Part shown: positions 1 through 50,654 of the stretch, one piece after another
How positions within the stretch are numbered: the stretch's first letter is position 1
Layout: the number at the start of each line of letters is the position of its first letter
IMG/VR virus record: IMGVR_UViG_3300016665_000418
Location: 1 to 50,654 of that record
DNA from: a virus
Taxonomy: Duplodnaviria; Caudoviricetes
Direction: 5' to 3' (one strand)
Length of the DNA: 50,654 nt
The notes under the pieces: generated by a model
Database searches by the model: none
Seen by the model: the letters and a program-made list of their open reading frames with translations, nothing else
What the model was told of the DNA's origin: nothing
Position numbers and translations under genes: made by a program

Positions 1-2
1 AT

Positions 3-98
3 GACAATAACAATCTTCTTGGAGTAGCAAAGCTTTCACGCCCAGTTCTTAAAGATTCCGAAAGAGATATTACTTTCAAAGTAAGACTTGATTTCTGA
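3..98 (+). CDS. 3' end of virion structural protein (partial)
   Basis: Reads DNNNLLGVAKLSRPVLKDSERDITFKVRLDF*, paralogous to the C-terminus of the next ORF (DDNLNVIGRTSIAQPVLKRSGDKFMFKIKMDY). Confidence 0.75.
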   Translation, partial: DNNNLLGVAKLSRPVLKDSERDITFKVRLDF

Positions 99-120
99 TA
101 CATCAGATTGAACATATGCT

Positions 121-2475
121 ATGTCAATACAACGAGTTACACCAGATGATTTTGAGACGTTTACAATTGAAACCAATCCAAGAAGAACTTATATAAGCTC
201 TTCGACAGATGGAGTAACCGGTTCGCTTTATCTTTTCGCTCGGAGATCGACATATCAAAAAGAACCTTATCCTTTAAACTACTATTCTAAATCATACTTT
301 TCAGACTATGATTTAAATCAGTTGCGTTTAGATGTAGTAACAGCTTCAACAGGTTCTACAAATATTGTCTCTCAACTTACAGCTTATTTAACTGGTGTTC
401 AAGATACCCCAATATCTCCTAAGCAGTATCAGCGTTTAGAAATTATTAGATTTGAGCCGCCATTCAGATTTAATTCGAATACTTTACGTAAGCTTGTAAC
501 TATTAATACGTTGATGCCGTATTACAGAACTTCATATCCGGCGGCACATTACAACTATACAAATTACCATAGTTTAAACTTTTTCTCTTCTAGTAATACA
601 CCAACTGGAAGCGTTTTACTATATCCAAATCCTATAAGCTCTACAAATACCAACTATAGAGATTATAGCTACTCTGGCTCATTCTCTTTTGATTTTTGGA
701 TTAAACCAAAACCAGTATATACAAACGAGACAACATACAAGCCGGGAACATTAATGCATATGTCTAGCGCATTTGCTATAAGCTTGTGTTCTGGTTCAGC
801 TCGAGATATCAATGGAAAAATTAGTGGTTTTAAATTATTACTACAACTATCTGGAGCAGCGGACATAGCCCCAGATTTGGCTATAGCATCATCACAGTAT
901 ACTTTCTTTTCAGATGATAATGCATTAGAAGTTAATAAATGGCATCACGTGACAATACGTTGGGGCGGACCAAATTATAATTTCGGTTCTGGTTCATTTA
1001 TTGTTAACTCTGTTAATAAAGGTAATTTTGCCATAACAACTAGTCTAAGTGCAGGTGCTGCTTCAATGAAGCAAGATATCTTATGCATTGGAAACTATTA
1101 CCAAGGAACGAATACAGGTCCATCTAATCAAACATCTTGGTTTTTTTCTACAAATCCATCATTGAAATATGGAATATACGAATTAACATCTTCGACTGAC
1201 AGAGATGTTCCTACTGCTTATAGTTTTTCATATCCTTTAAAAGCAGAAATACATGAAATCAAACTATATGACAATTATCTGAATACTAATGAAATAAAAG
1301 CATTAGATACTTTTGGGGTAACTTCAATAACAAGTAACCTTAAATTCTACTTGCCACCGTTCTTTACTCAAGAGTCTCCATACAGACAAGTGATTAATGA
1401 AGACGGTGGAGTATTAGTAACTCCATTAGTTGCTGAAGATGGAACTACTATAGATCCATTTGATATCAAAATGGCATTTGGTTGTGGTGGACATTATATT
1501 AATCTGGAAAATTACGTAAGAGATTTTGTAACCGGAAGATATCCTAGATTAATGAATCTTACAGCTTCGACGATTACAACAAATTTGACTACTGCAACAG
1601 AAGCAAATACTTTGTTATATTCAACCGGTTCTAATATCAAGAGATTATATACCATATTGCCAAATGATAATGGCATTTTCTTCCCAAATTACGGATTATT
1701 ATCCGGATTAAGTGGAAGTAAATTTACGGATGATTTAGGAAACAATGTCCCTGGTTCAATATCTCTTAGAAATATGTTAACCGGTTCTTTCGCAGGTCAA
1801 GTAATACAAGATGAAAATCAAAACAATTCAATATCAGTAGAATTGCAAGGACAAAATAATCCGGATAACTTCTGGAAAACTGGAACGAATATTGGAACCG
1901 ACTTCGCAATATATGATAGAACACGTGATAATACCAGTAATCAAGTTGTATTCTTTGATATCAGTAACATGTATTATGGTCTATCAATTAAGCCTGGAAC
2001 CTTTGTTTTATCTGATGCAAATATAAGTGGTTCTATAAGTGGTAGCATTTCTATGACTATTAAGGATGATGGATACGGAAATCTATACCGTGCCGATGCC
2101 TCCGGAACACACGCAACGTGGTCTTCTATAGGAAATATATTTTATAATGAAGGTATTGCTCTTATAAAGATACCACAACTTTATTTCTTTGGTCTTAATC
2201 AATTCCAATGTGAGTTCCAAGGAATTCAAAACATTCATGTATTATCCGTTAACGGTTATGCAAGACCAATGCAAGAAATAAGTTCGAGTTATGCACAATT
2301 CCAGAATGGAGAACTTGATGATCTTGCTAATGAAACGGATAAGAAATATGTTTTCATATCTAATGTCCTTTTGCATGACGATAATTTGAATGTTATCGGC
2401 AGAACATCAATCGCCCAACCGGTTCTTAAACGCTCCGGCGATAAGTTTATGTTTAAGATCAAAATGGACTATTGA
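121..2475 (+). CDS. Virion structural (baseplate/tail) protein with LamG/concanavalin A-like domain
   Basis: Ser/Thr/Asn-rich; FSFDFWIKP, KWHHVTIRW and IHEIKLYD are LamG-type motifs. Confidence 0.65.
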   Translation: MSIQRVTPDDFETFTIETNPRRTYISSSTDGVTGSLYLFARRSTYQKEPYPLNYYSKSYFSDYDLNQLRLDVVTASTGSTNIVSQLTAYLTGVQDTPISPKQYQRLEIIRFEPPFRFNSNTLRKLVTINTLMPYYRTSYPAAHYNYTNYHSLNFFSSSNTPTGSVLLYPNPISSTNTNYRDYSYSGSFSFDFWIKPKPVYTNETTYKPGTLMHMSSAFAISLCSGSARDINGKISGFKLLLQLSGAADIAPDLAIASSQYTFFSDDNALEVNKWHHVTIRWGGPNYNFGSGSFIVNSVNKGNFAITTSLSAGAASMKQDILCIGNYYQGTNTGPSNQTSWFFSTNPSLKYGIYELTSSTDRDVPTAYSFSYPLKAEIHEIKLYDNYLNTNEIKALDTFGVTSITSNLKFYLPPFFTQESPYRQVINEDGGVLVTPLVAEDGTTIDPFDIKMAFGCGGHYINLENYVRDFVTGRYPRLMNLTASTITTNLTTATEANTLLYSTGSNIKRLYTILPNDNGIFFPNYGLLSGLSGSKFTDDLGNNVPGSISLRNMLTGSFAGQVIQDENQNNSISVELQGQNNPDNFWKTGTNIGTDFAIYDRTRDNTSNQVVFFDISNMYYGLSIKPGTFVLSDANISGSISGSISMTIKDDGYGNLYRADASGTHATWSSIGNIFYNEGIALIKIPQLYFFGLNQFQCEFQGIQNIHVLSVNGYARPMQEISSSYAQFQNGELDDLANETDKKYVFISNVLLHDDNLNVIGRTSIAQPVLKRSGDKFMFKIKMDY

Positions 2476-2496
2476 GTTAGTGTAATCTATAATGTC

Positions 2497-2526
2497 TATA
2501 ACCTCTTCTAATTGGTAGGGTTCCAC
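2497..2526 (-). repeat. Dispersed 29-30 bp intergenic motif, copy 1
   Basis: Reverse complement GTGGAACCCTACCAATTAGAAGAGGTTATA matches 32935-32964 at 28/30. Confidence 0.85.
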
Positions 2527-2545
2527 TTATCATCTAATTGGTATT

Positions 2546-3034
2546 ATGACAAAAGCCAAGACAACAAAAACTCCAACAAAACGTAAGAGAAGAACCCGTA
2601 AAGGCAAGAGAAAATCTCATTATATTACCGGGACACATATCTCTCCAAAATCTCCCCATCCCATTCAATATCGTTCCTCTTGGGAGCTTTATGTCTGCAA
2701 ACATTTTGATGAAGATCCACAGATTTTATCTTACGATTATGAGCCATATAAAATAGCTTATACATCAAATGCAAGGTCTGGTAGGGTTAGATTTTATATA
2801 CCGGATTTTGTTGTAAACTACGTTGATGGTTCTCAGAAGATTATAGAAGTCAAAAGAAACTCTGCGTTAAATAATATTACGGTAGTCAAGAAAGCAGAGG
2901 CAGCAAGAAGATGGTGCGAAAGTCTAACAAAAAAGGGAAGGTTGACGACATACGAGTTCTGGACGGAGACAATAATATTCCCGATCCGAGCACGGTTCCT
3001 CCTTCTGGAGAAGCAACAAGCGAAAAAAGAGTAA
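2546..3034 (+). CDS. T4 gp4-like head completion nuclease (TnsA-like PD-(D/E)XK)
   Basis: YRSSWE...YEP...RFYIPDF...IIEVK motifs. Confidence 0.8.
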   Translation: MTKAKTTKTPTKRKRRTRKGKRKSHYITGTHISPKSPHPIQYRSSWELYVCKHFDEDPQILSYDYEPYKIAYTSNARSGRVRFYIPDFVVNYVDGSQKIIEVKRNSALNNITVVKKAEAARRWCESLTKKGRLTTYEFWTETIIFPIRARFLLLEKQQAKKE

Positions 3035-3576
3035 TCGATTTAGGTCTTGATATCTCTACTTCAGTTGTTGGTATATGTGCATTAGACAGCAAGACAGGTC
3101 AGCTTGTTAAGCTTACTCATAAGAAGCTTGTTAAGTTTGATGACGAATATGAGAAGGCAGATAACTTCCTTACAGATTGGGTAGAGCCAAACTGGAAAGT
3201 TAGAAGGATTTATATTGAAGAAGCCGCCAAAAAATTTACACCAGGTTTTTCATCTGCCGACACAATAATGACACTTGGACGTTTTAATGGTATCGTTTCT
3301 TATTTGGTTTATCAGTTATTCGGCGTTAAGCCTATTATGGTTAACGTTCGCTCTGCACGCTCTAAACTTAACATTAAAATAGATTATAAAGACAAGACTT
3401 CCTCTACTAAGGATAAAGTTTTATTAGCGGTAAGAACTTTAAATCCCAATTTTCCATGGATAATCCGTGAGGCAAAGACGGGTCAGTTTAAAGGGCAAAT
3501 GATATATGATAAGGTTAACGAAGATATGGCAGATTCGTGGGTGATCTGTCGTGGTGGTATGTTACTAAATCCTTGA
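2911..3576 (+). CDS. RuvC-like Holliday junction resolvase
   Basis: LGLDISTS, IYIEE and EDMADS acidic motifs; start uncertain because of a 124-nt overlap with the upstream gene. Confidence 0.8.
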   Translation: MVRKSNKKGKVDDIRVLDGDNNIPDPSTVPPSGEATSEKRVIDLGLDISTSVVGICALDSKTGQLVKLTHKKLVKFDDEYEKADNFLTDWVEPNWKVRRIYIEEAAKKFTPGFSSADTIMTLGRFNGIVSYLVYQLFGVKPIMVNVRSARSKLNIKIDYKDKTSSTKDKVLLAVRTLNPNFPWIIREAKTGQFKGQMIYDKVNEDMADSWVICRGGMLLNP

Positions 3577-3578
3577 TT

Positions 3579-4187
3579 ATGTCAGCAACAAAGAAAAACT
3601 CAAAGAACCGTGTAGAGAACGATTATTATCCAACCCCTGATTGGTGTGTTCATCGTTTATTGGATGATTTAAATCTACCTTCTGGTAAGTGGTTAGAACC
3701 TGCTGCTGGTGACGGCGCCGTTATACGAGCCGTAAACAAGTCCTATAAGCTCCCCCTCGCATGGACCGCCGCCGAGCTGCAAGATAAATTTAAAACCGAT
3801 TTAGAAGCCCTGGTGGACCCAAACAGAGTTCATATGGGAAGTTACTTTGAAGCGGGATTAAACAAAGAGTTTGATGTAGTTATTACTAACCCCCCTTTCT
3901 CAAAAGCATTAGAGTTTATAAAGAAATCAATAGAGTTGGAGCCTGAGTATGTGTGCATGTTATTACGACTTAACTTCATGGGTAGCGGTGAGCGGTCAGA
4001 TTTTCTCCGAAAACACACGCCAGATATCTATGTTCTACCAAATCGTCCGTCATTCAACGGTAAAGGAACTGATAGTATTGAGTACGCTTGGTTTGTTTGG
4101 AGAGCTAATAACTTGTATGGACGAACGGGATCGGCAACGATAAAAATATTAAAGGATACACCTAAAGAGCTACGAAAGAAGAAGTGA
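3579..4187 (+). CDS. Amino (probably N6-adenine) DNA methyltransferase
   Basis: DYYPTP, LEPAAGDG (motif I), ITNPPF (motif IV); start moved to ATG 3579. Confidence 0.85.
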   Translation: MSATKKNSKNRVENDYYPTPDWCVHRLLDDLNLPSGKWLEPAAGDGAVIRAVNKSYKLPLAWTAAELQDKFKTDLEALVDPNRVHMGSYFEAGLNKEFDVVITNPPFSKALEFIKKSIELEPEYVCMLLRLNFMGSGERSDFLRKHTPDIYVLPNRPSFNGKGTDSIEYAWFVWRANNLYGRTGSATIKILKDTPKELRKKK

Positions 4188-4188
4188 T

Positions 4189-5184
4189 ATGTATACGAGA
4201 GGTCAAGCTATTGAGTTTATAGAGAAAGTCTTCGGACAAGGCTCTCTATCAAACCAAAGTGCTAATATCTCTGTTGTTTGTCCGGTATGTCTTCAAAACA
4301 ATGGCTCATTTTATAATAAGCGTAAGCTTGCTATAAGAACTGATAACTTTGCCAATCATTGCTGGGTCTGCAACTATAAGTCCCGTAATATTGCGGATTT
4401 AATTCGTAGATTTCACCCCGGATATTTCTCTGAATATCTTACACGTTTCGTAGGAACCCAGCAGCTTAAAATTAGTGCCAATAATAAACCAATTGAAGCA
4501 GAGTTTAAGTTGCCAACCGGTTTCCAACTTCTTGCTCTTGGTAATAAAGATATAAAGATGGAAGTTAGTTACAGGGCGGCTGTAAACTATATTGCTGAAC
4601 GTTTTGGATTAAAAACACAAGAACTTGATCCGGCACATCTTTGGTATTGGAAGTTTGGAATATCTTTAGAAGATAGAGCTTTTGTTAATCGTGTTATTAT
4701 GCCGTCATTTACATCAGACGGTGATTTAAATTATTTTACTGGCAGGTCTGTAGTAGGAGCCAATCCAAAATATCTTAATCCTCAAGTTCATAGGGAAGAT
4801 ATTATCTTTAATGAGATCAATATTGATTGGAGAGAGCCATTAACAATTGTTGAGGGTCCATTTGATCTTATTAAGTGCAATACAAATGCTACCTGTTTGT
4901 TAGGTTCAGATTTAACAACAGATTATAAACTATTCTTAATGCTGGTTAAATACAAAACGCCGGTAATATTAGCATTAGATCCAGATGCAAAAGATAAAGC
5001 GTTAAAGATTGCTGACCTATTAAGCGAATTTGATATAACGGTTTCATTAATGGATATTCCTGCGCCTTATAAGGACGTAGGAGAGTTAACTCAAAGTCAG
5101 TTTAACTCCCTATTAGAAACTGCTACACCTTTTAGTAAGGATTACTTGCTTCGGGCAAAGATATCAAGAATACTAAAGGTATGA
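4189..5184 (+). CDS. DNA primase (T4 gp61/DnaG-like)
   Basis: Zn finger CPVC...HCWVC; TOPRIM IVEGPFD and LALDPD. Confidence 0.9.
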   Translation: MYTRGQAIEFIEKVFGQGSLSNQSANISVVCPVCLQNNGSFYNKRKLAIRTDNFANHCWVCNYKSRNIADLIRRFHPGYFSEYLTRFVGTQQLKISANNKPIEAEFKLPTGFQLLALGNKDIKMEVSYRAAVNYIAERFGLKTQELDPAHLWYWKFGISLEDRAFVNRVIMPSFTSDGDLNYFTGRSVVGANPKYLNPQVHREDIIFNEINIDWREPLTIVEGPFDLIKCNTNATCLLGSDLTTDYKLFLMLVKYKTPVILALDPDAKDKALKIADLLSEFDITVSLMDIPAPYKDVGELTQSQFNSLLETATPFSKDYLLRAKISRILKV

Positions 5185-5188
5185 GAGA

Positions 5189-8100
5189 ATGAAGATAGTT
5201 CAGATTAGCGATATACATTGGCGTGGTATTGCAAGGCATGATGAATACACAGAGAGCTTTGAAAGGCTTTTTGAAACGCTACGTCGCAGAGTAAAGCCAG
5301 ACCTTATCATCAATACCGGCGATACATTCCATACAAAGACCCAAGGTATTACGCCCGAGGTCATTGAGAAGCTTTCATGGATGTTTAGAGGGCTTGCTGA
5401 TATCGCTCCGACCATTACAATCCTTGGTAATCATGATGGTAATCTCACCAACTCTGATCGTCAGGATATTGTTTCGCCTATTCATGAAGCTATTAATCAC
5501 GCTGATGCTTACCTTTACAAAAAGTCTGGAACCTATTCCCTGCCAAGGGAAGTAAAGGGAGGTAATCGTTTTGCCCTTCATGTTTTCTCGCCATTTGATG
5601 AAGATGGTTGGAAGAACCTAAAGCCCATTCAAGGTAAGATTAATATTGCCCTATTCCATGGCTGCGTATCTGGTTCAAAGACCGATATGGAGTTCCGTCT
5701 TATTGATGGAGAAAAGGACGTTGCGTTCTTTACTGGAATGGATTTCGTTATGTTGGGCGATATCCATAAGCAACAGTTCCTTGCTTACCGTTTAGATAAG
5801 AAGGGAGCCACAAAGCCTTGGGTAGCATATCCCGGTTCTTTCATTCAGCAAAACTTTGGTGAAGCTGAAACAAAGGGTTTCCTTGTATGGGACATTAAGA
5901 ACGAGAAGGAATGGGACGTAGAGTTCCATGAGCATGAAAATAGAGCGCCATATGTTTCTGTTGATTGGGCAGGAACGGTTAACAGCACTCTACGTCATAT
6001 AGAAAAGACCCGTAAAGAGCGTGCATATATTCCAGGCACACGTTTCCGTATTGTAAGCAATCAGCCTATTCAGCAGGTTGAAGCCCGGCAGCTTCTTAAC
6101 GAGCTAAAGGAACACAAGGGCGCTTCTGAGGTTGTATTCAAATATGACCTTATCAATCGTATGGAAACGATTGAGACAGATGGACACCAAGTATTAAAGA
6201 CCAATCTACGTAATGATCCCGAGGCTCTGGTAAAGCTATATAAGGACTTTATAGAGGCACACAAGGAAAGCTACGTCCTATCAGAAGAACAGCTTAATGA
6301 GGCTTCTAACGTCGTTCGTAGCTATCTTACAAAGCTAAACACAGAAGACGTAGATAATGCGGTTCGTAATGTTTCGTGGAGCCTTAAGAAGCTTAAGTTT
6401 GACAATATCTTCCGTTATGGCGAAGGTAATGAGGTAAGCTTTGATGGATTGGAAGGTGTTATTGGTATCTTTGGTCCTAACAAGATTGGTAAGAGTTCTA
6501 TCATTGCGGCTATCATGTATGCCCTATTCAATACAACAGATAGAGGTCCGCTAAAGGGTGCTCATATCATTAACAAGAATAAGAAACACTGCTCCGCTGA
6601 ACTAACATTCTCCGTTGGAGGCGATGAATATCTTGTTAAGAGAGAGACAATCCGCAATAGCCCAAAGAAAGCTACAAAGAAGGATGATGATAAGACCGTA
6701 ACCAGCCTTAATCTTTATAAGATTGAGAGTGATGGAACTCTTACAGAGAAGAACTCTATCTCCCGTGATGAAACCGATAGAGAGATCCGTAAGCTTGTTG
6801 GACAGCCCCAGGATTTCCTTCTAACTGCTCTATCAAATCAGGGTGGTATCAATAAGTTTATTGAAGAAGGTGCTACCCAGAGAAAGGCTATTCTATCACG
6901 CTTCCTTGACCTTGAGCTTTTTGATAAGCTCAATGTTTATGCGAAGGATGATTATTCGGCGCTCAATGAAAAGACCAAGAAATATATTGGTTTTGATTGG
7001 GCATCTGCTCTCAAGCGTGGGCATCAGGAAGTTGAAGAGATTGAAAAGAAGATTTCTGACATTCAAACAAGCCAACAAGTTCATCTTCAAGAAAGAGACG
7101 AATTGCGTCTCTGGATAATGCAACACCAGAATACCATGCAGACAGTTTCTCTAACCCGTTATAACGAGTTAAAGAACGATATGGAAGCAAAGGAAAAGAC
7201 CCTTGCTTATCTTCTACGTCAAGAACAAGAACACGATCTAAATGTTTCTAATGTTAGAAATGAATTGGATAAAGTTCGTTCTGCTCGTTCAAAGCATGAT
7301 GTTAAGCTATTGCATGAAAAGCTTGAAAAGCTTGATCGTGTAAAGGGTGAACTATCGTCACTTAAGCAATCCTTTGTAAAGGAAACTGAAACATTGGATC
7401 AGCAGAAAAAGTCTGTAAAGAGACTTGAAACTGTTCCCTGTGGTGATAGCTTCCCTACCTGCCGTTTCATTAAGGATAGCCATTCAGATAAGAAGCTAAT
7501 GGCAGCACAAGAAAAGAAGGTTAATGAACTACAGGAGAGCATTAGCGATCTTAATGTTGTAGCCGAACTTCTTATTGAAGAAAAGATTGCCGAAACTCTT
7601 AAGATGGATGAACAGGCATCAAGACTTCAGTTTGAGTTAGAAACAAAACTCAATAAGATCGTCTCAGATAAGACAGTCCGTGAGAAAGAAATTGCTCTTG
7701 TTAAATCTTACCTTGAAAAGACAGAGGGCGAATATAAGAAGCTTAAGGATTTGCTTGCATCTTCTGAGAGAAAAGAATATGACACAAAGAAGTTGACCCT
7801 TGATGTTGTAGTAGAGCACATAGAAGCCAAGGATAGAGAAATGAGAGAGCTATTTGTTTCTCTTGGTGGCAAGAATGAAAAGCTTAAGCAACTAACAAAA
7901 GATCGCATTGAGTGCAAAGCGGATCTTGAAAAGATTAAAATCTATGAAACCGTCCAGCAAGCATTTTCCAAAAATGGTATTCCTGCAATGGTATTAAAAA
8001 CACAATTGCCAGCGATTAACATGGAATTGGCGAAAATATTGGACAATGTAGTAGATTTTAAGGTAAGTTTGGAAACTGATATATCTTCTAATGTAATGGA

Positions 8101-8416
8101 TGTATATATAGAGGATGGGCACTCAAGACGGATTATTGAGTTAGCTTCCGGAATGGAAAAGATGATATGTTCTCTTGCTTTGCGAGTTGCGCTTATTAAT
8201 CTTTCCAGTTTGTCCCGTCCAGATATTTTCATAATAGATGAAGGATTTGGAACATTAGATCAAGATAGTCTAACAAAATGCATGGATTTGTTAACTATGT
8301 TTAAATCATATTTCAAAACGATTATGGTTATAACACACGTAGATCCAATCAAAGAAGTAGCAGATAAGATTATAGACATTTACAATGATGGGTTAGAATC
8401 AAAAGTAGAAGCATGA
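5189..8416 (+). CDS. Mre11/Rad50 (SbcD-SbcC; gp47-gp46) fusion nuclease-ATPase
   Basis: N-terminal phosphoesterase motifs SDIH, TGD, GNHD, GDIH; then Walker A GPNKIGKS, coiled coil, signature ASGMEK, Walker B IIDEGFGTLD, ITH. Confidence 0.93.
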   Translation: MKIVQISDIHWRGIARHDEYTESFERLFETLRRRVKPDLIINTGDTFHTKTQGITPEVIEKLSWMFRGLADIAPTITILGNHDGNLTNSDRQDIVSPIHEAINHADAYLYKKSGTYSLPREVKGGNRFALHVFSPFDEDGWKNLKPIQGKINIALFHGCVSGSKTDMEFRLIDGEKDVAFFTGMDFVMLGDIHKQQFLAYRLDKKGATKPWVAYPGSFIQQNFGEAETKGFLVWDIKNEKEWDVEFHEHENRAPYVSVDWAGTVNSTLRHIEKTRKERAYIPGTRFRIVSNQPIQQVEARQLLNELKEHKGASEVVFKYDLINRMETIETDGHQVLKTNLRNDPEALVKLYKDFIEAHKESYVLSEEQLNEASNVVRSYLTKLNTEDVDNAVRNVSWSLKKLKFDNIFRYGEGNEVSFDGLEGVIGIFGPNKIGKSSIIAAIMYALFNTTDRGPLKGAHIINKNKKHCSAELTFSVGGDEYLVKRETIRNSPKKATKKDDDKTVTSLNLYKIESDGTLTEKNSISRDETDREIRKLVGQPQDFLLTALSNQGGINKFIEEGATQRKAILSRFLDLELFDKLNVYAKDDYSALNEKTKKYIGFDWASALKRGHQEVEEIEKKISDIQTSQQVHLQERDELRLWIMQHQNTMQTVSLTRYNELKNDMEAKEKTLAYLLRQEQEHDLNVSNVRNELDKVRSARSKHDVKLLHEKLEKLDRVKGELSSLKQSFVKETETLDQQKKSVKRLETVPCGDSFPTCRFIKDSHSDKKLMAAQEKKVNELQESISDLNVVAELLIEEKIAETLKMDEQASRLQFELETKLNKIVSDKTVREKEIALVKSYLEKTEGEYKKLKDLLASSERKEYDTKKLTLDVVVEHIEAKDREMRELFVSLGGKNEKLKQLTKDRIECKADLEKIKIYETVQQAFSKNGIPAMVLKTQLPAINMELAKILDNVVDFKVSLETDISSNVMDVYIEDGHSRRIIELASGMEKMICSLALRVALINLSSLSRPDIFIIDEGFGTLDQDSLTKCMDLLTMFKSYFKTIMVITHVDPIKEVADKIIDIYNDGLESKVEA

Positions 8417-9057
8417 TTAATATAACAAATACAAAAAAGACACAAGTCCGCATTCCTACAAAGTCTCGTGGACGTAGCGTAACAATCCCTCCTCCACCAG
8501 TTGATGAAGAGTTGGAGGACGTTGTTCCGTCAGAGCCACCACCTCCGCCACCTCCAACCGATTTGGAAAAGCTTAAGCGTAAGACTTCCAAGAAGGTAGA
8601 AGAGGAAGAAGAGGAACAGGAAGCCGCAGCCGAAGAAGAGGAAGAAGGCGCTGAACATGTAATATTTTCAGACCGTTTCCTTCTTCATTGCGAAGGAATG
8701 GAACCATTCCGAGTAAAGAATGTAGAGCTTCCAAAGATTATTTTTGCTCAACACAAGAATAGTCAATCCATCAAGGAAAAGAGCACAATCATGGTATATT
8801 TCTATACCATGCCCCATGAAAAGGGAGAAGCCCTTTATCCTTGGAAGAAGTTGTTTGAAGCCGCCAAAAAGAATGCAATCAAGTTCTCTATTAAGTGGCT
8901 AAATGAAAAGGGCAAGATAGAATCTGAATGGACGTTTGGTGGTGCTCGTATTCAAGGTGTGGATCTTGGAAATGCAGCATACGAAAAGCCAGAACCAAGT
9001 GAAGGCGCTATTGAGTTCTCATATCAAACAATCAACGTTGACGGAATTGAATTCTGA
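8413..9057 (+). CDS. Tail-tube (gp19)-like domain protein with Pro-rich/acidic N-terminus
   Basis: C-terminal DRFLL...VKNVELP...LNEKGKIESEWTFGGARI..VDLG...Y...EFSY pattern resembles gp19 family. Confidence 0.55.
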   Translation: MINITNTKKTQVRIPTKSRGRSVTIPPPPVDEELEDVVPSEPPPPPPPTDLEKLKRKTSKKVEEEEEEQEAAAEEEEEGAEHVIFSDRFLLHCEGMEPFRVKNVELPKIIFAQHKNSQSIKEKSTIMVYFYTMPHEKGEALYPWKKLFEAAKKNAIKFSIKWLNEKGKIESEWTFGGARIQGVDLGNAAYEKPEPSEGAIEFSYQTINVDGIEF

Positions 9058-9093
9058 ACCTAAAACCAATAACCTGTAACAAACGATAGTAAA

Positions 9094-9414
9094 ATGAACA
9101 AGAACAGTAAGATGAATAAGAACCGTAATCAGAATCGTAACTACAATCAGCGTCGTGTTAGCCCAACAGACCGTGCTCTCGAGCTTCTTGGCGTATACCA
9201 GGATACTCTATGTATGGGATACAGCGAAGAGACGTGGACACAGGCTGCTCGCATTCTAAATGAACTTAGTATGCATGTTGACCTTGACACTCATCGTGAG
9301 TTGGGTGCTCTAATGACAGAAGCGTATACGGATGCAAGCATTCAGAATACAATTCTTGGTTGTGAGCGTGTAGCCCTAAATCTCCAGAAGACACAAACAA
9401 GAACAAATCGCTGA
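9094..9414 (+). CDS. Hypothetical protein
   Basis: 106-aa ORF in operon context, followed by a terminator. Confidence 0.75.
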   Translation: MNKNSKMNKNRNQNRNYNQRRVSPTDRALELLGVYQDTLCMGYSEETWTQAARILNELSMHVDLDTHRELGALMTEAYTDASIQNTILGCERVALNLQKTQTRTNR

Positions 9415-9437
9415 TTAACAAAAACAAGTTAGAATTC

Positions 9438-9470
9438 AAGACCCAAGGGATATAATGTCTCTTGGGTTTT
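9438..9470 (+). terminator. Intrinsic terminator
   Basis: AAGACCCAAGGGAT/GTCTCTTGGGTTTT hairpin ending in a T-run. Confidence 0.65.
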
Positions 9471-9476
9471 CCGTTT

Positions 9477-9809
9477 ATGAAACAAAGAAGAAAAGCTGGT
9501 CAAGATAAACTTGTTAAAGACAAATGTGAGATATGTGGCTTTGATAAATCCGCCGCATTGAATCTCCATCATATCATTCCTCAATGTGATCCTAGATGCA
9601 CTAATGACAATAGCAATCTTGCTGTAGTATGTCATTCCTGTCATGATTTAATTCACGCTGGGGAAATAACGGTCATAGGAGTGTATAAGACTACCGCCGG
9701 TAGAAAGATGATGTGGTTCCGTGATGGAGAAGAACCACCATTAGAAAAAGAGTTTTGGTTAGTCAAAGAAAATCCTATGGTTGTTATGAGGGGAAACAAA
9801 AAGGTCTAA
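9477..9809 (+). CDS. HNH endonuclease
   Basis: CEICG...LHHIIP...NDNSNLAVVCHSCH; start moved to ATG 9477. Confidence 0.88.
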   Translation: MKQRRKAGQDKLVKDKCEICGFDKSAALNLHHIIPQCDPRCTNDNSNLAVVCHSCHDLIHAGEITVIGVYKTTAGRKMMWFRDGEEPPLEKEFWLVKENPMVVMRGNKKV

Positions 9810-9827
9810 TCTATTCATAATAACTTC

Positions 9828-10121
9828 ATGGAAAAAAAGATAGAAAGTTTACATGACGGCAAGATTGTAGTTGTTAAGCCGATAGACCAAAGCAATATAG
9901 TTCCATTATTTTGTCAGCTTTGTTGTTATCCAATGAAGACTATTGAGGACAGCATATCCTATCGTAAGGTGGGAGTATGTTCTCATTGTGAAGGTCGTTG
10001 GACAAATGACAAGCGGGTAGATTTGAAGGGAAATATGTTTCCGGACAAGAATTGGGAAGAATGGGCGGAATATATAGATACAAGAAGAATAAGTGCTCGT
10101 TCTCCAATAAGTTTCCGTTGA
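9828..10121 (+). CDS. Hypothetical Zn-finger protein
   Basis: CQLC...CSHC. Confidence 0.7.
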   Translation: MEKKIESLHDGKIVVVKPIDQSNIVPLFCQLCCYPMKTIEDSISYRKVGVCSHCEGRWTNDKRVDLKGNMFPDKNWEEWAEYIDTRRISARSPISFR

Positions 10122-10152
10122 AAGGGCTCTAATTAGCAAAAGAGGCAAAAAT

Positions 10153-10563
10153 ATGCTTGTTAAAGACTATCAAAAATTCATTAACCTTTCAAAGCTCCTA
10201 AATACCAGCTTTGGTGCAGATACCAGCAACTATAATCGTGTTTACCAAACTCAATCTGTTAAGTTTGACCTATTAGATGACGGTGCTCTTAAAATCCGTT
10301 ATCTTTGCATTGTAAACTTCGGTTCTGATACCATGATGCGTGAACTTATGCGCCGCTACAGAGACGAAGCAACAAGCTTTATTGAAGCAGCTCTTAAGCA
10401 AATAAAAGAAGAATACTCTAAAAAGTATCCAGGTCTACCAGTTCCGAAATTCACACTTCAAGAAGAAACATGTAATGAAGATATAGAATATATCTCATAT
10501 TACAACTATACTGGTAATCGTAAGGCATATTATCGTTTTGGATGCCTTGTAGAAATTGACTGA
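10153..10563 (+). CDS. Hypothetical protein upstream of terminase
   Basis: GAGG SD; stop overlaps the terminase start (TGATG). Confidence 0.75.
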   Translation: MLVKDYQKFINLSKLLNTSFGADTSNYNRVYQTQSVKFDLLDDGALKIRYLCIVNFGSDTMMRELMRRYRDEATSFIEAALKQIKEEYSKKYPGLPVPKFTLQEETCNEDIEYISYYNYTGNRKAYYRFGCLVEID

Positions 10564-12299
10564 TGCCCGCCAAAAAGAATTTAACATTAGGAACAGTTCC
10601 AAATCGTGCCGCACAGATGAAAGAAATCATGCGCTGTGGAACAGATGCATCCTATTTCATTTCAAAATATGTTAAAATTTCCCATCCGGTCAAAGGTCCA
10701 ATTCCATTTGAAACGTTTCCTTATCAGGACAATTGTTTAAGAGCATTCCAAAAACACCGTTTCGTTATTACAAATAAGAGCCGTCAGTTAGGTCTATCAA
10801 CGCTATCTGCTGCTTACTCCCTATGGATGGCACTGTTCCAGCGTGAAAAGAACGTTCTCGTTATCGCTACTCGTCTTGAAGTTGCAAAAAACTTCATTAA
10901 GAAGGTAAACGGAATGTATGATAACTTGCCAAAATGGCTTGTTATGCCTCAAATTAAAGCTCGTTCCGTAAGATATCTTGAATTCTCTAACGGTTCTAAA
11001 GTTCAAGCTGTTCCTACCGGCACCGATGCTGGTCGTTCCGAAGCCCTATCTCTTCTAATCATTGACGAAGCTGCACACGTTGATGGTATTGACGAGTTGT
11101 GGCTTGGTTTGTGGCCTACGCTTTCTACCGGTGGTAATGCTATTCTAATTTCTTCTCCATCTGGCGTAGGAACTCTATTTCATAAGATTTGGGTTGGTGC
11201 CAAAGACGGTGAAGATGGTGAAGGAAATCCAAATCCCGGTAAAGGACAAAACAACTTTTATCGTATTGAACTCCCATGGACAGTTCATCCAGAGAGAGAT
11301 CAAGAATGGTATGAGTCTCAAAGAGCAGAGATTTTGCCAGCTAAAGGTGAACGTGGCGTTGCTCAAGAACTTTTATGCAGCTTTGCTGCTTCTGGTGAAA
11401 ACTTCTTATCTGGTGATGTTATAGAAGATATGGAGCACCAAGTTAAGCCTCCTATGGCGACTTATGGTGATAGAGGCGATGTATGGATTTGGAAATATGC
11501 CGAACCAAATCACAAATATATTATATCTGCTGACGTATCCCGTGGTGATGCAGACGATTATTCAACCATTCACGTTATAGATACCAATAGCGATGAAGTT
11601 GTTTGTGAATATCAAGGTAAATGCCCGCCAGAAAAACTTGCTGAACTCATGATGGACTTGGGCTTCAAATACAATCAAGCTCTCCTATGTCCAGAATTAA
11701 ACTCATTCGGTCTTATAGTTGCTACCGATATTAAGAAGGCACAATATCCAAACATATACTACGAACGTATTCATCGTAGTAATGCCTATATGGCATATAC
11801 AACCGCAGATATTGCAAATGATCTTCCAGGGTTCACAACCGGTCCAAAGAATCGTGATGAAATACTTGCAAAACTTGAAACTGTAATAAGAACTCGTCGC
11901 TTGAAGATTTATTCATCCAGAACTGTAGAAGAATTTAAAACCTTCGTCTGGAAGAATAACAAAGCACAAGCAATGAAAAGCTATAATGATGATTTGATTA
12001 TGGCTTTAGCAATTGGAAATTCTCTATATGAAGCTGCCGGTGTTAATGCCTGGGATGATAAAGCCGTAACAATGGCAATGATAGCTGGAATGAGTAAATC
12101 TACTTCCACAATGAATTCGGTTGGTAATCAATTCGGAGAGCAAAACAAATATATGCCTCCAATCATGACTTCAGATGGAATTAAAGAACATGCTCAATTT
12201 CAAGATATGAAAAATAGACACGATGTTCATAAAAAAGGTGGCGGTGGTCAGGACTTCAGAAATCCATATTGGAAACAATGGGAATGGGTCATAAAATAG
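10563..12299 (+). CDS. Terminase large subunit (T4 gp17-like)
   Basis: KSRQLGLST (Walker A), LLIIDEAAH (Walker B), ISSPSG, ISADVSRG, NDDLIMALAI. Confidence 0.96.
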   Translation: MPAKKNLTLGTVPNRAAQMKEIMRCGTDASYFISKYVKISHPVKGPIPFETFPYQDNCLRAFQKHRFVITNKSRQLGLSTLSAAYSLWMALFQREKNVLVIATRLEVAKNFIKKVNGMYDNLPKWLVMPQIKARSVRYLEFSNGSKVQAVPTGTDAGRSEALSLLIIDEAAHVDGIDELWLGLWPTLSTGGNAILISSPSGVGTLFHKIWVGAKDGEDGEGNPNPGKGQNNFYRIELPWTVHPERDQEWYESQRAEILPAKGERGVAQELLCSFAASGENFLSGDVIEDMEHQVKPPMATYGDRGDVWIWKYAEPNHKYIISADVSRGDADDYSTIHVIDTNSDEVVCEYQGKCPPEKLAELMMDLGFKYNQALLCPELNSFGLIVATDIKKAQYPNIYYERIHRSNAYMAYTTADIANDLPGFTTGPKNRDEILAKLETVIRTRRLKIYSSRTVEEFKTFVWKNNKAQAMKSYNDDLIMALAIGNSLYEAAGVNAWDDKAVTMAMIAGMSKSTSTMNSVGNQFGEQNKYMPPIMTSDGIKEHAQFQDMKNRHDVHKKGGGGQDFRNPYWKQWEWVIK

Positions 12300-12322
12300 A
12301 GAAAACCTGCCCTTTTTATTGG

Positions 12323-12351
12323 TTTAAATTAACTTTATAATCTGTTAGTAT
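12323..12351 (+). promoter_or_regulatory. Sigma70-type early promoter, leaderless
   Basis: TTTAAA-17-(TGT)TAGTAT, 6 nt before ATG 12358. Confidence 0.65.
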
Positions 12352-12357
12352 ATCGGA

Positions 12358-12798
12358 ATGCATCGATATCTACGCCTTGCAATGCAGTATGCCAACGAGA
12401 AGCAGTATAGCAATCAGATTGATTATCATCTTTGCGCTATTATTGTTCGTGGCGGTTCTGTAATTTCTGTAGGCTACAATAAGCACAATACTAATGCCTT
12501 TGTTGAGCATTATGCTGATATTGCCCGTGGTAGGGGTAGGGATTTCTGTCTCTCAACCCATGCCGAACAGGATGCCATTCTAAAGGCACGCAACAAGGTT
12601 GACCTGCGTGGTTGCAAGATTTTTGTTGCTCGTCGTCTTCGGCTTAATGGTAAGCCTGGAATGGCTCGTCCTTGCCCGATCTGTGAGAACGCTCTAAACA
12701 GTTATGGTATTCGTAAGGCATACTATACGATTAATGAGCACCAGTTTGGTAAGATGATTATTAAGCCTAATGGTGATACTACGGATATTGTTTACTGA
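12358..12798 (+). CDS. Cytidine/deoxycytidylate deaminase family protein
   Basis: HAE...PCPIC zinc-binding motif. Confidence 0.88.
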   Translation: MHRYLRLAMQYANEKQYSNQIDYHLCAIIVRGGSVISVGYNKHNTNAFVEHYADIARGRGRDFCLSTHAEQDAILKARNKVDLRGCKIFVARRLRLNGKPGMARPCPICENALNSYGIRKAYYTINEHQFGKMIIKPNGDTTDIVY

Positions 12799-13265
12799 TG
12801 TTACATTGGTTTAGAAAGAAGGAGCATACTTGTCAGCTTTGTTTTCGTGATAAGCGAAAGACAAATGCTGCTCCTCAATTTTCTGAACACGTATGTTGGG
12901 AGTGTTGGAACTCTGAAAGATTAAGGCTTCGTTCTAACAATCGTTCCAAAAGGAATAAAAGATACCCTACTGGTCGCATTTCTACACGTCAATGGTTGAC
13001 GGTGTTGGAAGCCTCCAAGTGGGGTTGTGTTGTTTGTGGCACCAGAGGTCGTCATAAACTTACTCTTGACCACATTCAACCCATTAATGCTGGTGGCACT
13101 AACACACACGATAATATTCAGCCGCTTTGTGTGCCTTGTCACGAAAAGAAGGATGGATACCAACGCAGACCATTGTGGTGGGTCCGCAGAATTCTCCGAA
13201 AGTGGCGCAGATTTGTTTGGCGCAAATGTGGCATTTCGCTACAAAAAATAAGGGTTTTAGAATAA
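12798..13265 (+). CDS. HNH endonuclease
   Basis: CVVCG...LDHIQPINAGGTN...NIQPLCVPCH. Confidence 0.88.
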   Translation: MLHWFRKKEHTCQLCFRDKRKTNAAPQFSEHVCWECWNSERLRLRSNNRSKRNKRYPTGRISTRQWLTVLEASKWGCVVCGTRGRHKLTLDHIQPINAGGTNTHDNIQPLCVPCHEKKDGYQRRPLWWVRRILRKWRRFVWRKCGISLQKIRVLE

Positions 13266-13355
13266 TTTTATATCAACGGATTAATACTACTTATTCCAAG
13301 AATGATATCGTTACGTTACTTTACGTGACGAATTATAAATGGTGTCAGCAGTATT

Positions 13356-13730
13356 ATGCCAAGAAAAAAAGTAGACTATAAAATTCCATTCATCAAGGAG
13401 AACGACAAGATAAACAATCTTCCAGCCGGGAGTGTTCCGCATCAAATTGGTCTTTATGAAATGCGTAAACCAAATTGGGAACTCAAATACGATTGGCGTG
13501 AAAACGTTAAGTTTGATGCTAACTTAAAATTTGTTAATATGTATTATGGCGGTAAGATACTTTGGGAAGATACAGAAACCGGCGCACGATATTGGATGAA
13601 TCAGAGTGGTCTTGCGGCTGTATTAAAAGCTAAATCAGTAGTTTATGGAACAGTTTTAGGAACATGGGTCTTTAAGAAACATGGAACCACTTATAGTATC
13701 TTTCCATATATGGAAAAGAGAAGGGGATGA
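13356..13730 (+). CDS. Hypothetical protein; last codons and stop lie inside the tmRNA 5' end
   Basis: 124-aa ORF ending AGG GGA TGA at 13722-13730. Confidence 0.75.
   Translation: MPRKKVDYKIPFIKENDKINNLPAGSVPHQIGLYEMRKPNWELKYDWRENVKFDANLKFVNMYYGGKILWEDTETGARYWMNQSGLAAVLKAKSVVYGTVLGTWVFKKHGTTYSIFPYMEKRRG
13671..13699 (+). promoter_or_regulatory. Putative tmRNA promoter
   Basis: TTTAAG-17-TAGTAT within the upstream ORF. Confidence 0.45.
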
Positions 13731-14075
13731 AATAGATTCGATCAGGAAATGAAGGATGATTTGCATAGTAGCGGGCGTTTATGACCGCTTAAAACCGTAA
13801 ACAACAGTAAGTGCAAACGATAGCTCTTACGCTCTTGCTGCTTGAAAGCAAGCGATTTAAAAGATACGCCGTTTGAGGATCCTTAAATCGTCATTAAACA
13901 AACTCGACCTTGTAGGGATAGTTCCTACTGCCAAGGTTTAAATAATTGGAACCATATCATACACAACCTGCTCTTTGGTCAAGTATATGATGGGTAATAA
14001 ATAAAAGAGATATACTATGTGACAACAGATCATTTGGAGCTTCTTGAGACTGCGGTGCGAATCCGCACATCTCCA
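13723..14075 (+). ncRNA. ssrA: tmRNA (one-piece), tag ANDSSYALAA
   Basis: Acceptor GGGGATG/CATCTCC-A with G3.U70; T-arm TGCGG-TGCGAAT-CCGCA; tag ORF 13813-13845 after TAAGT resume context; 353 nt. Confidence 0.96.
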
Positions 14076-14107
14076 TTTTGCCTTATTTTATAAAGCTTTT
14101 TTATTAC

Positions 14108-14136
14108 TTGAATTTTGATCATTATTCTGTTATTCT
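14108..14136 (+). promoter_or_regulatory. Sigma70-type early promoter, leaderless
   Basis: TTGAAT-17-(TGT)TATTCT, 6 nt before ATG 14143. Confidence 0.75.
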
Positions 14137-14142
14137 ATTGGA

Positions 14143-14619
14143 ATGAATAAGATCGAAACCATTGATCAGTTTGCTAGCGTTCTCTCCGATAATCTCGCTG
14201 CGCTCCGTGAGATCGGAAATGTGCCTCTCCCGTGTCCGTCTCCGCAGCCGTGGAATAATGTCAATTTTATCCGTGGTTTCTCTGCTCCCAAGGTCGGCGC
14301 TCGTCGTCCTGACTGGAAGTTTTCCTCTAATCCTTCCTATGCCCGTGATTCGTCGGATTTGAGTCTTAATCGCTTTGTCGGAATTCAGATCACAGTGATT
14401 GTTGCTGACGCCACCATGTATGGTGCGACTAAGACTGTCATGGTGTCCGCTCCGGAGGAGATCGCTCCTGCGCTTGCTACTCTGGATGCCTTCCGTAGCG
14501 AGCAGCTTAATAGTTGCCGTCATTTCAATCATCGTTTTGTCGCTAACCTTGGTCGTTGCTATAATCGTTATGAGTGCAATGATTGTGGCGTGAAGTTTGA
14601 AATCGATAGTGGTGATTGA
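14143..14619 (+). CDS. Hypothetical early protein with C-terminal Zn-ribbon
   Basis: CRH...GRCYNRYECNDCG..FEIDSGD. Confidence 0.8.
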   Translation: MNKIETIDQFASVLSDNLAALREIGNVPLPCPSPQPWNNVNFIRGFSAPKVGARRPDWKFSSNPSYARDSSDLSLNRFVGIQITVIVADATMYGATKTVMVSAPEEIAPALATLDAFRSEQLNSCRHFNHRFVANLGRCYNRYECNDCGVKFEIDSGD

Positions 14620-15134
14620 AATGGGTTGGTTCGCTTTTCTCGGTTTCTTTACTATCTCTGGCGTTTTTCTTGAATATATCAAGTATGACTGTCGCACTCG
14701 GTTTTGATTATCCTGCCTCTCTGGAAGAGGTTATCCGTGACGTGAAATATAAGCGGGAAACGTTGGAGGCTCTTAATCGTTTTAAGGCTTCTAATCCGTG
14801 GAGTGGTGCTTTGCCTCTTCGCATGGCTAAGTTCCAGCGTCTACATAATAGTCTTTGCGAGATTTACGAGGTTGATTATCAGCTTCGGTTCGATCCAAGC
14901 GTTATGCTTAATGAGGGTAGCGGTAGGTCTAATGTCAGTTTCGTTTCTCACACTATTACGCTTCATGGGAAGCTTTCGGTTCTAACTTTTCTACACGAGT
15001 GGGGTCATGTTCTCAAGGGATCAAGCGAGCGGCAAGCGTGCATTTGGAGCGTTAATCTTTTTCGTAGAGTGTTTCCCGATAATTTTGATCGTTTGCGGGA
15101 TAATGCGAGGGGTCATTTCCTTGCTGCTGGCTGA
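14616..15134 (+). CDS. Putative zinc metallopeptidase-like protein
   Basis: LHEWGH (HExxH); start uncertain. Confidence 0.6.
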   Translation: MKWVGSLFSVSLLSLAFFLNISSMTVALGFDYPASLEEVIRDVKYKRETLEALNRFKASNPWSGALPLRMAKFQRLHNSLCEIYEVDYQLRFDPSVMLNEGSGRSNVSFVSHTITLHGKLSVLTFLHEWGHVLKGSSERQACIWSVNLFRRVFPDNFDRLRDNARGHFLAAG

Positions 15135-15143
15135 GTAAAAAAG

Positions 15144-15185
15144 TTTATATTCTAAACGGACCCTGCTATGCTTGTAGCAGGGTTT
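15144..15185 (+). promoter_or_regulatory. lysS promoter overlapped by an inverted repeat
   Basis: TTTATA-17-(TGC)TATGCT; ACCCTGCTA/TAGCAGGGT hairpin covers the -10 and is followed by Ts. Confidence 0.55.
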
Positions 15186-15204
15186 TAACGTTTTAAGGTA
15201 TATA

Positions 15205-16521
15205 ATGTTCTGGGATACGATTAATCAGGCTTTCGCACAATATATTCCAACCTATACGGATGGAACGCAAGTTTCCGTTGTTGGACGTGTTCTGTCTTAT
15301 CGTAAGATGGGTGGTGTAGCATTCGGTCATATTTCTGACAATAGTGATGCAAAGATCCAATTTGCATTTAATAAGAAGATGATGGATGAAGCCAACTTCA
15401 AGGAATGGTCAGCTATCCCTCATATTGGCGATATTGTTGGGATTAACGGGGAGGTATGGACTACCTCTACCGGAGAAAAGACTGTATTGGTCAATAAGGG
15501 CTTCCAGAGGCTCCAGAAGGCTTCTGTAGGCTTCCCTGACAAGTGGCATGGTATGACCGATCCAGAGCTTGTAAGGCGCAAGAGGTGGCTGGAATGCGCC
15601 ACTAATCCAGAGAGTCGCAAGCTATATCGGAATAGGAGTAAGCTAATCAATACTATTCGTAACTTCCTTGATGAACAGGATTTTATGGAAGTGGAGACGC
15701 CTACGCTTACTCCGCAAGCAAGTGGCGCCCAGGCTCGTCCGTTTGTCACTCATCATAATGCTCTTGATGCAGATTTCTATCTTCGTATTGCGCCCGAGAC
15801 TTATCTTAAGCGTATGACTGCTGCTGGTTTTGATCGTGTATTCGAGATTGGCAAGCAGTTCCGAAATGAAGGTATTGATCCATCGCATCTACAGGAGTTT
15901 ACTTCTCTTGAATGGTATGCATCATATTGGGATTATTGTGATAACATGAAGCTTTTCCGAAATATGCTTTATTATCTTTGGAAGAGCTTTGATAGAACAG
16001 AAAAGGATATTCTTGCCAAGCTTGAAAGTTGGGCACAGGCACCAGTTGTAGAATATCGTCAACTATTCATGGAACATACTGGACGTAATCCAGATGATAT
16101 GTCTGGCAAGGAAGCGGATCAGCTATTCAAGACCGCTGTTCGTCCAAAGCTTATTGATCCAGTATTCATCACAGATTATCCGGCTCATATGTCTCCAATG
16201 GCAGCAAGGCATCCCCATGACCCTAATACGGTTCAGCAATGGCAGTTTGTTGTAGATGGATGGGAAGTGGTTAAGTGTTATACAGAGCTTACTGATCCCC
16301 TTCTACAGCGTCAGCTACTTGAGCAGCAGATGCAAGAGCGAGCAAATGGCGATGATGAAGCCATGATGATTGAGGAAGATTTCCTTGAATGCATGGAGCA
16401 CGGGATGCCTCCGCAGAGTGGTTGTGGTGTTGGAATTGACCGTTTGGCTTCTCTACTTTTCGGCGTCCCCAATCTACGTGATGTAGTATTCTTCCCTACA
16501 CTTAAGGCAAATAGCCAATGA
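15205..16521 (+). CDS. lysS: Lysyl-tRNA synthetase, class II
   Basis: OB-fold (GDIVGING), YLRIAPETYLKR, FRNEGID..H.QEFT, HGMPPQSGCGVGIDRL. Confidence 0.95.
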   Translation: MFWDTINQAFAQYIPTYTDGTQVSVVGRVLSYRKMGGVAFGHISDNSDAKIQFAFNKKMMDEANFKEWSAIPHIGDIVGINGEVWTTSTGEKTVLVNKGFQRLQKASVGFPDKWHGMTDPELVRRKRWLECATNPESRKLYRNRSKLINTIRNFLDEQDFMEVETPTLTPQASGAQARPFVTHHNALDADFYLRIAPETYLKRMTAAGFDRVFEIGKQFRNEGIDPSHLQEFTSLEWYASYWDYCDNMKLFRNMLYYLWKSFDRTEKDILAKLESWAQAPVVEYRQLFMEHTGRNPDDMSGKEADQLFKTAVRPKLIDPVFITDYPAHMSPMAARHPHDPNTVQQWQFVVDGWEVVKCYTELTDPLLQRQLLEQQMQERANGDDEAMMIEEDFLECMEHGMPPQSGCGVGIDRLASLLFGVPNLRDVVFFPTLKANSQ

Positions 16522-16556
16522 CGGGATATACTTAAATTTAACCAACAAACGGCAGG

Positions 16557-16598
16557 AAGCGGGCTAACCCTTAAAAGTAGCCTGTTTTTTGCTTTTTT
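16557..16598 (+). terminator. Putative intrinsic terminator
   Basis: AAGCGGGCTA/TAGCCTGTTT stem plus T-run. Confidence 0.5.
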
Positions 16599-16611
16599 AG
16601 GAGAAAAGAAT

Positions 16612-17265
16612 ATGAGAAAATTATTTTATCCCCTCATAGCCTTGTTAGTTCTTACAGGTGCAACATCAATGCACGATCCAAATGACGTAAGAGCACCGAG
16701 CGAAATGCTAAACCCAACAACGGTTTCATGCATGGATAACTCAAATGACATAAGCTATGATCCAAGTTTAGAAGCAACAACACCAGAACCAGAGCCGGAG
16801 ATAATACCAAGGAGAGATATACAACTGGCTCTTGCACGTATCTGTGTTAGCGAATCCGGATTTCAAGTCAGAACAAATGATTGTAATATGATTTATCATG
16901 CGCTTCGCACACGCAGTAGCACTGGTGAAATAACCATGGGCATTATGAGAGCCTATGCGCCATTATCTTTCAATCTTAATAGAACAGACAACCACAGATG
17001 GGTTGCTCACCTTCGTTCAGATTTCAGAGAACCTAAAGGATGGTCAGAAGTGATCAGATTACCTTGGTCTACAAGAAGAGAAGGTTTCCGACAAGTTTAT
17101 GAGCACGTTGGAATGTTATTAAGAACCAGACCAGAAAACCCATGTGGTATCCGCATAGACCATTGGGGAGCCAGATATTTCCGTAGAAATACTCTTTTAA
17201 GAAGAGGCTGGACACCTATAGAATGCGGCGAAACTTTAAATCAATTCTGGAGTATGCCCGACTGA
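16612..17265 (+). CDS. Secreted hypothetical protein, possibly cell-wall hydrolase (SleB)-like
   Basis: Signal peptide; LALARICVSESG loosely resembles SleB LARxIxxE. Confidence 0.5.
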   Translation: MRKLFYPLIALLVLTGATSMHDPNDVRAPSEMLNPTTVSCMDNSNDISYDPSLEATTPEPEPEIIPRRDIQLALARICVSESGFQVRTNDCNMIYHALRTRSSTGEITMGIMRAYAPLSFNLNRTDNHRWVAHLRSDFREPKGWSEVIRLPWSTRREGFRQVYEHVGMLLRTRPENPCGIRIDHWGARYFRRNTLLRRGWTPIECGETLNQFWSMPD

Positions 17266-17297
17266 TTAAGTTTTAATGATGATTGAATAAAATTGAG

Positions 17298-17326
17298 TTT
17301 ACATTTCTGAAACTACTTGTTATATT
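17298..17326 (+). promoter_or_regulatory. Sigma70-type promoter for tRNA-Glu
   Basis: TTTACA-17-(TGT)TATATT. Confidence 0.75.
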
Positions 17327-17338
17327 TAATCATCACCT

Positions 17339-17410
17339 GGCTCCATCGTCTAACGGTTAGGACTCAGCCCTTTCACGGCTGCTACCGGGGTTCAAATCCC
17401 CGTGGAGTCA
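17339..17410 (+). tRNA. tRNA-Glu(UUC)
   Basis: GGCTCCA/TGGAGTC acceptor; CAGCC-CTTTCAC-GGCTG anticodon arm; no CCA. Confidence 0.95.
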
Positions 17411-17569
17411 ATGTTGTATCTCTTATCAACGCTTCTTATGTTTATAACCTTTCCATTCGCTTGGGGAGGTTATTTTCTTGTTAAATCAAAATATTCATGG
17501 ATCCGATGGTTAGGATTTTTCATGCTTTATCCTTTTTGCATTGTTTCCATGTTTGGATTTGAAGACTGA
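17411..17569 (+). CDS. Possible 52-aa membrane peptide starting directly after tRNA-Glu
   Basis: MLYLLSTLLMFITFPFAWGGYFLVKSKYSWIRWLGFFMLYPFCIVSMFGFED; contains a terminator-like hairpin, so may be spurious. Confidence 0.35.
   Translation: MLYLLSTLLMFITFPFAWGGYFLVKSKYSWIRWLGFFMLYPFCIVSMFGFED
17444..17479 (+). terminator. Putative terminator after tRNA-Glu
   Basis: ATAACCTTTCCA/TGGGGAGGTTAT stem plus T-rich tail. Confidence 0.55.
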
Positions 17570-17590
17570 TTTTATAAGGGAAAATATTAG

Positions 17591-17619
17591 TTTAAATTTG
17601 TTTGCGGTTATGATATATT
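17591..17619 (+). promoter_or_regulatory. Sigma70-type early promoter, leaderless
   Basis: TTTAAA-17-(TGA)TATATT, 6 nt before ATG 17626. Confidence 0.7.
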
Positions 17620-17625
17620 GATGAT

Positions 17626-17778
17626 ATGTCTAACAAGCGTAAGCAGAATGAGCCGAAGCGTCGCTCCGCTATCACGGAGTTTATGCTTTTCAATCTTAAG
17701 GGTGGGACGATGCGTGATCGTCGGTTCCGCCGTGAGAAGGCAAAGAAGCACGAATATCGCAATTCCGATAACTGGTGA
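17626..17778 (+). CDS. Small basic protein, 50 aa (not in the ORF track)
   Basis: MSNKRKQNEPKRRSAITEFMLFNLKGGTMRDRRFRREKAKKHEYRNSDNW; own promoter; early-type codon usage. Confidence 0.75.
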   Translation: MSNKRKQNEPKRRSAITEFMLFNLKGGTMRDRRFRREKAKKHEYRNSDNW

Positions 17779-18215
17779 TCCATATGGACAGTCCTATCAT
17801 TAAAGCTGCAAAGCTTCCTCAACGTGGGCGATTAGCTCATGTTGATCATATTCCAGGCGGTAAGCGTTTCTGGAAGGTGGGACGCCTTTATCAGCTTACA
17901 GAATTCGTTATGCTATATAGCCAAAAGACCGATTTGGTTGAGGTTAAGCAAAAGACGCACCGACGTAATAATAGCCGTTGGCAAAATAATAACCTATTTA
18001 ACCCTTTTATTCCGGGTCACGAGCCACGGCATCGTCTTGAAAAGGGTAGTATTTTTATGCTACTTGCAAAGCCAGATTATAAGACCGTAATTGGTAATCT
18101 TAGTGATACTCTAACTGGATCGTATCAATTGAATATTCTTTGCAACGAAAAGAGTGGTTGGATCCATCTTTCACATCGTCTTAGTCCACGTTATTATTGT
18201 CACCCCGTTAAGTGA
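17775..18215 (+). CDS. Hypothetical protein
   Basis: GTGA-coupled ORF; alternative ATG at 17784. Confidence 0.7.
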   Translation: MIHMDSPIIKAAKLPQRGRLAHVDHIPGGKRFWKVGRLYQLTEFVMLYSQKTDLVEVKQKTHRRNNSRWQNNNLFNPFIPGHEPRHRLEKGSIFMLLAKPDYKTVIGNLSDTLTGSYQLNILCNEKSGWIHLSHRLSPRYYCHPVK

Positions 18216-19054
18216 AGAAGAAAGAAAATAAAATGCCTCGTTCAAACTCTGTATTTACTATCAGTTCCAGCCGTCTACTTGACAGTATTTGTTCCGAAGA
18301 AAAGTTTACGTCAAAGACCAATCTGGAACAAATTGAGTATCTAAACAAGTATCGTTCTCGCCGTGGTCTATATCGCTGGGGTCGTAATAGCATCATGGAT
18401 AACGTTATTGATGATCAGCCTGGAAAGACCGTAACATTTAATCCTATTCGTTGGAAGGGACAGCCATGCAATCCCATCACGTTTCGGTATGTAGGTGGTG
18501 ATATTGAATATAGTATCCGATATCCGGTGCAGAGCCGTCCCGGTTTGGATCCGGATAGTATTAATGGTGTTATCTACGATTTTATCCCTAATGGCGATGC
18601 CTATATTGAGCGTAGTGTGAAGGGATTTCTTCGTCATGGTGTTAGGTCGCAATGGGGCACTAATGAAGAGCATGATAAGCTTTTCAAGTATCTTTATAAG
18701 CAGTATGAAAATGCATGGCTTGATCTAAAGCGCCGTAAGGTTGCAGAGATTAAGTCAACGCTTAACACAGAAAGTGTTGACGAGTTTATTGCAGCAAAGC
18801 GTGCCCAGCATACCCAGGCTATCATGGATATTGCAATGTCTGTTGGCAATCTAACTGCAAAGCTTGAAACCTACCGTAATCGTATTGGTAGCGTCACTAC
18901 TGCATATGAAGCTGAAAAGCTTTATAACGAAGTAGAAATGGCATTCCGAAACTTCAACTATGTTCAAGAACGCAACACAAAGCGTCTAAATAAGAATGTT
19001 CGGCTTCCTGGCGGTAAGAACGTTAAGAAGCTTGCAAGTGAAGGCGACGAGTGA
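18212..19054 (+). CDS. Hypothetical protein
   Basis: 280-aa ORF; alternative ATG at 18233. Confidence 0.8.
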   Translation: MKKKENKMPRSNSVFTISSSRLLDSICSEEKFTSKTNLEQIEYLNKYRSRRGLYRWGRNSIMDNVIDDQPGKTVTFNPIRWKGQPCNPITFRYVGGDIEYSIRYPVQSRPGLDPDSINGVIYDFIPNGDAYIERSVKGFLRHGVRSQWGTNEEHDKLFKYLYKQYENAWLDLKRRKVAEIKSTLNTESVDEFIAAKRAQHTQAIMDIAMSVGNLTAKLETYRNRIGSVTTAYEAEKLYNEVEMAFRNFNYVQERNTKRLNKNVRLPGGKNVKKLASEGDE

Positions 19055-19069
19055 AAGTTAAAAAAATAG

Positions 19070-19098
19070 TTTACAAAGTTAACTTCCTCAACTATATT
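19070..19098 (+). promoter_or_regulatory. Sigma70-type promoter for the tRNA-Ala/ncRNA unit
   Basis: A-tract + TTTACA-17-TATATT. Confidence 0.75.
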
Positions 19099-19115
19099 TA
19101 AAGAGTGAAGTGAAT

Positions 19116-19186
19116 GGGTCGGTAAGCTAATGGGAAACTGGTGCCTTTGCACGGCGCACTTGTGAGTTCGATTCTCACCCGATCCA
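19116..19186 (+). tRNA. tRNA-Ala(UGC)
   Basis: GGGTCGG/CCGATCC acceptor with G3.U70; GTGCC-TTTGCAC-GGCGC anticodon arm. Confidence 0.93.
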
Positions 19187-19204
19187 ATAGTTGATAACTT
19201 AATA

Positions 19205-19897
19205 TTTAGATCCTATCCGATGGACCGTTCATCGTCTTTGAGGTCCGATAAGGCAATGGGATTAAAGGAGCCGTAAGTAGCCGCCAGCGAACTAATGTTA
19301 AGATTATTATTTATTGGGTATAATGCTGGTTGGGGAAAATCAAGAGCAATCTTGTAAATCGGAAATATTATAATATGTAACCCTAACATGATGATTAGGG
19401 ATAATCAGAAGCGACCTGATTAGCCGTGAAGATCAAGGTATTCCTTTCTTGATAATAATGGTGACAAAGCCCCTTCTCGGGAAAGAGAACGCAGATAGAA
19501 GCGTTAAGCAAGCAAGCCTACTTGTTTATGTTTATGGAACTTGTATCTATCATTTTTATAAACTCAGTATACTGTATGTGCGATGTATGATATGCTGAGT
19601 TTATATTCCGCTTTAGCTCAGTTGGTAGAGCGTTCGGCTGTGGAGGTTGAATACGTGTTCTGTTGGTGCAAACCCAAAAACCTCAAGGATAACCGGATGG
19701 TCCCTGGTTCGAGTCCAGGAGGCGGAGTTTGACGTGTCATTTAGCAGGTGACTAATAAGGTTGGTTTCCTTATGATTGAAGCAGGGTTGCTCCTGTAATA
19801 AAAACTCCAAAGCCTGGAAGGCTCGTTGAGATAGCAGCGAAGTAGAAACTTATGGAGGGAACTTCACCCGTGGATATAAAGACTACACTATCATTTC
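19205..19897 (+). ncRNA. Large structured ncRNA (GOLLD-like candidate) surrounding a tRNA; boundaries approximate
   Basis: No plus-strand ORF; more than a dozen visible helices, a GNRA-capped hairpin, loop-loop and 3'-end pseudoknot complementarity; bounded by promoter and terminator. Confidence 0.65.
19607..19727 (+). tRNA. tRNA-Asn(GUU) with a 48-nt insertion (19642-19689) splitting the anticodon; alternative register gives His(GUG)
   Basis: TCCGCTT/AGGCGGA acceptor plus G73 (Asn-type); CTGT+TAA restores a 7-nt loop and a 73-nt tRNA. Confidence 0.8.
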
Positions 19898-19899
19898 AT

Positions 19900-19937
19900 A
19901 AGCCCCGATGTTTAACCGCATCGGGGTTTTATTTTTT
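19900..19937 (+). terminator. Intrinsic terminator
   Basis: AAGCCCCGATG/CATCGGGGTTT stem plus T-run. Confidence 0.85.
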
Positions 19938-19959
19938 GGTCAACTTATTTAGCAATGTC

Positions 19960-20682
19960 ATGCATAAAATATTTTTAATAGCTGCTCTTATATTGTTAAT
20001 ACCAAATGCGGCGTATGCATATACACAAAAATATACTTCAACCGGCAGATTGGTTCGTTGGAATCGTTCCGAAATTGAACTAACTGTCATTAGAGTTGAT
20101 AGTTGTCGTTCCTGTCCAGATGAAACAGAAGTTGTTGGTTCTTTACAAAGAGCGGCTTCAACATGGAACGAAATACCAACATCACCAACCATTAACATCA
20201 TAGAACGTTCTGGTAATTCAGAGTGGGGAATAGACGGTGTTAATGGAGTTTATTTTGTAAGAGATTGGCCATTTTCTTTTCGTGCATTGGCTATTACTCT
20301 AACCAGTTATAATGAAAATACTGGTGAGTTAATAGATACAGATGTAATCATCAACGGTGAAATGCCGTTTGGTTTGTCCGGAGAGAGAAATCAATATGAT
20401 TTAGATACTGTGCTTACTCATGAACTTGGACACGTTCTTGGATTGGACGAAAGTAGTGTCCCAGGTGCCACTATGTTTCCAAATACGAGAAGAGGCGAAA
20501 CTGATAGACGTGAGTTATCAACTGATGATGTAGATGGAATATTGTCCATATATCAAACTGTTCCTACTCCCGGTTGCAACATAACAAGAAGAAAAACTTC
20601 TTTTAATGGAAGCATCATTTTTTTGATATTGTTGCTTTTAGTCAGAAAATATTCAAGTTTCTTTTTTAAGCTATCAACATGA
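19960..20682 (+). CDS. Matrixin (M10)-family secreted metalloprotease with MYXO-CTERM-like tail
   Basis: Signal peptide, THELGHVLGL, Met-turn ATMFP, C-terminal GC...IIFLILLLLVRK; start moved to ATG 19960. Confidence 0.85.
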   Translation: MHKIFLIAALILLIPNAAYAYTQKYTSTGRLVRWNRSEIELTVIRVDSCRSCPDETEVVGSLQRAASTWNEIPTSPTINIIERSGNSEWGIDGVNGVYFVRDWPFSFRALAITLTSYNENTGELIDTDVIINGEMPFGLSGERNQYDLDTVLTHELGHVLGLDESSVPGATMFPNTRRGETDRRELSTDDVDGILSIYQTVPTPGCNITRRKTSFNGSIIFLILLLLVRKYSSFFFKLST

Positions 20683-21116
20683 CAATAGAAAATCAAATAA
20701 TAGCATTATCTGGTGGTTTTGATATAATACACCCTGGTCATATCCGAATGATCAAGGGTGCTCAAAACTTTGGGCGTGTTATGATAATTCTTAATAGCGA
20801 TGCTTGGGTTTTAAATAAACGTGGTATTGTAATGATGCCTTGGCACGAGCGTAAAGAGATTCTATTGGCTATAAAGGGTGTAGATACTGTAGAACGTGTA
20901 GATGATAGTGATGGAACTGTCTGCGAAGCTCTGAAAAGATTAAGACCAAATATATTTGGTAATGGTGGTATTCGTGGACAGAGGAATACTCCAGAACGTC
21001 AATTGTGTAATGATTTAGGAATCGCTTGTATATGGGGAATAGGTGGTGGCGAGCGTGACGTTTACAGCAATGATATTCTTGAAAAAATATATTCTGCCAA
21101 ACGACCAAATATTTAA
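20679..21116 (+). CDS. Cytidylyltransferase-like nucleotidyltransferase (RfaE/TagD family)
   Basis: SGGFDIIHPGH (HxGH), LNSD. Confidence 0.88.
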   Translation: MTIENQIIALSGGFDIIHPGHIRMIKGAQNFGRVMIILNSDAWVLNKRGIVMMPWHERKEILLAIKGVDTVERVDDSDGTVCEALKRLRPNIFGNGGIRGQRNTPERQLCNDLGIACIWGIGGGERDVYSNDILEKIYSAKRPNI

Positions 21117-21643
21117 TGGTTATGAATAAGAAGCTTTTAAAAGAATATATTTCATTGGTTGTTAAATCGATTTTATCGGAAGCAGAATCAATAGGTTCAA
21201 TGAGTACTATTGGATCTACTGGAACTAGCACTAGTTTGTCTTCGACTTCTACGCTTTCAACCGGGACAACCAAATCATCTGAAGCAACCGGATCTGGAAC
21301 TAAGGAAACTGACAGTTCAATAAAAAATTTAGAAGCCGAAATTATTAAAAATAATGAAAAAATGAAAGCGATTAACCAAGCTTCCGGACAAATGTTTAAC
21401 GCACAAAAGACTGCAAATACTGCTACGGTCCAAACTCAACAAGGTCTTGATAAAGCTTCGCAAGCATCACAAAATATGTCAAAAGACATTAAAAATCCCG
21501 AAGAAAAAGAAAAAAATGAAAAGCAATCACAAGTTGAAATGTCTGTAGGACTTAAGCAAGCTGCTGATGGTGTTGGGGATATAGCAAAGGCTAATAGTCG
21601 CACTCAAAATGCGCTTCAAAATTTAACATCTGTCACAAAATGA
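21116..21643 (+). CDS. Hypothetical, probable internal head protein
   Basis: N-terminal LLKEYISLVVKSILSE leader; low-complexity/coiled-coil body. Confidence 0.6.
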   Translation: MVMNKKLLKEYISLVVKSILSEAESIGSMSTIGSTGTSTSLSSTSTLSTGTTKSSEATGSGTKETDSSIKNLEAEIIKNNEKMKAINQASGQMFNAQKTANTATVQTQQGLDKASQASQNMSKDIKNPEEKEKNEKQSQVEMSVGLKQAADGVGDIAKANSRTQNALQNLTSVTK

Positions 21644-21740
21644 ATGATCTATTTTGTGTTATGTCATGTTATATTTTTTCTTAAACTTTTAGTCATTCTT
21701 TGGATATCCTTCAATATAATCTTGATATATCAAGAACGTT

Positions 21741-21814
21741 CGGAGTATAGCTCAGTCTGGTAGAGCGCCGCATTTGGGATGCGGAAGTCACAAGTTCGAA
21801 TCCTGTTACTCCGA
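21741..21814 (+). tRNA. tRNA-Pro(UGG)
   Basis: CGGAGTA/TACTCCG acceptor; CCGCA-TTTGGGA-TGCGG anticodon arm. Confidence 0.95.
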
Positions 21815-21847
21815 CTATTTACAATTACTATGTTAACAACAAGATAT

Positions 21848-22024
21848 ATGCACAAACTATTAAAAGATACCAAAGGCTTATCAACCGTTGAATATATTAT
21901 CATTCTTTGTTTGATTGCTGTTGTTTGTTTTGCTATTTGGAGACAGTTCGGAGAAACTGTAAAGAGTAAAGTTCAAGGTGCAGATAACCTTGTAGGAACA
22001 CTCCCAACAGAATCTTCTCCCTGA
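21848..22024 (+). CDS. flp: Flp/Fap (Tad) pilin
   Basis: Short leader, then G|LSTVEYIIILCLIAV (E+5, Y+6 Flp motif) and hydrophobic helix; 58 aa. Confidence 0.85.
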   Translation: MHKLLKDTKGLSTVEYIIILCLIAVVCFAIWRQFGETVKSKVQGADNLVGTLPTESSP

Positions 22025-22029
22025 TTCAG

Positions 22030-22059
22030 TTTAAACATCATATTTGTTTCATGTATCGT
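22030..22059 (+). promoter_or_regulatory. Putative leaderless promoter for purA
   Basis: TTTAAA-18-TATCGT, 6 nt before ATG 22066. Confidence 0.5.
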
Positions 22060-22065
22060 TAAGGC

Positions 22066-23085
22066 ATGAACACAAATATTAAGATTGATGTTGTAATAGA
22101 TTTGGCTCACGGCGATAGCGGTAAAGGCAAAGTATCTCATGCCTTGCTTGCAAAACGTGATTATACTCATTGTTTGAGATTCAATGGCGGCGGCAATGCT
22201 GGTCATACCATATACCATGAAGGAAAGAAGTTTGTAACCCATCTTATTCCTTCTGGAGTATTTCATGGTATCCGTTCCATTATTGGTCCCGGTTGCGTTG
22301 CCAGAACTTCAAAGCTACTTGAAGAAGTAAAGTATCTTGAAGATAATCTTGGGAAAAAGATTAATGTCGGAATTGCAAATAATGTTCATCTTGTTACAGA
22401 GGAACATTTAACAGAAGATAGCGGCGATACACGTATTGGAACAACCAAAACAGGTAACGGTCCTGCTTATTCTTCAAAATATTCTCGTAGGGGTGTAAGA
22501 GCAGAAACCGATCCTCTTCTACAGTCTTACGTTACCGATATGTATCAAGAGTTTTATGTTGATAAGCCGGTTAGAATATTAGCAGAAGGTGCTCAATCAT
22601 TTAATTTGGATATTGATTGGGGTGATTATCCTTATGTTACCAGCAGTCATTGTGGTGTAGGTGGATTACTTAACAACGGCTTTAATCATAAACATGTAAG
22701 AAACGTTTATGGTGTTGTAAAGGCTTATGACACATATGTAGGAGCCAAGCAGTTCCAGCCCGCAGGAGACGTTTTTAACCGCATTCAAGAGGCAGGACAG
22801 GAGTTTGGTGCTACTACGGGCAGAAGGCGCCAGGTTAACTGGTTAAACTGGAATATCATTGAACGTGGTATCCGTATGAATGGCGTGAACACCTTGATTG
22901 TTAATAAGGGCGATGTATTAGATCAGGTTGGTGCCTGGGGAATTATTGAAAACGGCGAGACAATTCAATTTCAATCCAAAGATTTTTTCCAAAAATGGTT
23001 GGACGATAAGACATATGCATTGGATATGAATCATATTGTTTTTTCAGAAGGCGCAGACGATTTAAGTTTTGTTGATCGTTTGTAG
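22066..23085 (+). CDS. purA: Adenylosuccinate synthetase (short form)
   Basis: GDSGKGK, RFNGGGNAGHT, IGTTKTGNGPAY, EGAQ, YPYVTSS, EFGATTGRRR. Confidence 0.95.
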   Translation: MNTNIKIDVVIDLAHGDSGKGKVSHALLAKRDYTHCLRFNGGGNAGHTIYHEGKKFVTHLIPSGVFHGIRSIIGPGCVARTSKLLEEVKYLEDNLGKKINVGIANNVHLVTEEHLTEDSGDTRIGTTKTGNGPAYSSKYSRRGVRAETDPLLQSYVTDMYQEFYVDKPVRILAEGAQSFNLDIDWGDYPYVTSSHCGVGGLLNNGFNHKHVRNVYGVVKAYDTYVGAKQFQPAGDVFNRIQEAGQEFGATTGRRRQVNWLNWNIIERGIRMNGVNTLIVNKGDVLDQVGAWGIIENGETIQFQSKDFFQKWLDDKTYALDMNHIVFSEGADDLSFVDRL

Positions 23086-23108
23086 GATATAGCTGTATAC
23101 TTACCCAC

Positions 23109-23480
23109 ATGGCAAAAACAAAAGAAGTAAAAAAAGAAGTTGCTGTAATAACCCGTGAGGAAAGACCTTGGGGTTGGTTTGAAACAATCCAAGAAGGCGA
23201 AAAATATAAAGTAAAACGTCTTTTTATTAAAAAAGGTTGTAGAATATCTTTGCAATCACATGATCAACGTGATGAACATTGGATTGTTATTAGTGGTTTT
23301 GGTAATGTAGAATTAGAAGATGTTGAGCGTTTCATAGGAATAGGTGGTCATATTTTTATTCCAAAACGTCATAAACATAGAATTACTGCAACCAAAGATT
23401 TAGAAATCATAGAAGTTCAAATGGGCATCTGTGATGATAAAGATATAAAAAGATACGAAGACGATTACGGTAGAACTTGA
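23109..23480 (+). CDS. Mannose-6-phosphate isomerase type II C-terminal cupin
   Basis: EERPWG, ISLQSH..RDEHW, IIEVQ.G...DI.RYEDDYGR. Confidence 0.88.
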   Translation: MAKTKEVKKEVAVITREERPWGWFETIQEGEKYKVKRLFIKKGCRISLQSHDQRDEHWIVISGFGNVELEDVERFIGIGGHIFIPKRHKHRITATKDLEIIEVQMGICDDKDIKRYEDDYGRT

Positions 23481-23511
23481 ACAAAGAGATAGACTTGTTC
23501 TATCTTATCAT

Positions 23512-23583
23512 AGCGGGTTGGAGAAGTAGTAACTCATCTGGCTCATAATCAGAAGATCGATGGTGCGAATCCATCACCCGCAA
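23512..23583 (+). tRNA. tRNA-Met(CAU), initiator-like
   Basis: A1xA72 mismatch, A11-U24, loop CTCATAA; anticodon stem TCTGG/TCAGA lacks the three G-C pairs. Confidence 0.88.
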
Positions 23584-23595
23584 TTTAGGTGTTCT

Positions 23596-23667
23596 GCGGA
23601 AATAGCTCAATGGTAGAGTCCGAGTTTTCCAAACTCGTTGTTGTCGGTTCGAGTCCGATTTTCCGCT
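23596..23667 (+). tRNA. tRNA-Gly(UCC)
   Basis: GCGGAAA/TTTCCGC acceptor plus U73; CGAGT-TTTCCAA-ACTCG anticodon arm. Confidence 0.95.
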
Positions 23668-23751
23668 CTGAAGTTAGAAGAATATTAGGTTGATACCTAA
23701 AAATCTCTAAATCCCTTATAAAATAAGGGTAAAAAAATTATTTTTAATACC

Positions 23752-23780
23752 TTTAAAAAGTCTGATACGTCTGCTATTCT
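23752..23780 (+). promoter_or_regulatory. Sigma70-type early promoter, leaderless
   Basis: AT-rich UP region; TTTAAA-17-(TGC)TATTCT, 6 nt before ATG 23787. Confidence 0.75.
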
Positions 23781-23786
23781 GTATAC

Positions 23787-24869
23787 ATGATGACGAATCG
23801 GACGTTTGGTGTGGAGATCGAGTGCATCGGGATTACCGCTGCGGTGGCTTGTGAGGCTATCCGTGCGCTGGGTCTTGCGTGTGAGATCGAAGGCTACAAC
23901 CATAACACTCGTAATCATTGGAAGATCGTTACCGATGGTTCGGTGCGTGATAATCAGGGCAGTCCTGGTATCGAGATCGTTTCGCCTATTCTTCGTGGGA
24001 CGGAGGGCATGAACGCTCTTAAGCGTGTTGCCGATGCGCTGAACTTCGCTGGCGCTACTGCGAATAAGACCTGTGGTCTACACGTTCACGTCGGGGCGTC
24101 GGATCTTAATGTTGACGAGATCAAGATGATCGTCAAGCGTTACGCCGAGCATGAGAGCGTGATCGATAACTTCATGCCGGTGAGCCGTCGTCGTGATAAT
24201 AATCACTACCTTAAGGGTATGGGTTACTGGTCGGCTGTGTATGGGTCGCAGCTTGCGGCTTGCACGAACACTGCGGCGATTCTCGGTCGCACCTGGGATC
24301 GTTACTATAAGGTTAACCTCGCTGCCTACGTTCGTCAGAACACCATTGAATTCCGTCAGCACAGTGGCACGGTGAGCAGCACGAAGATTGAAAATTGGGT
24401 TCTCTTCGTCCTTAACTTTGTTGAGGTGAGCCGTCAGCTTGTGGCGTCGGTTAACCCGGCTCCGGTGGCTCGACGCCGTGGGCGCCCGGCTGGTCGCACG
24501 AACGCCCGTGATAAGGGTCTGTTCAAGATCGTTAACGCTCTTTACAATGATTATAGCAGTCTTAGCCCGAGCCGTCTTGCGGAGATTTCGGGTTATTCGG
24601 TGGCAAGCATCCCGGCGTGCATGAGTGAGATTCGTCGCAAGTGGGGAATTCCCGTTCGTAAGAGCCGTCTTTGGAATACGTATTCGGTTAGCATTAGCAA
24701 TAGCCGTTTCCTTGAAATCCAGGCGCAGGTGCAGAGTGGCACGCCCGTTGGTGGTGTTCAGTCTGCCGCTACCATGCCGAGTGTTCCCGCTGGTGACTCG
24801 GCATTCCGTGGTCTGTCGGCTGGCGTGGTGAGCTACTTTGAGGAGCGGACTGCGGAGCTTGCATCGTGA
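23787..24869 (+). CDS. Putative amidoligase (COOH-NH2 ligase) with C-terminal AT-hook/HTH-like region
   Basis: TFGVEIE, WKIVTDGSV, EIVSPIL, TCGLHVHVG, RYYKVN, TIEFRQH. Confidence 0.9.
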   Translation: MMTNRTFGVEIECIGITAAVACEAIRALGLACEIEGYNHNTRNHWKIVTDGSVRDNQGSPGIEIVSPILRGTEGMNALKRVADALNFAGATANKTCGLHVHVGASDLNVDEIKMIVKRYAEHESVIDNFMPVSRRRDNNHYLKGMGYWSAVYGSQLAACTNTAAILGRTWDRYYKVNLAAYVRQNTIEFRQHSGTVSSTKIENWVLFVLNFVEVSRQLVASVNPAPVARRRGRPAGRTNARDKGLFKIVNALYNDYSSLSPSRLAEISGYSVASIPACMSEIRRKWGIPVRKSRLWNTYSVSISNSRFLEIQAQVQSGTPVGGVQSAATMPSVPAGDSAFRGLSAGVVSYFEERTAELAS

Positions 24870-25102
24870 TTTACCGATTCTTTCATTGGAATATTCGGGC
24901 TTCTAATCACCGGGAGTTTGTTGAGCGACTTTGGCTGGATAGTCTAACGACCGCTCCGAGCGCCAGGATCTATATGGAGGAAGTGGCGGAAAGGGCTTAT
25001 AAGGCTTTTGGCGATTATGTTCGCACCACTAATCCAAGGACTTTTGTTAATGATATGATTAGGGCGGGTTATCTTAAGATTGAGTCCTGTCAGGAGAATT
25101 GA
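24866..25102 (+). CDS. Hypothetical protein in the amidoligase operon
   Basis: GTGA-coupled 78-aa ORF. Confidence 0.75.
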   Translation: MIYRFFHWNIRASNHREFVERLWLDSLTTAPSARIYMEEVAERAYKAFGDYVRTTNPRTFVNDMIRAGYLKIESCQEN

Positions 25103-25103
25103 A

Positions 25104-25484
25104 ATGCATCGGGTTTTTGTATATGGTAGTTTGAAGCGTGGTTTTCATAATAACGCTTTGTTGTATGAGTCTCGTTTTATTGGGGAGCGTATTACCCATG
25201 ATGAAATGTGGATTATGCGTTCTCTCGGCGGCTTCCCAGGAGTGGTTAAGAAGTATCATGGTGGCATGAGTGCTTCTATTTCTGGGGATCTTTATGAAGT
25301 AGATGATATGACGCTGGCTCGTCTGGATAGACTTGAGAGCAATGGTCAGTTTTATTCTCGTGAACTTGTGCGGCTTCGTGATGAAAATGAAAAGGCGTGG
25401 ATGTATGTTTTGAAGAGTGATCATTCATATGGTCGTGATATGCAGCCATTTTTTGAGGGTGAAAGTTTTATTTATCGTTGGTGA
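25104..25484 (+). CDS. Gamma-glutamylcyclotransferase (AIG2-like)
   Basis: VFVYGSLKRG, G.LYEV, LDRLE; AGGAG SD before ATG 25104. Confidence 0.92.
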   Translation: MHRVFVYGSLKRGFHNNALLYESRFIGERITHDEMWIMRSLGGFPGVVKKYHGGMSASISGDLYEVDDMTLARLDRLESNGQFYSRELVRLRDENEKAWMYVLKSDHSYGRDMQPFFEGESFIYRW

Positions 25485-25493
25485 AATAAATAG

Positions 25494-25522
25494 TTTATAC
25501 ACTTGATAGGAAGTGATATATT
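25494..25522 (+). promoter_or_regulatory. Promoter for the tRNA-Arg/infA/trmH unit
   Basis: AAATAG-TTTATA-17-(TGA)TATATT. Confidence 0.7.
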
Positions 25523-25533
25523 AAGTGTATCGG

Positions 25534-25607
25534 GTTCCTGTAGCTCAGTTGGATAGAGCTACGAGCTTCTACCTCGTCGGTCGCAGGTTCGACTCCTGCC
25601 GGGAACG
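25534..25607 (+). tRNA. tRNA-Arg(UCU)
   Basis: GTTCCTG/CGGGAAC acceptor; D-loop A20; ACGAG-CTTCTAC-CTCGT anticodon arm. Confidence 0.95.
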
Positions 25608-25652
25608 TTTCGGATAATAACAAAAAGAAAGATAGAAAAGGTAAGTAAATAA

Positions 25653-25967
25653 ATGACGGATCGTATGGAATTGGTTGGTGTGGTTATGGATCATTCACGG
25701 GATATTTTCCGTGTTCGTGTAGACGGCACCGATCAGGTAGTGACTGCAAAGCTTTCTGGCAAGATGCGACAGAATAAGATTGATTTGCAGGTAGGGGACC
25801 GGGTTAAGCTTGAGGTGTCTCCTTACGATACGAGCATGGGACGTATTACCTTCCGTATTAGCAGTAGCCGAGAGCAGTATATTCATACTGATGATAATGA
25901 TCGTGGCGGCGATAATCGTAAGCGCAAGGCACATCGTCCTCGCCAGCGTGATAACGACGACGACTGA
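25653..25967 (+). CDS. infA: Translation initiation factor IF-1 with charged C-terminal extension
   Basis: FRVRV...A.LSGKMRQNKI....GDRV..EVSPYD...GRITFR. Confidence 0.93.
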   Translation: MTDRMELVGVVMDHSRDIFRVRVDGTDQVVTAKLSGKMRQNKIDLQVGDRVKLEVSPYDTSMGRITFRISSSREQYIHTDDNDRGGDNRKRKAHRPRQRDNDDD

Positions 25968-25992
25968 TTAACTCTTTCTTTAAGTTAAAGCT

Positions 25993-26514
25993 ATGTCAAT
26001 CGGACCTGATCTTTCGGGATTTACCCGTGATGAAATTTGTGATGCTTTGGATGAAGTGCGTCAGCCTGTAAGCATCGCAATCTTTGGTTCAAAGAACGAG
26101 TTTAATATCGGTGGTATGATTAGAACCGCCCATAACTTCCTAGTGCGAGATATTCATCTTGTGGAGGTTGAATGGTTCTATGAGAAGGGTGCGCTGTCTA
26201 CTCTACGCTTTGAGAAGCGGCACCTTAAGCGTTGGTCTACGCTTGATAGTTTCCTTCACGGAATGAAGAATCGTAATATTGTTTCTTTTGAGAAGCGAGA
26301 TAATCTAAAGACTTACGATATTCGTTCTTATCGTTATCCGGACAATCCCATTCTATTCTTTGGTAGTGAGAAGACAGGAGTTCCAGATAGTATTCTTGAA
26401 GCTTCTCATAGCGTTGTTACCATTCCTATTCTTGGACTGAATAATGATCACAACGTAAGCATTAGTTGCGGTATTGCTCTATACGATTGGTTCGCAAAGA
26501 ATTGTAAGGTGTGA
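25993..26514 (+). CDS. SpoU/TrmH-family RNA 2'-O-methyltransferase
   Basis: NIGGMIRTA, LFFGSEKTGV, IPILG...NVSISCGIALY. Confidence 0.9.
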   Translation: MSIGPDLSGFTRDEICDALDEVRQPVSIAIFGSKNEFNIGGMIRTAHNFLVRDIHLVEVEWFYEKGALSTLRFEKRHLKRWSTLDSFLHGMKNRNIVSFEKRDNLKTYDIRSYRYPDNPILFFGSEKTGVPDSILEASHSVVTIPILGLNNDHNVSISCGIALYDWFAKNCKV

Positions 26515-26546
26515 TTTAACTCTCCTATTTATAATAGGAGGGTGTT

Positions 26547-26738
26547 ATGAGTGAGGGAACACCAGATTTTTGGGAGTGGGTTAAGAATAAGATTAAAGAA
26601 AGAGAGCAACAGCAGCCTCTACAGATAGAGATACAGTTGCCAATACCACCCCATGTTCCTTCAAAGACACCTATTGGTTCTGACGGCATCTACGAAGAAG
26701 TAGACCACGAAATAAAAAGCGACATAATGCAATTATAA
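26547..26738 (+). CDS. Hypothetical protein
   Basis: Strong AGGAGG SD; followed by a terminator. Confidence 0.75.
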   Translation: MSEGTPDFWEWVKNKIKEREQQQPLQIEIQLPIPPHVPSKTPIGSDGIYEEVDHEIKSDIMQL

Positions 26739-26765
26739 AGCCACCTTACGGTGGCTTTTTCTTTT
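26737..26765 (+). terminator. Intrinsic terminator
   Basis: AAAGCCACC-TTAC-GGTGGCTTT plus Ts. Confidence 0.85.
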
Positions 26766-26794
26766 GTGTTTTAGATATTTAGGACAAGAAGTAT

Positions 26795-27163
26795 ATGAGT
26801 TTTGATACGCTAACAAAAAAAGAAATTGTAGTCTTGCTCAAAAAAGTGCAAGAGATAGCGGCAATGCTCAAAGATATTAATGAAATTATGAATTCTGAAT
26901 CACGTGATCCAAGTGACCCAGAGGAAAATGTTATTCAAATTATACCTGGGGTATTAAAACAGTTTGAGAAAAATCAAAAGACTCCAATGAATGTTGTTAA
27001 TATCGTAACTTTATATGAAAATTGGACACAAGAGTTATATAACGCTACAATTACAAATAAAGGTCATATGCGAAACAAAGCTATTAAACGTCATATAACA
27101 GAAGCATATGAAATTTGTAAAAGCGTAGAAAATGTGTTAAAACGTTTGATAGAGAATAATTAA
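26795..27163 (+). CDS. Hypothetical protein
   Basis: 122-aa ORF. Confidence 0.7.
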   Translation: MSFDTLTKKEIVVLLKKVQEIAAMLKDINEIMNSESRDPSDPEENVIQIIPGVLKQFEKNQKTPMNVVNIVTLYENWTQELYNATITNKGHMRNKAIKRHITEAYEICKSVENVLKRLIENN

Positions 27164-27175
27164 CCCAAAAGGATT

Positions 27176-27679
27176 ATGACAATGTTAAAATTAGAAGACT
27201 TATTCGTTACATATGGTGATGCAAAGTATGCAGAACTTGGCGTATTTATTGATTTGCTTCGTGCTCTTTCTTTATTGCACCATACACATCATTGGCAGAC
27301 ACAAGGATCTCAATTCTATGGAGATCATCTTCTTTATCAGAGATTGTATGAATTGGCTGATGGTCAAATTGATATGGTAGGCGAGAAGGCTGTAGGATTA
27401 GGTTCTGCTGATTTGGTATTGGCAAGACACTCCCTCGAGAATATGCGCCGTTATATTGAAGCGATTGAAGACGCAGATATGATGGATGCACCAGCCCTTA
27501 AAATGGCAAAAAGATCCCTCCTTGCGGAGAAATCTTTTATAACAGCCGGTGAAAAAATGATGGATCAACTTAAGAGCAAAGGTTTGCTTACTAGAGGCGT
27601 TGAACAACTATTGGGAACAATACTTGATCAACATGAAGGTGTTTTGTTCCTTCTTAAGCAAAGAGTTGCCGGAGCTTGA
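27176..27679 (+). CDS. Dps/ferritin-like protein
   Basis: HHWQTQGSQFYGDHLLYQRLYE...D..GEK resembles the Dps ferroxidase motif. Confidence 0.8.
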   Translation: MTMLKLEDLFVTYGDAKYAELGVFIDLLRALSLLHHTHHWQTQGSQFYGDHLLYQRLYELADGQIDMVGEKAVGLGSADLVLARHSLENMRRYIEAIEDADMMDAPALKMAKRSLLAEKSFITAGEKMMDQLKSKGLLTRGVEQLLGTILDQHEGVLFLLKQRVAGA

Positions 27680-28039
27680 TCAACGTAGAACATCTCCGGA
27701 AACAATCCGGATATGATCTGACGGAAACCATCCAATTTGCTGATAATAATCTAGAAATATTGGGAACATATTAACGAAGTCATTTGTTCCGCCAAGAGCT
27801 GCTGTAGCTGGTGTATTTTGTAGATGCAAAAGTTGAGTTCTGTGAATTTTAAGTGGTGTTCCTTGAATGGTACCTGTGGTTCCAGCTTTAACTCCACCTA
27901 ATCTTTGAAACTCAAATGAACCGTCATAACTTTCTTTAAGCTGACCTGATGGAAGTTTTGTTGGACCATATACTGGCAAAACTTCGTCTGGTTGGGTATG
28001 TAACATACCTGATGTAATTTGAACTCTATCGCCTTTCAT
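27680..28039 (-). CDS. Hypothetical protein
   Basis: GAGGAG SD before ATG 28039; downstream of groEL. Confidence 0.7.
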   Translation of the reverse strand: MKGDRVQITSGMLHTQPDEVLPVYGPTKLPSGQLKESYDGSFEFQRLGGVKAGTTGTIQGTPLKIHRTQLLHLQNTPATAALGGTNDFVNMFPIFLDYYQQIGWFPSDHIRIVSGDVLR

Positions 28040-28040
28040 A

Positions 28041-29768
28041 TCAATTCTCCTCTTCATTTACTATTACGGAGTTACAGGATAGAGTCAAGCCAATAACGCT
28101 GACTGCGTGCTCAAGTGCGTATCTTGTAACTTTAACTGGATCTATTATGCCTTCTGCTACTAAGTCACCATATGTGCCTTTAGCAGCATTGTATCCAAAA
28201 CGGCGTTCATCTTTATATGTGTCAGTTTTGGCTTTAAAATGTCTTACAGCAGAAACAAGGTCTTCTACATCGGCATTTTCTGTGTCAATGTAAAATACTT
28301 TGTGTCCAGTAAGACTAGTCTTTAGTCTTTGTTTAACAACATCTGGTGATGCTCCTGTGTTGCTAACGATGGTATTGAGTGGATATTCGCAAACGTTTGC
28401 AATAATTTCCATACCAGCTAATTCGTCTTGTGTTAAGTCTGAAGCAATAGTCTTTATGCGCTCTCTGAGATTATTAGCAGCGTAGTAAAGAGCAGTGCCA
28501 CCGCCAGGAACAATACCTTCTTGTGTAGCTGCCAATGTCGCATTTACTGCATCCTCTACTCTATCTTTCTTTTCCAAAATCTCTACTTCAGTTGAACCAC
28601 CAACCTTGATCACTGCAACGCCACCAGAGAGCCGTGCTAGCCTTTTACGGTATTTGTCAACGTGTAGGGCATCCAAGGTCTTATCTTCGATTAAAGAGGT
28701 TCTAAGAGCCTTTATACGGTCTTCTAGAGCGGTCTTACGGTCGCCATCTAGGTCGCTGATGATTGTAGTCGTGTTTCTTCCTATAATAACCTTCTTAGCA
28801 GAACCAAGATGATTAAGATTTGCTTTCTTAAGAGTCAAATCAGTTGTGGCGTTGAATACGGTGCCACCTGTTAAGGTTTGAATGTCTGAAAGGATATCTG
28901 CACGATGTTCACCATAACTTGGAGCCTTAATAGCACAAACCTTTACAACACCCTTTGTCTTATTAACGATAAGAGTGTGAAGTGCTTCGCCTTCTACATC
29001 ATCTGCAATGATAAGAAGTGGACGTGAGGTTTTAAGAACGCCTTCCAATAATCCAATAATATCCTGTATTGAGGATATTTTATTTGGAGTCATTAGAACA
29101 TATGGATTTTCAAGTTCACAGGTAGCACGTTCTGAATTTGTGATAAAGAATGGTGAAACGTATCCACTATCCAATTGCATACCTTCCACGATATCAAGAG
29201 TAGTTTCAACACTTTTAGCTGGCTCTACTGTTATGATACCATCATTGCCAACACGCTCAATAGCAGTAGCCAACAATTCACCAATGGAACGATCGCCATT
29301 AGCAGAAATTGTTCCGACATTAACAATATCTTCTCGAGACGAAAGAGGAATTGAAGTTTGCTTAAGATGTTTTATAACAATATCCGTCGCATAATCCATT
29401 CCTTTTTTAATATCAATAGCAGATCGTCCTGTAGAAATCATCTTAAGACCTTCTGTAAAGATAGCATGACCTAATACTGTAGCAGTGGTAGTACCATCGC
29501 CTGCAATATCATTTGTTTTAGATGCAACTTCTTTAAGGAGTTCGGCTCCCATTGATTGAAGTTTATCTTTAAGATTGATTGATTTAGCTACAGTTACTCC
29601 GTCTTTTGTTATGAGCGGAGGTCCGGTTTCCATGTCAATAATAACTGAGTGACCGGATGGACCCATGGTAGAAGCTACAGCGTTTGCAAGGACTGTAGCT
29701 CCTTTGTATAGTTCTTCATGGGCTTTAGGAAAGAAAACAACTCGTTGACTGGGAGGTTGATTGCTCAT
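28041..29768 (-). CDS. groEL: Chaperonin GroEL
   Basis: [45 protein letters not shown]. Confidence 0.97.
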
Positions 29769-30352
29769 GTTCTAATATTGACCTTTACTACTTGACCACC
29801 AGGCAATTGGATTTCTTCTTGATCTATTAAATCGCCTGATGTATTTTGTTCTTCAGACATTGCTGCTATGAGTTTATTACGAGCTTCTTTAGCAGCTTGT
29901 GCTTTTGTGACTCCAGAATTTTTCTTTTTTGGTTCTGGCGGGTTATGAGAAGTTATATCTTCTTCTTCAATTAAAGAATTTGGATCTATCTTGTCTTCTT
30001 CACGGTATTGTTCAGCAATTTTTGTTTTTGAACCATACCATACGGCGGCTCTTTTTTCTGCATCTTCAACAATAGTGCTAACAAATTGATCCAATCTTTG
30101 TCTCAATACAGCTTGAACTTCGTCTAACGTTGCATATAGTTCGCCATCTAGACGTTTTGAATCAATAATCTTTTCTTTTCCCGTTGGACCAACAGAAACT
30201 TTCCAAGAGGTTTCATTGCCATTAAGCTTTTTTATTGTAACTTCCTCTACAACAATAGCTGGAATAATTTTTTGTGCCTTATTAGAAAGCACATAAATTA
30301 TTTGCCCTATTTGGAGAGTGCTATTTTGTTCAATAGGCATCGAATATATCAC
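29765..30352 (-). CDS. Hypothetical protein
   Basis: ATGA-coupled to groEL. Confidence 0.8.
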   Translation of the reverse strand: MIYSMPIEQNSTLQIGQIIYVLSNKAQKIIPAIVVEEVTIKKLNGNETSWKVSVGPTGKEKIIDSKRLDGELYATLDEVQAVLRQRLDQFVSTIVEDAEKRAAVWYGSKTKIAEQYREEDKIDPNSLIEEEDITSHNPPEPKKKNSGVTKAQAAKEARNKLIAAMSEEQNTSGDLIDQEEIQLPGGQVVKVNIRT

Positions 30353-30537
30353 CTGCGTAATAACTTCATCATTTCTTCTGTCAAAACAAGAACAACATCT
30401 TGTTCTCCGGTTTTACGTTCATAAGCAGATAAATCTAAGTTATTTAACTGCGCCCGTAATTTTGCGTTGTTAAGATGACCACCATAATTTTCATATATGT
30501 GAATTAACTTTTCAATAACGTTTGGATGTAATTTCAT
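30349..30537 (-). CDS. Hypothetical protein
   Basis: Coupled ORF; AAGGAG SD. Confidence 0.7.
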   Translation of the reverse strand: MKLHPNVIEKLIHIYENYGGHLNNAKLRAQLNNLDLSAYERKTGEQDVVLVLTEEMMKLLRR

Positions 30538-30992
30538 TGCATCTTCTCCTTAGTCTTCTTTTCCAATTCTTGAGCTACCAATTCTCTCTTCTCTATTTTC
30601 TCTTTTTCAGCTTCATCCTTGATGATAGAAACCTGGAACATTACTTTATCCAAAATCTTTTGACCTTCTTCCTTTGCTACTTGAAGTGGCTTCATTCCAA
30701 GCGCAACACGAATTTGATCATTTAAATCTGGCGAGAGTCTATCTTTAAGATATTCCATATCAACATACTTGTGTGGAATTTGATCAACGATTGCGACTTC
30801 TCTTCCACGTTCATCTGGCTCTGTTTCGCCGGTATGCTTATATTCAAAAATGAAAAGCATTGGAGGCATTTGACCTTCTTTTGGAACTTCAATGTATGGC
30901 ATTGAAATACCTTTGTCATTCTTGCCAGATGGCTCTTCATAAAGAATAACTGGCAATTGTGGCTGCTTATTTACTGCTTTAGCTGTGCTCAT
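30534..30992 (-). CDS. Hypothetical protein
   Basis: ATGA-coupled 152-aa ORF. Confidence 0.8.
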   Translation of the reverse strand: MSTAKAVNKQPQLPVILYEEPSGKNDKGISMPYIEVPKEGQMPPMLFIFEYKHTGETEPDERGREVAIVDQIPHKYVDMEYLKDRLSPDLNDQIRVALGMKPLQVAKEEGQKILDKVMFQVSIIKDEAEKEKIEKRELVAQELEKKTKEKMQ

Positions 30993-31258
30993 ATACTTTC
31001 TTTCTCTTCCAAGATATCAACAAATGTATCGAAGGTATCCTTATAGGAAACCTTCTTCTTGATCTTAACAGTTCTCATAGCCGCCTGTAAGGTCTTTACA
31101 TCAAGGCGGTCACTATACTCTTCAAGCAGCTCTTTCTGGCTCTCTTTGAGAAGAGTAATTTCATTTTCTATGTTCTTAAAACGATCAACAAACTCCGATA
31201 CAAGTGCGGTAAGCGCACCGATTTCATCGGGTTGACGTTCTGCTCCATCTAATGCCAT
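30989..31258 (-). CDS. GapR/DUF2312 or T4 DsbA-like small DNA-binding protein
   Basis: L..FVDRF..IE.E...L.E..KE..EEY...LDVKTL..A....K pattern; AAGGAG SD. Confidence 0.65.
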   Translation of the reverse strand: MALDGAERQPDEIGALTALVSEFVDRFKNIENEITLLKESQKELLEEYSDRLDVKTLQAAMRTVKIKKKVSYKDTFDTFVDILEEKESI

Positions 31259-31316
31259 ATATTATCACTCCTTTTTTGAAAGAGGATAATAGCAAGTTTT
31301 TTATTTGGATGAAAAA

Positions 31317-32585
31317 TCAGGTTGTAATGGAGCCAGGAGCTAATTGCTGCAACTCTTGAATTGCTTTATCAACTTTGGGTGCCAATACTGGATTTTGTTT
31401 TTTTAATGCATTAAGTTGCTGAACATACGCAGGCTTAAATGCTGCTCGAATTGTTTTAACTAATTCTTTTTGAAACTCTGGATCGCTTAGTTGTTTTTGC
31501 TCTTCTTCTGGAGTTGCTTTTTTCGACTTGAAATATGCATCAATATTTGATTTATATTTTTCTTTTAAAGAGTCGATGTTAATATCATTAAACGTTTGAC
31601 GAGCTTTATCCATTATTTCATCAACTAGTATTTGTTGTCCGTCTTGTATCATTGGACTTTTCAACAATTTCATTTGCATAGCTGGTGATTGAATTATGCT
31701 TGCTAATTTTTTCTGTAACGCAGACCAACGTTGTAAAAATTGATTTCTTCTTTCTGAATCTAGTCTTGGAACAACTTGTTGAGTTTGTGATTGAACAGCA
31801 GCTTGCAATTGTTCTTTCAGAAATCCTGCTTTGCGTGCATCACGTTCACTTCCAAATAATTCAACTCCTAAATCTCTTCTTAATCTTTTCAGTTCTTCTG
31901 ATTGGCTATAATCCACTTCTGGTTGTGAAGCTACTGTTGTAATTGCAGTCTGTGCTTGAGGAGTTCGCATTTTTGAAATGTTTGAAATATTTTGTTGTTG
32001 GGCTTGTATGTTTTTTTCTGAAGTTCCTGTGAATTCTCTTATAAGCTGTGCAACTTCTTTATCCCACTTTTCAAAGTCTTCTTCTGAACCGGTCAATATT
32101 TCTACTAGTTCTCTTGCTTCTCCAACTGCATGATTAGATGCCCATTTACCAAGAGCAATGCCGGGATTAGCCATAAATAAAGCCATATTAAAATCCGGAT
32201 TGTCAAAAATTTCTTCGTTTTTCTTTATTGTTTCCGCATATTGGCTATCGATACTGGCTAACTTTGATTTAATTTCTCTACGATCTTCATCTCCCATGGC
32301 TGATATATTACCTGCATCTGGTACTATTCCTGGTATTAATGCAAATGCTAAACTTTTAGCAGCTATTTTTGCTTCTCCAATACCAACTGTAGCCAATTTT
32401 TTTGCACCCATTAACGAAGTATCTACAACATTTTTTATAGAATCCAAACCAAACATTCTTGCAAAATCTGTAGAAAAGAAGTCTCCCTCTTCATTAAGCA
32501 TATTTTTTTGTTCTAATATTAAAGAAAGATATTCTCTTAAGAGAGCTCGTTCACGGATTTTCTTTATTTTTTCTTTTGAGTGCAT
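31317..32585 (-). CDS. Hypothetical, probable internal head protein
   Basis: 422 aa; N-terminal LLREYLSLILEQKNMLNE leader. Confidence 0.7.
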   Translation of the reverse strand: MHSKEKIKKIRERALLREYLSLILEQKNMLNEEGDFFSTDFARMFGLDSIKNVVDTSLMGAKKLATVGIGEAKIAAKSLAFALIPGIVPDAGNISAMGDEDRREIKSKLASIDSQYAETIKKNEEIFDNPDFNMALFMANPGIALGKWASNHAVGEARELVEILTGSEEDFEKWDKEVAQLIREFTGTSEKNIQAQQQNISNISKMRTPQAQTAITTVASQPEVDYSQSEELKRLRRDLGVELFGSERDARKAGFLKEQLQAAVQSQTQQVVPRLDSERRNQFLQRWSALQKKLASIIQSPAMQMKLLKSPMIQDGQQILVDEIMDKARQTFNDINIDSLKEKYKSNIDAYFKSKKATPEEEQKQLSDPEFQKELVKTIRAAFKPAYVQQLNALKKQNPVLAPKVDKAIQELQQLAPGSITT

Positions 32586-32949
32586 TTTTTTGTCTCTCTT
32601 TATTGTATTTCTTAAGACCCCAACCCCTACGGTGTCTTACCCATTCAGGATTATGTATAACGTTATCAGATATTCTTAACTCTTTGCCTGTCTCGGTCTT
32701 CCAATACTCTATCACGAGTTTTTCAAAATCATTTAGGGAATGTTTCTTTGTTGAATAATGCCTGCGGGAGAAATAATGTCGATATTCATTTGTTAATAAC
32801 CACAATATTTCTTTTTTAACTGCCAACCAATCCTCAGACTCATTGGCATATTGCATTACATAATTAATCGCTTCCCAAATCTTATCCGGTATAGTCTCAT
32901 ATTTATTCATGTTCGTAATATCCATAAATAGTTTGTGGAACCCTACCAA
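32551..32949 (-). CDS. Hypothetical protein
   Basis: Start probably at a downstream ATG (about 32925 or 32910). Confidence 0.65.
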   Translation of the reverse strand: MVGFHKLFMDITNMNKYETIPDKIWEAINYVMQYANESEDWLAVKKEILWLLTNEYRHYFSRRHYSTKKHSLNDFEKLVIEYWKTETGKELRISDNVIHNPEWVRHRRGWGLKKYNKERQKNALKRKNKENP

Positions 32950-32964
32950 TTAGAGAAGGTTATA
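32935..32964 (+). repeat. Dispersed 29-30 bp intergenic motif, copy 2
   Basis: GTGGAACCCTACCAATTAGAGAAGGTTATA between divergent genes. Confidence 0.85.
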
Positions 32965-32965
32965 C

Positions 32966-33529
32966 ATGCAAAGTGCTCGCAAAACAATTGGTCTTATAGC
33001 TGGCGGGTTCAAACCCTTTACTGCTGGTCATTATAATTTAGTTCAAAAAGCTTCAAGTGAATGTGACGAGGTTAAACTTTTTGTCTCTATTGGAGATAGA
33101 AAACGTGAAGGAGAACTTCCTCTTACTTGGACACAGATGCAACCAATATGGAACGAATATTTGGAACCTGTAATTACTAAACTTGGCAATGTAGATGTTG
33201 TTTATACTAAAACTCCAATACGTTCCATATATGAACTTCTTATCGATGCAAATGCAGATGAAGATAATATGAATACGTATGTAATCTATTCAGATCCAGA
33301 AGATATGAAGAAATCATACAGTGATGCAACTCAAATGAAGTATTGGCCTCGTCTTGTAGACAATGATCAGATTTTGCTTCACATGGTTGATCGTGGAGAG
33401 ACAGGTGGAATCTCTGGAACAGTTATGCGTAAAGCATTAGCTAAAGGCAATATGGAAGCATTTATAGCGGGATTGCCAGAGCCAGTTAGACTCTATGGTC
33501 CCGCTATATTTGATATGTTGAAAGTTTAA
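32966..33529 (+). CDS. Cytidyltransferase-like (HIGH superfamily) nucleotidyltransferase
   Basis: AGGFKPFTAGH; ISGTVMRKAL. Confidence 0.8.
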   Translation: MQSARKTIGLIAGGFKPFTAGHYNLVQKASSECDEVKLFVSIGDRKREGELPLTWTQMQPIWNEYLEPVITKLGNVDVVYTKTPIRSIYELLIDANADEDNMNTYVIYSDPEDMKKSYSDATQMKYWPRLVDNDQILLHMVDRGETGGISGTVMRKALAKGNMEAFIAGLPEPVRLYGPAIFDMLKV

Positions 33530-33531
33530 AA

Positions 33532-34548
33532 TCAATCTTTTGTTTTAGTTGTTTTAAGATTCTTTGTTTGTTGCTTCATTAGAAGTAACATTGCCTTGAG
33601 GCTTTGTGGATCATCTGCTGAAAATGGTGATTGACCTTTTGTCTTAAGGCGTGCTTGAACTCTAATACCACCACCAACAACTTCTATGCCACTTGATAGA
33701 ACTTTTGAACCGGATCTTGCTGACCTAATTTCTATATCAATATCTCCGTTTAATTGCGGAATTGGAAGATTAGCTGGATTGCCAGCTAAATAGAAAAGTC
33801 CAGCGCCGCCAATTTGTATATAAAATATGCCTTTTTTAGCATAGTGTTTTGCAATGAAATCTACTGTATTTTTGATTTTAACATTAACAAGCAAGTTTTT
33901 ATGAGTTGCTTGTTCCCATGCATCTTTTGTGCAAGACATTGGGAATCCAGAAACTTTGCCATTAATTAACTTTGGTCTTTTTTTTGATATGTAAGATATT
34001 AGATTGTTTAGTTCAGACGCCTTTGATGAAATGGCAGATATAAGTAATTCTTCTGTTTCTGGCTCCATGTTTTTAACTAATGTTATACCTTTTGAACCAA
34101 AACGAACACTTGAACCTCCCATTTGTGCGTCATTATCTAATTTAACTTCAATATTATATACTTTATTGTTTATTTTAATATCCGCATCGGCTGCTGCTGC
34201 GCTGGCTCCTGCACCAGTTGTAATGTTTCCTGTCATTCCAGCTAATCTAATCGCTCTTAAAACTTTATTTTCATAATCAAATCCACCGGAGCTACTACTT
34301 TCACTAATTTGTTTTACATCTTGAGCTGCATCAACAGACATATTAATTTTCTGTTCAATTTCATCTTTCAAAGAATCAAGAATTTCTTCATCATGTGATG
34401 AAATCATTTCTTCCTTTGGTTGTTCCAAGGGCTTATCTGAAGAAATATCTGAATTTAAATTTTTTTCATTTTCTATTTCAAATAATTCGGTTAGAAGATT
34501 TTCTAAATTTGACTTTTTATTCACTTTGGACACTCCACTCATTTTCAT
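33532..34548 (-). CDS. PD-(D/E)XK nuclease-like protein with acidic N-terminal leader
   Basis: GFDYENKV...AADADI...NIEVK. Confidence 0.6.
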   Translation of the reverse strand: MKMSGVSKVNKKSNLENLLTELFEIENEKNLNSDISSDKPLEQPKEEMISSHDEEILDSLKDEIEQKINMSVDAAQDVKQISESSSSGGFDYENKVLRAIRLAGMTGNITTGAGASAAAADADIKINNKVYNIEVKLDNDAQMGGSSVRFGSKGITLVKNMEPETEELLISAISSKASELNNLISYISKKRPKLINGKVSGFPMSCTKDAWEQATHKNLLVNVKIKNTVDFIAKHYAKKGIFYIQIGGAGLFYLAGNPANLPIPQLNGDIDIEIRSARSGSKVLSSGIEVVGGGIRVQARLKTKGQSPFSADDPQSLKAMLLLMKQQTKNLKTTKTKD

Positions 34549-34581
34549 TCAATAATTACAATCACGAAGAGGTAAATTACA

Positions 34582-36705
34582 TTGGCCAATCGAAATGATC
34601 CATTTTTTTCCAGACTAACCAAATTATTCCGGTCTGGACCAGCAATTCAACGTCGTGTCAAAGGATACGATTATAAAAGCTATTACGACAATCAGCTTGT
34701 CCGTGGTAATCTAGGTTATCGTGGACCATTTCCATTTGGTCGTGAAAGCTCTCCTTTCTCTGTTCTTGGAGCCTATGGTATCCTTGACCGCATGGCTCGT
34801 TATTCCGAATTTGCTGAAATGGAATATCAGCCAGAGATTGCTGCTGCTTTAAATATCTTTGCCGATGAAACAGCCGCCGGAGATGAAAAAGGTAAAGCTT
34901 TCCATTTATATTCAAAGAATCCAGAGGTTAAAAAGGCTCTTGAAGAGTTGTTCTATGACATTCTCAACATAGACTTCAATCTTCGCCCTTGGATTCGTAA
35001 CTTGGTCAAGTATGGAGATTTCTTTCTCTATAATGAAGTTATCCCAGATATTGGTATTGTTAACGTCCAGCCAATTCCTGTTAACGAGCTTGAGCGTGAG
35101 GAAGGCTTTGATCAGCATGATCCATATGCTGTTCGTTATAAGTGGCTTACAAGAGGAAATAGATACCTTGAGAACTGGCAGATTACTCATATGCGAGTTC
35201 TTGGTAACGATCTCTTCCTCCCATACGGAACTTCTATACTTGAGCCAGCCAGAAGAATTTGGCGTCAATTAATCATGATGGAAGACAGCATGTTAGTTTA
35301 TCGTGTTGTTCGCTCTCCAGAACGTCGTGTTTTCTATATTGACGTTGGTAACGTGGCTCCTAATGACGTTCCTTCATACATGGAAGCTGTTAAGCAAACC
35401 ATGCGTTCTAGAGATGTTGTAGATAGAACAAATGGCAGAATGGATCAACGTTATAATCCATTAAGCATTGACGAAGATTATTTCATTCCTGTTCGTGGTG
35501 GTCAAACTGGAACAAAGATTGAAACTCTTGCCGGTGGTCAAAATGCTACCGCAGTAGACGACGTAAAATATCTTCAGCAGAAGCTATTTGCAGCAATCCA
35601 GGTTCCAAAGCCTTACTTGAACTTTGATGAAAACCTTTCTGCCAAGGCATCTCTAGCCCAGCAGGACGTTCGTTTCTCAAGAACCATCTCAGTTCTTCAG
35701 AGAGTTATTATTAGCGAACTTAATAAAATGGCAATGATTCATCTTTACTCAAAGGGATTTGATGGAGATGATCTTATTTCATTTGAACTTAAGTTGAGCA
35801 ATCCATCAACAGTAGCAATGCAGCAAAAGTTGGAAGCAATGTCTACAAAGTTTGATATTGCTGGTAAGGCAAAAGAAACCAAACTTGTTGATCAAGACTG
35901 GATTCAAAAGAAGATTCTTGATCTTACTGATGATGATATTATTAAGATTGAAGCCGGTATTCGTAGAGATAAGATTCGTGAAGTTGAGATTGAAGCTGTT
36001 GCAGTAAAGGAAAATCTTCCACAAAAGAATACAACAACAGATCCATTTGATCCAAGCAACTACGTAATGCCAGGTTCTGATGTTAAAAAGAATCCTCCGC
36101 TTGGTCAAGGTATTGATGGAGATGCAAATACTTCAACACAGCCTATTAATATATCCGCAAACATGCAAGCTCTTGCAACTAGTGGTGTTTCTGTAGCTGG
36201 ACAGCCTTCTGCATCACCAGATGCAGCTCCTAATGGCGTTCCCATCAAAGCCACACCATTCTTATCAGCAGCTCGTCATAATGAACGTAGAAGAGTTGGA
36301 ATGGCTGGAAGAGGCAATTTGTCAATGCCAGACTTTAAAGATATGTTGTCTGGAAATAACAAATATATGACAGATATCAATGATAAAGAAACATTGAATC
36401 TCAAGAGTCAATTTAGTCTTTCTGAAGAAAAGAACATTTCAGATATTGAAATTGAATACAAGCCACCGCCAGTTATTTCTCGTGATATGAAGTATCTAAT
36501 GAATAAGTTGGATGATCATTTTGCAAAAGCTGGTGGACGTAAAAATCGTAAAATTCTTACAGAGAACGAAGTCAAGCTTGACGATCTAAGAGACGAGCCT
36601 CTTTTTGAAATGAATATCGTTGGTGACGAGATATTAATAGAAAACACAGATAAAAATAATAAAGCGGAAGAAAACGACGATTTAGATTTAAGCACTTTAG
36701 AATGA
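34582..36705 (+). CDS. Portal vertex protein (T4 gp20-like), TTG start
   Basis: MEDSMLVYRVVRSPERRVFYIDVGN, EDYFIPVRGG, TKIETLAGG. Confidence 0.96.
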   Translation: MANRNDPFFSRLTKLFRSGPAIQRRVKGYDYKSYYDNQLVRGNLGYRGPFPFGRESSPFSVLGAYGILDRMARYSEFAEMEYQPEIAAALNIFADETAAGDEKGKAFHLYSKNPEVKKALEELFYDILNIDFNLRPWIRNLVKYGDFFLYNEVIPDIGIVNVQPIPVNELEREEGFDQHDPYAVRYKWLTRGNRYLENWQITHMRVLGNDLFLPYGTSILEPARRIWRQLIMMEDSMLVYRVVRSPERRVFYIDVGNVAPNDVPSYMEAVKQTMRSRDVVDRTNGRMDQRYNPLSIDEDYFIPVRGGQTGTKIETLAGGQNATAVDDVKYLQQKLFAAIQVPKPYLNFDENLSAKASLAQQDVRFSRTISVLQRVIISELNKMAMIHLYSKGFDGDDLISFELKLSNPSTVAMQQKLEAMSTKFDIAGKAKETKLVDQDWIQKKILDLTDDDIIKIEAGIRRDKIREVEIEAVAVKENLPQKNTTTDPFDPSNYVMPGSDVKKNPPLGQGIDGDANTSTQPINISANMQALATSGVSVAGQPSASPDAAPNGVPIKATPFLSAARHNERRRVGMAGRGNLSMPDFKDMLSGNNKYMTDINDKETLNLKSQFSLSEEKNISDIEIEYKPPPVISRDMKYLMNKLDDHFAKAGGRKNRKILTENEVKLDDLRDEPLFEMNIVGDEILIENTDKNNKAEENDDLDLSTLE

Positions 36706-36774
36706 TTTGATTTTTACTATAGTTCTTCCCTATTTATATCAGGAATTGACCTATAAGAGAATGGGTAATTTGAG

Positions 36775-37638
36775 ATGGAATTTAAACACAACAAAAAGCG
36801 TAATATCGGTTTAATAAGTGAATTTTTCTCACGTTATATTGCTGAAGCATTTATTGACGACCGGCATGAAGACATTGCTAAGGCTCGTAAGCTTTGGGAA
36901 AAACACGTGCATCCAAAGTCTGCAACTTACACAGAATTGCAAATATTTAATGCATTGCATGAAAGCAATCTAAACTCAAAAGAAATTGCTTTCTCAATGC
37001 TTGAGAAGGCAAAGTCAGTTTGTAAGAAACAATCGCAACAAAAGTTGGACGAAGAAAAAGCTTCTCTTATTAATGAAATAAGTTCCGTTCTAGGAGACAA
37101 ATCATTCTTTGATCGCTCCGTTCCAGATTACAAGTCATATGCTTCCGTTCAAGTTTTAATGAATGCTTGGAGAGGAACTGGATTTAAAGGTTCCATCTCT
37201 GAAATGGCACAACTTGAAGAAATGATTTTGGAACATATATTGACCAAAAAAACAAAGCCAGAGATTGATGCGTCCAGCGTAACAACTTCTGAGGTCAATA
37301 GTCTTGTTGTTAAGCTTATGACTGAAAAATTCAATGCCAAGTATAATGGCTTATTGAATGAAGAACAAAAAGAAATTGTTAGCCTTTACATGTTGAGCCA
37401 CGATAACAAAGAAAATAAAGAACGTTTGGTTTCATTGCTTGAAGGCTTGAGAGTAAGCACCTTAAAGGGTTTAAAGTCACCAGTAATGACTGAGGGTTTA
37501 GATAGAATTCTTAAGAGCAAGTTAGGAGAGGTTGTTTCTTTACTTGAAACCAGTGATTTGACTAATGTAACCGATGAAACAATTACATTCTATATGTCAA
37601 TTGCAAAACTAAAGGAAGAAATGGAGAGCAAATCATGA
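36775..37638 (+). CDS. Head-module hypothetical protein
   Basis: Between portal and protease; ATGA-coupled to the protease. Confidence 0.8.
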   Translation: MEFKHNKKRNIGLISEFFSRYIAEAFIDDRHEDIAKARKLWEKHVHPKSATYTELQIFNALHESNLNSKEIAFSMLEKAKSVCKKQSQQKLDEEKASLINEISSVLGDKSFFDRSVPDYKSYASVQVLMNAWRGTGFKGSISEMAQLEEMILEHILTKKTKPEIDASSVTTSEVNSLVVKLMTEKFNAKYNGLLNEEQKEIVSLYMLSHDNKENKERLVSLLEGLRVSTLKGLKSPVMTEGLDRILKSKLGEVVSLLETSDLTNVTDETITFYMSIAKLKEEMESKS

Positions 37639-38240
37639 AACTCTTAAAAGAATTCAAAGAATTTAACTACGAAATAATAAAAGAAGACGCATCTGATGGA
37701 AAGCCAGGAAAGCTTTTTGTTAAAGGCGTTATTCAACGTGCTGACACTCTTAATCAGAATGGACGTATATACCCAAAAGATATTCTATTCAAAGAAGTAG
37801 AAAACTATAAAAAAGTTGTTATGGAACGTCGTGCAATGGGTGAACTTGATCACGCTGATGACCCAGTTGTAAATCTTAAGAACGTTTCCCATCTTATAAC
37901 AGACATCTGGGCAGATGATGAAGTTATCTTTGGAAAGATTGAAATTCTTCCAACTCCAATGGGTAACATTGCTCGTAATCTTATTGAAAGCAATGTAAAG
38001 ATTGGCATTTCATCTCGTGCTCTTGGTTCCGTAAGAAGCCGAGGAGATGCAGATATAGTTCAAGATGACCTTCATCTTATTTGTTGGGATTTGGTTTCAG
38101 AACCATCAACCCCAGGTGCATACATGATGCGTGAGGCAAAAGAAGTAGACCCTCGTATTCTTAGTAAGATATTCTCCAAGAGTGATCGTTTAGATCGTAT
38201 TGCGAACGATATCCTTGGAATTAAGAAGGGTCGCATATGA
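37635..38240 (+). CDS. Prohead core protease (T4 gp21-like)
   Basis: NQNGRIYP, GELDH, NVSH, IGISSRALGS, WDLVSEPSTPGA. Confidence 0.95.
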   Translation: MKLLKEFKEFNYEIIKEDASDGKPGKLFVKGVIQRADTLNQNGRIYPKDILFKEVENYKKVVMERRAMGELDHADDPVVNLKNVSHLITDIWADDEVIFGKIEILPTPMGNIARNLIESNVKIGISSRALGSVRSRGDADIVQDDLHLICWDLVSEPSTPGAYMMREAKEVDPRILSKIFSKSDRLDRIANDILGIKKGRI

Positions 38241-38791
38241 AAATGTCAAAATCGGATTTCAAAGGTTTGATTAAAGAATGTATCCGTGAATTAATTAAAG
38301 AGGGTGCATTCAATGAAGTTGTCACAGTCATGGCAGAAAATGCAAATCCAACTAATTCTATAAGAGTTGCTGCTCGTGATATGGTTAATCAGAAAAATCC
38401 TGTAGATGCAGCACGTGCTCGAGCTGCTGCTGCTCGTATGGCTGGTTATGATGATTTTGGTTTTACTTCTGAAGCAACAGATGTGCCAACGTCTTCCGCC
38501 CCGATGAATCAAAATATGAAAAAGCTAGTTGAAGCCACTTCTACTCAAATGAGTAAGGGTGATAGCAAAATGGCTAGCGCATATGCTGCTATTCTTGCAG
38601 ATACAGCAATGCATACTTTGCCACAACAAATGGCACAAGATCCATCAAGAAATGGTGGTTACGGCGCAATGGCTGCTGCTGGTATGCAAGGTGCCCAAGA
38701 AAAAGTTGCTCCACAAGAATTACAAGCAATTGCCCCTTCTGGTGACGTATCTCATTGGGCTAAATTGGCATTTGGAAAATATACTAAATAA
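38237..38791 (+). CDS. Hypothetical head-associated protein
   Basis: N-terminal FKGLIKECIRELIKE leader. Confidence 0.75.
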   Translation: MKMSKSDFKGLIKECIRELIKEGAFNEVVTVMAENANPTNSIRVAARDMVNQKNPVDAARARAAAARMAGYDDFGFTSEATDVPTSSAPMNQNMKKLVEATSTQMSKGDSKMASAYAAILADTAMHTLPQQMAQDPSRNGGYGAMAAAGMQGAQEKVAPQELQAIAPSGDVSHWAKLAFGKYTK

Positions 38792-38852
38792 TTGATTTGC
38801 AGTTAATAGTTATTAATGCAACATATTTACTTTTTAGTAAAGGATCCTGGCA

Positions 38853-39347
38853 ATGGCATACACACCAAAACAAATATTAGTTGAATTACCAAAAAACAGA
38901 GGAACTGGCGGAATCGGATCTGCAAACTATGACTCTTTACAAAAAGCATATCCTGGTTCTCCGGTTTATTCTGGTGAGCTCGACGATGAAAAAGTAGCAA
39001 ATCAATATATTGATATAGTAACTGATGCCGTTGTTGATGATTTAGGTCATGCGTTTGGAAAAGTTGACTTAAATTATACTGGTGCTCCAAATCTAGAAGA
39101 CGTGGTTGTAGGAGGTGGTGGACTTCCAGGTTCTCCATATGCTCCAAATATTGCTTCCCCGCCAACAGGACAAAATCCGGCAGATATCCCAGCTTCTGGT
39201 GTAGACGCAACCAAAGTTTCACAAGGTTCAGGCGCACCATTCTCTGGTGATGGACTAGCAAATCCACGTGACACTTCAAGAAACGTTTCAAAAATAACAA
39301 TTGGCAGCTTGCCACCAGTAGGAAAAAGTTCTAGAACAACAGGCTGA
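38853..39347 (+). CDS. Hypothetical virion protein (Gly/Pro-rich)
   Basis: Position within the head module. Confidence 0.7.
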   Translation: MAYTPKQILVELPKNRGTGGIGSANYDSLQKAYPGSPVYSGELDDEKVANQYIDIVTDAVVDDLGHAFGKVDLNYTGAPNLEDVVVGGGGLPGSPYAPNIASPPTGQNPADIPASGVDATKVSQGSGAPFSGDGLANPRDTSRNVSKITIGSLPPVGKSSRTTG

Positions 39348-39365
39348 TTATAAAGGATATTTAAA

Positions 39366-41399
39366 ATGAGCGATTTATACAAAGAAGCACTCGCTGACGC
39401 AGCAAAGATTCGTGAAATAGCCGAGCAAGATGCTCGCAATAGCATTCTTGAAAAGATATCTCCTTACATCAAGCAAATGATAGCTAAGGAAGCTTCTAAC
39501 TCTTTCTTGTTAGAACAAGAAGAAACTGAAACGTTACCGGTGTCGAGTGTTGAGCCTGCACCTGTGGCATCTCCAGAGGTTCCTTCTTCAGATGTAACCG
39601 TGTCTTCAGAAATGCCAATTGCGGCATCCGGTGGTTCAGATGTTGTAAATGTTCCAATGCCAACTGGCATGGACGGCAAGATCACTCTTAACTTTGATGA
39701 CTTGTTTGCTGGCGATACTTCAAGTGATGTTGTTAATCCGATAGATATGGGCGCACCATCTTCAGAGGAAATAGCAACTGTAACTCCTCCAACCGATATG
39801 GCACCATCTGCACCAGTAGAAGTTCCAGCCGTAGCTTCAGAAGTGGCTCCAGAACTCCCACCTGCCGCAGAAGCAGGTCCAACACCAGCACCAGAAACTG
39901 CTGGTGCCGCAGCCGAAGAAGAAGCTGTTCCGGAACCAGTTCCAGCAGCACCAATTGCTGAAGCAAAAACAGTAAAACAATTTGAACGTCAACTTGCTGA
40001 AATGGCAGTTAAGATTGATCGTATGTATTCTACAAAAGTTTCGGCTCTTACACAAGATGCCTATAAAACTAAGCTTTTTTCATTATTAGAGCAGCTTGAT
40101 AATCTTGCTGCGAACAAGGTAATAACACCAAAACAAGCACAATTGAACGAAAATAGATTAGAATTTTTGTTCTTACATTTGAAAGAAGCAAATTTGAACA
40201 ATAGTTATAACACAAAGGACAAGGACACAACTATGACAACTCTTAAAGAATTCGCAGCAAAACTTTTCGAAAGCGCAGACTCAGAACGTCTTGCAAAAGA
40301 CAGCCAAAGCACCGGTGAAACTGGCGTAGCAGTTCACAAAGCAGCAACAGCCCACGCACAAAGCGTAGACGGCGTTCAAGCTGATCTCTTCGGTGGCGCT
40401 GTCAAGACTGTTGAAGCTCGCCATGCAGCCGCAGGTTCTGTCGATGCAGAAGAACTTGAAGGTCTTGATGGTGAAGAAGGACCATGGGAAGAAGCTTTAC
40501 TTGAAGAAGTAGAAGCTGCACTCCGTGATGAACTTGATGCACACGAAGAACCAGAAGCAGGCGAAGTTCCAGCCGCTGTTAAAGATTCTGGCTACTTCGA
40601 AATCAGCGAAGCAGCTCTTAAAGAAGCAATTGCTAAGATCCGCAAAGAATCTGCTGGCAAGAAGGCAAAGCTTCGTGAAGGCGTTGAAGAAGATATGGTT
40701 CTTTCTGTTGAACTTCCAGATGAAGTTGAAGAACAACTTGCTGATGAAGACCTAGAAGTTGATCTTATGTTCTCCGGCGAAGAAGGCGAAGAAATGGGCG
40801 ACGAAGAAGAAGTAGTTGACCTTGATATGTCTTCCGCTGGTGCCGAAGGCGAAATGGGTTCTGAAGAAGAAGAAATGCTTCTTACAGATGAAGAAGAAGA
40901 GAAAGAAGAAGGAATGGACGAAATGGCAATGAAGCCAGTTATGGAATCCCGTTCCTCTGTTCGTAAAGCCCTTCTTGAAGCCCGTGTCCGTGAAGTTAAG
41001 GCACGTCGTCTTGCAGAAGCAAAGCGTGCAGAAGCTGCCACACTTAAGAAGGAAATGGCAGAAACAAACCTTTTCCTCTCCAAGCTTGTATATCTAAACA
41101 AGTTCCTTGTGAGAGAAGACCTTAGCCGCAAGGTTAAGCAACAAATCGTAGAACACCTTGATCGTGCAACAACAATTGCAGAAGCAAAGGAAATCTACGG
41201 AAAGATTGTTAAAAAGCTTGATGAAGCAGCAGCAGCGCACACTGCTCCTGTAGTTGGTTCGGCATCAAAGCCAACGACTGCTGGCAGCGCACGTCTCAAT
41301 GAGAGTGTAACAAGAGCTGCATCTACGAATGGTTCTGAACCAGTAATCGGAACGTTTGAGAAATGGCAGATCCTAGCTAACATCAAGAAAAATGGTTGA
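39366..41399 (+). CDS. Prohead core/scaffolding protein (gp22-like); possible internal start at 40233
   Basis: Acidic and coiled-coil; immediately upstream of the major capsid gene. Confidence 0.8.
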   Translation: MSDLYKEALADAAKIREIAEQDARNSILEKISPYIKQMIAKEASNSFLLEQEETETLPVSSVEPAPVASPEVPSSDVTVSSEMPIAASGGSDVVNVPMPTGMDGKITLNFDDLFAGDTSSDVVNPIDMGAPSSEEIATVTPPTDMAPSAPVEVPAVASEVAPELPPAAEAGPTPAPETAGAAAEEEAVPEPVPAAPIAEAKTVKQFERQLAEMAVKIDRMYSTKVSALTQDAYKTKLFSLLEQLDNLAANKVITPKQAQLNENRLEFLFLHLKEANLNNSYNTKDKDTTMTTLKEFAAKLFESADSERLAKDSQSTGETGVAVHKAATAHAQSVDGVQADLFGGAVKTVEARHAAAGSVDAEELEGLDGEEGPWEEALLEEVEAALRDELDAHEEPEAGEVPAAVKDSGYFEISEAALKEAIAKIRKESAGKKAKLREGVEEDMVLSVELPDEVEEQLADEDLEVDLMFSGEEGEEMGDEEEVVDLDMSSAGAEGEMGSEEEEMLLTDEEEEKEEGMDEMAMKPVMESRSSVRKALLEARVREVKARRLAEAKRAEAATLKKEMAETNLFLSKLVYLNKFLVREDLSRKVKQQIVEHLDRATTIAEAKEIYGKIVKKLDEAAAAHTAPVVGSASKPTTAGSARLNESVTRAASTNGSEPVIGTFEKWQILANIKKNG

Positions 41400-41448
41400 A
41401 AAATCAAAGCCGAATAAAAACTAAAAAACTATACAGGAGTATAAAAAA

Positions 41449-43359
41449 ATGAAATCTTCGTTCACATTATCACAATTAGCTGAAGGCGTTCACCGCAGAT
41501 CCCTCGGTGCAGACGCTCCACGTCTCATGAAGAAGTGGCAAGCAACCGGACTTCTTGAAGGTCTTAAGGGAGTTGCCAAGGACAACATGGCTCGTCTTCT
41601 TGAAAACCAAGCAGCAGAGCTCCTTAAGGAAAATGCAAACGCACTTTCCACAGGCGGCGCAAACCTCGCTTCCTCTGGTCAAGTAGTTGGTTTCACAAAC
41701 GTTGCATTCCCAATCGTTCGTAGAGTATTCGCTGGTCTTATCGCTAACGAGATCGTCTCCGTTCAGCCAATGAGCCTTCCAGCCGGACTTCTCTTCTACC
41801 TCGATTACACATACGGCAACAACGTTGGTGGAAATGCTGGTGTAAATCTTTCTAACAGCGCAACAACATCAACCTACACAGAAGGTCAATCAGTATACAA
41901 TAACCCACGTGGCGCTGGCGTCCGTTCCGGATCCCTTGCAACAGGTGGTATGTATGACCTCGTAGGCTCTGGCTACTCCAAGGTCCACAAGAACTCCATC
42001 TCCCTCTCTGCTTCAAATGCAGACGTTGGTGCATGGGGCGCCGCAGGCAATACTTGGACAGCAGCAGACACCGTATCAACAGCAGCAGAGTTCGTTGGTT
42101 TCAACGCTCGCTATGTTAACTACGATGGCAAAGTTGAAAATGACCTTGCAGATGGCGTTCTTGATTACTGCTTCATGTTCATGAGCGCAGCACAAATCAC
42201 ATCAAACATCGTCGGCGCTGATCTCACAGCTCTTGAGCAAGTTGCAATCACCGGTTTCGGTTCAACAGCACAAGGCGCAACAGCATGGGGCGAGTCTTAC
42301 CAAGGCGGCACAGGCGTACTTAACCTTCGTAAGCTTAATCGTCGTGGTAACTGGAACGGATCTGTATTCACACCAGATCCACTTAACGGTTCCCACGTAT
42401 TGTTCGTCCTTCGTCTAGGAAACTCTGGCGTAGTTCCAGGCGTTGGTGGTTATGTATCTGGTTCCGCAGCAATTGCTGATTCACAAGTAGTTGATCAAGC
42501 AACCGGCGCATCCCTTACAATCCCATCCTTCGAATCTAACTTCTCTGACGCAGGCTGGCCAGCATCTCCAGTTATTCCAGAAGTTGATATCCGTATCGAA
42601 TCAACCTCAGTAACTGCAACAACCCGTAAGCTCCGTGCTCGCTGGTCCCCAGAAATGGCTCAAGACCTTACAGCCTTCTACTCAATCGATATCGAAGTTG
42701 AACTTACAAACATCCTTTCTGAGATGATCACCCTCGAAATCGACCGTGAAATCCTTAACGACCTTCTTACACAAGCTGGCGCAGCAAACCTTTACTGGTC
42801 CCGTGCTCCAGGCAAGATCGTCAACAAGGTCACAGGCGCAGAGGCTCTACAATCTTCCAATCTCTCCGCAGGACCAATGGCATTCACAAACGTCCAAGAG
42901 TGGTATCAGACCCTTATTGAGACAATCTCCGACGTTGCAAACACAATCTACAAGAAGACCCTCCGTGGTTCTGCAAACTTCCTCGTCACATCACCAGACG
43001 TTTGCACAATCCTTGAGCACCTTGTAACCTACAAGCCAGCTTACCGCCTTGACTCCGATGGTCAAGTTCGTGACAGCATGACCGTAGGCGCAGAAGCAGT
43101 CGGTACACTCAATAACCGTTACACAGTCTATAAGGATCCATACTTCCCAGCTAACAAGATCCTCGTTGGTCTTAAGGGAAATACCTTCCTTGAGTCTGGT
43201 TACATCTACGCTCCATACGTTCCACTCATTCTTACACCAGTCATCTACGCACAAGAGGACTTCACCCCACGTAAGGGCGTAATGACACGTTACGGTAAGA
43301 GAATGGTTCGTAACGACTTCTACGGAACAGTTACAGTCCTTGACCTTAACCTTATCTGA
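41449..43359 (+). CDS. Major capsid protein (T4 gp23-like)
   Basis: PIVRRVF..LIANEIVSVQPMSLP.GL.F, RKLRARWSPEMAQDL, EIDREI, YAPYVPL, GVMTRYG. Confidence 0.97.
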   Translation: MKSSFTLSQLAEGVHRRSLGADAPRLMKKWQATGLLEGLKGVAKDNMARLLENQAAELLKENANALSTGGANLASSGQVVGFTNVAFPIVRRVFAGLIANEIVSVQPMSLPAGLLFYLDYTYGNNVGGNAGVNLSNSATTSTYTEGQSVYNNPRGAGVRSGSLATGGMYDLVGSGYSKVHKNSISLSASNADVGAWGAAGNTWTAADTVSTAAEFVGFNARYVNYDGKVENDLADGVLDYCFMFMSAAQITSNIVGADLTALEQVAITGFGSTAQGATAWGESYQGGTGVLNLRKLNRRGNWNGSVFTPDPLNGSHVLFVLRLGNSGVVPGVGGYVSGSAAIADSQVVDQATGASLTIPSFESNFSDAGWPASPVIPEVDIRIESTSVTATTRKLRARWSPEMAQDLTAFYSIDIEVELTNILSEMITLEIDREILNDLLTQAGAANLYWSRAPGKIVNKVTGAEALQSSNLSAGPMAFTNVQEWYQTLIETISDVANTIYKKTLRGSANFLVTSPDVCTILEHLVTYKPAYRLDSDGQVRDSMTVGAEAVGTLNNRYTVYKDPYFPANKILVGLKGNTFLESGYIYAPYVPLILTPVIYAQEDFTPRKGVMTRYGKRMVRNDFYGTVTVLDLNLI

Positions 43360-43380
43360 TAGAAATCGGTAAAACGATCT

Positions 43381-43415
43381 GAAGAGGGACCGGCAGAAAT
43401 GTCGGTCCTTTTTCT
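43381..43415 (+). terminator. Intrinsic terminator after the capsid gene
   Basis: AGGGACCGGCA-GAAA-TGTCGGTCCTT plus Ts. Confidence 0.88.
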
Positions 43416-43461
43416 ATTTATATACAACAGAATTATAATTTGTTACGATTACTTAACGCTA

Positions 43462-43809
43462 ATGGGTAAGCTCTTTAAGATAAGACGTGCAAACAGATTT
43501 CATCCATTTGATGTTCCTGCTCCATATGGTTTTCTTGTTAAGAAAACAGAAAAAGGAGAATGGGCAAGCATATGTTATGATGAAAATGCCGGAATTAATA
43601 AAAGAGAAATAGAACCGGATTTAGAAGAATATTCTTTTCTTGAACCAAATTCTGTTGTTCTACAATTAGAAGAAAGTGTTATAGGAAAAGATTTAGAGTG
43701 CTTTAGTAAAACCGTAAAAGGCAAGTATGTTCCAGACGGAAACTATATTCCTTGTCTGCTTAATGAACGGTTATTGCTTATTAAAGCAGAATTCCTAAAG
43801 CCCATATGA
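43462..43809 (+). CDS. Hypothetical protein
   Basis: Start moved downstream of the terminator to ATG 43462. Confidence 0.7.
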   Translation: MGKLFKIRRANRFHPFDVPAPYGFLVKKTEKGEWASICYDENAGINKREIEPDLEEYSFLEPNSVVLQLEESVIGKDLECFSKTVKGKYVPDGNYIPCLLNERLLLIKAEFLKPI

Positions 43810-43827
43810 TATAAGGTAAATAAATAG

Positions 43828-43856
43828 TTGATATTCAATATCCTTTATGTTAAGAT
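43828..43856 (+). promoter_or_regulatory. Sigma70-type early promoter, leaderless
   Basis: AAATAG-TTGATA-17-(TGT)TAAGAT, 6 nt before ATG 43863. Confidence 0.75.
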
Positions 43857-43862
43857 TAAGGC

Positions 43863-44531
43863 ATGAATTACCATCGTCCTCATCATCGTTTTGATACTTC
43901 TACTGGCTTCCATGTTTTTGCAAAAGATCCGGATACCGAGACTGTGTATGGCAATTATCGTTTTAAGTGGACGGTAATCCCGCCCGTTGAGGAAGCATAC
44001 TATGCTCGCACCCGTGTTCATCTTTCTGTTGATGATGGACAGACTTGGATGGAAGAAAATAGTATTTGGTCGCTATATAGCGTTAATTATAGCCTGACTG
44101 GCACCTATCACGATAACAATAGTGATCTCAATAAGGCAATTAGTTACGTCCGTAATGAATGGAAGATTGCACGTCGTAAGAGGCTTGATAGAGAGCGTCG
44201 TGAGGAGTTTAATGCCCTTCCTCCGGAGCAGCGGGCTCTAATCAAGACAGCCCGTTCGGAGGCGTGGAAGCTTCGTAGACAAAAGGCAGAGGACCGCCGA
44301 ATGGAGCGGACTGCAAGGATTATGAATCAAGTGCTTGAATTTGGACCTGATCTTGTTCGTCTCAAGGAAGAAATTGAAGGTTTGCTTGCGGTTATGGCAA
44401 AGGGTGGTATGGATCGTCCTCTTGCCTATTATCATGGTCGCCGCCGTTGGATTAATGGAGCCAAGTGGTATATTAGTGGATATCGCCGTGATATTGAGGC
44501 TGCACAGAAGCGGACTGCTGGTAAGCGATAA
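43863..44531 (+). CDS. Hypothetical early protein
   Basis: 222 aa; basic helical C-terminal half. Confidence 0.8.
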   Translation: MNYHRPHHRFDTSTGFHVFAKDPDTETVYGNYRFKWTVIPPVEEAYYARTRVHLSVDDGQTWMEENSIWSLYSVNYSLTGTYHDNNSDLNKAISYVRNEWKIARRKRLDRERREEFNALPPEQRALIKTARSEAWKLRRQKAEDRRMERTARIMNQVLEFGPDLVRLKEEIEGLLAVMAKGGMDRPLAYYHGRRRWINGAKWYISGYRRDIEAAQKRTAGKR

Positions 44532-44576
44532 ACATTAGGTTATAAATTTAATAGAACCTGTCTCATTATAATCGCT

Positions 44577-45797
44577 ATGAGACAGGTTTTAATATTTTTA
44601 GCGGTTTTATTCATAGGTTGTACCGACAGAACAACTTTACTTGTAGATGCAGGAATTCCTGACAGCGGCGTTAATGAACCGGTTTGTTCTTCTGATGCCG
44701 GAATAGAAAACGACATTAATAACTGCGGTGCTTGTGGTTACTCTTGTCCACCTTTTATAACCGATCGATGTGTAGAAAATCTATGTCTTTGCGGCAATTC
44801 CCCGGCTTGCGATTCCTCTACGGAAGAATGCCGTTTTGGAGTATGTAGACCTTCCGATCCAACCGGTGATATTTGTGAGTTTGATGGTGAATGTGGATAT
44901 CCAGAATCCGGATATGGTTGCATTATGGGACATTGTTCCAGAATAGAATGTGTTCCGGAAATATGTGATAATCTTGATAATGATTGTGATGGAACAATAG
45001 ATGGAGATAGTAGGGGTCCAGTATCTCGTTGGTGTTATGATAGAGATTTAGGAGCTACAGAAATATTGCATCCTCCATGTGAACGTGGCGTTCAAGTATG
45101 TTACGGTGGTTATTGGGATGATTGTATTGGAGCAGTTAGTCCACGTTCTGAGGCTGGAACTTTTGCTTGTGATGGTATTGACAACGATTGTGATGGTTGC
45201 ATAGACTCTGTGTTCTATGATGGAAGTTGTCATGCCGCTCCTACAAACGGTTTTGATGTTGTTTATGCTATAGATACGTCTGGTAGCATGGCTTCAAGAA
45301 TAGAAGCCGTTAAACAGGCTACAGCAGAGTTTACTTCTATATTCAGCGGTAATCCTGCATTTAGATTTGGTCTTGTATTGGTTCCTGGTGCTATAGACGA
45401 AAGAGTTCAAGTTATCAGTTCTCTTGTTCCATTCACAACATTTAGTTCTGTGTTGAACAGCAGTATGTTGAGCATTAGTGGCGGTAGTGAACCTTCATAT
45501 GATGCAATATATCTTCTTGGAACAGATGATTTGAGAATTGGTTGGCGTCGTGATACTGTAAGAATTATAATTCTTTTTACCGACGAACAGGGTCAAAGTT
45601 ATCTATCTCCAAGAATAACAAATCAAGCAGCTTGTGATGCTTTAACTCATGGTGAAGTATTCGCATATGTCACAGATCCTTTGCTTGCAAGAACGTTCAA
45701 TGCTTGTGGTCAATTCTTTGAGCTAACAAGCGATCCTATTGCAATGGCAGAAGCATTGAGAAGCATTATCCAGAATCCATGCACTCCAGCACCTTGA
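44577..45797 (+). CDS. Cys-rich lipoprotein with C-terminal vWA domain (myxobacterial type)
   Basis: Lipobox-like FIGC; NNCGACGYSC; two CDxxDNDCDGxID repeats; MIDAS DTSGSM; ILFTDE. Confidence 0.88.
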   Translation: MRQVLIFLAVLFIGCTDRTTLLVDAGIPDSGVNEPVCSSDAGIENDINNCGACGYSCPPFITDRCVENLCLCGNSPACDSSTEECRFGVCRPSDPTGDICEFDGECGYPESGYGCIMGHCSRIECVPEICDNLDNDCDGTIDGDSRGPVSRWCYDRDLGATEILHPPCERGVQVCYGGYWDDCIGAVSPRSEAGTFACDGIDNDCDGCIDSVFYDGSCHAAPTNGFDVVYAIDTSGSMASRIEAVKQATAEFTSIFSGNPAFRFGLVLVPGAIDERVQVISSLVPFTTFSSVLNSSMLSISGGSEPSYDAIYLLGTDDLRIGWRRDTVRIIILFTDEQGQSYLSPRITNQAACDALTHGEVFAYVTDPLLARTFNACGQFFELTSDPIAMAEALRSIIQNPCTPAP

Positions 45798-45818
45798 TAT
45801 TATTGAAGAATTAATGTC

Positions 45819-45847
45819 TTGAAATATTCTATTATTCATGTTATGCT
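45819..45847 (+). promoter_or_regulatory. Sigma70-type early promoter, leaderless
   Basis: TTGAAA-17-(TGT)TATGCT, 6 nt before ATG 45854. Confidence 0.78.
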
Positions 45848-45853
45848 GATAAT

Positions 45854-46033
45854 ATGAAGACTGAAAAGAGCCAGTTGGTTTTTGACGAGCGTGGTCAGGT
45901 TGATATGTGCCGCAGTTACGGTCATACGTGGACTGACTGGTATCGTTATCGCTCTGGCGGCGAGGGAAGGCATTGCTACCTTTGCCATGATGGTGAGAAG
46001 CGCCCTGCCACGCTTTCCTCGGTGGAGGTTTGA
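45854..46033 (+). CDS. Small Zn-binding protein, 59 aa (not in the ORF track)
   Basis: MKTEKSQLVFDERGQVDMCRSYGHTW...RHCYLC...; C...GH.W...CxxC motif. Confidence 0.75.
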   Translation: MKTEKSQLVFDERGQVDMCRSYGHTWTDWYRYRSGGEGRHCYLCHDGEKRPATLSSVEV

Positions 46034-46035
46034 AT

Positions 46036-46197
46036 ATGGTTCATGATCGTCGTAATCGTCGTATTGGGGATATTCAGCGTGATCTTCGTCCTGATCAGGG
46101 TGGTGAAGTTTTGAGCGAGTTTATGCTTGAGGTTGTTTGGCCTGTTGCCACCTTTGTTGTTCTAATGACATTGGTTGTTCTTGTGGTATATCTATGA
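46036..46197 (+). CDS. Small membrane-anchored protein, 53 aa (not in the ORF track)
   Basis: GGAGG SD; C-terminal VVWPVATFVVLMTLVVLVVYL. Confidence 0.7.
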   Translation: MVHDRRNRRIGDIQRDLRPDQGGEVLSEFMLEVVWPVATFVVLMTLVVLVVYL

Positions 46198-46370
46198 TAA
46201 AGCCGCTTAATACAGAACTTAATAGAACGCTATTAGCCACAAAGGTTATCAATAACTTTACAGAAGAAGAAGTAAGAGAATTCGCAATTTTTATTTTGGC
46301 GTCCTCATATGATAAGGATTCCACTTACTTTTTTTCTGATTGGGAAAGATATAACAGCGACGATGAATGA
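46194..46370 (+). CDS. Hypothetical protein
   Basis: ATGA-coupled start at 46194. Confidence 0.65.
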   Translation: MIKPLNTELNRTLLATKVINNFTEEEVREFAIFILASSYDKDSTYFFSDWERYNSDDE

Positions 46371-46662
46371 ACTCCGTGTGGGCGGCATGGTAAGGTTGGT
46401 TAACCCTTCCGGTAGCAATGAGTGGAACGTAAGTGTATATTTTTGTCAGGAAGATCAGACTTTGGAGCATGGTCGGCTTCCTGTTAATTCTATTGGCGTG
46501 GTTATCGATAAAAGTTATCATGTAGGAGTATATACAGTTCTATTTGGCGATAGGACTATTATAACGTCCGATACATACATTAAACCTTATCATGGCGAGG
46601 AACTATTTATGGAATATGCAGACTATGAAGGATATATTCCGCATATGGAATCAACAGAGTAA
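46363..46662 (+). CDS. Hypothetical protein (possibly SH3/KOW-like)
   Basis: MNELRVGGMVRL; start moved to ATG 46363. Confidence 0.65.
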   Translation: MNELRVGGMVRLVNPSGSNEWNVSVYFCQEDQTLEHGRLPVNSIGVVIDKSYHVGVYTVLFGDRTIITSDTYIKPYHGEELFMEYADYEGYIPHMESTE

Positions 46663-47011
46663 TTGTAAAGCTACTCTTGGAGGCATTCCATTGCGCTTAA
46701 GAGTGTTAACAGAGCCAGAAGAACAGCAAAAGGGATTTATGTTTGAGCCGGAACCTGATGATGGGTTCGGGCTTTTTTTCGTTTATCCGGAACCAAGAGA
46801 GTTAGGTTTCTGGATGCGGAATGTTTCATTTGATTTGGATCTTATAGCTTTAGATGAAGATATGAGAGTGCTTGGAATTCATAGGCTAATAGCAGACGAT
46901 GAAAGGACGTGTAAGATTAAGCGTCCTTGTCGTTATGTTCTTGAATTAGCTGGTGGATGGTGTAAAAGAAATGGAGTTGGTTCTGGAGATAAACTCGTAA
47001 TCAATGAGTGA
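46592..47011 (+). CDS. DUF192 family protein
   Basis: KGFMF...GLFFVY....GFWMRNV.FDLD...RYVLEL.GG; start uncertain. Confidence 0.88.
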   Translation: MARNYLWNMQTMKDIFRIWNQQSNCKATLGGIPLRLRVLTEPEEQQKGFMFEPEPDDGFGLFFVYPEPRELGFWMRNVSFDLDLIALDEDMRVLGIHRLIADDERTCKIKRPCRYVLELAGGWCKRNGVGSGDKLVINE

Positions 47012-47555
47012 TAAGACGAGCAATTATTTTAACGCCAGGAACTTTTAATCTTTGAACGGCAGCTATGTTCTTTTTGCTATCATCAAAGAATTCAATCTCT
47101 TTATATCCAAACTTTTTGGCAACATATTTGATCCATTGAGCTTTCATTTCTGGATCGCTATTTCCTAAAGCCACAACGGGAATTTCTGGGATATTATTAA
47201 TTCGGAAGAATTCTCTAGCAGGTTCTTCAGAACCACGAGCAGTAAGAATGACAGCGGCATCTGTTCCGTGTTTGTTTATTACACGCTTAAGTATTTTGGT
47301 TGTCCATCCGATAGCTTTTGGATCTACCAAACCTTGGAAATCGCTATAATCAAATTCATCTCCAGGTTCTTTTTCATAAACGGCATATTCTGCCGGGGTA
47401 AGATGCATTACTTCACCAGAAGCTTTTGTTATATGAACCTTGCTATTTGTTATAACAAGAGTATCGTCAAGATCAAAAACACGAAGTTTTTTCTCGGTTT
47501 GTAAAGTTTCTTTGATGATTTCACGGATATAAGTTTTTAATAGTTGGTTGCTCAT
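47001..47555 (-). CDS. HAD-superfamily phosphatase with LLKTYIRE leader
   Basis: VFDLDDTL, ILTAR, K, FFDDS..N (HAD motifs I-IV). Confidence 0.85.
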   Translation of the reverse strand: MSNQLLKTYIREIIKETLQTEKKLRVFDLDDTLVITNSKVHITKASGEVMHLTPAEYAVYEKEPGDEFDYSDFQGLVDPKAIGWTTKILKRVINKHGTDAAVILTARGSEEPAREFFRINNIPEIPVVALGNSDPEMKAQWIKYVAKKFGYKEIEFFDDSKKNIAAVQRLKVPGVKIIARLITH

Positions 47556-47576
47556 AATCTCATACTAATTAGCTAC

Positions 47577-48848
47577 ATGAGCACATTCCTTACCACAATG
47601 AACCCAACTCCATTTGGGTATTTTGATTCTGACCCAGCTTTCCAAAGCGATGCGGATAAGATCGTTACGTTCGTCTTAAGAAAACTTGGTGAAGACGTAT
47701 TAAGTGTTGAATTAACAAAGAAGATGATTTGGGCTTGTTTTGAAGAGGCTACTCTTTATTTCAATGCTATAATGATTGAATATCAAGCCAAATCAAATCT
47801 TGCTTATCTTCTTGGTTCTCCTACTGGTTCTATTGATCCTAATACGGGAAAATATCAACTTAATCTTGTTAACAATTACGTTCAGCCTAATCTTGAATAC
47901 CTTGTCAGACAAGCAGAACCATATGCAAGTGAAGTAGGTTATGGTCAATCCCTTCAATCCTATTCTGGTTCTATTACGTTAGAAGTTGGAAGACAAGACT
48001 ATGATCTTTATACTGAACTTAAAGATGGAAATGGCAATCTCCTATCTTCGTATATGGGAACTGGATCTCTTGATGTTCGTGGCAGAATGAAAGTATTTGA
48101 AGTATATCATTATGCTCCAATTCAATATGTGTTTAATAGCAATCTTGCATCTAACTTTATCGCTACCGGTCTACCTGTAGAAAGTTATATTCCAGATACA
48201 CGTTTCTATGTTCTTCCATTGTTTGAAGACGTATTAAGAGCAGGAATGTTAGATGCAGCATCTCGTGTAAGACGCTCTCATTATTCTTACAAACTTGCTG
48301 GAACAGCTATTCGACTATTCCCAACTCCAAATAATCTTATTCCATTCTTTAATGACAAATTATGGATAAGAGTTGGTTTCCCTCCTTCAGCTTTCCCTGG
48401 CATCATGGGAACTTACTTTAGCGGCTCATTAGAAGCGTCTGGAAGCCTCCAGAACCCTGCTACACCGTCCTCTGTGATATTCGGTGTCAACAGCCCTGCT
48501 AACCTTCCTATGGGCTTTATAAGCTATTCCTCTCTCAACCCATGGAGTAGAAACTGGATTATTCTTTATACTCTTGCTCTCTGCAAAGAACTTCTTGGTT
48601 TAATAAGAAGTAAGATGAAGAGTATTCCAATTCCTGGTGCAGAATTGCAGCTTAACGGTGAAGACCTTATTTCTCAAGGAAGAGAAGATAAGAAAGATTT
48701 GTTAACTGGCGATACGGGAATTATAACAAAACTTGATGCTCTTACTTATGATAAGCTTTCCGAGATACAAGCGAACAAAGCTGAAAATGAAATGAAATTG
48801 TTGCAGCATCTGCCAATGCCAGCGAAGTATAATTTGTTTATTGGATGA
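47577..48848 (+). CDS. Neck protein (T4 gp13-like)
   Basis: RKLG..VLSVELT; YTLALCKELLGLIRSK...IPIPGAELQLNG; start moved to ATG 47577. Confidence 0.8.
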   Translation: MSTFLTTMNPTPFGYFDSDPAFQSDADKIVTFVLRKLGEDVLSVELTKKMIWACFEEATLYFNAIMIEYQAKSNLAYLLGSPTGSIDPNTGKYQLNLVNNYVQPNLEYLVRQAEPYASEVGYGQSLQSYSGSITLEVGRQDYDLYTELKDGNGNLLSSYMGTGSLDVRGRMKVFEVYHYAPIQYVFNSNLASNFIATGLPVESYIPDTRFYVLPLFEDVLRAGMLDAASRVRRSHYSYKLAGTAIRLFPTPNNLIPFFNDKLWIRVGFPPSAFPGIMGTYFSGSLEASGSLQNPATPSSVIFGVNSPANLPMGFISYSSLNPWSRNWIILYTLALCKELLGLIRSKMKSIPIPGAELQLNGEDLISQGREDKKDLLTGDTGIITKLDALTYDKLSEIQANKAENEMKLLQHLPMPAKYNLFIG

Positions 48849-48880
48849 CCAAGAACGCCCCCTCTGATTTATTTGATAAA

Positions 48881-48909
48881 TGGAACGCTACCAATTAAAG
48901 AAGACTGTA
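48881..48909 (+). repeat. Dispersed 29-30 bp intergenic motif, copy 3
   Basis: TGGAACGCTACCAATTAAAGAAGACTGTA, 24/29 identical to copy 2. Confidence 0.75.
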
Positions 48910-48928
48910 TGAAAGAAATGAGATAGCT

Positions 48929-49669
48929 ATGAGTCGGTTGTTCATAACAAGTAGAGAGATACAGTTCATTAACGACATTACCAAAGAGGTAGTGAAAGAC
49001 GTTATTGGGCAACAAATCATCTATTACCCAATCTCTACAATGAAAACCCAGGTTCACCCAGTTTACGAAGAAGCTATAGAGAAGATATTTGAAAATCCGA
49101 TAAGATTGGACGTATTAGCAGGTCAACCTAACTGGGAAACAAAATGGAATCAGTTTGGCAATGAGCAAGTCAACAAGTTTGAGTTGTTTGTTCAAGCTCG
49201 TGATCTCTTGGACAAGGGCTATAACCTCAATGAAGGCGATTTCTTCCTTTATGGCGACCAACTATACGAATTAGTGACATTCGTGCCTATTAACAACATA
49301 TACGGTCAAGTAGAGTATACAACTGGCTATAAGTTAGAAGGTAAAGTAGCTCGCAAAGGACAATTTGACGTTAATATCTTTAAACAGATGCTTAAAGACC
49401 AAGGCGTTAAATATATGGACAGCAATGTTACAAAGGTTTGGCAACAACAGCGTGGTCTTACGGAGAACATTGAGGGAGAAACCCTTGATCGTCGTCAGAT
49501 GCGTGAAAGATTGGCAGAGGATATGGCACCTATTGCATTAGCAGAGGGCGCTCGCATTATTAACGTAGATTCCGATCCAGATCCAACACATAAACCAGAG
49601 GAAGCATCTTCTTTTGATAATAATAGCCCAACTTACGTAGAACCAGTAGATATCTATAATGAAGACTGA
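48929..49669 (+). CDS. Neck/head-closure protein (gp14-like)
   Basis: IGQQIIYY...HPVYEEA..K.F...EGDFF; synteny after the gp13-like gene. Confidence 0.65.
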   Translation: MSRLFITSREIQFINDITKEVVKDVIGQQIIYYPISTMKTQVHPVYEEAIEKIFENPIRLDVLAGQPNWETKWNQFGNEQVNKFELFVQARDLLDKGYNLNEGDFFLYGDQLYELVTFVPINNIYGQVEYTTGYKLEGKVARKGQFDVNIFKQMLKDQGVKYMDSNVTKVWQQQRGLTENIEGETLDRRQMRERLAEDMAPIALAEGARIINVDSDPDPTHKPEEASSFDNNSPTYVEPVDIYNED

Positions 49670-49680
49670 TATTTAGATAT

Positions 49681-50654
49681 ATGGCTGATGCAAAAGAGAA
49701 CGTAACACGGCAAAACATACCACAAGATCCAAGAAATCCTAAAGATCATCTTGATAGTGGTTATGAAAATCAGCCAAGTTTAGATTTTACAATACCTCCA
49801 GTTGGTATTGAAGATATAGACATTGCAATTCATCGTTTGTTTGATAAAACTATTGGTTTTAATACATTCATAATGAGTGCAAACAAAGGTCCACAAAACA
49901 TAAAAAAACCTTATGTTATCTTTGCTACCGGCGAAAGATTTGCATTGGCTAAAAGATTGAAGCCGCCACGTGATAAGAATAAGGTTCTCATTCTTCCAGC
50001 TATTTCTATCCGTAGAACTTCTATAGAGCAAACCCCAGAAGACCTTACTGGAAGAGGTATGAATCAGCATACTGGAGTTGTTACAATTAAGAGAAAGTTG
50101 TCTCCAGAGGATAGAGACTATCAAAACATTGTTAACAAACAAGGCTTAAAACATTTACAAAACGTTTTATCTGGATTGCCAACAACTACTAGACCTACTG
50201 GAGATGATGCAAATACTTTAGAAGTAATACAAGGTGGATTGTTAGAGAATAGAATATCTGCTAACAACATATATGAAATTATAACAATACCACAACCACA
50301 ATTCTTTACAGCAAAATATGAGGTAGTTTTTTGGACAAACTATACTCAACATATGACATATCTTATTCAAACTTACATGACCAGTTTTCTTCCACAGTTT
50401 AGAGGTCATAAGTTGGAAACTGATAAAGGATATTGGTTTCTAGCATATACTGAGGATACTTTCAGTAATGGGGAAAATATTGATCAATTTGAAGGCGAAG
50501 AGCGACTTATAAAATATACTTTTAATATTAATGTAAAAGGTTATTTATTAGCTGCACAAGCTCCAACAAATGCAGTTCCAGTAAGAAGATGGATAAGTTG
50601 CCCAAATATAGTATTTGATGTTGCTGTGGCGGGAGACATACAGCCCAAAGAACA
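49681..50654 (+). CDS. Tail terminator/completion protein (gp15-like), partial
   Basis: Open to the window end; IEDIDIAI..., VIFATGERFA, LILPAISIRRTSI; synteny after the neck genes. Confidence 0.65.
   Translation, partial: MADAKENVTRQNIPQDPRNPKDHLDSGYENQPSLDFTIPPVGIEDIDIAIHRLFDKTIGFNTFIMSANKGPQNIKKPYVIFATGERFALAKRLKPPRDKNKVLILPAISIRRTSIEQTPEDLTGRGMNQHTGVVTIKRKLSPEDRDYQNIVNKQGLKHLQNVLSGLPTTTRPTGDDANTLEVIQGGLLENRISANNIYEIITIPQPQFFTAKYEVVFWTNYTQHMTYLIQTYMTSFLPQFRGHKLETDKGYWFLAYTEDTFSNGENIDQFEGEERLIKYTFNINVKGYLLAAQAPTNAVPVRRWISCPNIVFDVAVAGDIQPKE

Follow-up and report, generated by a model that had tools for sequence, protein, structure and literature searches.

The locus and its phage

The window, i.e. 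the whole stretch of 50,654 nucleotides analysed here, is a linear virus record with an estimated completeness of 14%. T4-like genes for a portal protein, a prohead protease, a major capsid protein, and a terminase are found on it, along with genes serving translation (IF1, a class II tRNA synthetase, a tmRNA, and seven tRNAs). The source is a T4-like huge phage, and the RNA locus belongs to a clade of giant bacterial viruses. The tmRNA (13723-14078) shares a translation region with the class II synthetase gene (15205-16521), which is lysyl-tRNA-synthetase-like and shortened to 438 aa. Since the sources of the relatives name this enzyme lysyl-tRNA synthetase, it gives no backing to the Asn identity of the tRNA treated below. 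Another gene (5189-8416) joins a metallophosphoesterase to an SMC-like ATPase in one chain of 1075 aa, a fusion of the Mre11-Rad50 or gp47-gp46 type.

A single promoter-to-terminator unit comprises, in this order, a tRNA-Ala, a non-coding RNA denoted RNA A, a tRNA-Asn interrupted by a short insert, and a second non-coding RNA denoted RNA B. Its features are:

19070..19098, + strand: sigma-70-like promoter, TTTACA-17-TATATT (10/12 match; such sites alone occur at chance level)
19115..19187, + strand: tRNA-Ala(UGC), first gene of the unit
19210..19552, + strand: RNA A, a covarying ncRNA of ~343 nt with three pseudoknots, no Rfam family (12/13 loci)
19229..19394, + strand: pseudoknot PK1, TCATCG (19229-19234) with the loop TGATGA (19389-19394); 7-bp register 19229-35/19388-94
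19264..19447, + strand: pseudoknot PK2, AAAGGAG (19264-19270) with the loop TTCCTTT (19441-19447); 6/7 columns compensatory
19465..19552, + strand: end module of RNA A, consisting of AAAGCCCC, a GGAA hairpin, a GATAG-loop hairpin (19494-98), a stem, and a terminal CTATC (19547-51)
19557..19605, + strand: optional long hairpin between RNA A and the tRNA (z -5.8; 9/12 A loci)
19607..19641, + strand: 5' exon of tRNA-Asn(GUU), tRNA positions 1-35
19642..19689, + strand: 48-nt mini-tRNA-shaped insert at anticodon position 35/36
19690..19727, + strand: 3' exon of tRNA-Asn, positions 36-73, with G73 and no encoded CCA
19731..19893, + strand: RNA B, a conserved ncRNA of ~163 nt, no Rfam family (11/13 loci)
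19801..19893, + strand: end module of RNA B, parallel to that of RNA A, with the GATAG loop at 19830-34 and the terminal CTATC at 19888-92
19900..19929, + strand: intrinsic terminator, found in the window and covarying in relatives

A preliminary description of this region had named a tRNA-Ala, a split tRNA, and a terminator, which were confirmed at 19115-19187, 19607-19727, and 19900-19929, respectively, and the motifs it named lie where it put them (19/19). It had called the region free of ORFs; a single ORF of at least 70 aa touches it, starting at 19852 and crossing the terminator. Judged from the sequence, translation more likely begins at an in-frame ATG at 19960.

The sigma-70-like motif recurs 5' of the tRNA-Ala in five relatives (L002, L003, L090, L091, and L094). 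The tRNA-Ala(UGC) of the window has an odd D-arm and a variable region of just four bases; it is kept in L002, L090, L091, and L094, and other tRNA-Ala genes are found in L003, L004, and L006. Between tRNA-Ala and RNA A (19188-19204) lies a worn copy of a motif that reads GCTCTTTAAAA or GTTCTTTAAAA in relatives, where it directly follows the tRNA-Ala (L003, L002, L091, and L093). A similar motif is located 5' of the GOLLD RNA in L097 (901-915). The motif resembles the boxA antiterminator of rRNA operons, as in the spacer between tRNA-Ala and the large rRNA.

Related loci and the exchangeable tRNA slot

Relatives were sought via a neighbouring protein, via DNA patterns in viral contigs, and in one metagenome scan, with duplicates merged. 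This yielded 12 distinct loci (L002, L003, L004, L006, L007, L016, L035, L090, L091, L093, L094, and L095). True homologs made up 6 of 41 matches to a 15-base pattern and 5 of 8 matches to a second one, the rest being dropped as chance; a further DNA pattern returned six loci already known and one chance match. Together with the window (13 loci), RNA A is present in 12, RNA B in 11, and both in 10. The contig of L006 stops after the tRNA; both sides are visible in 12 loci.

A tRNA-Asn always lies between the RNA A and RNA B sides, and this slot is exchangeable, ranging from 0 to ~1.1 kb: seven loci carry a plain tRNA, three an intron of 206-207 nt, and three the 48-nt insert. The 206-207 nt introns (L004, L007, and L035) are of group I; the one in L004 matches RF00028, and on visual comparison those in L007 and L035 are nearly the same. 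In L002, L004, L007, L016, and L090, the slot holds endonuclease-like ORFs (115-215 aa; HNH-like or other, by eye) and duplicated tRNA stubs. It looks like a homing hot spot; the ORF precedes the tRNA with the mini-intron in L090 and the one with the group I intron in L004 and L007. Besides tRNAs and the tmRNA, Rfam scans of the window and 23 loci returned nothing but a single group I intron and a single hammerhead. The latter, of type II and at gathering score, lies on an unrelated contig (L008, 1856-1919).

Fold and conservation of RNA A

RNA A is conserved and covaries. Its identity across relatives is 59-100%, and the 5' part of the stretch folds better than chance (z -2.9; 0/100 shuffles). 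A model of 70 pairs, built from the same seven diverse sequences on which it was scored and with some helices blurred by alignment gaps, has 92.7% of cells paired and compensatory changes in 24/70 pairs. This level of covariation was reached in 0/500 shuffles, and slid controls of the model were 33-48% paired. Four of the helices named in the preliminary description (CCCTAA/TTAGGG, TAATCAG/CTGATTA, ATCAAG/CTTGAT, and, after the tRNA, GCAGG/CCTGT) covary.

Only two of the 60,031 possible 7-bp registers show pairing in 11 or more of the 12 sequences. They form two long-range pseudoknots of RNA A, which that description had overlooked along with the repeated end module. PK1 is 100% paired in seven sequences, with five of its six pairs invariant and one showing a one-sided change. 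The compensatory changes in PK2 come from two independent variants (L003/L093 and L035). The third pseudoknot joins the loop 19494-98 to the 3' end at 19547-51 and is invariant.

Two elements of the 5' part are read differently from before. A three-way junction with kissing GACC/GGTC loops had been proposed. GGACC/GGTCC is more plausibly a plain nested helix, since the CATC strand is invariant and pairs distally with 19389-19394, and its local partner GATG changes in L004, L095, and L035. The 15-bp stem at 19557-19605 is real (z -5.8) but does not belong to the core, as it is missing in L003, L093, and L035.

Three freshwater studies include RNA runs (X7, X8, and X9) whose assembled contigs cover RNA A. 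The contigs measure 401, 402, and 293 nt at depths of 3.4, 37.3, and 13.2, respectively; on the RNA A of a relative they start at 19210 and reach 19556 or 19523. Assembled contigs carry no information on strand, ends, or level, and the runs were found through this very stretch, so they give no more than a hint that RNA A is expressed; that these runs show no cover on RNA B and the flanking genes carries no weight as evidence. Run X5 covers A, B, and the flanking genes alike at a depth of 2-4 and marks no distinct RNA, and X1 and X2 are probably DNA.

RNA B and the parallel end modules

RNA B is conserved, with an identity of 79-99% across loci. All modelled helices are paired in 7/7 sequences, and four columns show compensatory change. 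Of the CTCCA/TGGAG helix proposed earlier, CCA/TGG is kept in 7/7 sequences, but the remaining pairs are not. The 3' part of the stretch folds no better than chance (z -0.05) and rests on conservation. Judged by its sequence, it is real as a conserved element, and its fold is less well proven than that of RNA A.

The 3' ends of A and B are built alike. Both modules, of ~90 nt each, run from AAAG(C/T)CC through a GGAA-loop hairpin to a GATAG exactly ten bases on, situated in a second loop closed by GCG, followed by a stem and CTATC. A descriptor of this arrangement, applied to both strands of the window, matches A and B only; it also matches all homologs and 1/100,000 shuffles of B. An 18-base gapped pattern has two matches in the window, namely A and B, and 0 in 100 shuffles; across IMG/VR, it detects 10 stretches of this clade and 13 unrelated ones. 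The likeness was spotted post hoc, and the descriptor and pattern tests were designed after both ends had been seen. Tests free of that bias did not reach significance. A model of the A module aligned B in register when run against the window, with 10 bits, an E-value of 2.6, and rank 4, which is not significant; the B-module model does not recover A, and pairwise alignment of A with B gave a z of at most 2.1 over 24 pairs, likewise not significant. Neither a shared-motif scan of viral contigs (no third member of the pair) nor models of both modules run on 23 virus records (no more copies) extended the set. Two weak model matches, L115 and L121, turned out not to be the module.

That the end modules constitute a shared domain has a somewhat better than even chance. 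The domain, in which the GATAG loop would pair with the terminal CTATC, might have arisen by duplication, and it could cap each 3' end or bind a common partner.

Two RNAs or one

The preliminary description had assumed one continuous RNA of ~700 nt wrapped around the tRNA, which is not borne out by a covarying helix between A and B. In the ten loci holding both halves, no A-B helix of at least 5 bp with convincing compensatory change was detected; four cross-candidates show a change, all of them G-U-rich. That A and B are two separate RNAs is regarded as probable. The operon transcript would be cut at the ends of the tRNA, with RNase P acting at its 5' end and 3' trimming following, so that A and B would be freed as separate molecules.

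Set against this is the notion of a single bipartite RNA in a new sequence family, whose halves cofold around the tRNA-Asn linker as in GOLLD. It could point to the joint occurrence of A and B in 10/12 loci with both sides visible, to their common promoter and terminator, to the tRNA in the linker of 3/3 real GOLLD loci (cf. the part of 10.1101/2024.12.08.627333 considered here), and to invariant complementarities between the halves (19479-84/19765-70 and 19412-17/19758-63). The latter never vary, however, and are hence uninformative, and 5-6 bp candidates of this sort number in the dozens. A and B were also each found alone once. In L090, A is present, B is deleted after 12 nt, and a terminator stands behind the tRNA; this contig is short, and the deletion may have cost the RNA its function. 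In L016, B stands behind a tRNA-Asn and an ORF, and the 1.9 kb upstream (2 kb of contig examined) hold other tRNAs and no A. Furthermore, each half has its own closed end module, and the linker accommodates HNH genes and group I introns. One RNA carrying the tRNA is thus a possible but weaker reading than two RNAs, and a doubtful one.

The insert in tRNA-Asn

After joining of the exons, ARAGORN calls a tRNA-Asn(gtt). The insertion site between positions 35 and 36 is fixed by comparison with L003, in which the insert is exactly absent; other cuts, giving Ile(GAU) or His(GUG), were rejected, as the tRNA body matches the plain tRNA-Asn of L003 and has G73. The insert itself resembles a mini-tRNA covering positions 1-76, with a G1.A72 mismatch, an acceptor stem of 6 bp, a T-stem, and a T-loop; its 3' strand of 16 nt corresponds to positions 61-76 and ends in A. 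It is identical in L090 and L091, and the tRNA body differs in L091, which rules out an assembly error and shows that the insert is not confined to a single tRNA.

An exon-only pattern of tRNA-Asn retrieved 17 stretches, 12 of which (7 distinct) harbor mini-tRNA inserts of 45-50 nt and one build, along with three tandem tRNAs and two inserts of other kinds. A shape pattern, which imposes G1, the T-loop, and A73, added four inserts, including ones in tRNA-Lys and tRNA-Arg. Among 12 distinct inserts, the acceptor pairs 2-5 and T-stem pairs 50-53 are intact throughout despite letter changes, and pair 1-72 is mismatched in 11. The strand after the T-loop comprises 16 nt (nine inserts) or 15 nt (three). 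One insert ends in ACCA; the last base is G in seven and another base in five. Removal at 35/36 results in a normal tRNA called by ARAGORN in 12/12 cases.

Several single cases complement this picture. Inserts of this type are also located in tRNA-Lys(UUU) and tRNA-Arg(UCU) (L077, L078, and L079), the one in L077 having a full 7-bp acceptor and an ACCA end, and every tRNA seen with a mini-tRNA insert has U36. In L058 (1618-1756), the first tRNA-Asn gene is directly followed by another tRNA-Asn-like one, whose variable arm is long and which is likewise split at 35/36 by a mini-tRNA insert of 50 nt. The anticodon loops of tRNA-Asn in L062 and L063 contain hairpin inserts of another kind (33-34 nt). 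A mini-intron scan of GTDB genomes returned three matches, all false, and no true case.

Known intron classes fit less well. Group I introns (RF00028) occupy the same tRNA-Asn site in the relatives L004, L007, and L035, and the 48-nt insert has neither an RF00028 match nor a catalytic core or P1 guide, and a G at its end is not obligatory. An archaeal-type intron with a bulge-helix-bulge is not apparent by eye, as bases 32-35 cannot form a 4-bp helix with the insert end. The build that does fit is the Lak-type mini-tRNA, with an acceptor stem, a T-arm, a 3' end at position 76, and an anticodon loop restored on removal. In Lak megaphages, "enigmatic" tRNA introns were described, one of them possibly encoding a tRNA, with no mechanism given in the part of the article considered here (Devoto et al., 2019; PMC6784885). 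These are likewise anticodon-loop inserts in tRNAs of huge phages, and several of those in Table S6 of that article end, by eye, in a T-loop and an acceptor-like strand. As far as this table shows, the Lak inserts with a T-arm are about twice as long or more and bear an extra 5' hairpin, whereas the insert at 35/36 is a minimal form of 45-50 nt. The word 'intron' is absent from the main text of PMC7162821.

Proposed removal of the insert

It is proposed that the 48-nt insert is a mobile mini-tRNA intron, independent of A and B, and that nucleases acting on tRNA ends would measure it from its T-loop, as they do in a tRNA. RNase P would cleave ahead of position 1, and cleavage behind position 76 would fall to RNase E or a variant of RNase Z. 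Some RNase Z enzymes cut after position 76. Such cuts would leave 3'-OH and 5'-phosphate ends, on which an ATP-dependent ligase of the Rnl1 or Rnl2 type could seal the exons to tRNA-Asn(GUU). Of 11 mini-intron records, 8 encode a member of the Rnl2 family that scores over the cut-off and 7 an Rnl1, with comparison records that are just 8-25% complete and form no fair control; RtcB was found in 0/17 virus records. These counts are in keeping with a ligation of 3'-OH and 5'-phosphate ends. No Rnl1/Rnl2 ligase is present on the 14% of the genome covered by the window's own record.

The insert might instead never be removed and either inactivate the tRNA or turn it into a decoy with two T-arms. 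This would agree with the RNA contigs, which stem from relatives only and include no spliced product of this phage, and with the folding of the insert alone, which is no better than that of shuffles (z 0.0). Retention is nevertheless unlikely: in 12/12 cases, taking the insert out at 35/36 leaves a tRNA that is intact and has a normal anticodon loop, the exons are without decay, and relatives have a group I intron at the same site. An apparent intron-skipping joint in X5 belongs to another tRNA.

If removal follows the proposed route, the mini-intron provides an exact and testable splice rule for the Lak phage inserts, for which the 2019 description offered no explanation. Inside one phage clade, the mini-intron and a group I intron alternate at the same site.

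RNA A and RNA B are unlikely to act on the tRNA

The preliminary description had suggested that the RNA carries or processes the split tRNA. A complex knotted fold adjoining a tRNA would indeed suit a ribozyme or guide serving tRNA-Asn maturation or excision of the insert, and B begins within ~5 nt of the discriminator in most loci. Yet no ribozyme family was matched, A lies at no fixed distance from the tRNA (0-55 nt or more), and B follows an ORF in L002 and L016. Plain, group-I-split, and mini-intron-split tRNA-Asn are all flanked by A and B, and the modules of both RNAs are absent from seven virus records that are at least 90% complete, six of which have mini-introns. It is thus unlikely that A and B splice the insert, and a role as ribozyme or guide in general is judged very improbable. 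Conversely, relatives with a group I intron or nothing at the insertion site indicate that A and B do not depend on the insert. The suggested processing of the split tRNA is accordingly not supported.

Relation to GOLLD and ROOL, and possible functions

GOLLD, too, is a large ornate phage ncRNA found in tRNA clusters, and it shows the layout 5' part - tRNA - 3' part seen here (L097-L099; sections considered of 10.1101/2024.12.08.627333 and PMC12990946). ROOL is likewise ornate, has three pseudoknots, and occurs near tRNAs, according to the part of PMC5737381 considered. The analysis supports a new large phage ncRNA that covaries and occupies the tRNA-operon niche of GOLLD and ROOL; the resemblance to GOLLD, taken as membership, was not upheld. 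Neither RF02032 (GOLLD, gathering 150 bits) nor RF03087 (ROOL, gathering 99.1 bits) matched the window at E<=10. The positive controls scored 195 bits (L097) and 188 bits (L098) for GOLLD and 130 bits (L101) for ROOL. L097, L098, and L099 are real GOLLD loci, each with a tRNA in the linker; on these, the profiles of A and B scored about 0 bits, and on L101 at most 2.7 bits. GOLLD and ROOL consensus motifs are absent from A and B. GOLLD has a conserved 3' domain of ~290 nt with motifs after its linker, whereas B comprises 163 nt and lacks them; in contrast to GOLLD, the larger and better covarying part lies 5' of the tRNA here, and the total without linker is ~510 nt. The ends of ROOL are joined by a long helix and its linker is helix-closed; neither applies to A and B, which have no supported cross-helix.

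No paper describing RNA A or B was found among the titles and abstracts searched. Six supplements of the IMG/VR candidate-RNA catalogue (PMC10690425) contain no match to four short motifs, with files 1, 2, and 4 lying outside this comparison. The motifs in the part of the catalogue considered are at most 151 nt long, and its remaining files may include fragments of A or B.

Both GOLLD and ROOL assemble into homo-oligomeric cages made of RNA only; that A and B would form oligomers is pure analogy. A and B are likely to be abundant RNAs with a structural role like that of GOLLD and ROOL, and they probably represent a new family of ornate phage RNAs of this kind, existing as a long and a short form. 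In its entirety, the favoured reading is that A and B are conserved structured ncRNAs, separately released, which would serve as GOLLD/ROOL-like abundant structural RNAs and not as tRNA ribozymes, and that the insert is a mobile mini-tRNA intron that would be spliced out; this composite is an evenly balanced proposition.

Two further explanations concern what A and B are. A highly diverged member of GOLLD or ROOL would share their niche in tRNA operons of large phages, the similar total length, and the several pseudoknots, but the failure to match at E<=10, the near-zero profile scores on control loci, and the missing consensus hallmarks make this scarcely credible. Less remote, though still improbable, is that the end modules are protein sponges, e.g. 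for a GGA-binding regulator of the CsrA type, with the remainder of each RNA serving as a scaffold. CsrA prefers GGA in loops, and in the aligned sequences each module exposes one GGA in a hairpin loop and holds a second one in its last stem. Against this, just two GGA per RNA are present, GGA is common, and the pseudoknots of A would be left unexplained.

A bolder version of the favoured reading can be envisaged: as the long and the short member of an undescribed family, A and B would assemble during infection, via the shared pseudoknotted end module, into a particle that consists of RNA only and contains both. The intervening tRNA would mature by a "tRNA inside a tRNA" route, with cuts at positions 1 and 76 of the insert and ATP-dependent ligation, a mode of splicing so far not demonstrated in bacteria. 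This is a long shot. As a smaller, unrelated family in the niche of GOLLD and ROOL, A and B would offer an inexpensive way to probe what RNAs of this kind do. Having two forms, long and short, with a common 90-nt module, together with strains keeping only one of them, would allow a test of which part is the working unit.

Among the GOLLD controls, the homolog in L099 (1501-1994) lies below the Rfam cut-off (114.6 bits) and carries a tRNA-Ile(UAU) in its linker; the same phage also has a mini-intron.

Follow-up and report, generated by a model that had tools for sequence, protein, structure and literature searches.

A minimal tRNA nested in the anticodon of a phage tRNA-Asn gene belongs to a large family of tRNA-in-tRNA inserts

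Introduction

To our knowledge, bacterial tRNA introns are taken to be self-splicing, and group I introns between bases 35 and 36 have reportedly been found in Patescibacteria. The introns removed by EndA/TSEN in archaea and eukaryotes are short, protein-dependent and located in the anticodon loop, properties that the insert described here shares or, as to the dependence on proteins, would share. The closest described counterparts of this insert are the "enigmatic" tRNA introns of the Lak megaphages, one of which may encode a tRNA (Devoto et al. 2019, PMC6784885, Table S6). Like the present insert, these are short, are not of the group I type and are located in the anticodon loops of phage tRNAs, and insert-free alleles exist; all four introns listed in Table S6 end, when inspected by eye, in a T-arm and an acceptor-like stem. 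They measure about 80-115 nt, have a 5' leader hairpin and have N73 as their apparent end, and the accessible part of the Lak paper gives no boundary rule, family or mechanism. The Lak intron gene labeled "Tyr(GTA)" in the same table reads better, by eye, as a tRNA-Asn split at 35/36 and having G73. In a more recent report it is mentioned that jumbo-phage tRNA introns "could encode another tRNA" (PMC13037316, 2026); its accessible text concerns tRNA-finder output for alternatively coded phages and includes no structure, register, minimal forms or mechanism. Beyond such passing mentions, no described family or mechanism for these inserts was found in the literature searched, which was mostly open-access.

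A related process is phage tRNA repair, in which Pnkp and Rnl1 act after attack by an anticodon nuclease (PMC7824862). According to the accessible text of that paper, an ATP-dependent ligase reseals the anticodon loop, and such genes are also present in the phages that carry the inserts; repair closes a nick made by the host, whereas here a genome-encoded insert would be removed. In this work, it is described how a phage tRNA-Asn(GUU) gene is split at 35/36 by a 48-nt insert that is real, conserved and tRNA-shaped. The insert is one of the smallest forms in a large family, so far barely described, in which one tRNA is nested in the anticodon of another.

Results

The window, being the whole stretch of DNA that was analyzed, is an entire virus record of 50,654 bases with a completeness of 14%. 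It belongs to a T4-like large phage, with portal, Gp23, terminase, tmRNA, six intact tRNAs, IF1 and a class II synthetase present, and the largest share of its words is found in freshwater, lagoon, aquaculture and estuary metagenome runs. Phage-encoded are the tmRNA (13723-14078), IF1 (25653-25967), a SpoU-family methylase (25993-26514), a chaperonin (28041-29768) and the class II synthetase (15205-16521). For the latter, identity as AsnRS was considered and rejected; the protein is LysRS-like and therefore gives no support for the Asn identity of the split tRNA. A sigma-70-like promoter was read by eye at 19070-19098, before a tRNA-Ala gene.

The split gene is detected by the Rfam tRNA model at 19607-19727 (51.4 bits), with extra bases within the anticodon loop; it is missed by ARAGORN in default mode and called Ile in intron mode. 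All its parts are on the plus strand. The 5' exon of the outer tRNA-Asn (19607-19641) comprises positions 1-35, with U35 as the last base, and the 3' exon (19690-19727) comprises positions 36-73, with G73. The 48-nt insert between them (19642-19689) is a degenerate inner tRNA that runs from position 1 to position 76. It begins with the 5' strand of the inner acceptor stem (19642-19648), in which G1 is mismatched with A72 and positions 2-7 are paired, and continues with a 13-nt linker (19649-19661), variable across the family, in place of the D and anticodon arms. The inner T-arm (19662-19678) has a stem of 19662-19666 and 19674-19678, with four of the five pairs formed, and a 7-nt loop (19667-19673), and is followed by the 3' strand of the acceptor stem (19679-19685), the discriminator A73 (19686) and, at 19687-19689, positions 74-76, where many family members have CCA but this insert does not.

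The whole 121-nt gene is identical in the metagenome contig L009, of which the upstream 506 nt are only 95.1% identical to the window, and contigs of the runs X5 (covering 19603-19730) and X7 (19613-19719) match the gene with 0 differences. The insert is not an assembly error, because it is identical in L009, X5 and X7, which are three independent datasets. This is in agreement with a first-pass annotation of this DNA, in which the gene had been seen as an otherwise intact tRNA with an insert splitting its anticodon.

The same annotation had proposed a minihelix-like fold for the insert, with a closing stem, a T-arm-like hairpin and a small inner hairpin. Of these, the closing stem (19643-19648 with 19679-19684) is indeed present in the sequence, as is the T-arm-like hairpin (19662-19678), whereas the small inner hairpin is not conserved. 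When the insert is folded alone, its stability is that of its shuffles (z 0.00; 89 of the 200 shuffles are equally stable), and only the closing stem is retained in the centroid. The mini-tRNA shape rests therefore on the family comparison, by which the minihelix is recognized as an inner tRNA spanning positions 1-76.

It had also been suggested that the splice register decides between Asn and His, as deletion of 19642-19689 gives the loop CUGUUAA (Asn), and deletion of 19643-19690 gives CUGUGAA (His). A third register, absent from the earlier annotation, gives Ile(GAU) when 48 nt are deleted from 19640 or 19641. Nine distinct relatives of the window were found via a neighboring protein and a motif of the flanking RNA. 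In their tRNA-Asn slot, six have an intact tRNA-Asn (L001, L002, L005, L011, L012 and L013), L003 and L006 are each interrupted at 35/36 by a full group I intron and L009 has the same insert as the window; the anticodon arm of L002 is identical to that of the window and has no insert. In three of the four DNA runs (X3, X4 and X7), DNA contigs join 19641 to 19690, skipping the 48 nt unambiguously; at the 80% threshold of this search, some of the joined contigs may be tRNA-Asn genes of other organisms, the register being unchanged either way. In DNA alleles without the insert, the joint falls at 35/36, which is the Asn register, and the gene is therefore a tRNA-Asn(GUU) and not a tRNA-His. This supports the removal of 19642-19689 as the proper register but not the proposed switch between Asn and His, since Asn is the identity of the DNA alleles without insert as well as of every intact orthologue.

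A strict scaffold pattern matched 0 loci in viruses, and a looser pattern was required, in which the outer tRNA-Asn is fixed and any insert of 35-65 nt is allowed, the insert itself being unconstrained. This pattern matched 90 viral loci, corresponding to 59 distinct rows including that of the window and to 34 true tRNA-Asn genes, and an inner acceptor stem and T-arm are found in 32 of these 34 genes with a 35-65 nt insert. Two scans that are free of the anticodon register (47 and 76 loci) extended the family to other tRNAs, and a scan anchored on the inner CCA, with the 5' side free, gave at least 124 loci (about 190 estimated). The loci that were not parsed number 35 of 90 for the Asn pattern, 33 of 47 and 24 of 75 for the register-free scans and, among the matches listed, 79 of 124 for the CCA-anchored scan; those of the Asn-pattern and register-free scans are mostly tandem tRNAs or chance matches, with a few unclear inserts. 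With a fixed-geometry parser, at least 95 distinct outer tRNAs in at least 56 insert clusters were obtained.

The boundaries of the inserts coincide with the ends of the inner tRNA. Among the matches listed, which form 56 clusters, the insert comprises inner positions 1-76 in 43 clusters, 1-73 in 5 and neither in 8, and in two of these last eight a 5-nt leader precedes the inner stem. Where the 5' side had been left unconstrained, exact ends are found in 25 of the 26 clusters among the matches listed, compared with 1.24 expected by shuffling; the corresponding values are 19 of 22 clusters (1.31 expected) for the register-free scans and 11 of 16 clusters (1.04 expected) for the third scan type. 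Removal of the insert generates a tRNA according to ARAGORN in all 48 exact clusters among the matches listed, the outer tRNAs being Asn (19), Lys (10), Thr (8), Ile (6), Arg (2) and Leu, Glu and Gln (1 each), with the insertion sites 34/35, 35/36 and 36/37. In the same 48 clusters of listed matches, the base before the insert is U in 43, U at -1 being preferred by bacterial RNase P, and 7 of the inserts are themselves called as tRNAs. At one extreme, the inserts are complete tRNAs ending in CCA; at the other, as in the window, they are reduced to an acceptor stem plus T-arm. Four of the seven inserts that are called as tRNAs are complete, ordinary-looking, CCA-ended Gly, Asn, Asp and Phe tRNAs, nested exactly in the anticodon of another tRNA (loci L258, L282, L326 and L342).

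The insert of the window belongs to a reduced Asn subclass, which has no CCA and in which the 1-72 pair is broken in 12 of the 13 rows. When RNAalifold is applied to a sequence-only alignment of 13 Asn-type members, both inner stems are recovered, with compensatory changes in 13 of the 15 pairs, and the covariation score is 0.906, as compared with 0.241 for shuffled and at most 0.229 for slid alignments, for rows that were picked by a parser that requires paired stems. The outer anticodon stem of these 13 members is 100% paired, also with compensatory changes. In 185,579 prokaryote genomes, the Asn pattern matches only 4 MAG contigs, and the nested arrangement is therefore essentially a phage feature. 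These four bacterial MAG contigs (L353-L356), which may be of phage origin, fit the split-Asn pattern, and L354 has two nested inserts. The sequences thus show where the insert begins and ends, how it folds (from covariation), that its register is Asn and that it belongs to a family.

RNA-processing genes were surveyed in the records of 36 carriers and 11 controls, the ligases searched for including an OB-fold family that was confirmed by homology. RtcB is present in 0 of the 36 carriers and in 1 of the 11 controls, which gives no support to RtcB as the sealing ligase; Rnl1 is found in 16 of the 36 carriers and in 2 of the 11 controls. An ATP-dependent RNA ligase-like gene (Rnl1, Rnl2-family or OB-fold) is present in 33 of 36 carriers and 4 of 11 controls, and in 26 of the 26 carriers that are at least 90% complete, as compared with 3 of the 5 complete controls (p 0.02), in a comparison for which the controls are few and unmatched, the carriers are phylogenetically non-independent and several Rnl2-family matches may be DNA ligases. 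RNA ligases are common in large phages (PMC7824862, as far as its accessible text goes), and some Rnl2-family matches are not separated from DNA ligases, and for these reasons the association is weak support. No ligase was found in the window contig and four relatives, all of which are fragments (11-25% complete).

In 50 phage records, an EndA-type endonuclease (PF01974) is found in none, no RNase P RNA scores over the cut-off and a single partial match to an RNase Z-like gene occurs, in a carrier; the cuts would therefore be made by host enzymes or by an unrecognized protein. When the neighborhoods were clustered (20 kb per genome), no family besides homing endonucleases was found in more than 7 of the 37. 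RNA-repair genes were noted in several carriers (L397, L398, L378, L384 and L385): an OB-fold RNA ligase has either RlaP or a Pnkp-like kinase as its neighbor, and a DUF2828 protein was noted as well.

An intact tRNA-Asn gene elsewhere is found in 3 of the 22 split-Asn carriers, as compared with 9 of the 14 other carriers (p 0.003); a fourth match in the split-Asn carriers is not tRNA-looking, and counting it gives p 0.011. A search for cultured carriers found none beyond the phage Atu_ph07, which has an unannotated insert of the same reduced Asn subclass (tRNA-Asn at 323899-324029 of MF403008.1), together with Rnl1 and Rnl2 matches. In the accessible text of its description, Asn and Thr are reported as the only amino acids for which Atu_ph07 has no tRNA (PMC6102473). 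A split tRNA-Thr had therefore been predicted for this phage, but this was not confirmed: a second 48-nt insert (L403; G011:C1, about 68150-68290, minus strand) lies in a tRNA for which Lys(UUU) is the best reading, the register not being unique and Thr(UGU) being a possible alternative. Four RNA runs with small shares of the window's words cover only the flanking RNA of relatives and other tRNAs, the insert and the joint being uncovered.

The split gene is flanked on the plus strand by a conserved, structured non-coding RNA upstream (19190-19606), which has no Rfam match, and by a conserved non-coding RNA downstream (19728-19935), with a terminator-like hairpin at its end; both are treated here as context and not as part of the mechanism. 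The flanking RNA folds well (z -4.76), is without an Rfam match on both sides of the gene and is conserved in the relatives whatever the allele, the upstream part being found in all 9 relatives and the downstream part being lost in L009 and cut off in L005. No match to GOLLD or ROOL was obtained with Rfam up to E 10 in 19040-19960, and the flanking RNA is absent from the neighborhoods of 36 other carriers. A 7-nt stretch of the upstream RNA that is complementary to the 5' exon was considered as a trans guide and rejected, as it varies among relatives, and apparent long-range pairings across the tRNA resolve by eye into local hairpins in the relatives. The flanking RNA had been suggested as the catalyst in the first-pass annotation; its presence whatever the allele, its absence near the 36 carriers and the unconserved guide candidate all speak against this, and it is a feature separate from the insert.

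Related genes lie directly upstream of the interrupted alleles of relatives, those of L009 and L006 having 120 aa and being 80% identical and that of L003 being 46% identical; among them, only that of L006 has an HNH match, which is weak and below the cut-off. The window has no such HNH-like gene, and none is found at that position in the six intact alleles. The same putative nuclease therefore accompanies interruptions of two unrelated kinds in a single place. Across the whole family, proximity of HNH genes is not significant (11 of 40 vs 76 of 449, p 0.13). The tRNA-Asn body is swapped between relatives (L001, L003, L005, L006 and L009), and partial tRNA ends lie beside nuclease-like genes; the slot is a replacement hot spot. 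Elsewhere in a relative, a group I intron occurs outside a tRNA (L104; G003:C1:55760-56053).

Discussion

The comparison with the described systems shows both likeness and difference. As for the Lak introns, removal of the window insert restores a 7-nt loop, the insert has a tRNA-like structure and an insert-free allele exists (L002; X3, X4 and X7). The 5' leader hairpin and the N73 3' end are not found here: with its 48 nt, the insert is leaderless and ends at position 76. Group I introns (RF00028) occupy the same 35/36 site in L003 and L006 and also have a U ahead of the 5' splice site, but the window insert has 48 nt as compared with about 200 nt and has no catalytic core, guide sequence or terminal G. 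When the P3-P9 core is searched for, no RF00028 match up to E 10 is obtained for the window insert, as compared with 67 bits for the L003 and L006 introns, and the insert ends in A and has no guide, whereas a terminal G and a guide are present in L003. The archaeal and eukaryal introns differ in having a bulge-helix-bulge (BHB) motif and in their location at 37/38: in the window, 5 nt (5' strand) and 8 nt (3' strand) lie between the flanking helices, with no 4-bp helix, and the carriers are without EndA and RtcB.

It is likely that the insert is spliced out by one route or another. The insert retains the stacked acceptor stem and T-arm, the portion by which RNase P and RNase Z recognize a tRNA. 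Both enzymes leave 3'-OH and 5'-phosphate ends, which are suited to ATP-dependent ligases and not to RtcB. The preferred route, to which a probability of about 0.55 is assigned, consists of a cut by host RNase P at position 1, a nuclease cut after position 76 and joining of the halves by an ATP-dependent RNA ligase. In the first step, host RNase P would measure 12 bp from the inner T-loop and cut at inner position 1, which is the exact 5' splice site, leaving the 5' exon with a 3'-OH; in its geometry, the insert fits a bacterial RNase P substrate, with 10 of 12 pairs, a T-loop and position 1 at the splice site. In the second step, the weakest of the three, an endonuclease would cut after inner position 76, leaving a 5'-phosphate on the 3' exon; in the shorter class, the cut would be after position 73, which is the cutting point of RNase Z. 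A phage ligase of the Rnl1 or Rnl2 type would then join the 3'-OH and the 5'-phosphate, with no end healing, and generate the mature tRNA-Asn. The suggestion in the first-pass annotation of an uncharacterized splicing route, via RNase P/Z-like cuts and a ligase, is supported. The arrangement may have originated by insertion of a whole CCA-ended tRNA at an anticodon break, followed by loss of the parts that are not read by the processing enzymes, and in the window's clade the adjacent HNH-like gene may aid the spread of interrupted alleles.

In favor of the 3' cut, RNase Z is known to cleave behind N73, and the enzyme of Thermotoga to do so behind CCA (PMC3161902, in its accessible part). Several observations count against this route. 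According to the same paper, precursors with CCA are usually trimmed by exonucleases, and most RNase Z enzymes are inhibited by CCA. Exonuclease trimming is at odds with the route because the 3' exon would be destroyed. The window insert is without CCA though it ends at position 76, and no enzyme was found for the cut after 76. The members with a 5-nt leader also count against it, because RNase P alone would miss the splice site.

It is possible, though rather unlikely, that the insert is never spliced. The phage tRNA-Asn would then be disabled, or host enzymes acting on the inner tRNA would simply produce two halves of the outer one or a decoy shaped like a tRNA, and the nested form would be what is left of a tRNA that had been ligated into a broken anticodon and was maintained by homing or drift. 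A decoy had also been considered in the first-pass annotation. Phages can often do without their tRNAs, and spliced RNA is not seen in the four RNA runs, whose contigs do not cover the insert. Insertion of a mature tRNA would equally give exact 1-76 boundaries. The identity of insert and exons among relatives with 5% flank difference fits a recent spread, and an HNH-like gene is directly upstream in L003, L006 and L009, although this proximity is not significantly enriched family-wide. Against this reading, the outer stems are fully paired, with compensatory changes across divergent lineages, while the inner tRNA loses its D and anticodon arms yet keeps its exact ends, and the split copy is usually the sole Asn gene. 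Different chemistry is considered unlikely as well: a dedicated nuclease of phage or host, reading the inner T-arm, would leave cyclic-phosphate ends that are healed by Pnkp before ligation, or a single enzyme would perform a direct exchange of the ends. This would agree with a boundary at 76 that holds with or without CCA, with the existence of leader-bearing members and with the Pnkp-like kinases, RlaP and ligases near some carriers. However, only homing endonucleases are common to more than 7 of the 37 neighborhoods (20 kb per genome), EndA-type endonucleases are found in 0 of 50 records and the carriers are very different phages.

The two remaining explanations are much less probable. That the insert is a group I intron remnant, or that a ribozyme of group I type, for example the flanking large RNA, removes it in trans, is highly improbable: the full introns that L003 and L006 have at 35/36 of the orthologous gene and the U before the 5' splice site suggest a relationship, but the insert lacks the RF00028 match, the terminal G and the internal guide sequence mentioned above, does not resemble these two introns when compared by eye and has terminal bases that vary across the family. 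For action in trans, the guide candidate in the flanking RNA varies among relatives and this RNA is absent near 36 other carriers. HDV-like and hammerhead consensus layouts, compared by eye, do not fit, and there is no Rfam ribozyme match. Most improbable of all is the use of alternative registers, by which tRNA-His (or Ile) would be made besides or instead of tRNA-Asn. Shifting the 48-nt deletion by one or two bases does give His or Ile loops, but the DNA joint is unambiguous, the intact orthologues are Asn in six of six cases, the exons match tRNA-Asn of cultured phages and the bases needed for His or Ile anticodons vary in the family, whereas CUGU and UAA are fixed.

Splicing by RNase P, a second nuclease and a ligase remains the preferred reading, and it predicts the cut sites and the end chemistry sharply; the cultured phage Atu_ph07 carries an insert of the same type. 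As illustrated by the present gene, which is either missed or called Ile, tRNA finders miss or mislabel such genes. The balance of the evidence leans toward a further kind of tRNA splicing in large phages, different from the group I, group II and EndA routes, in which the intron is itself a tRNA, whole or reduced to what the maturation enzymes recognize, is excised by maturation and leaves an anticodon that is rebuilt by an ATP-dependent RNA ligase. If true, this would be a new splicing route in which RNase P becomes a splicing enzyme, and it would explain the Lak introns as well as the tRNAs reported missing from some jumbo phages. A single transcript could then be the source of both an inner and an outer tRNA, and without the phage ligase the split anticodon would not be assembled.
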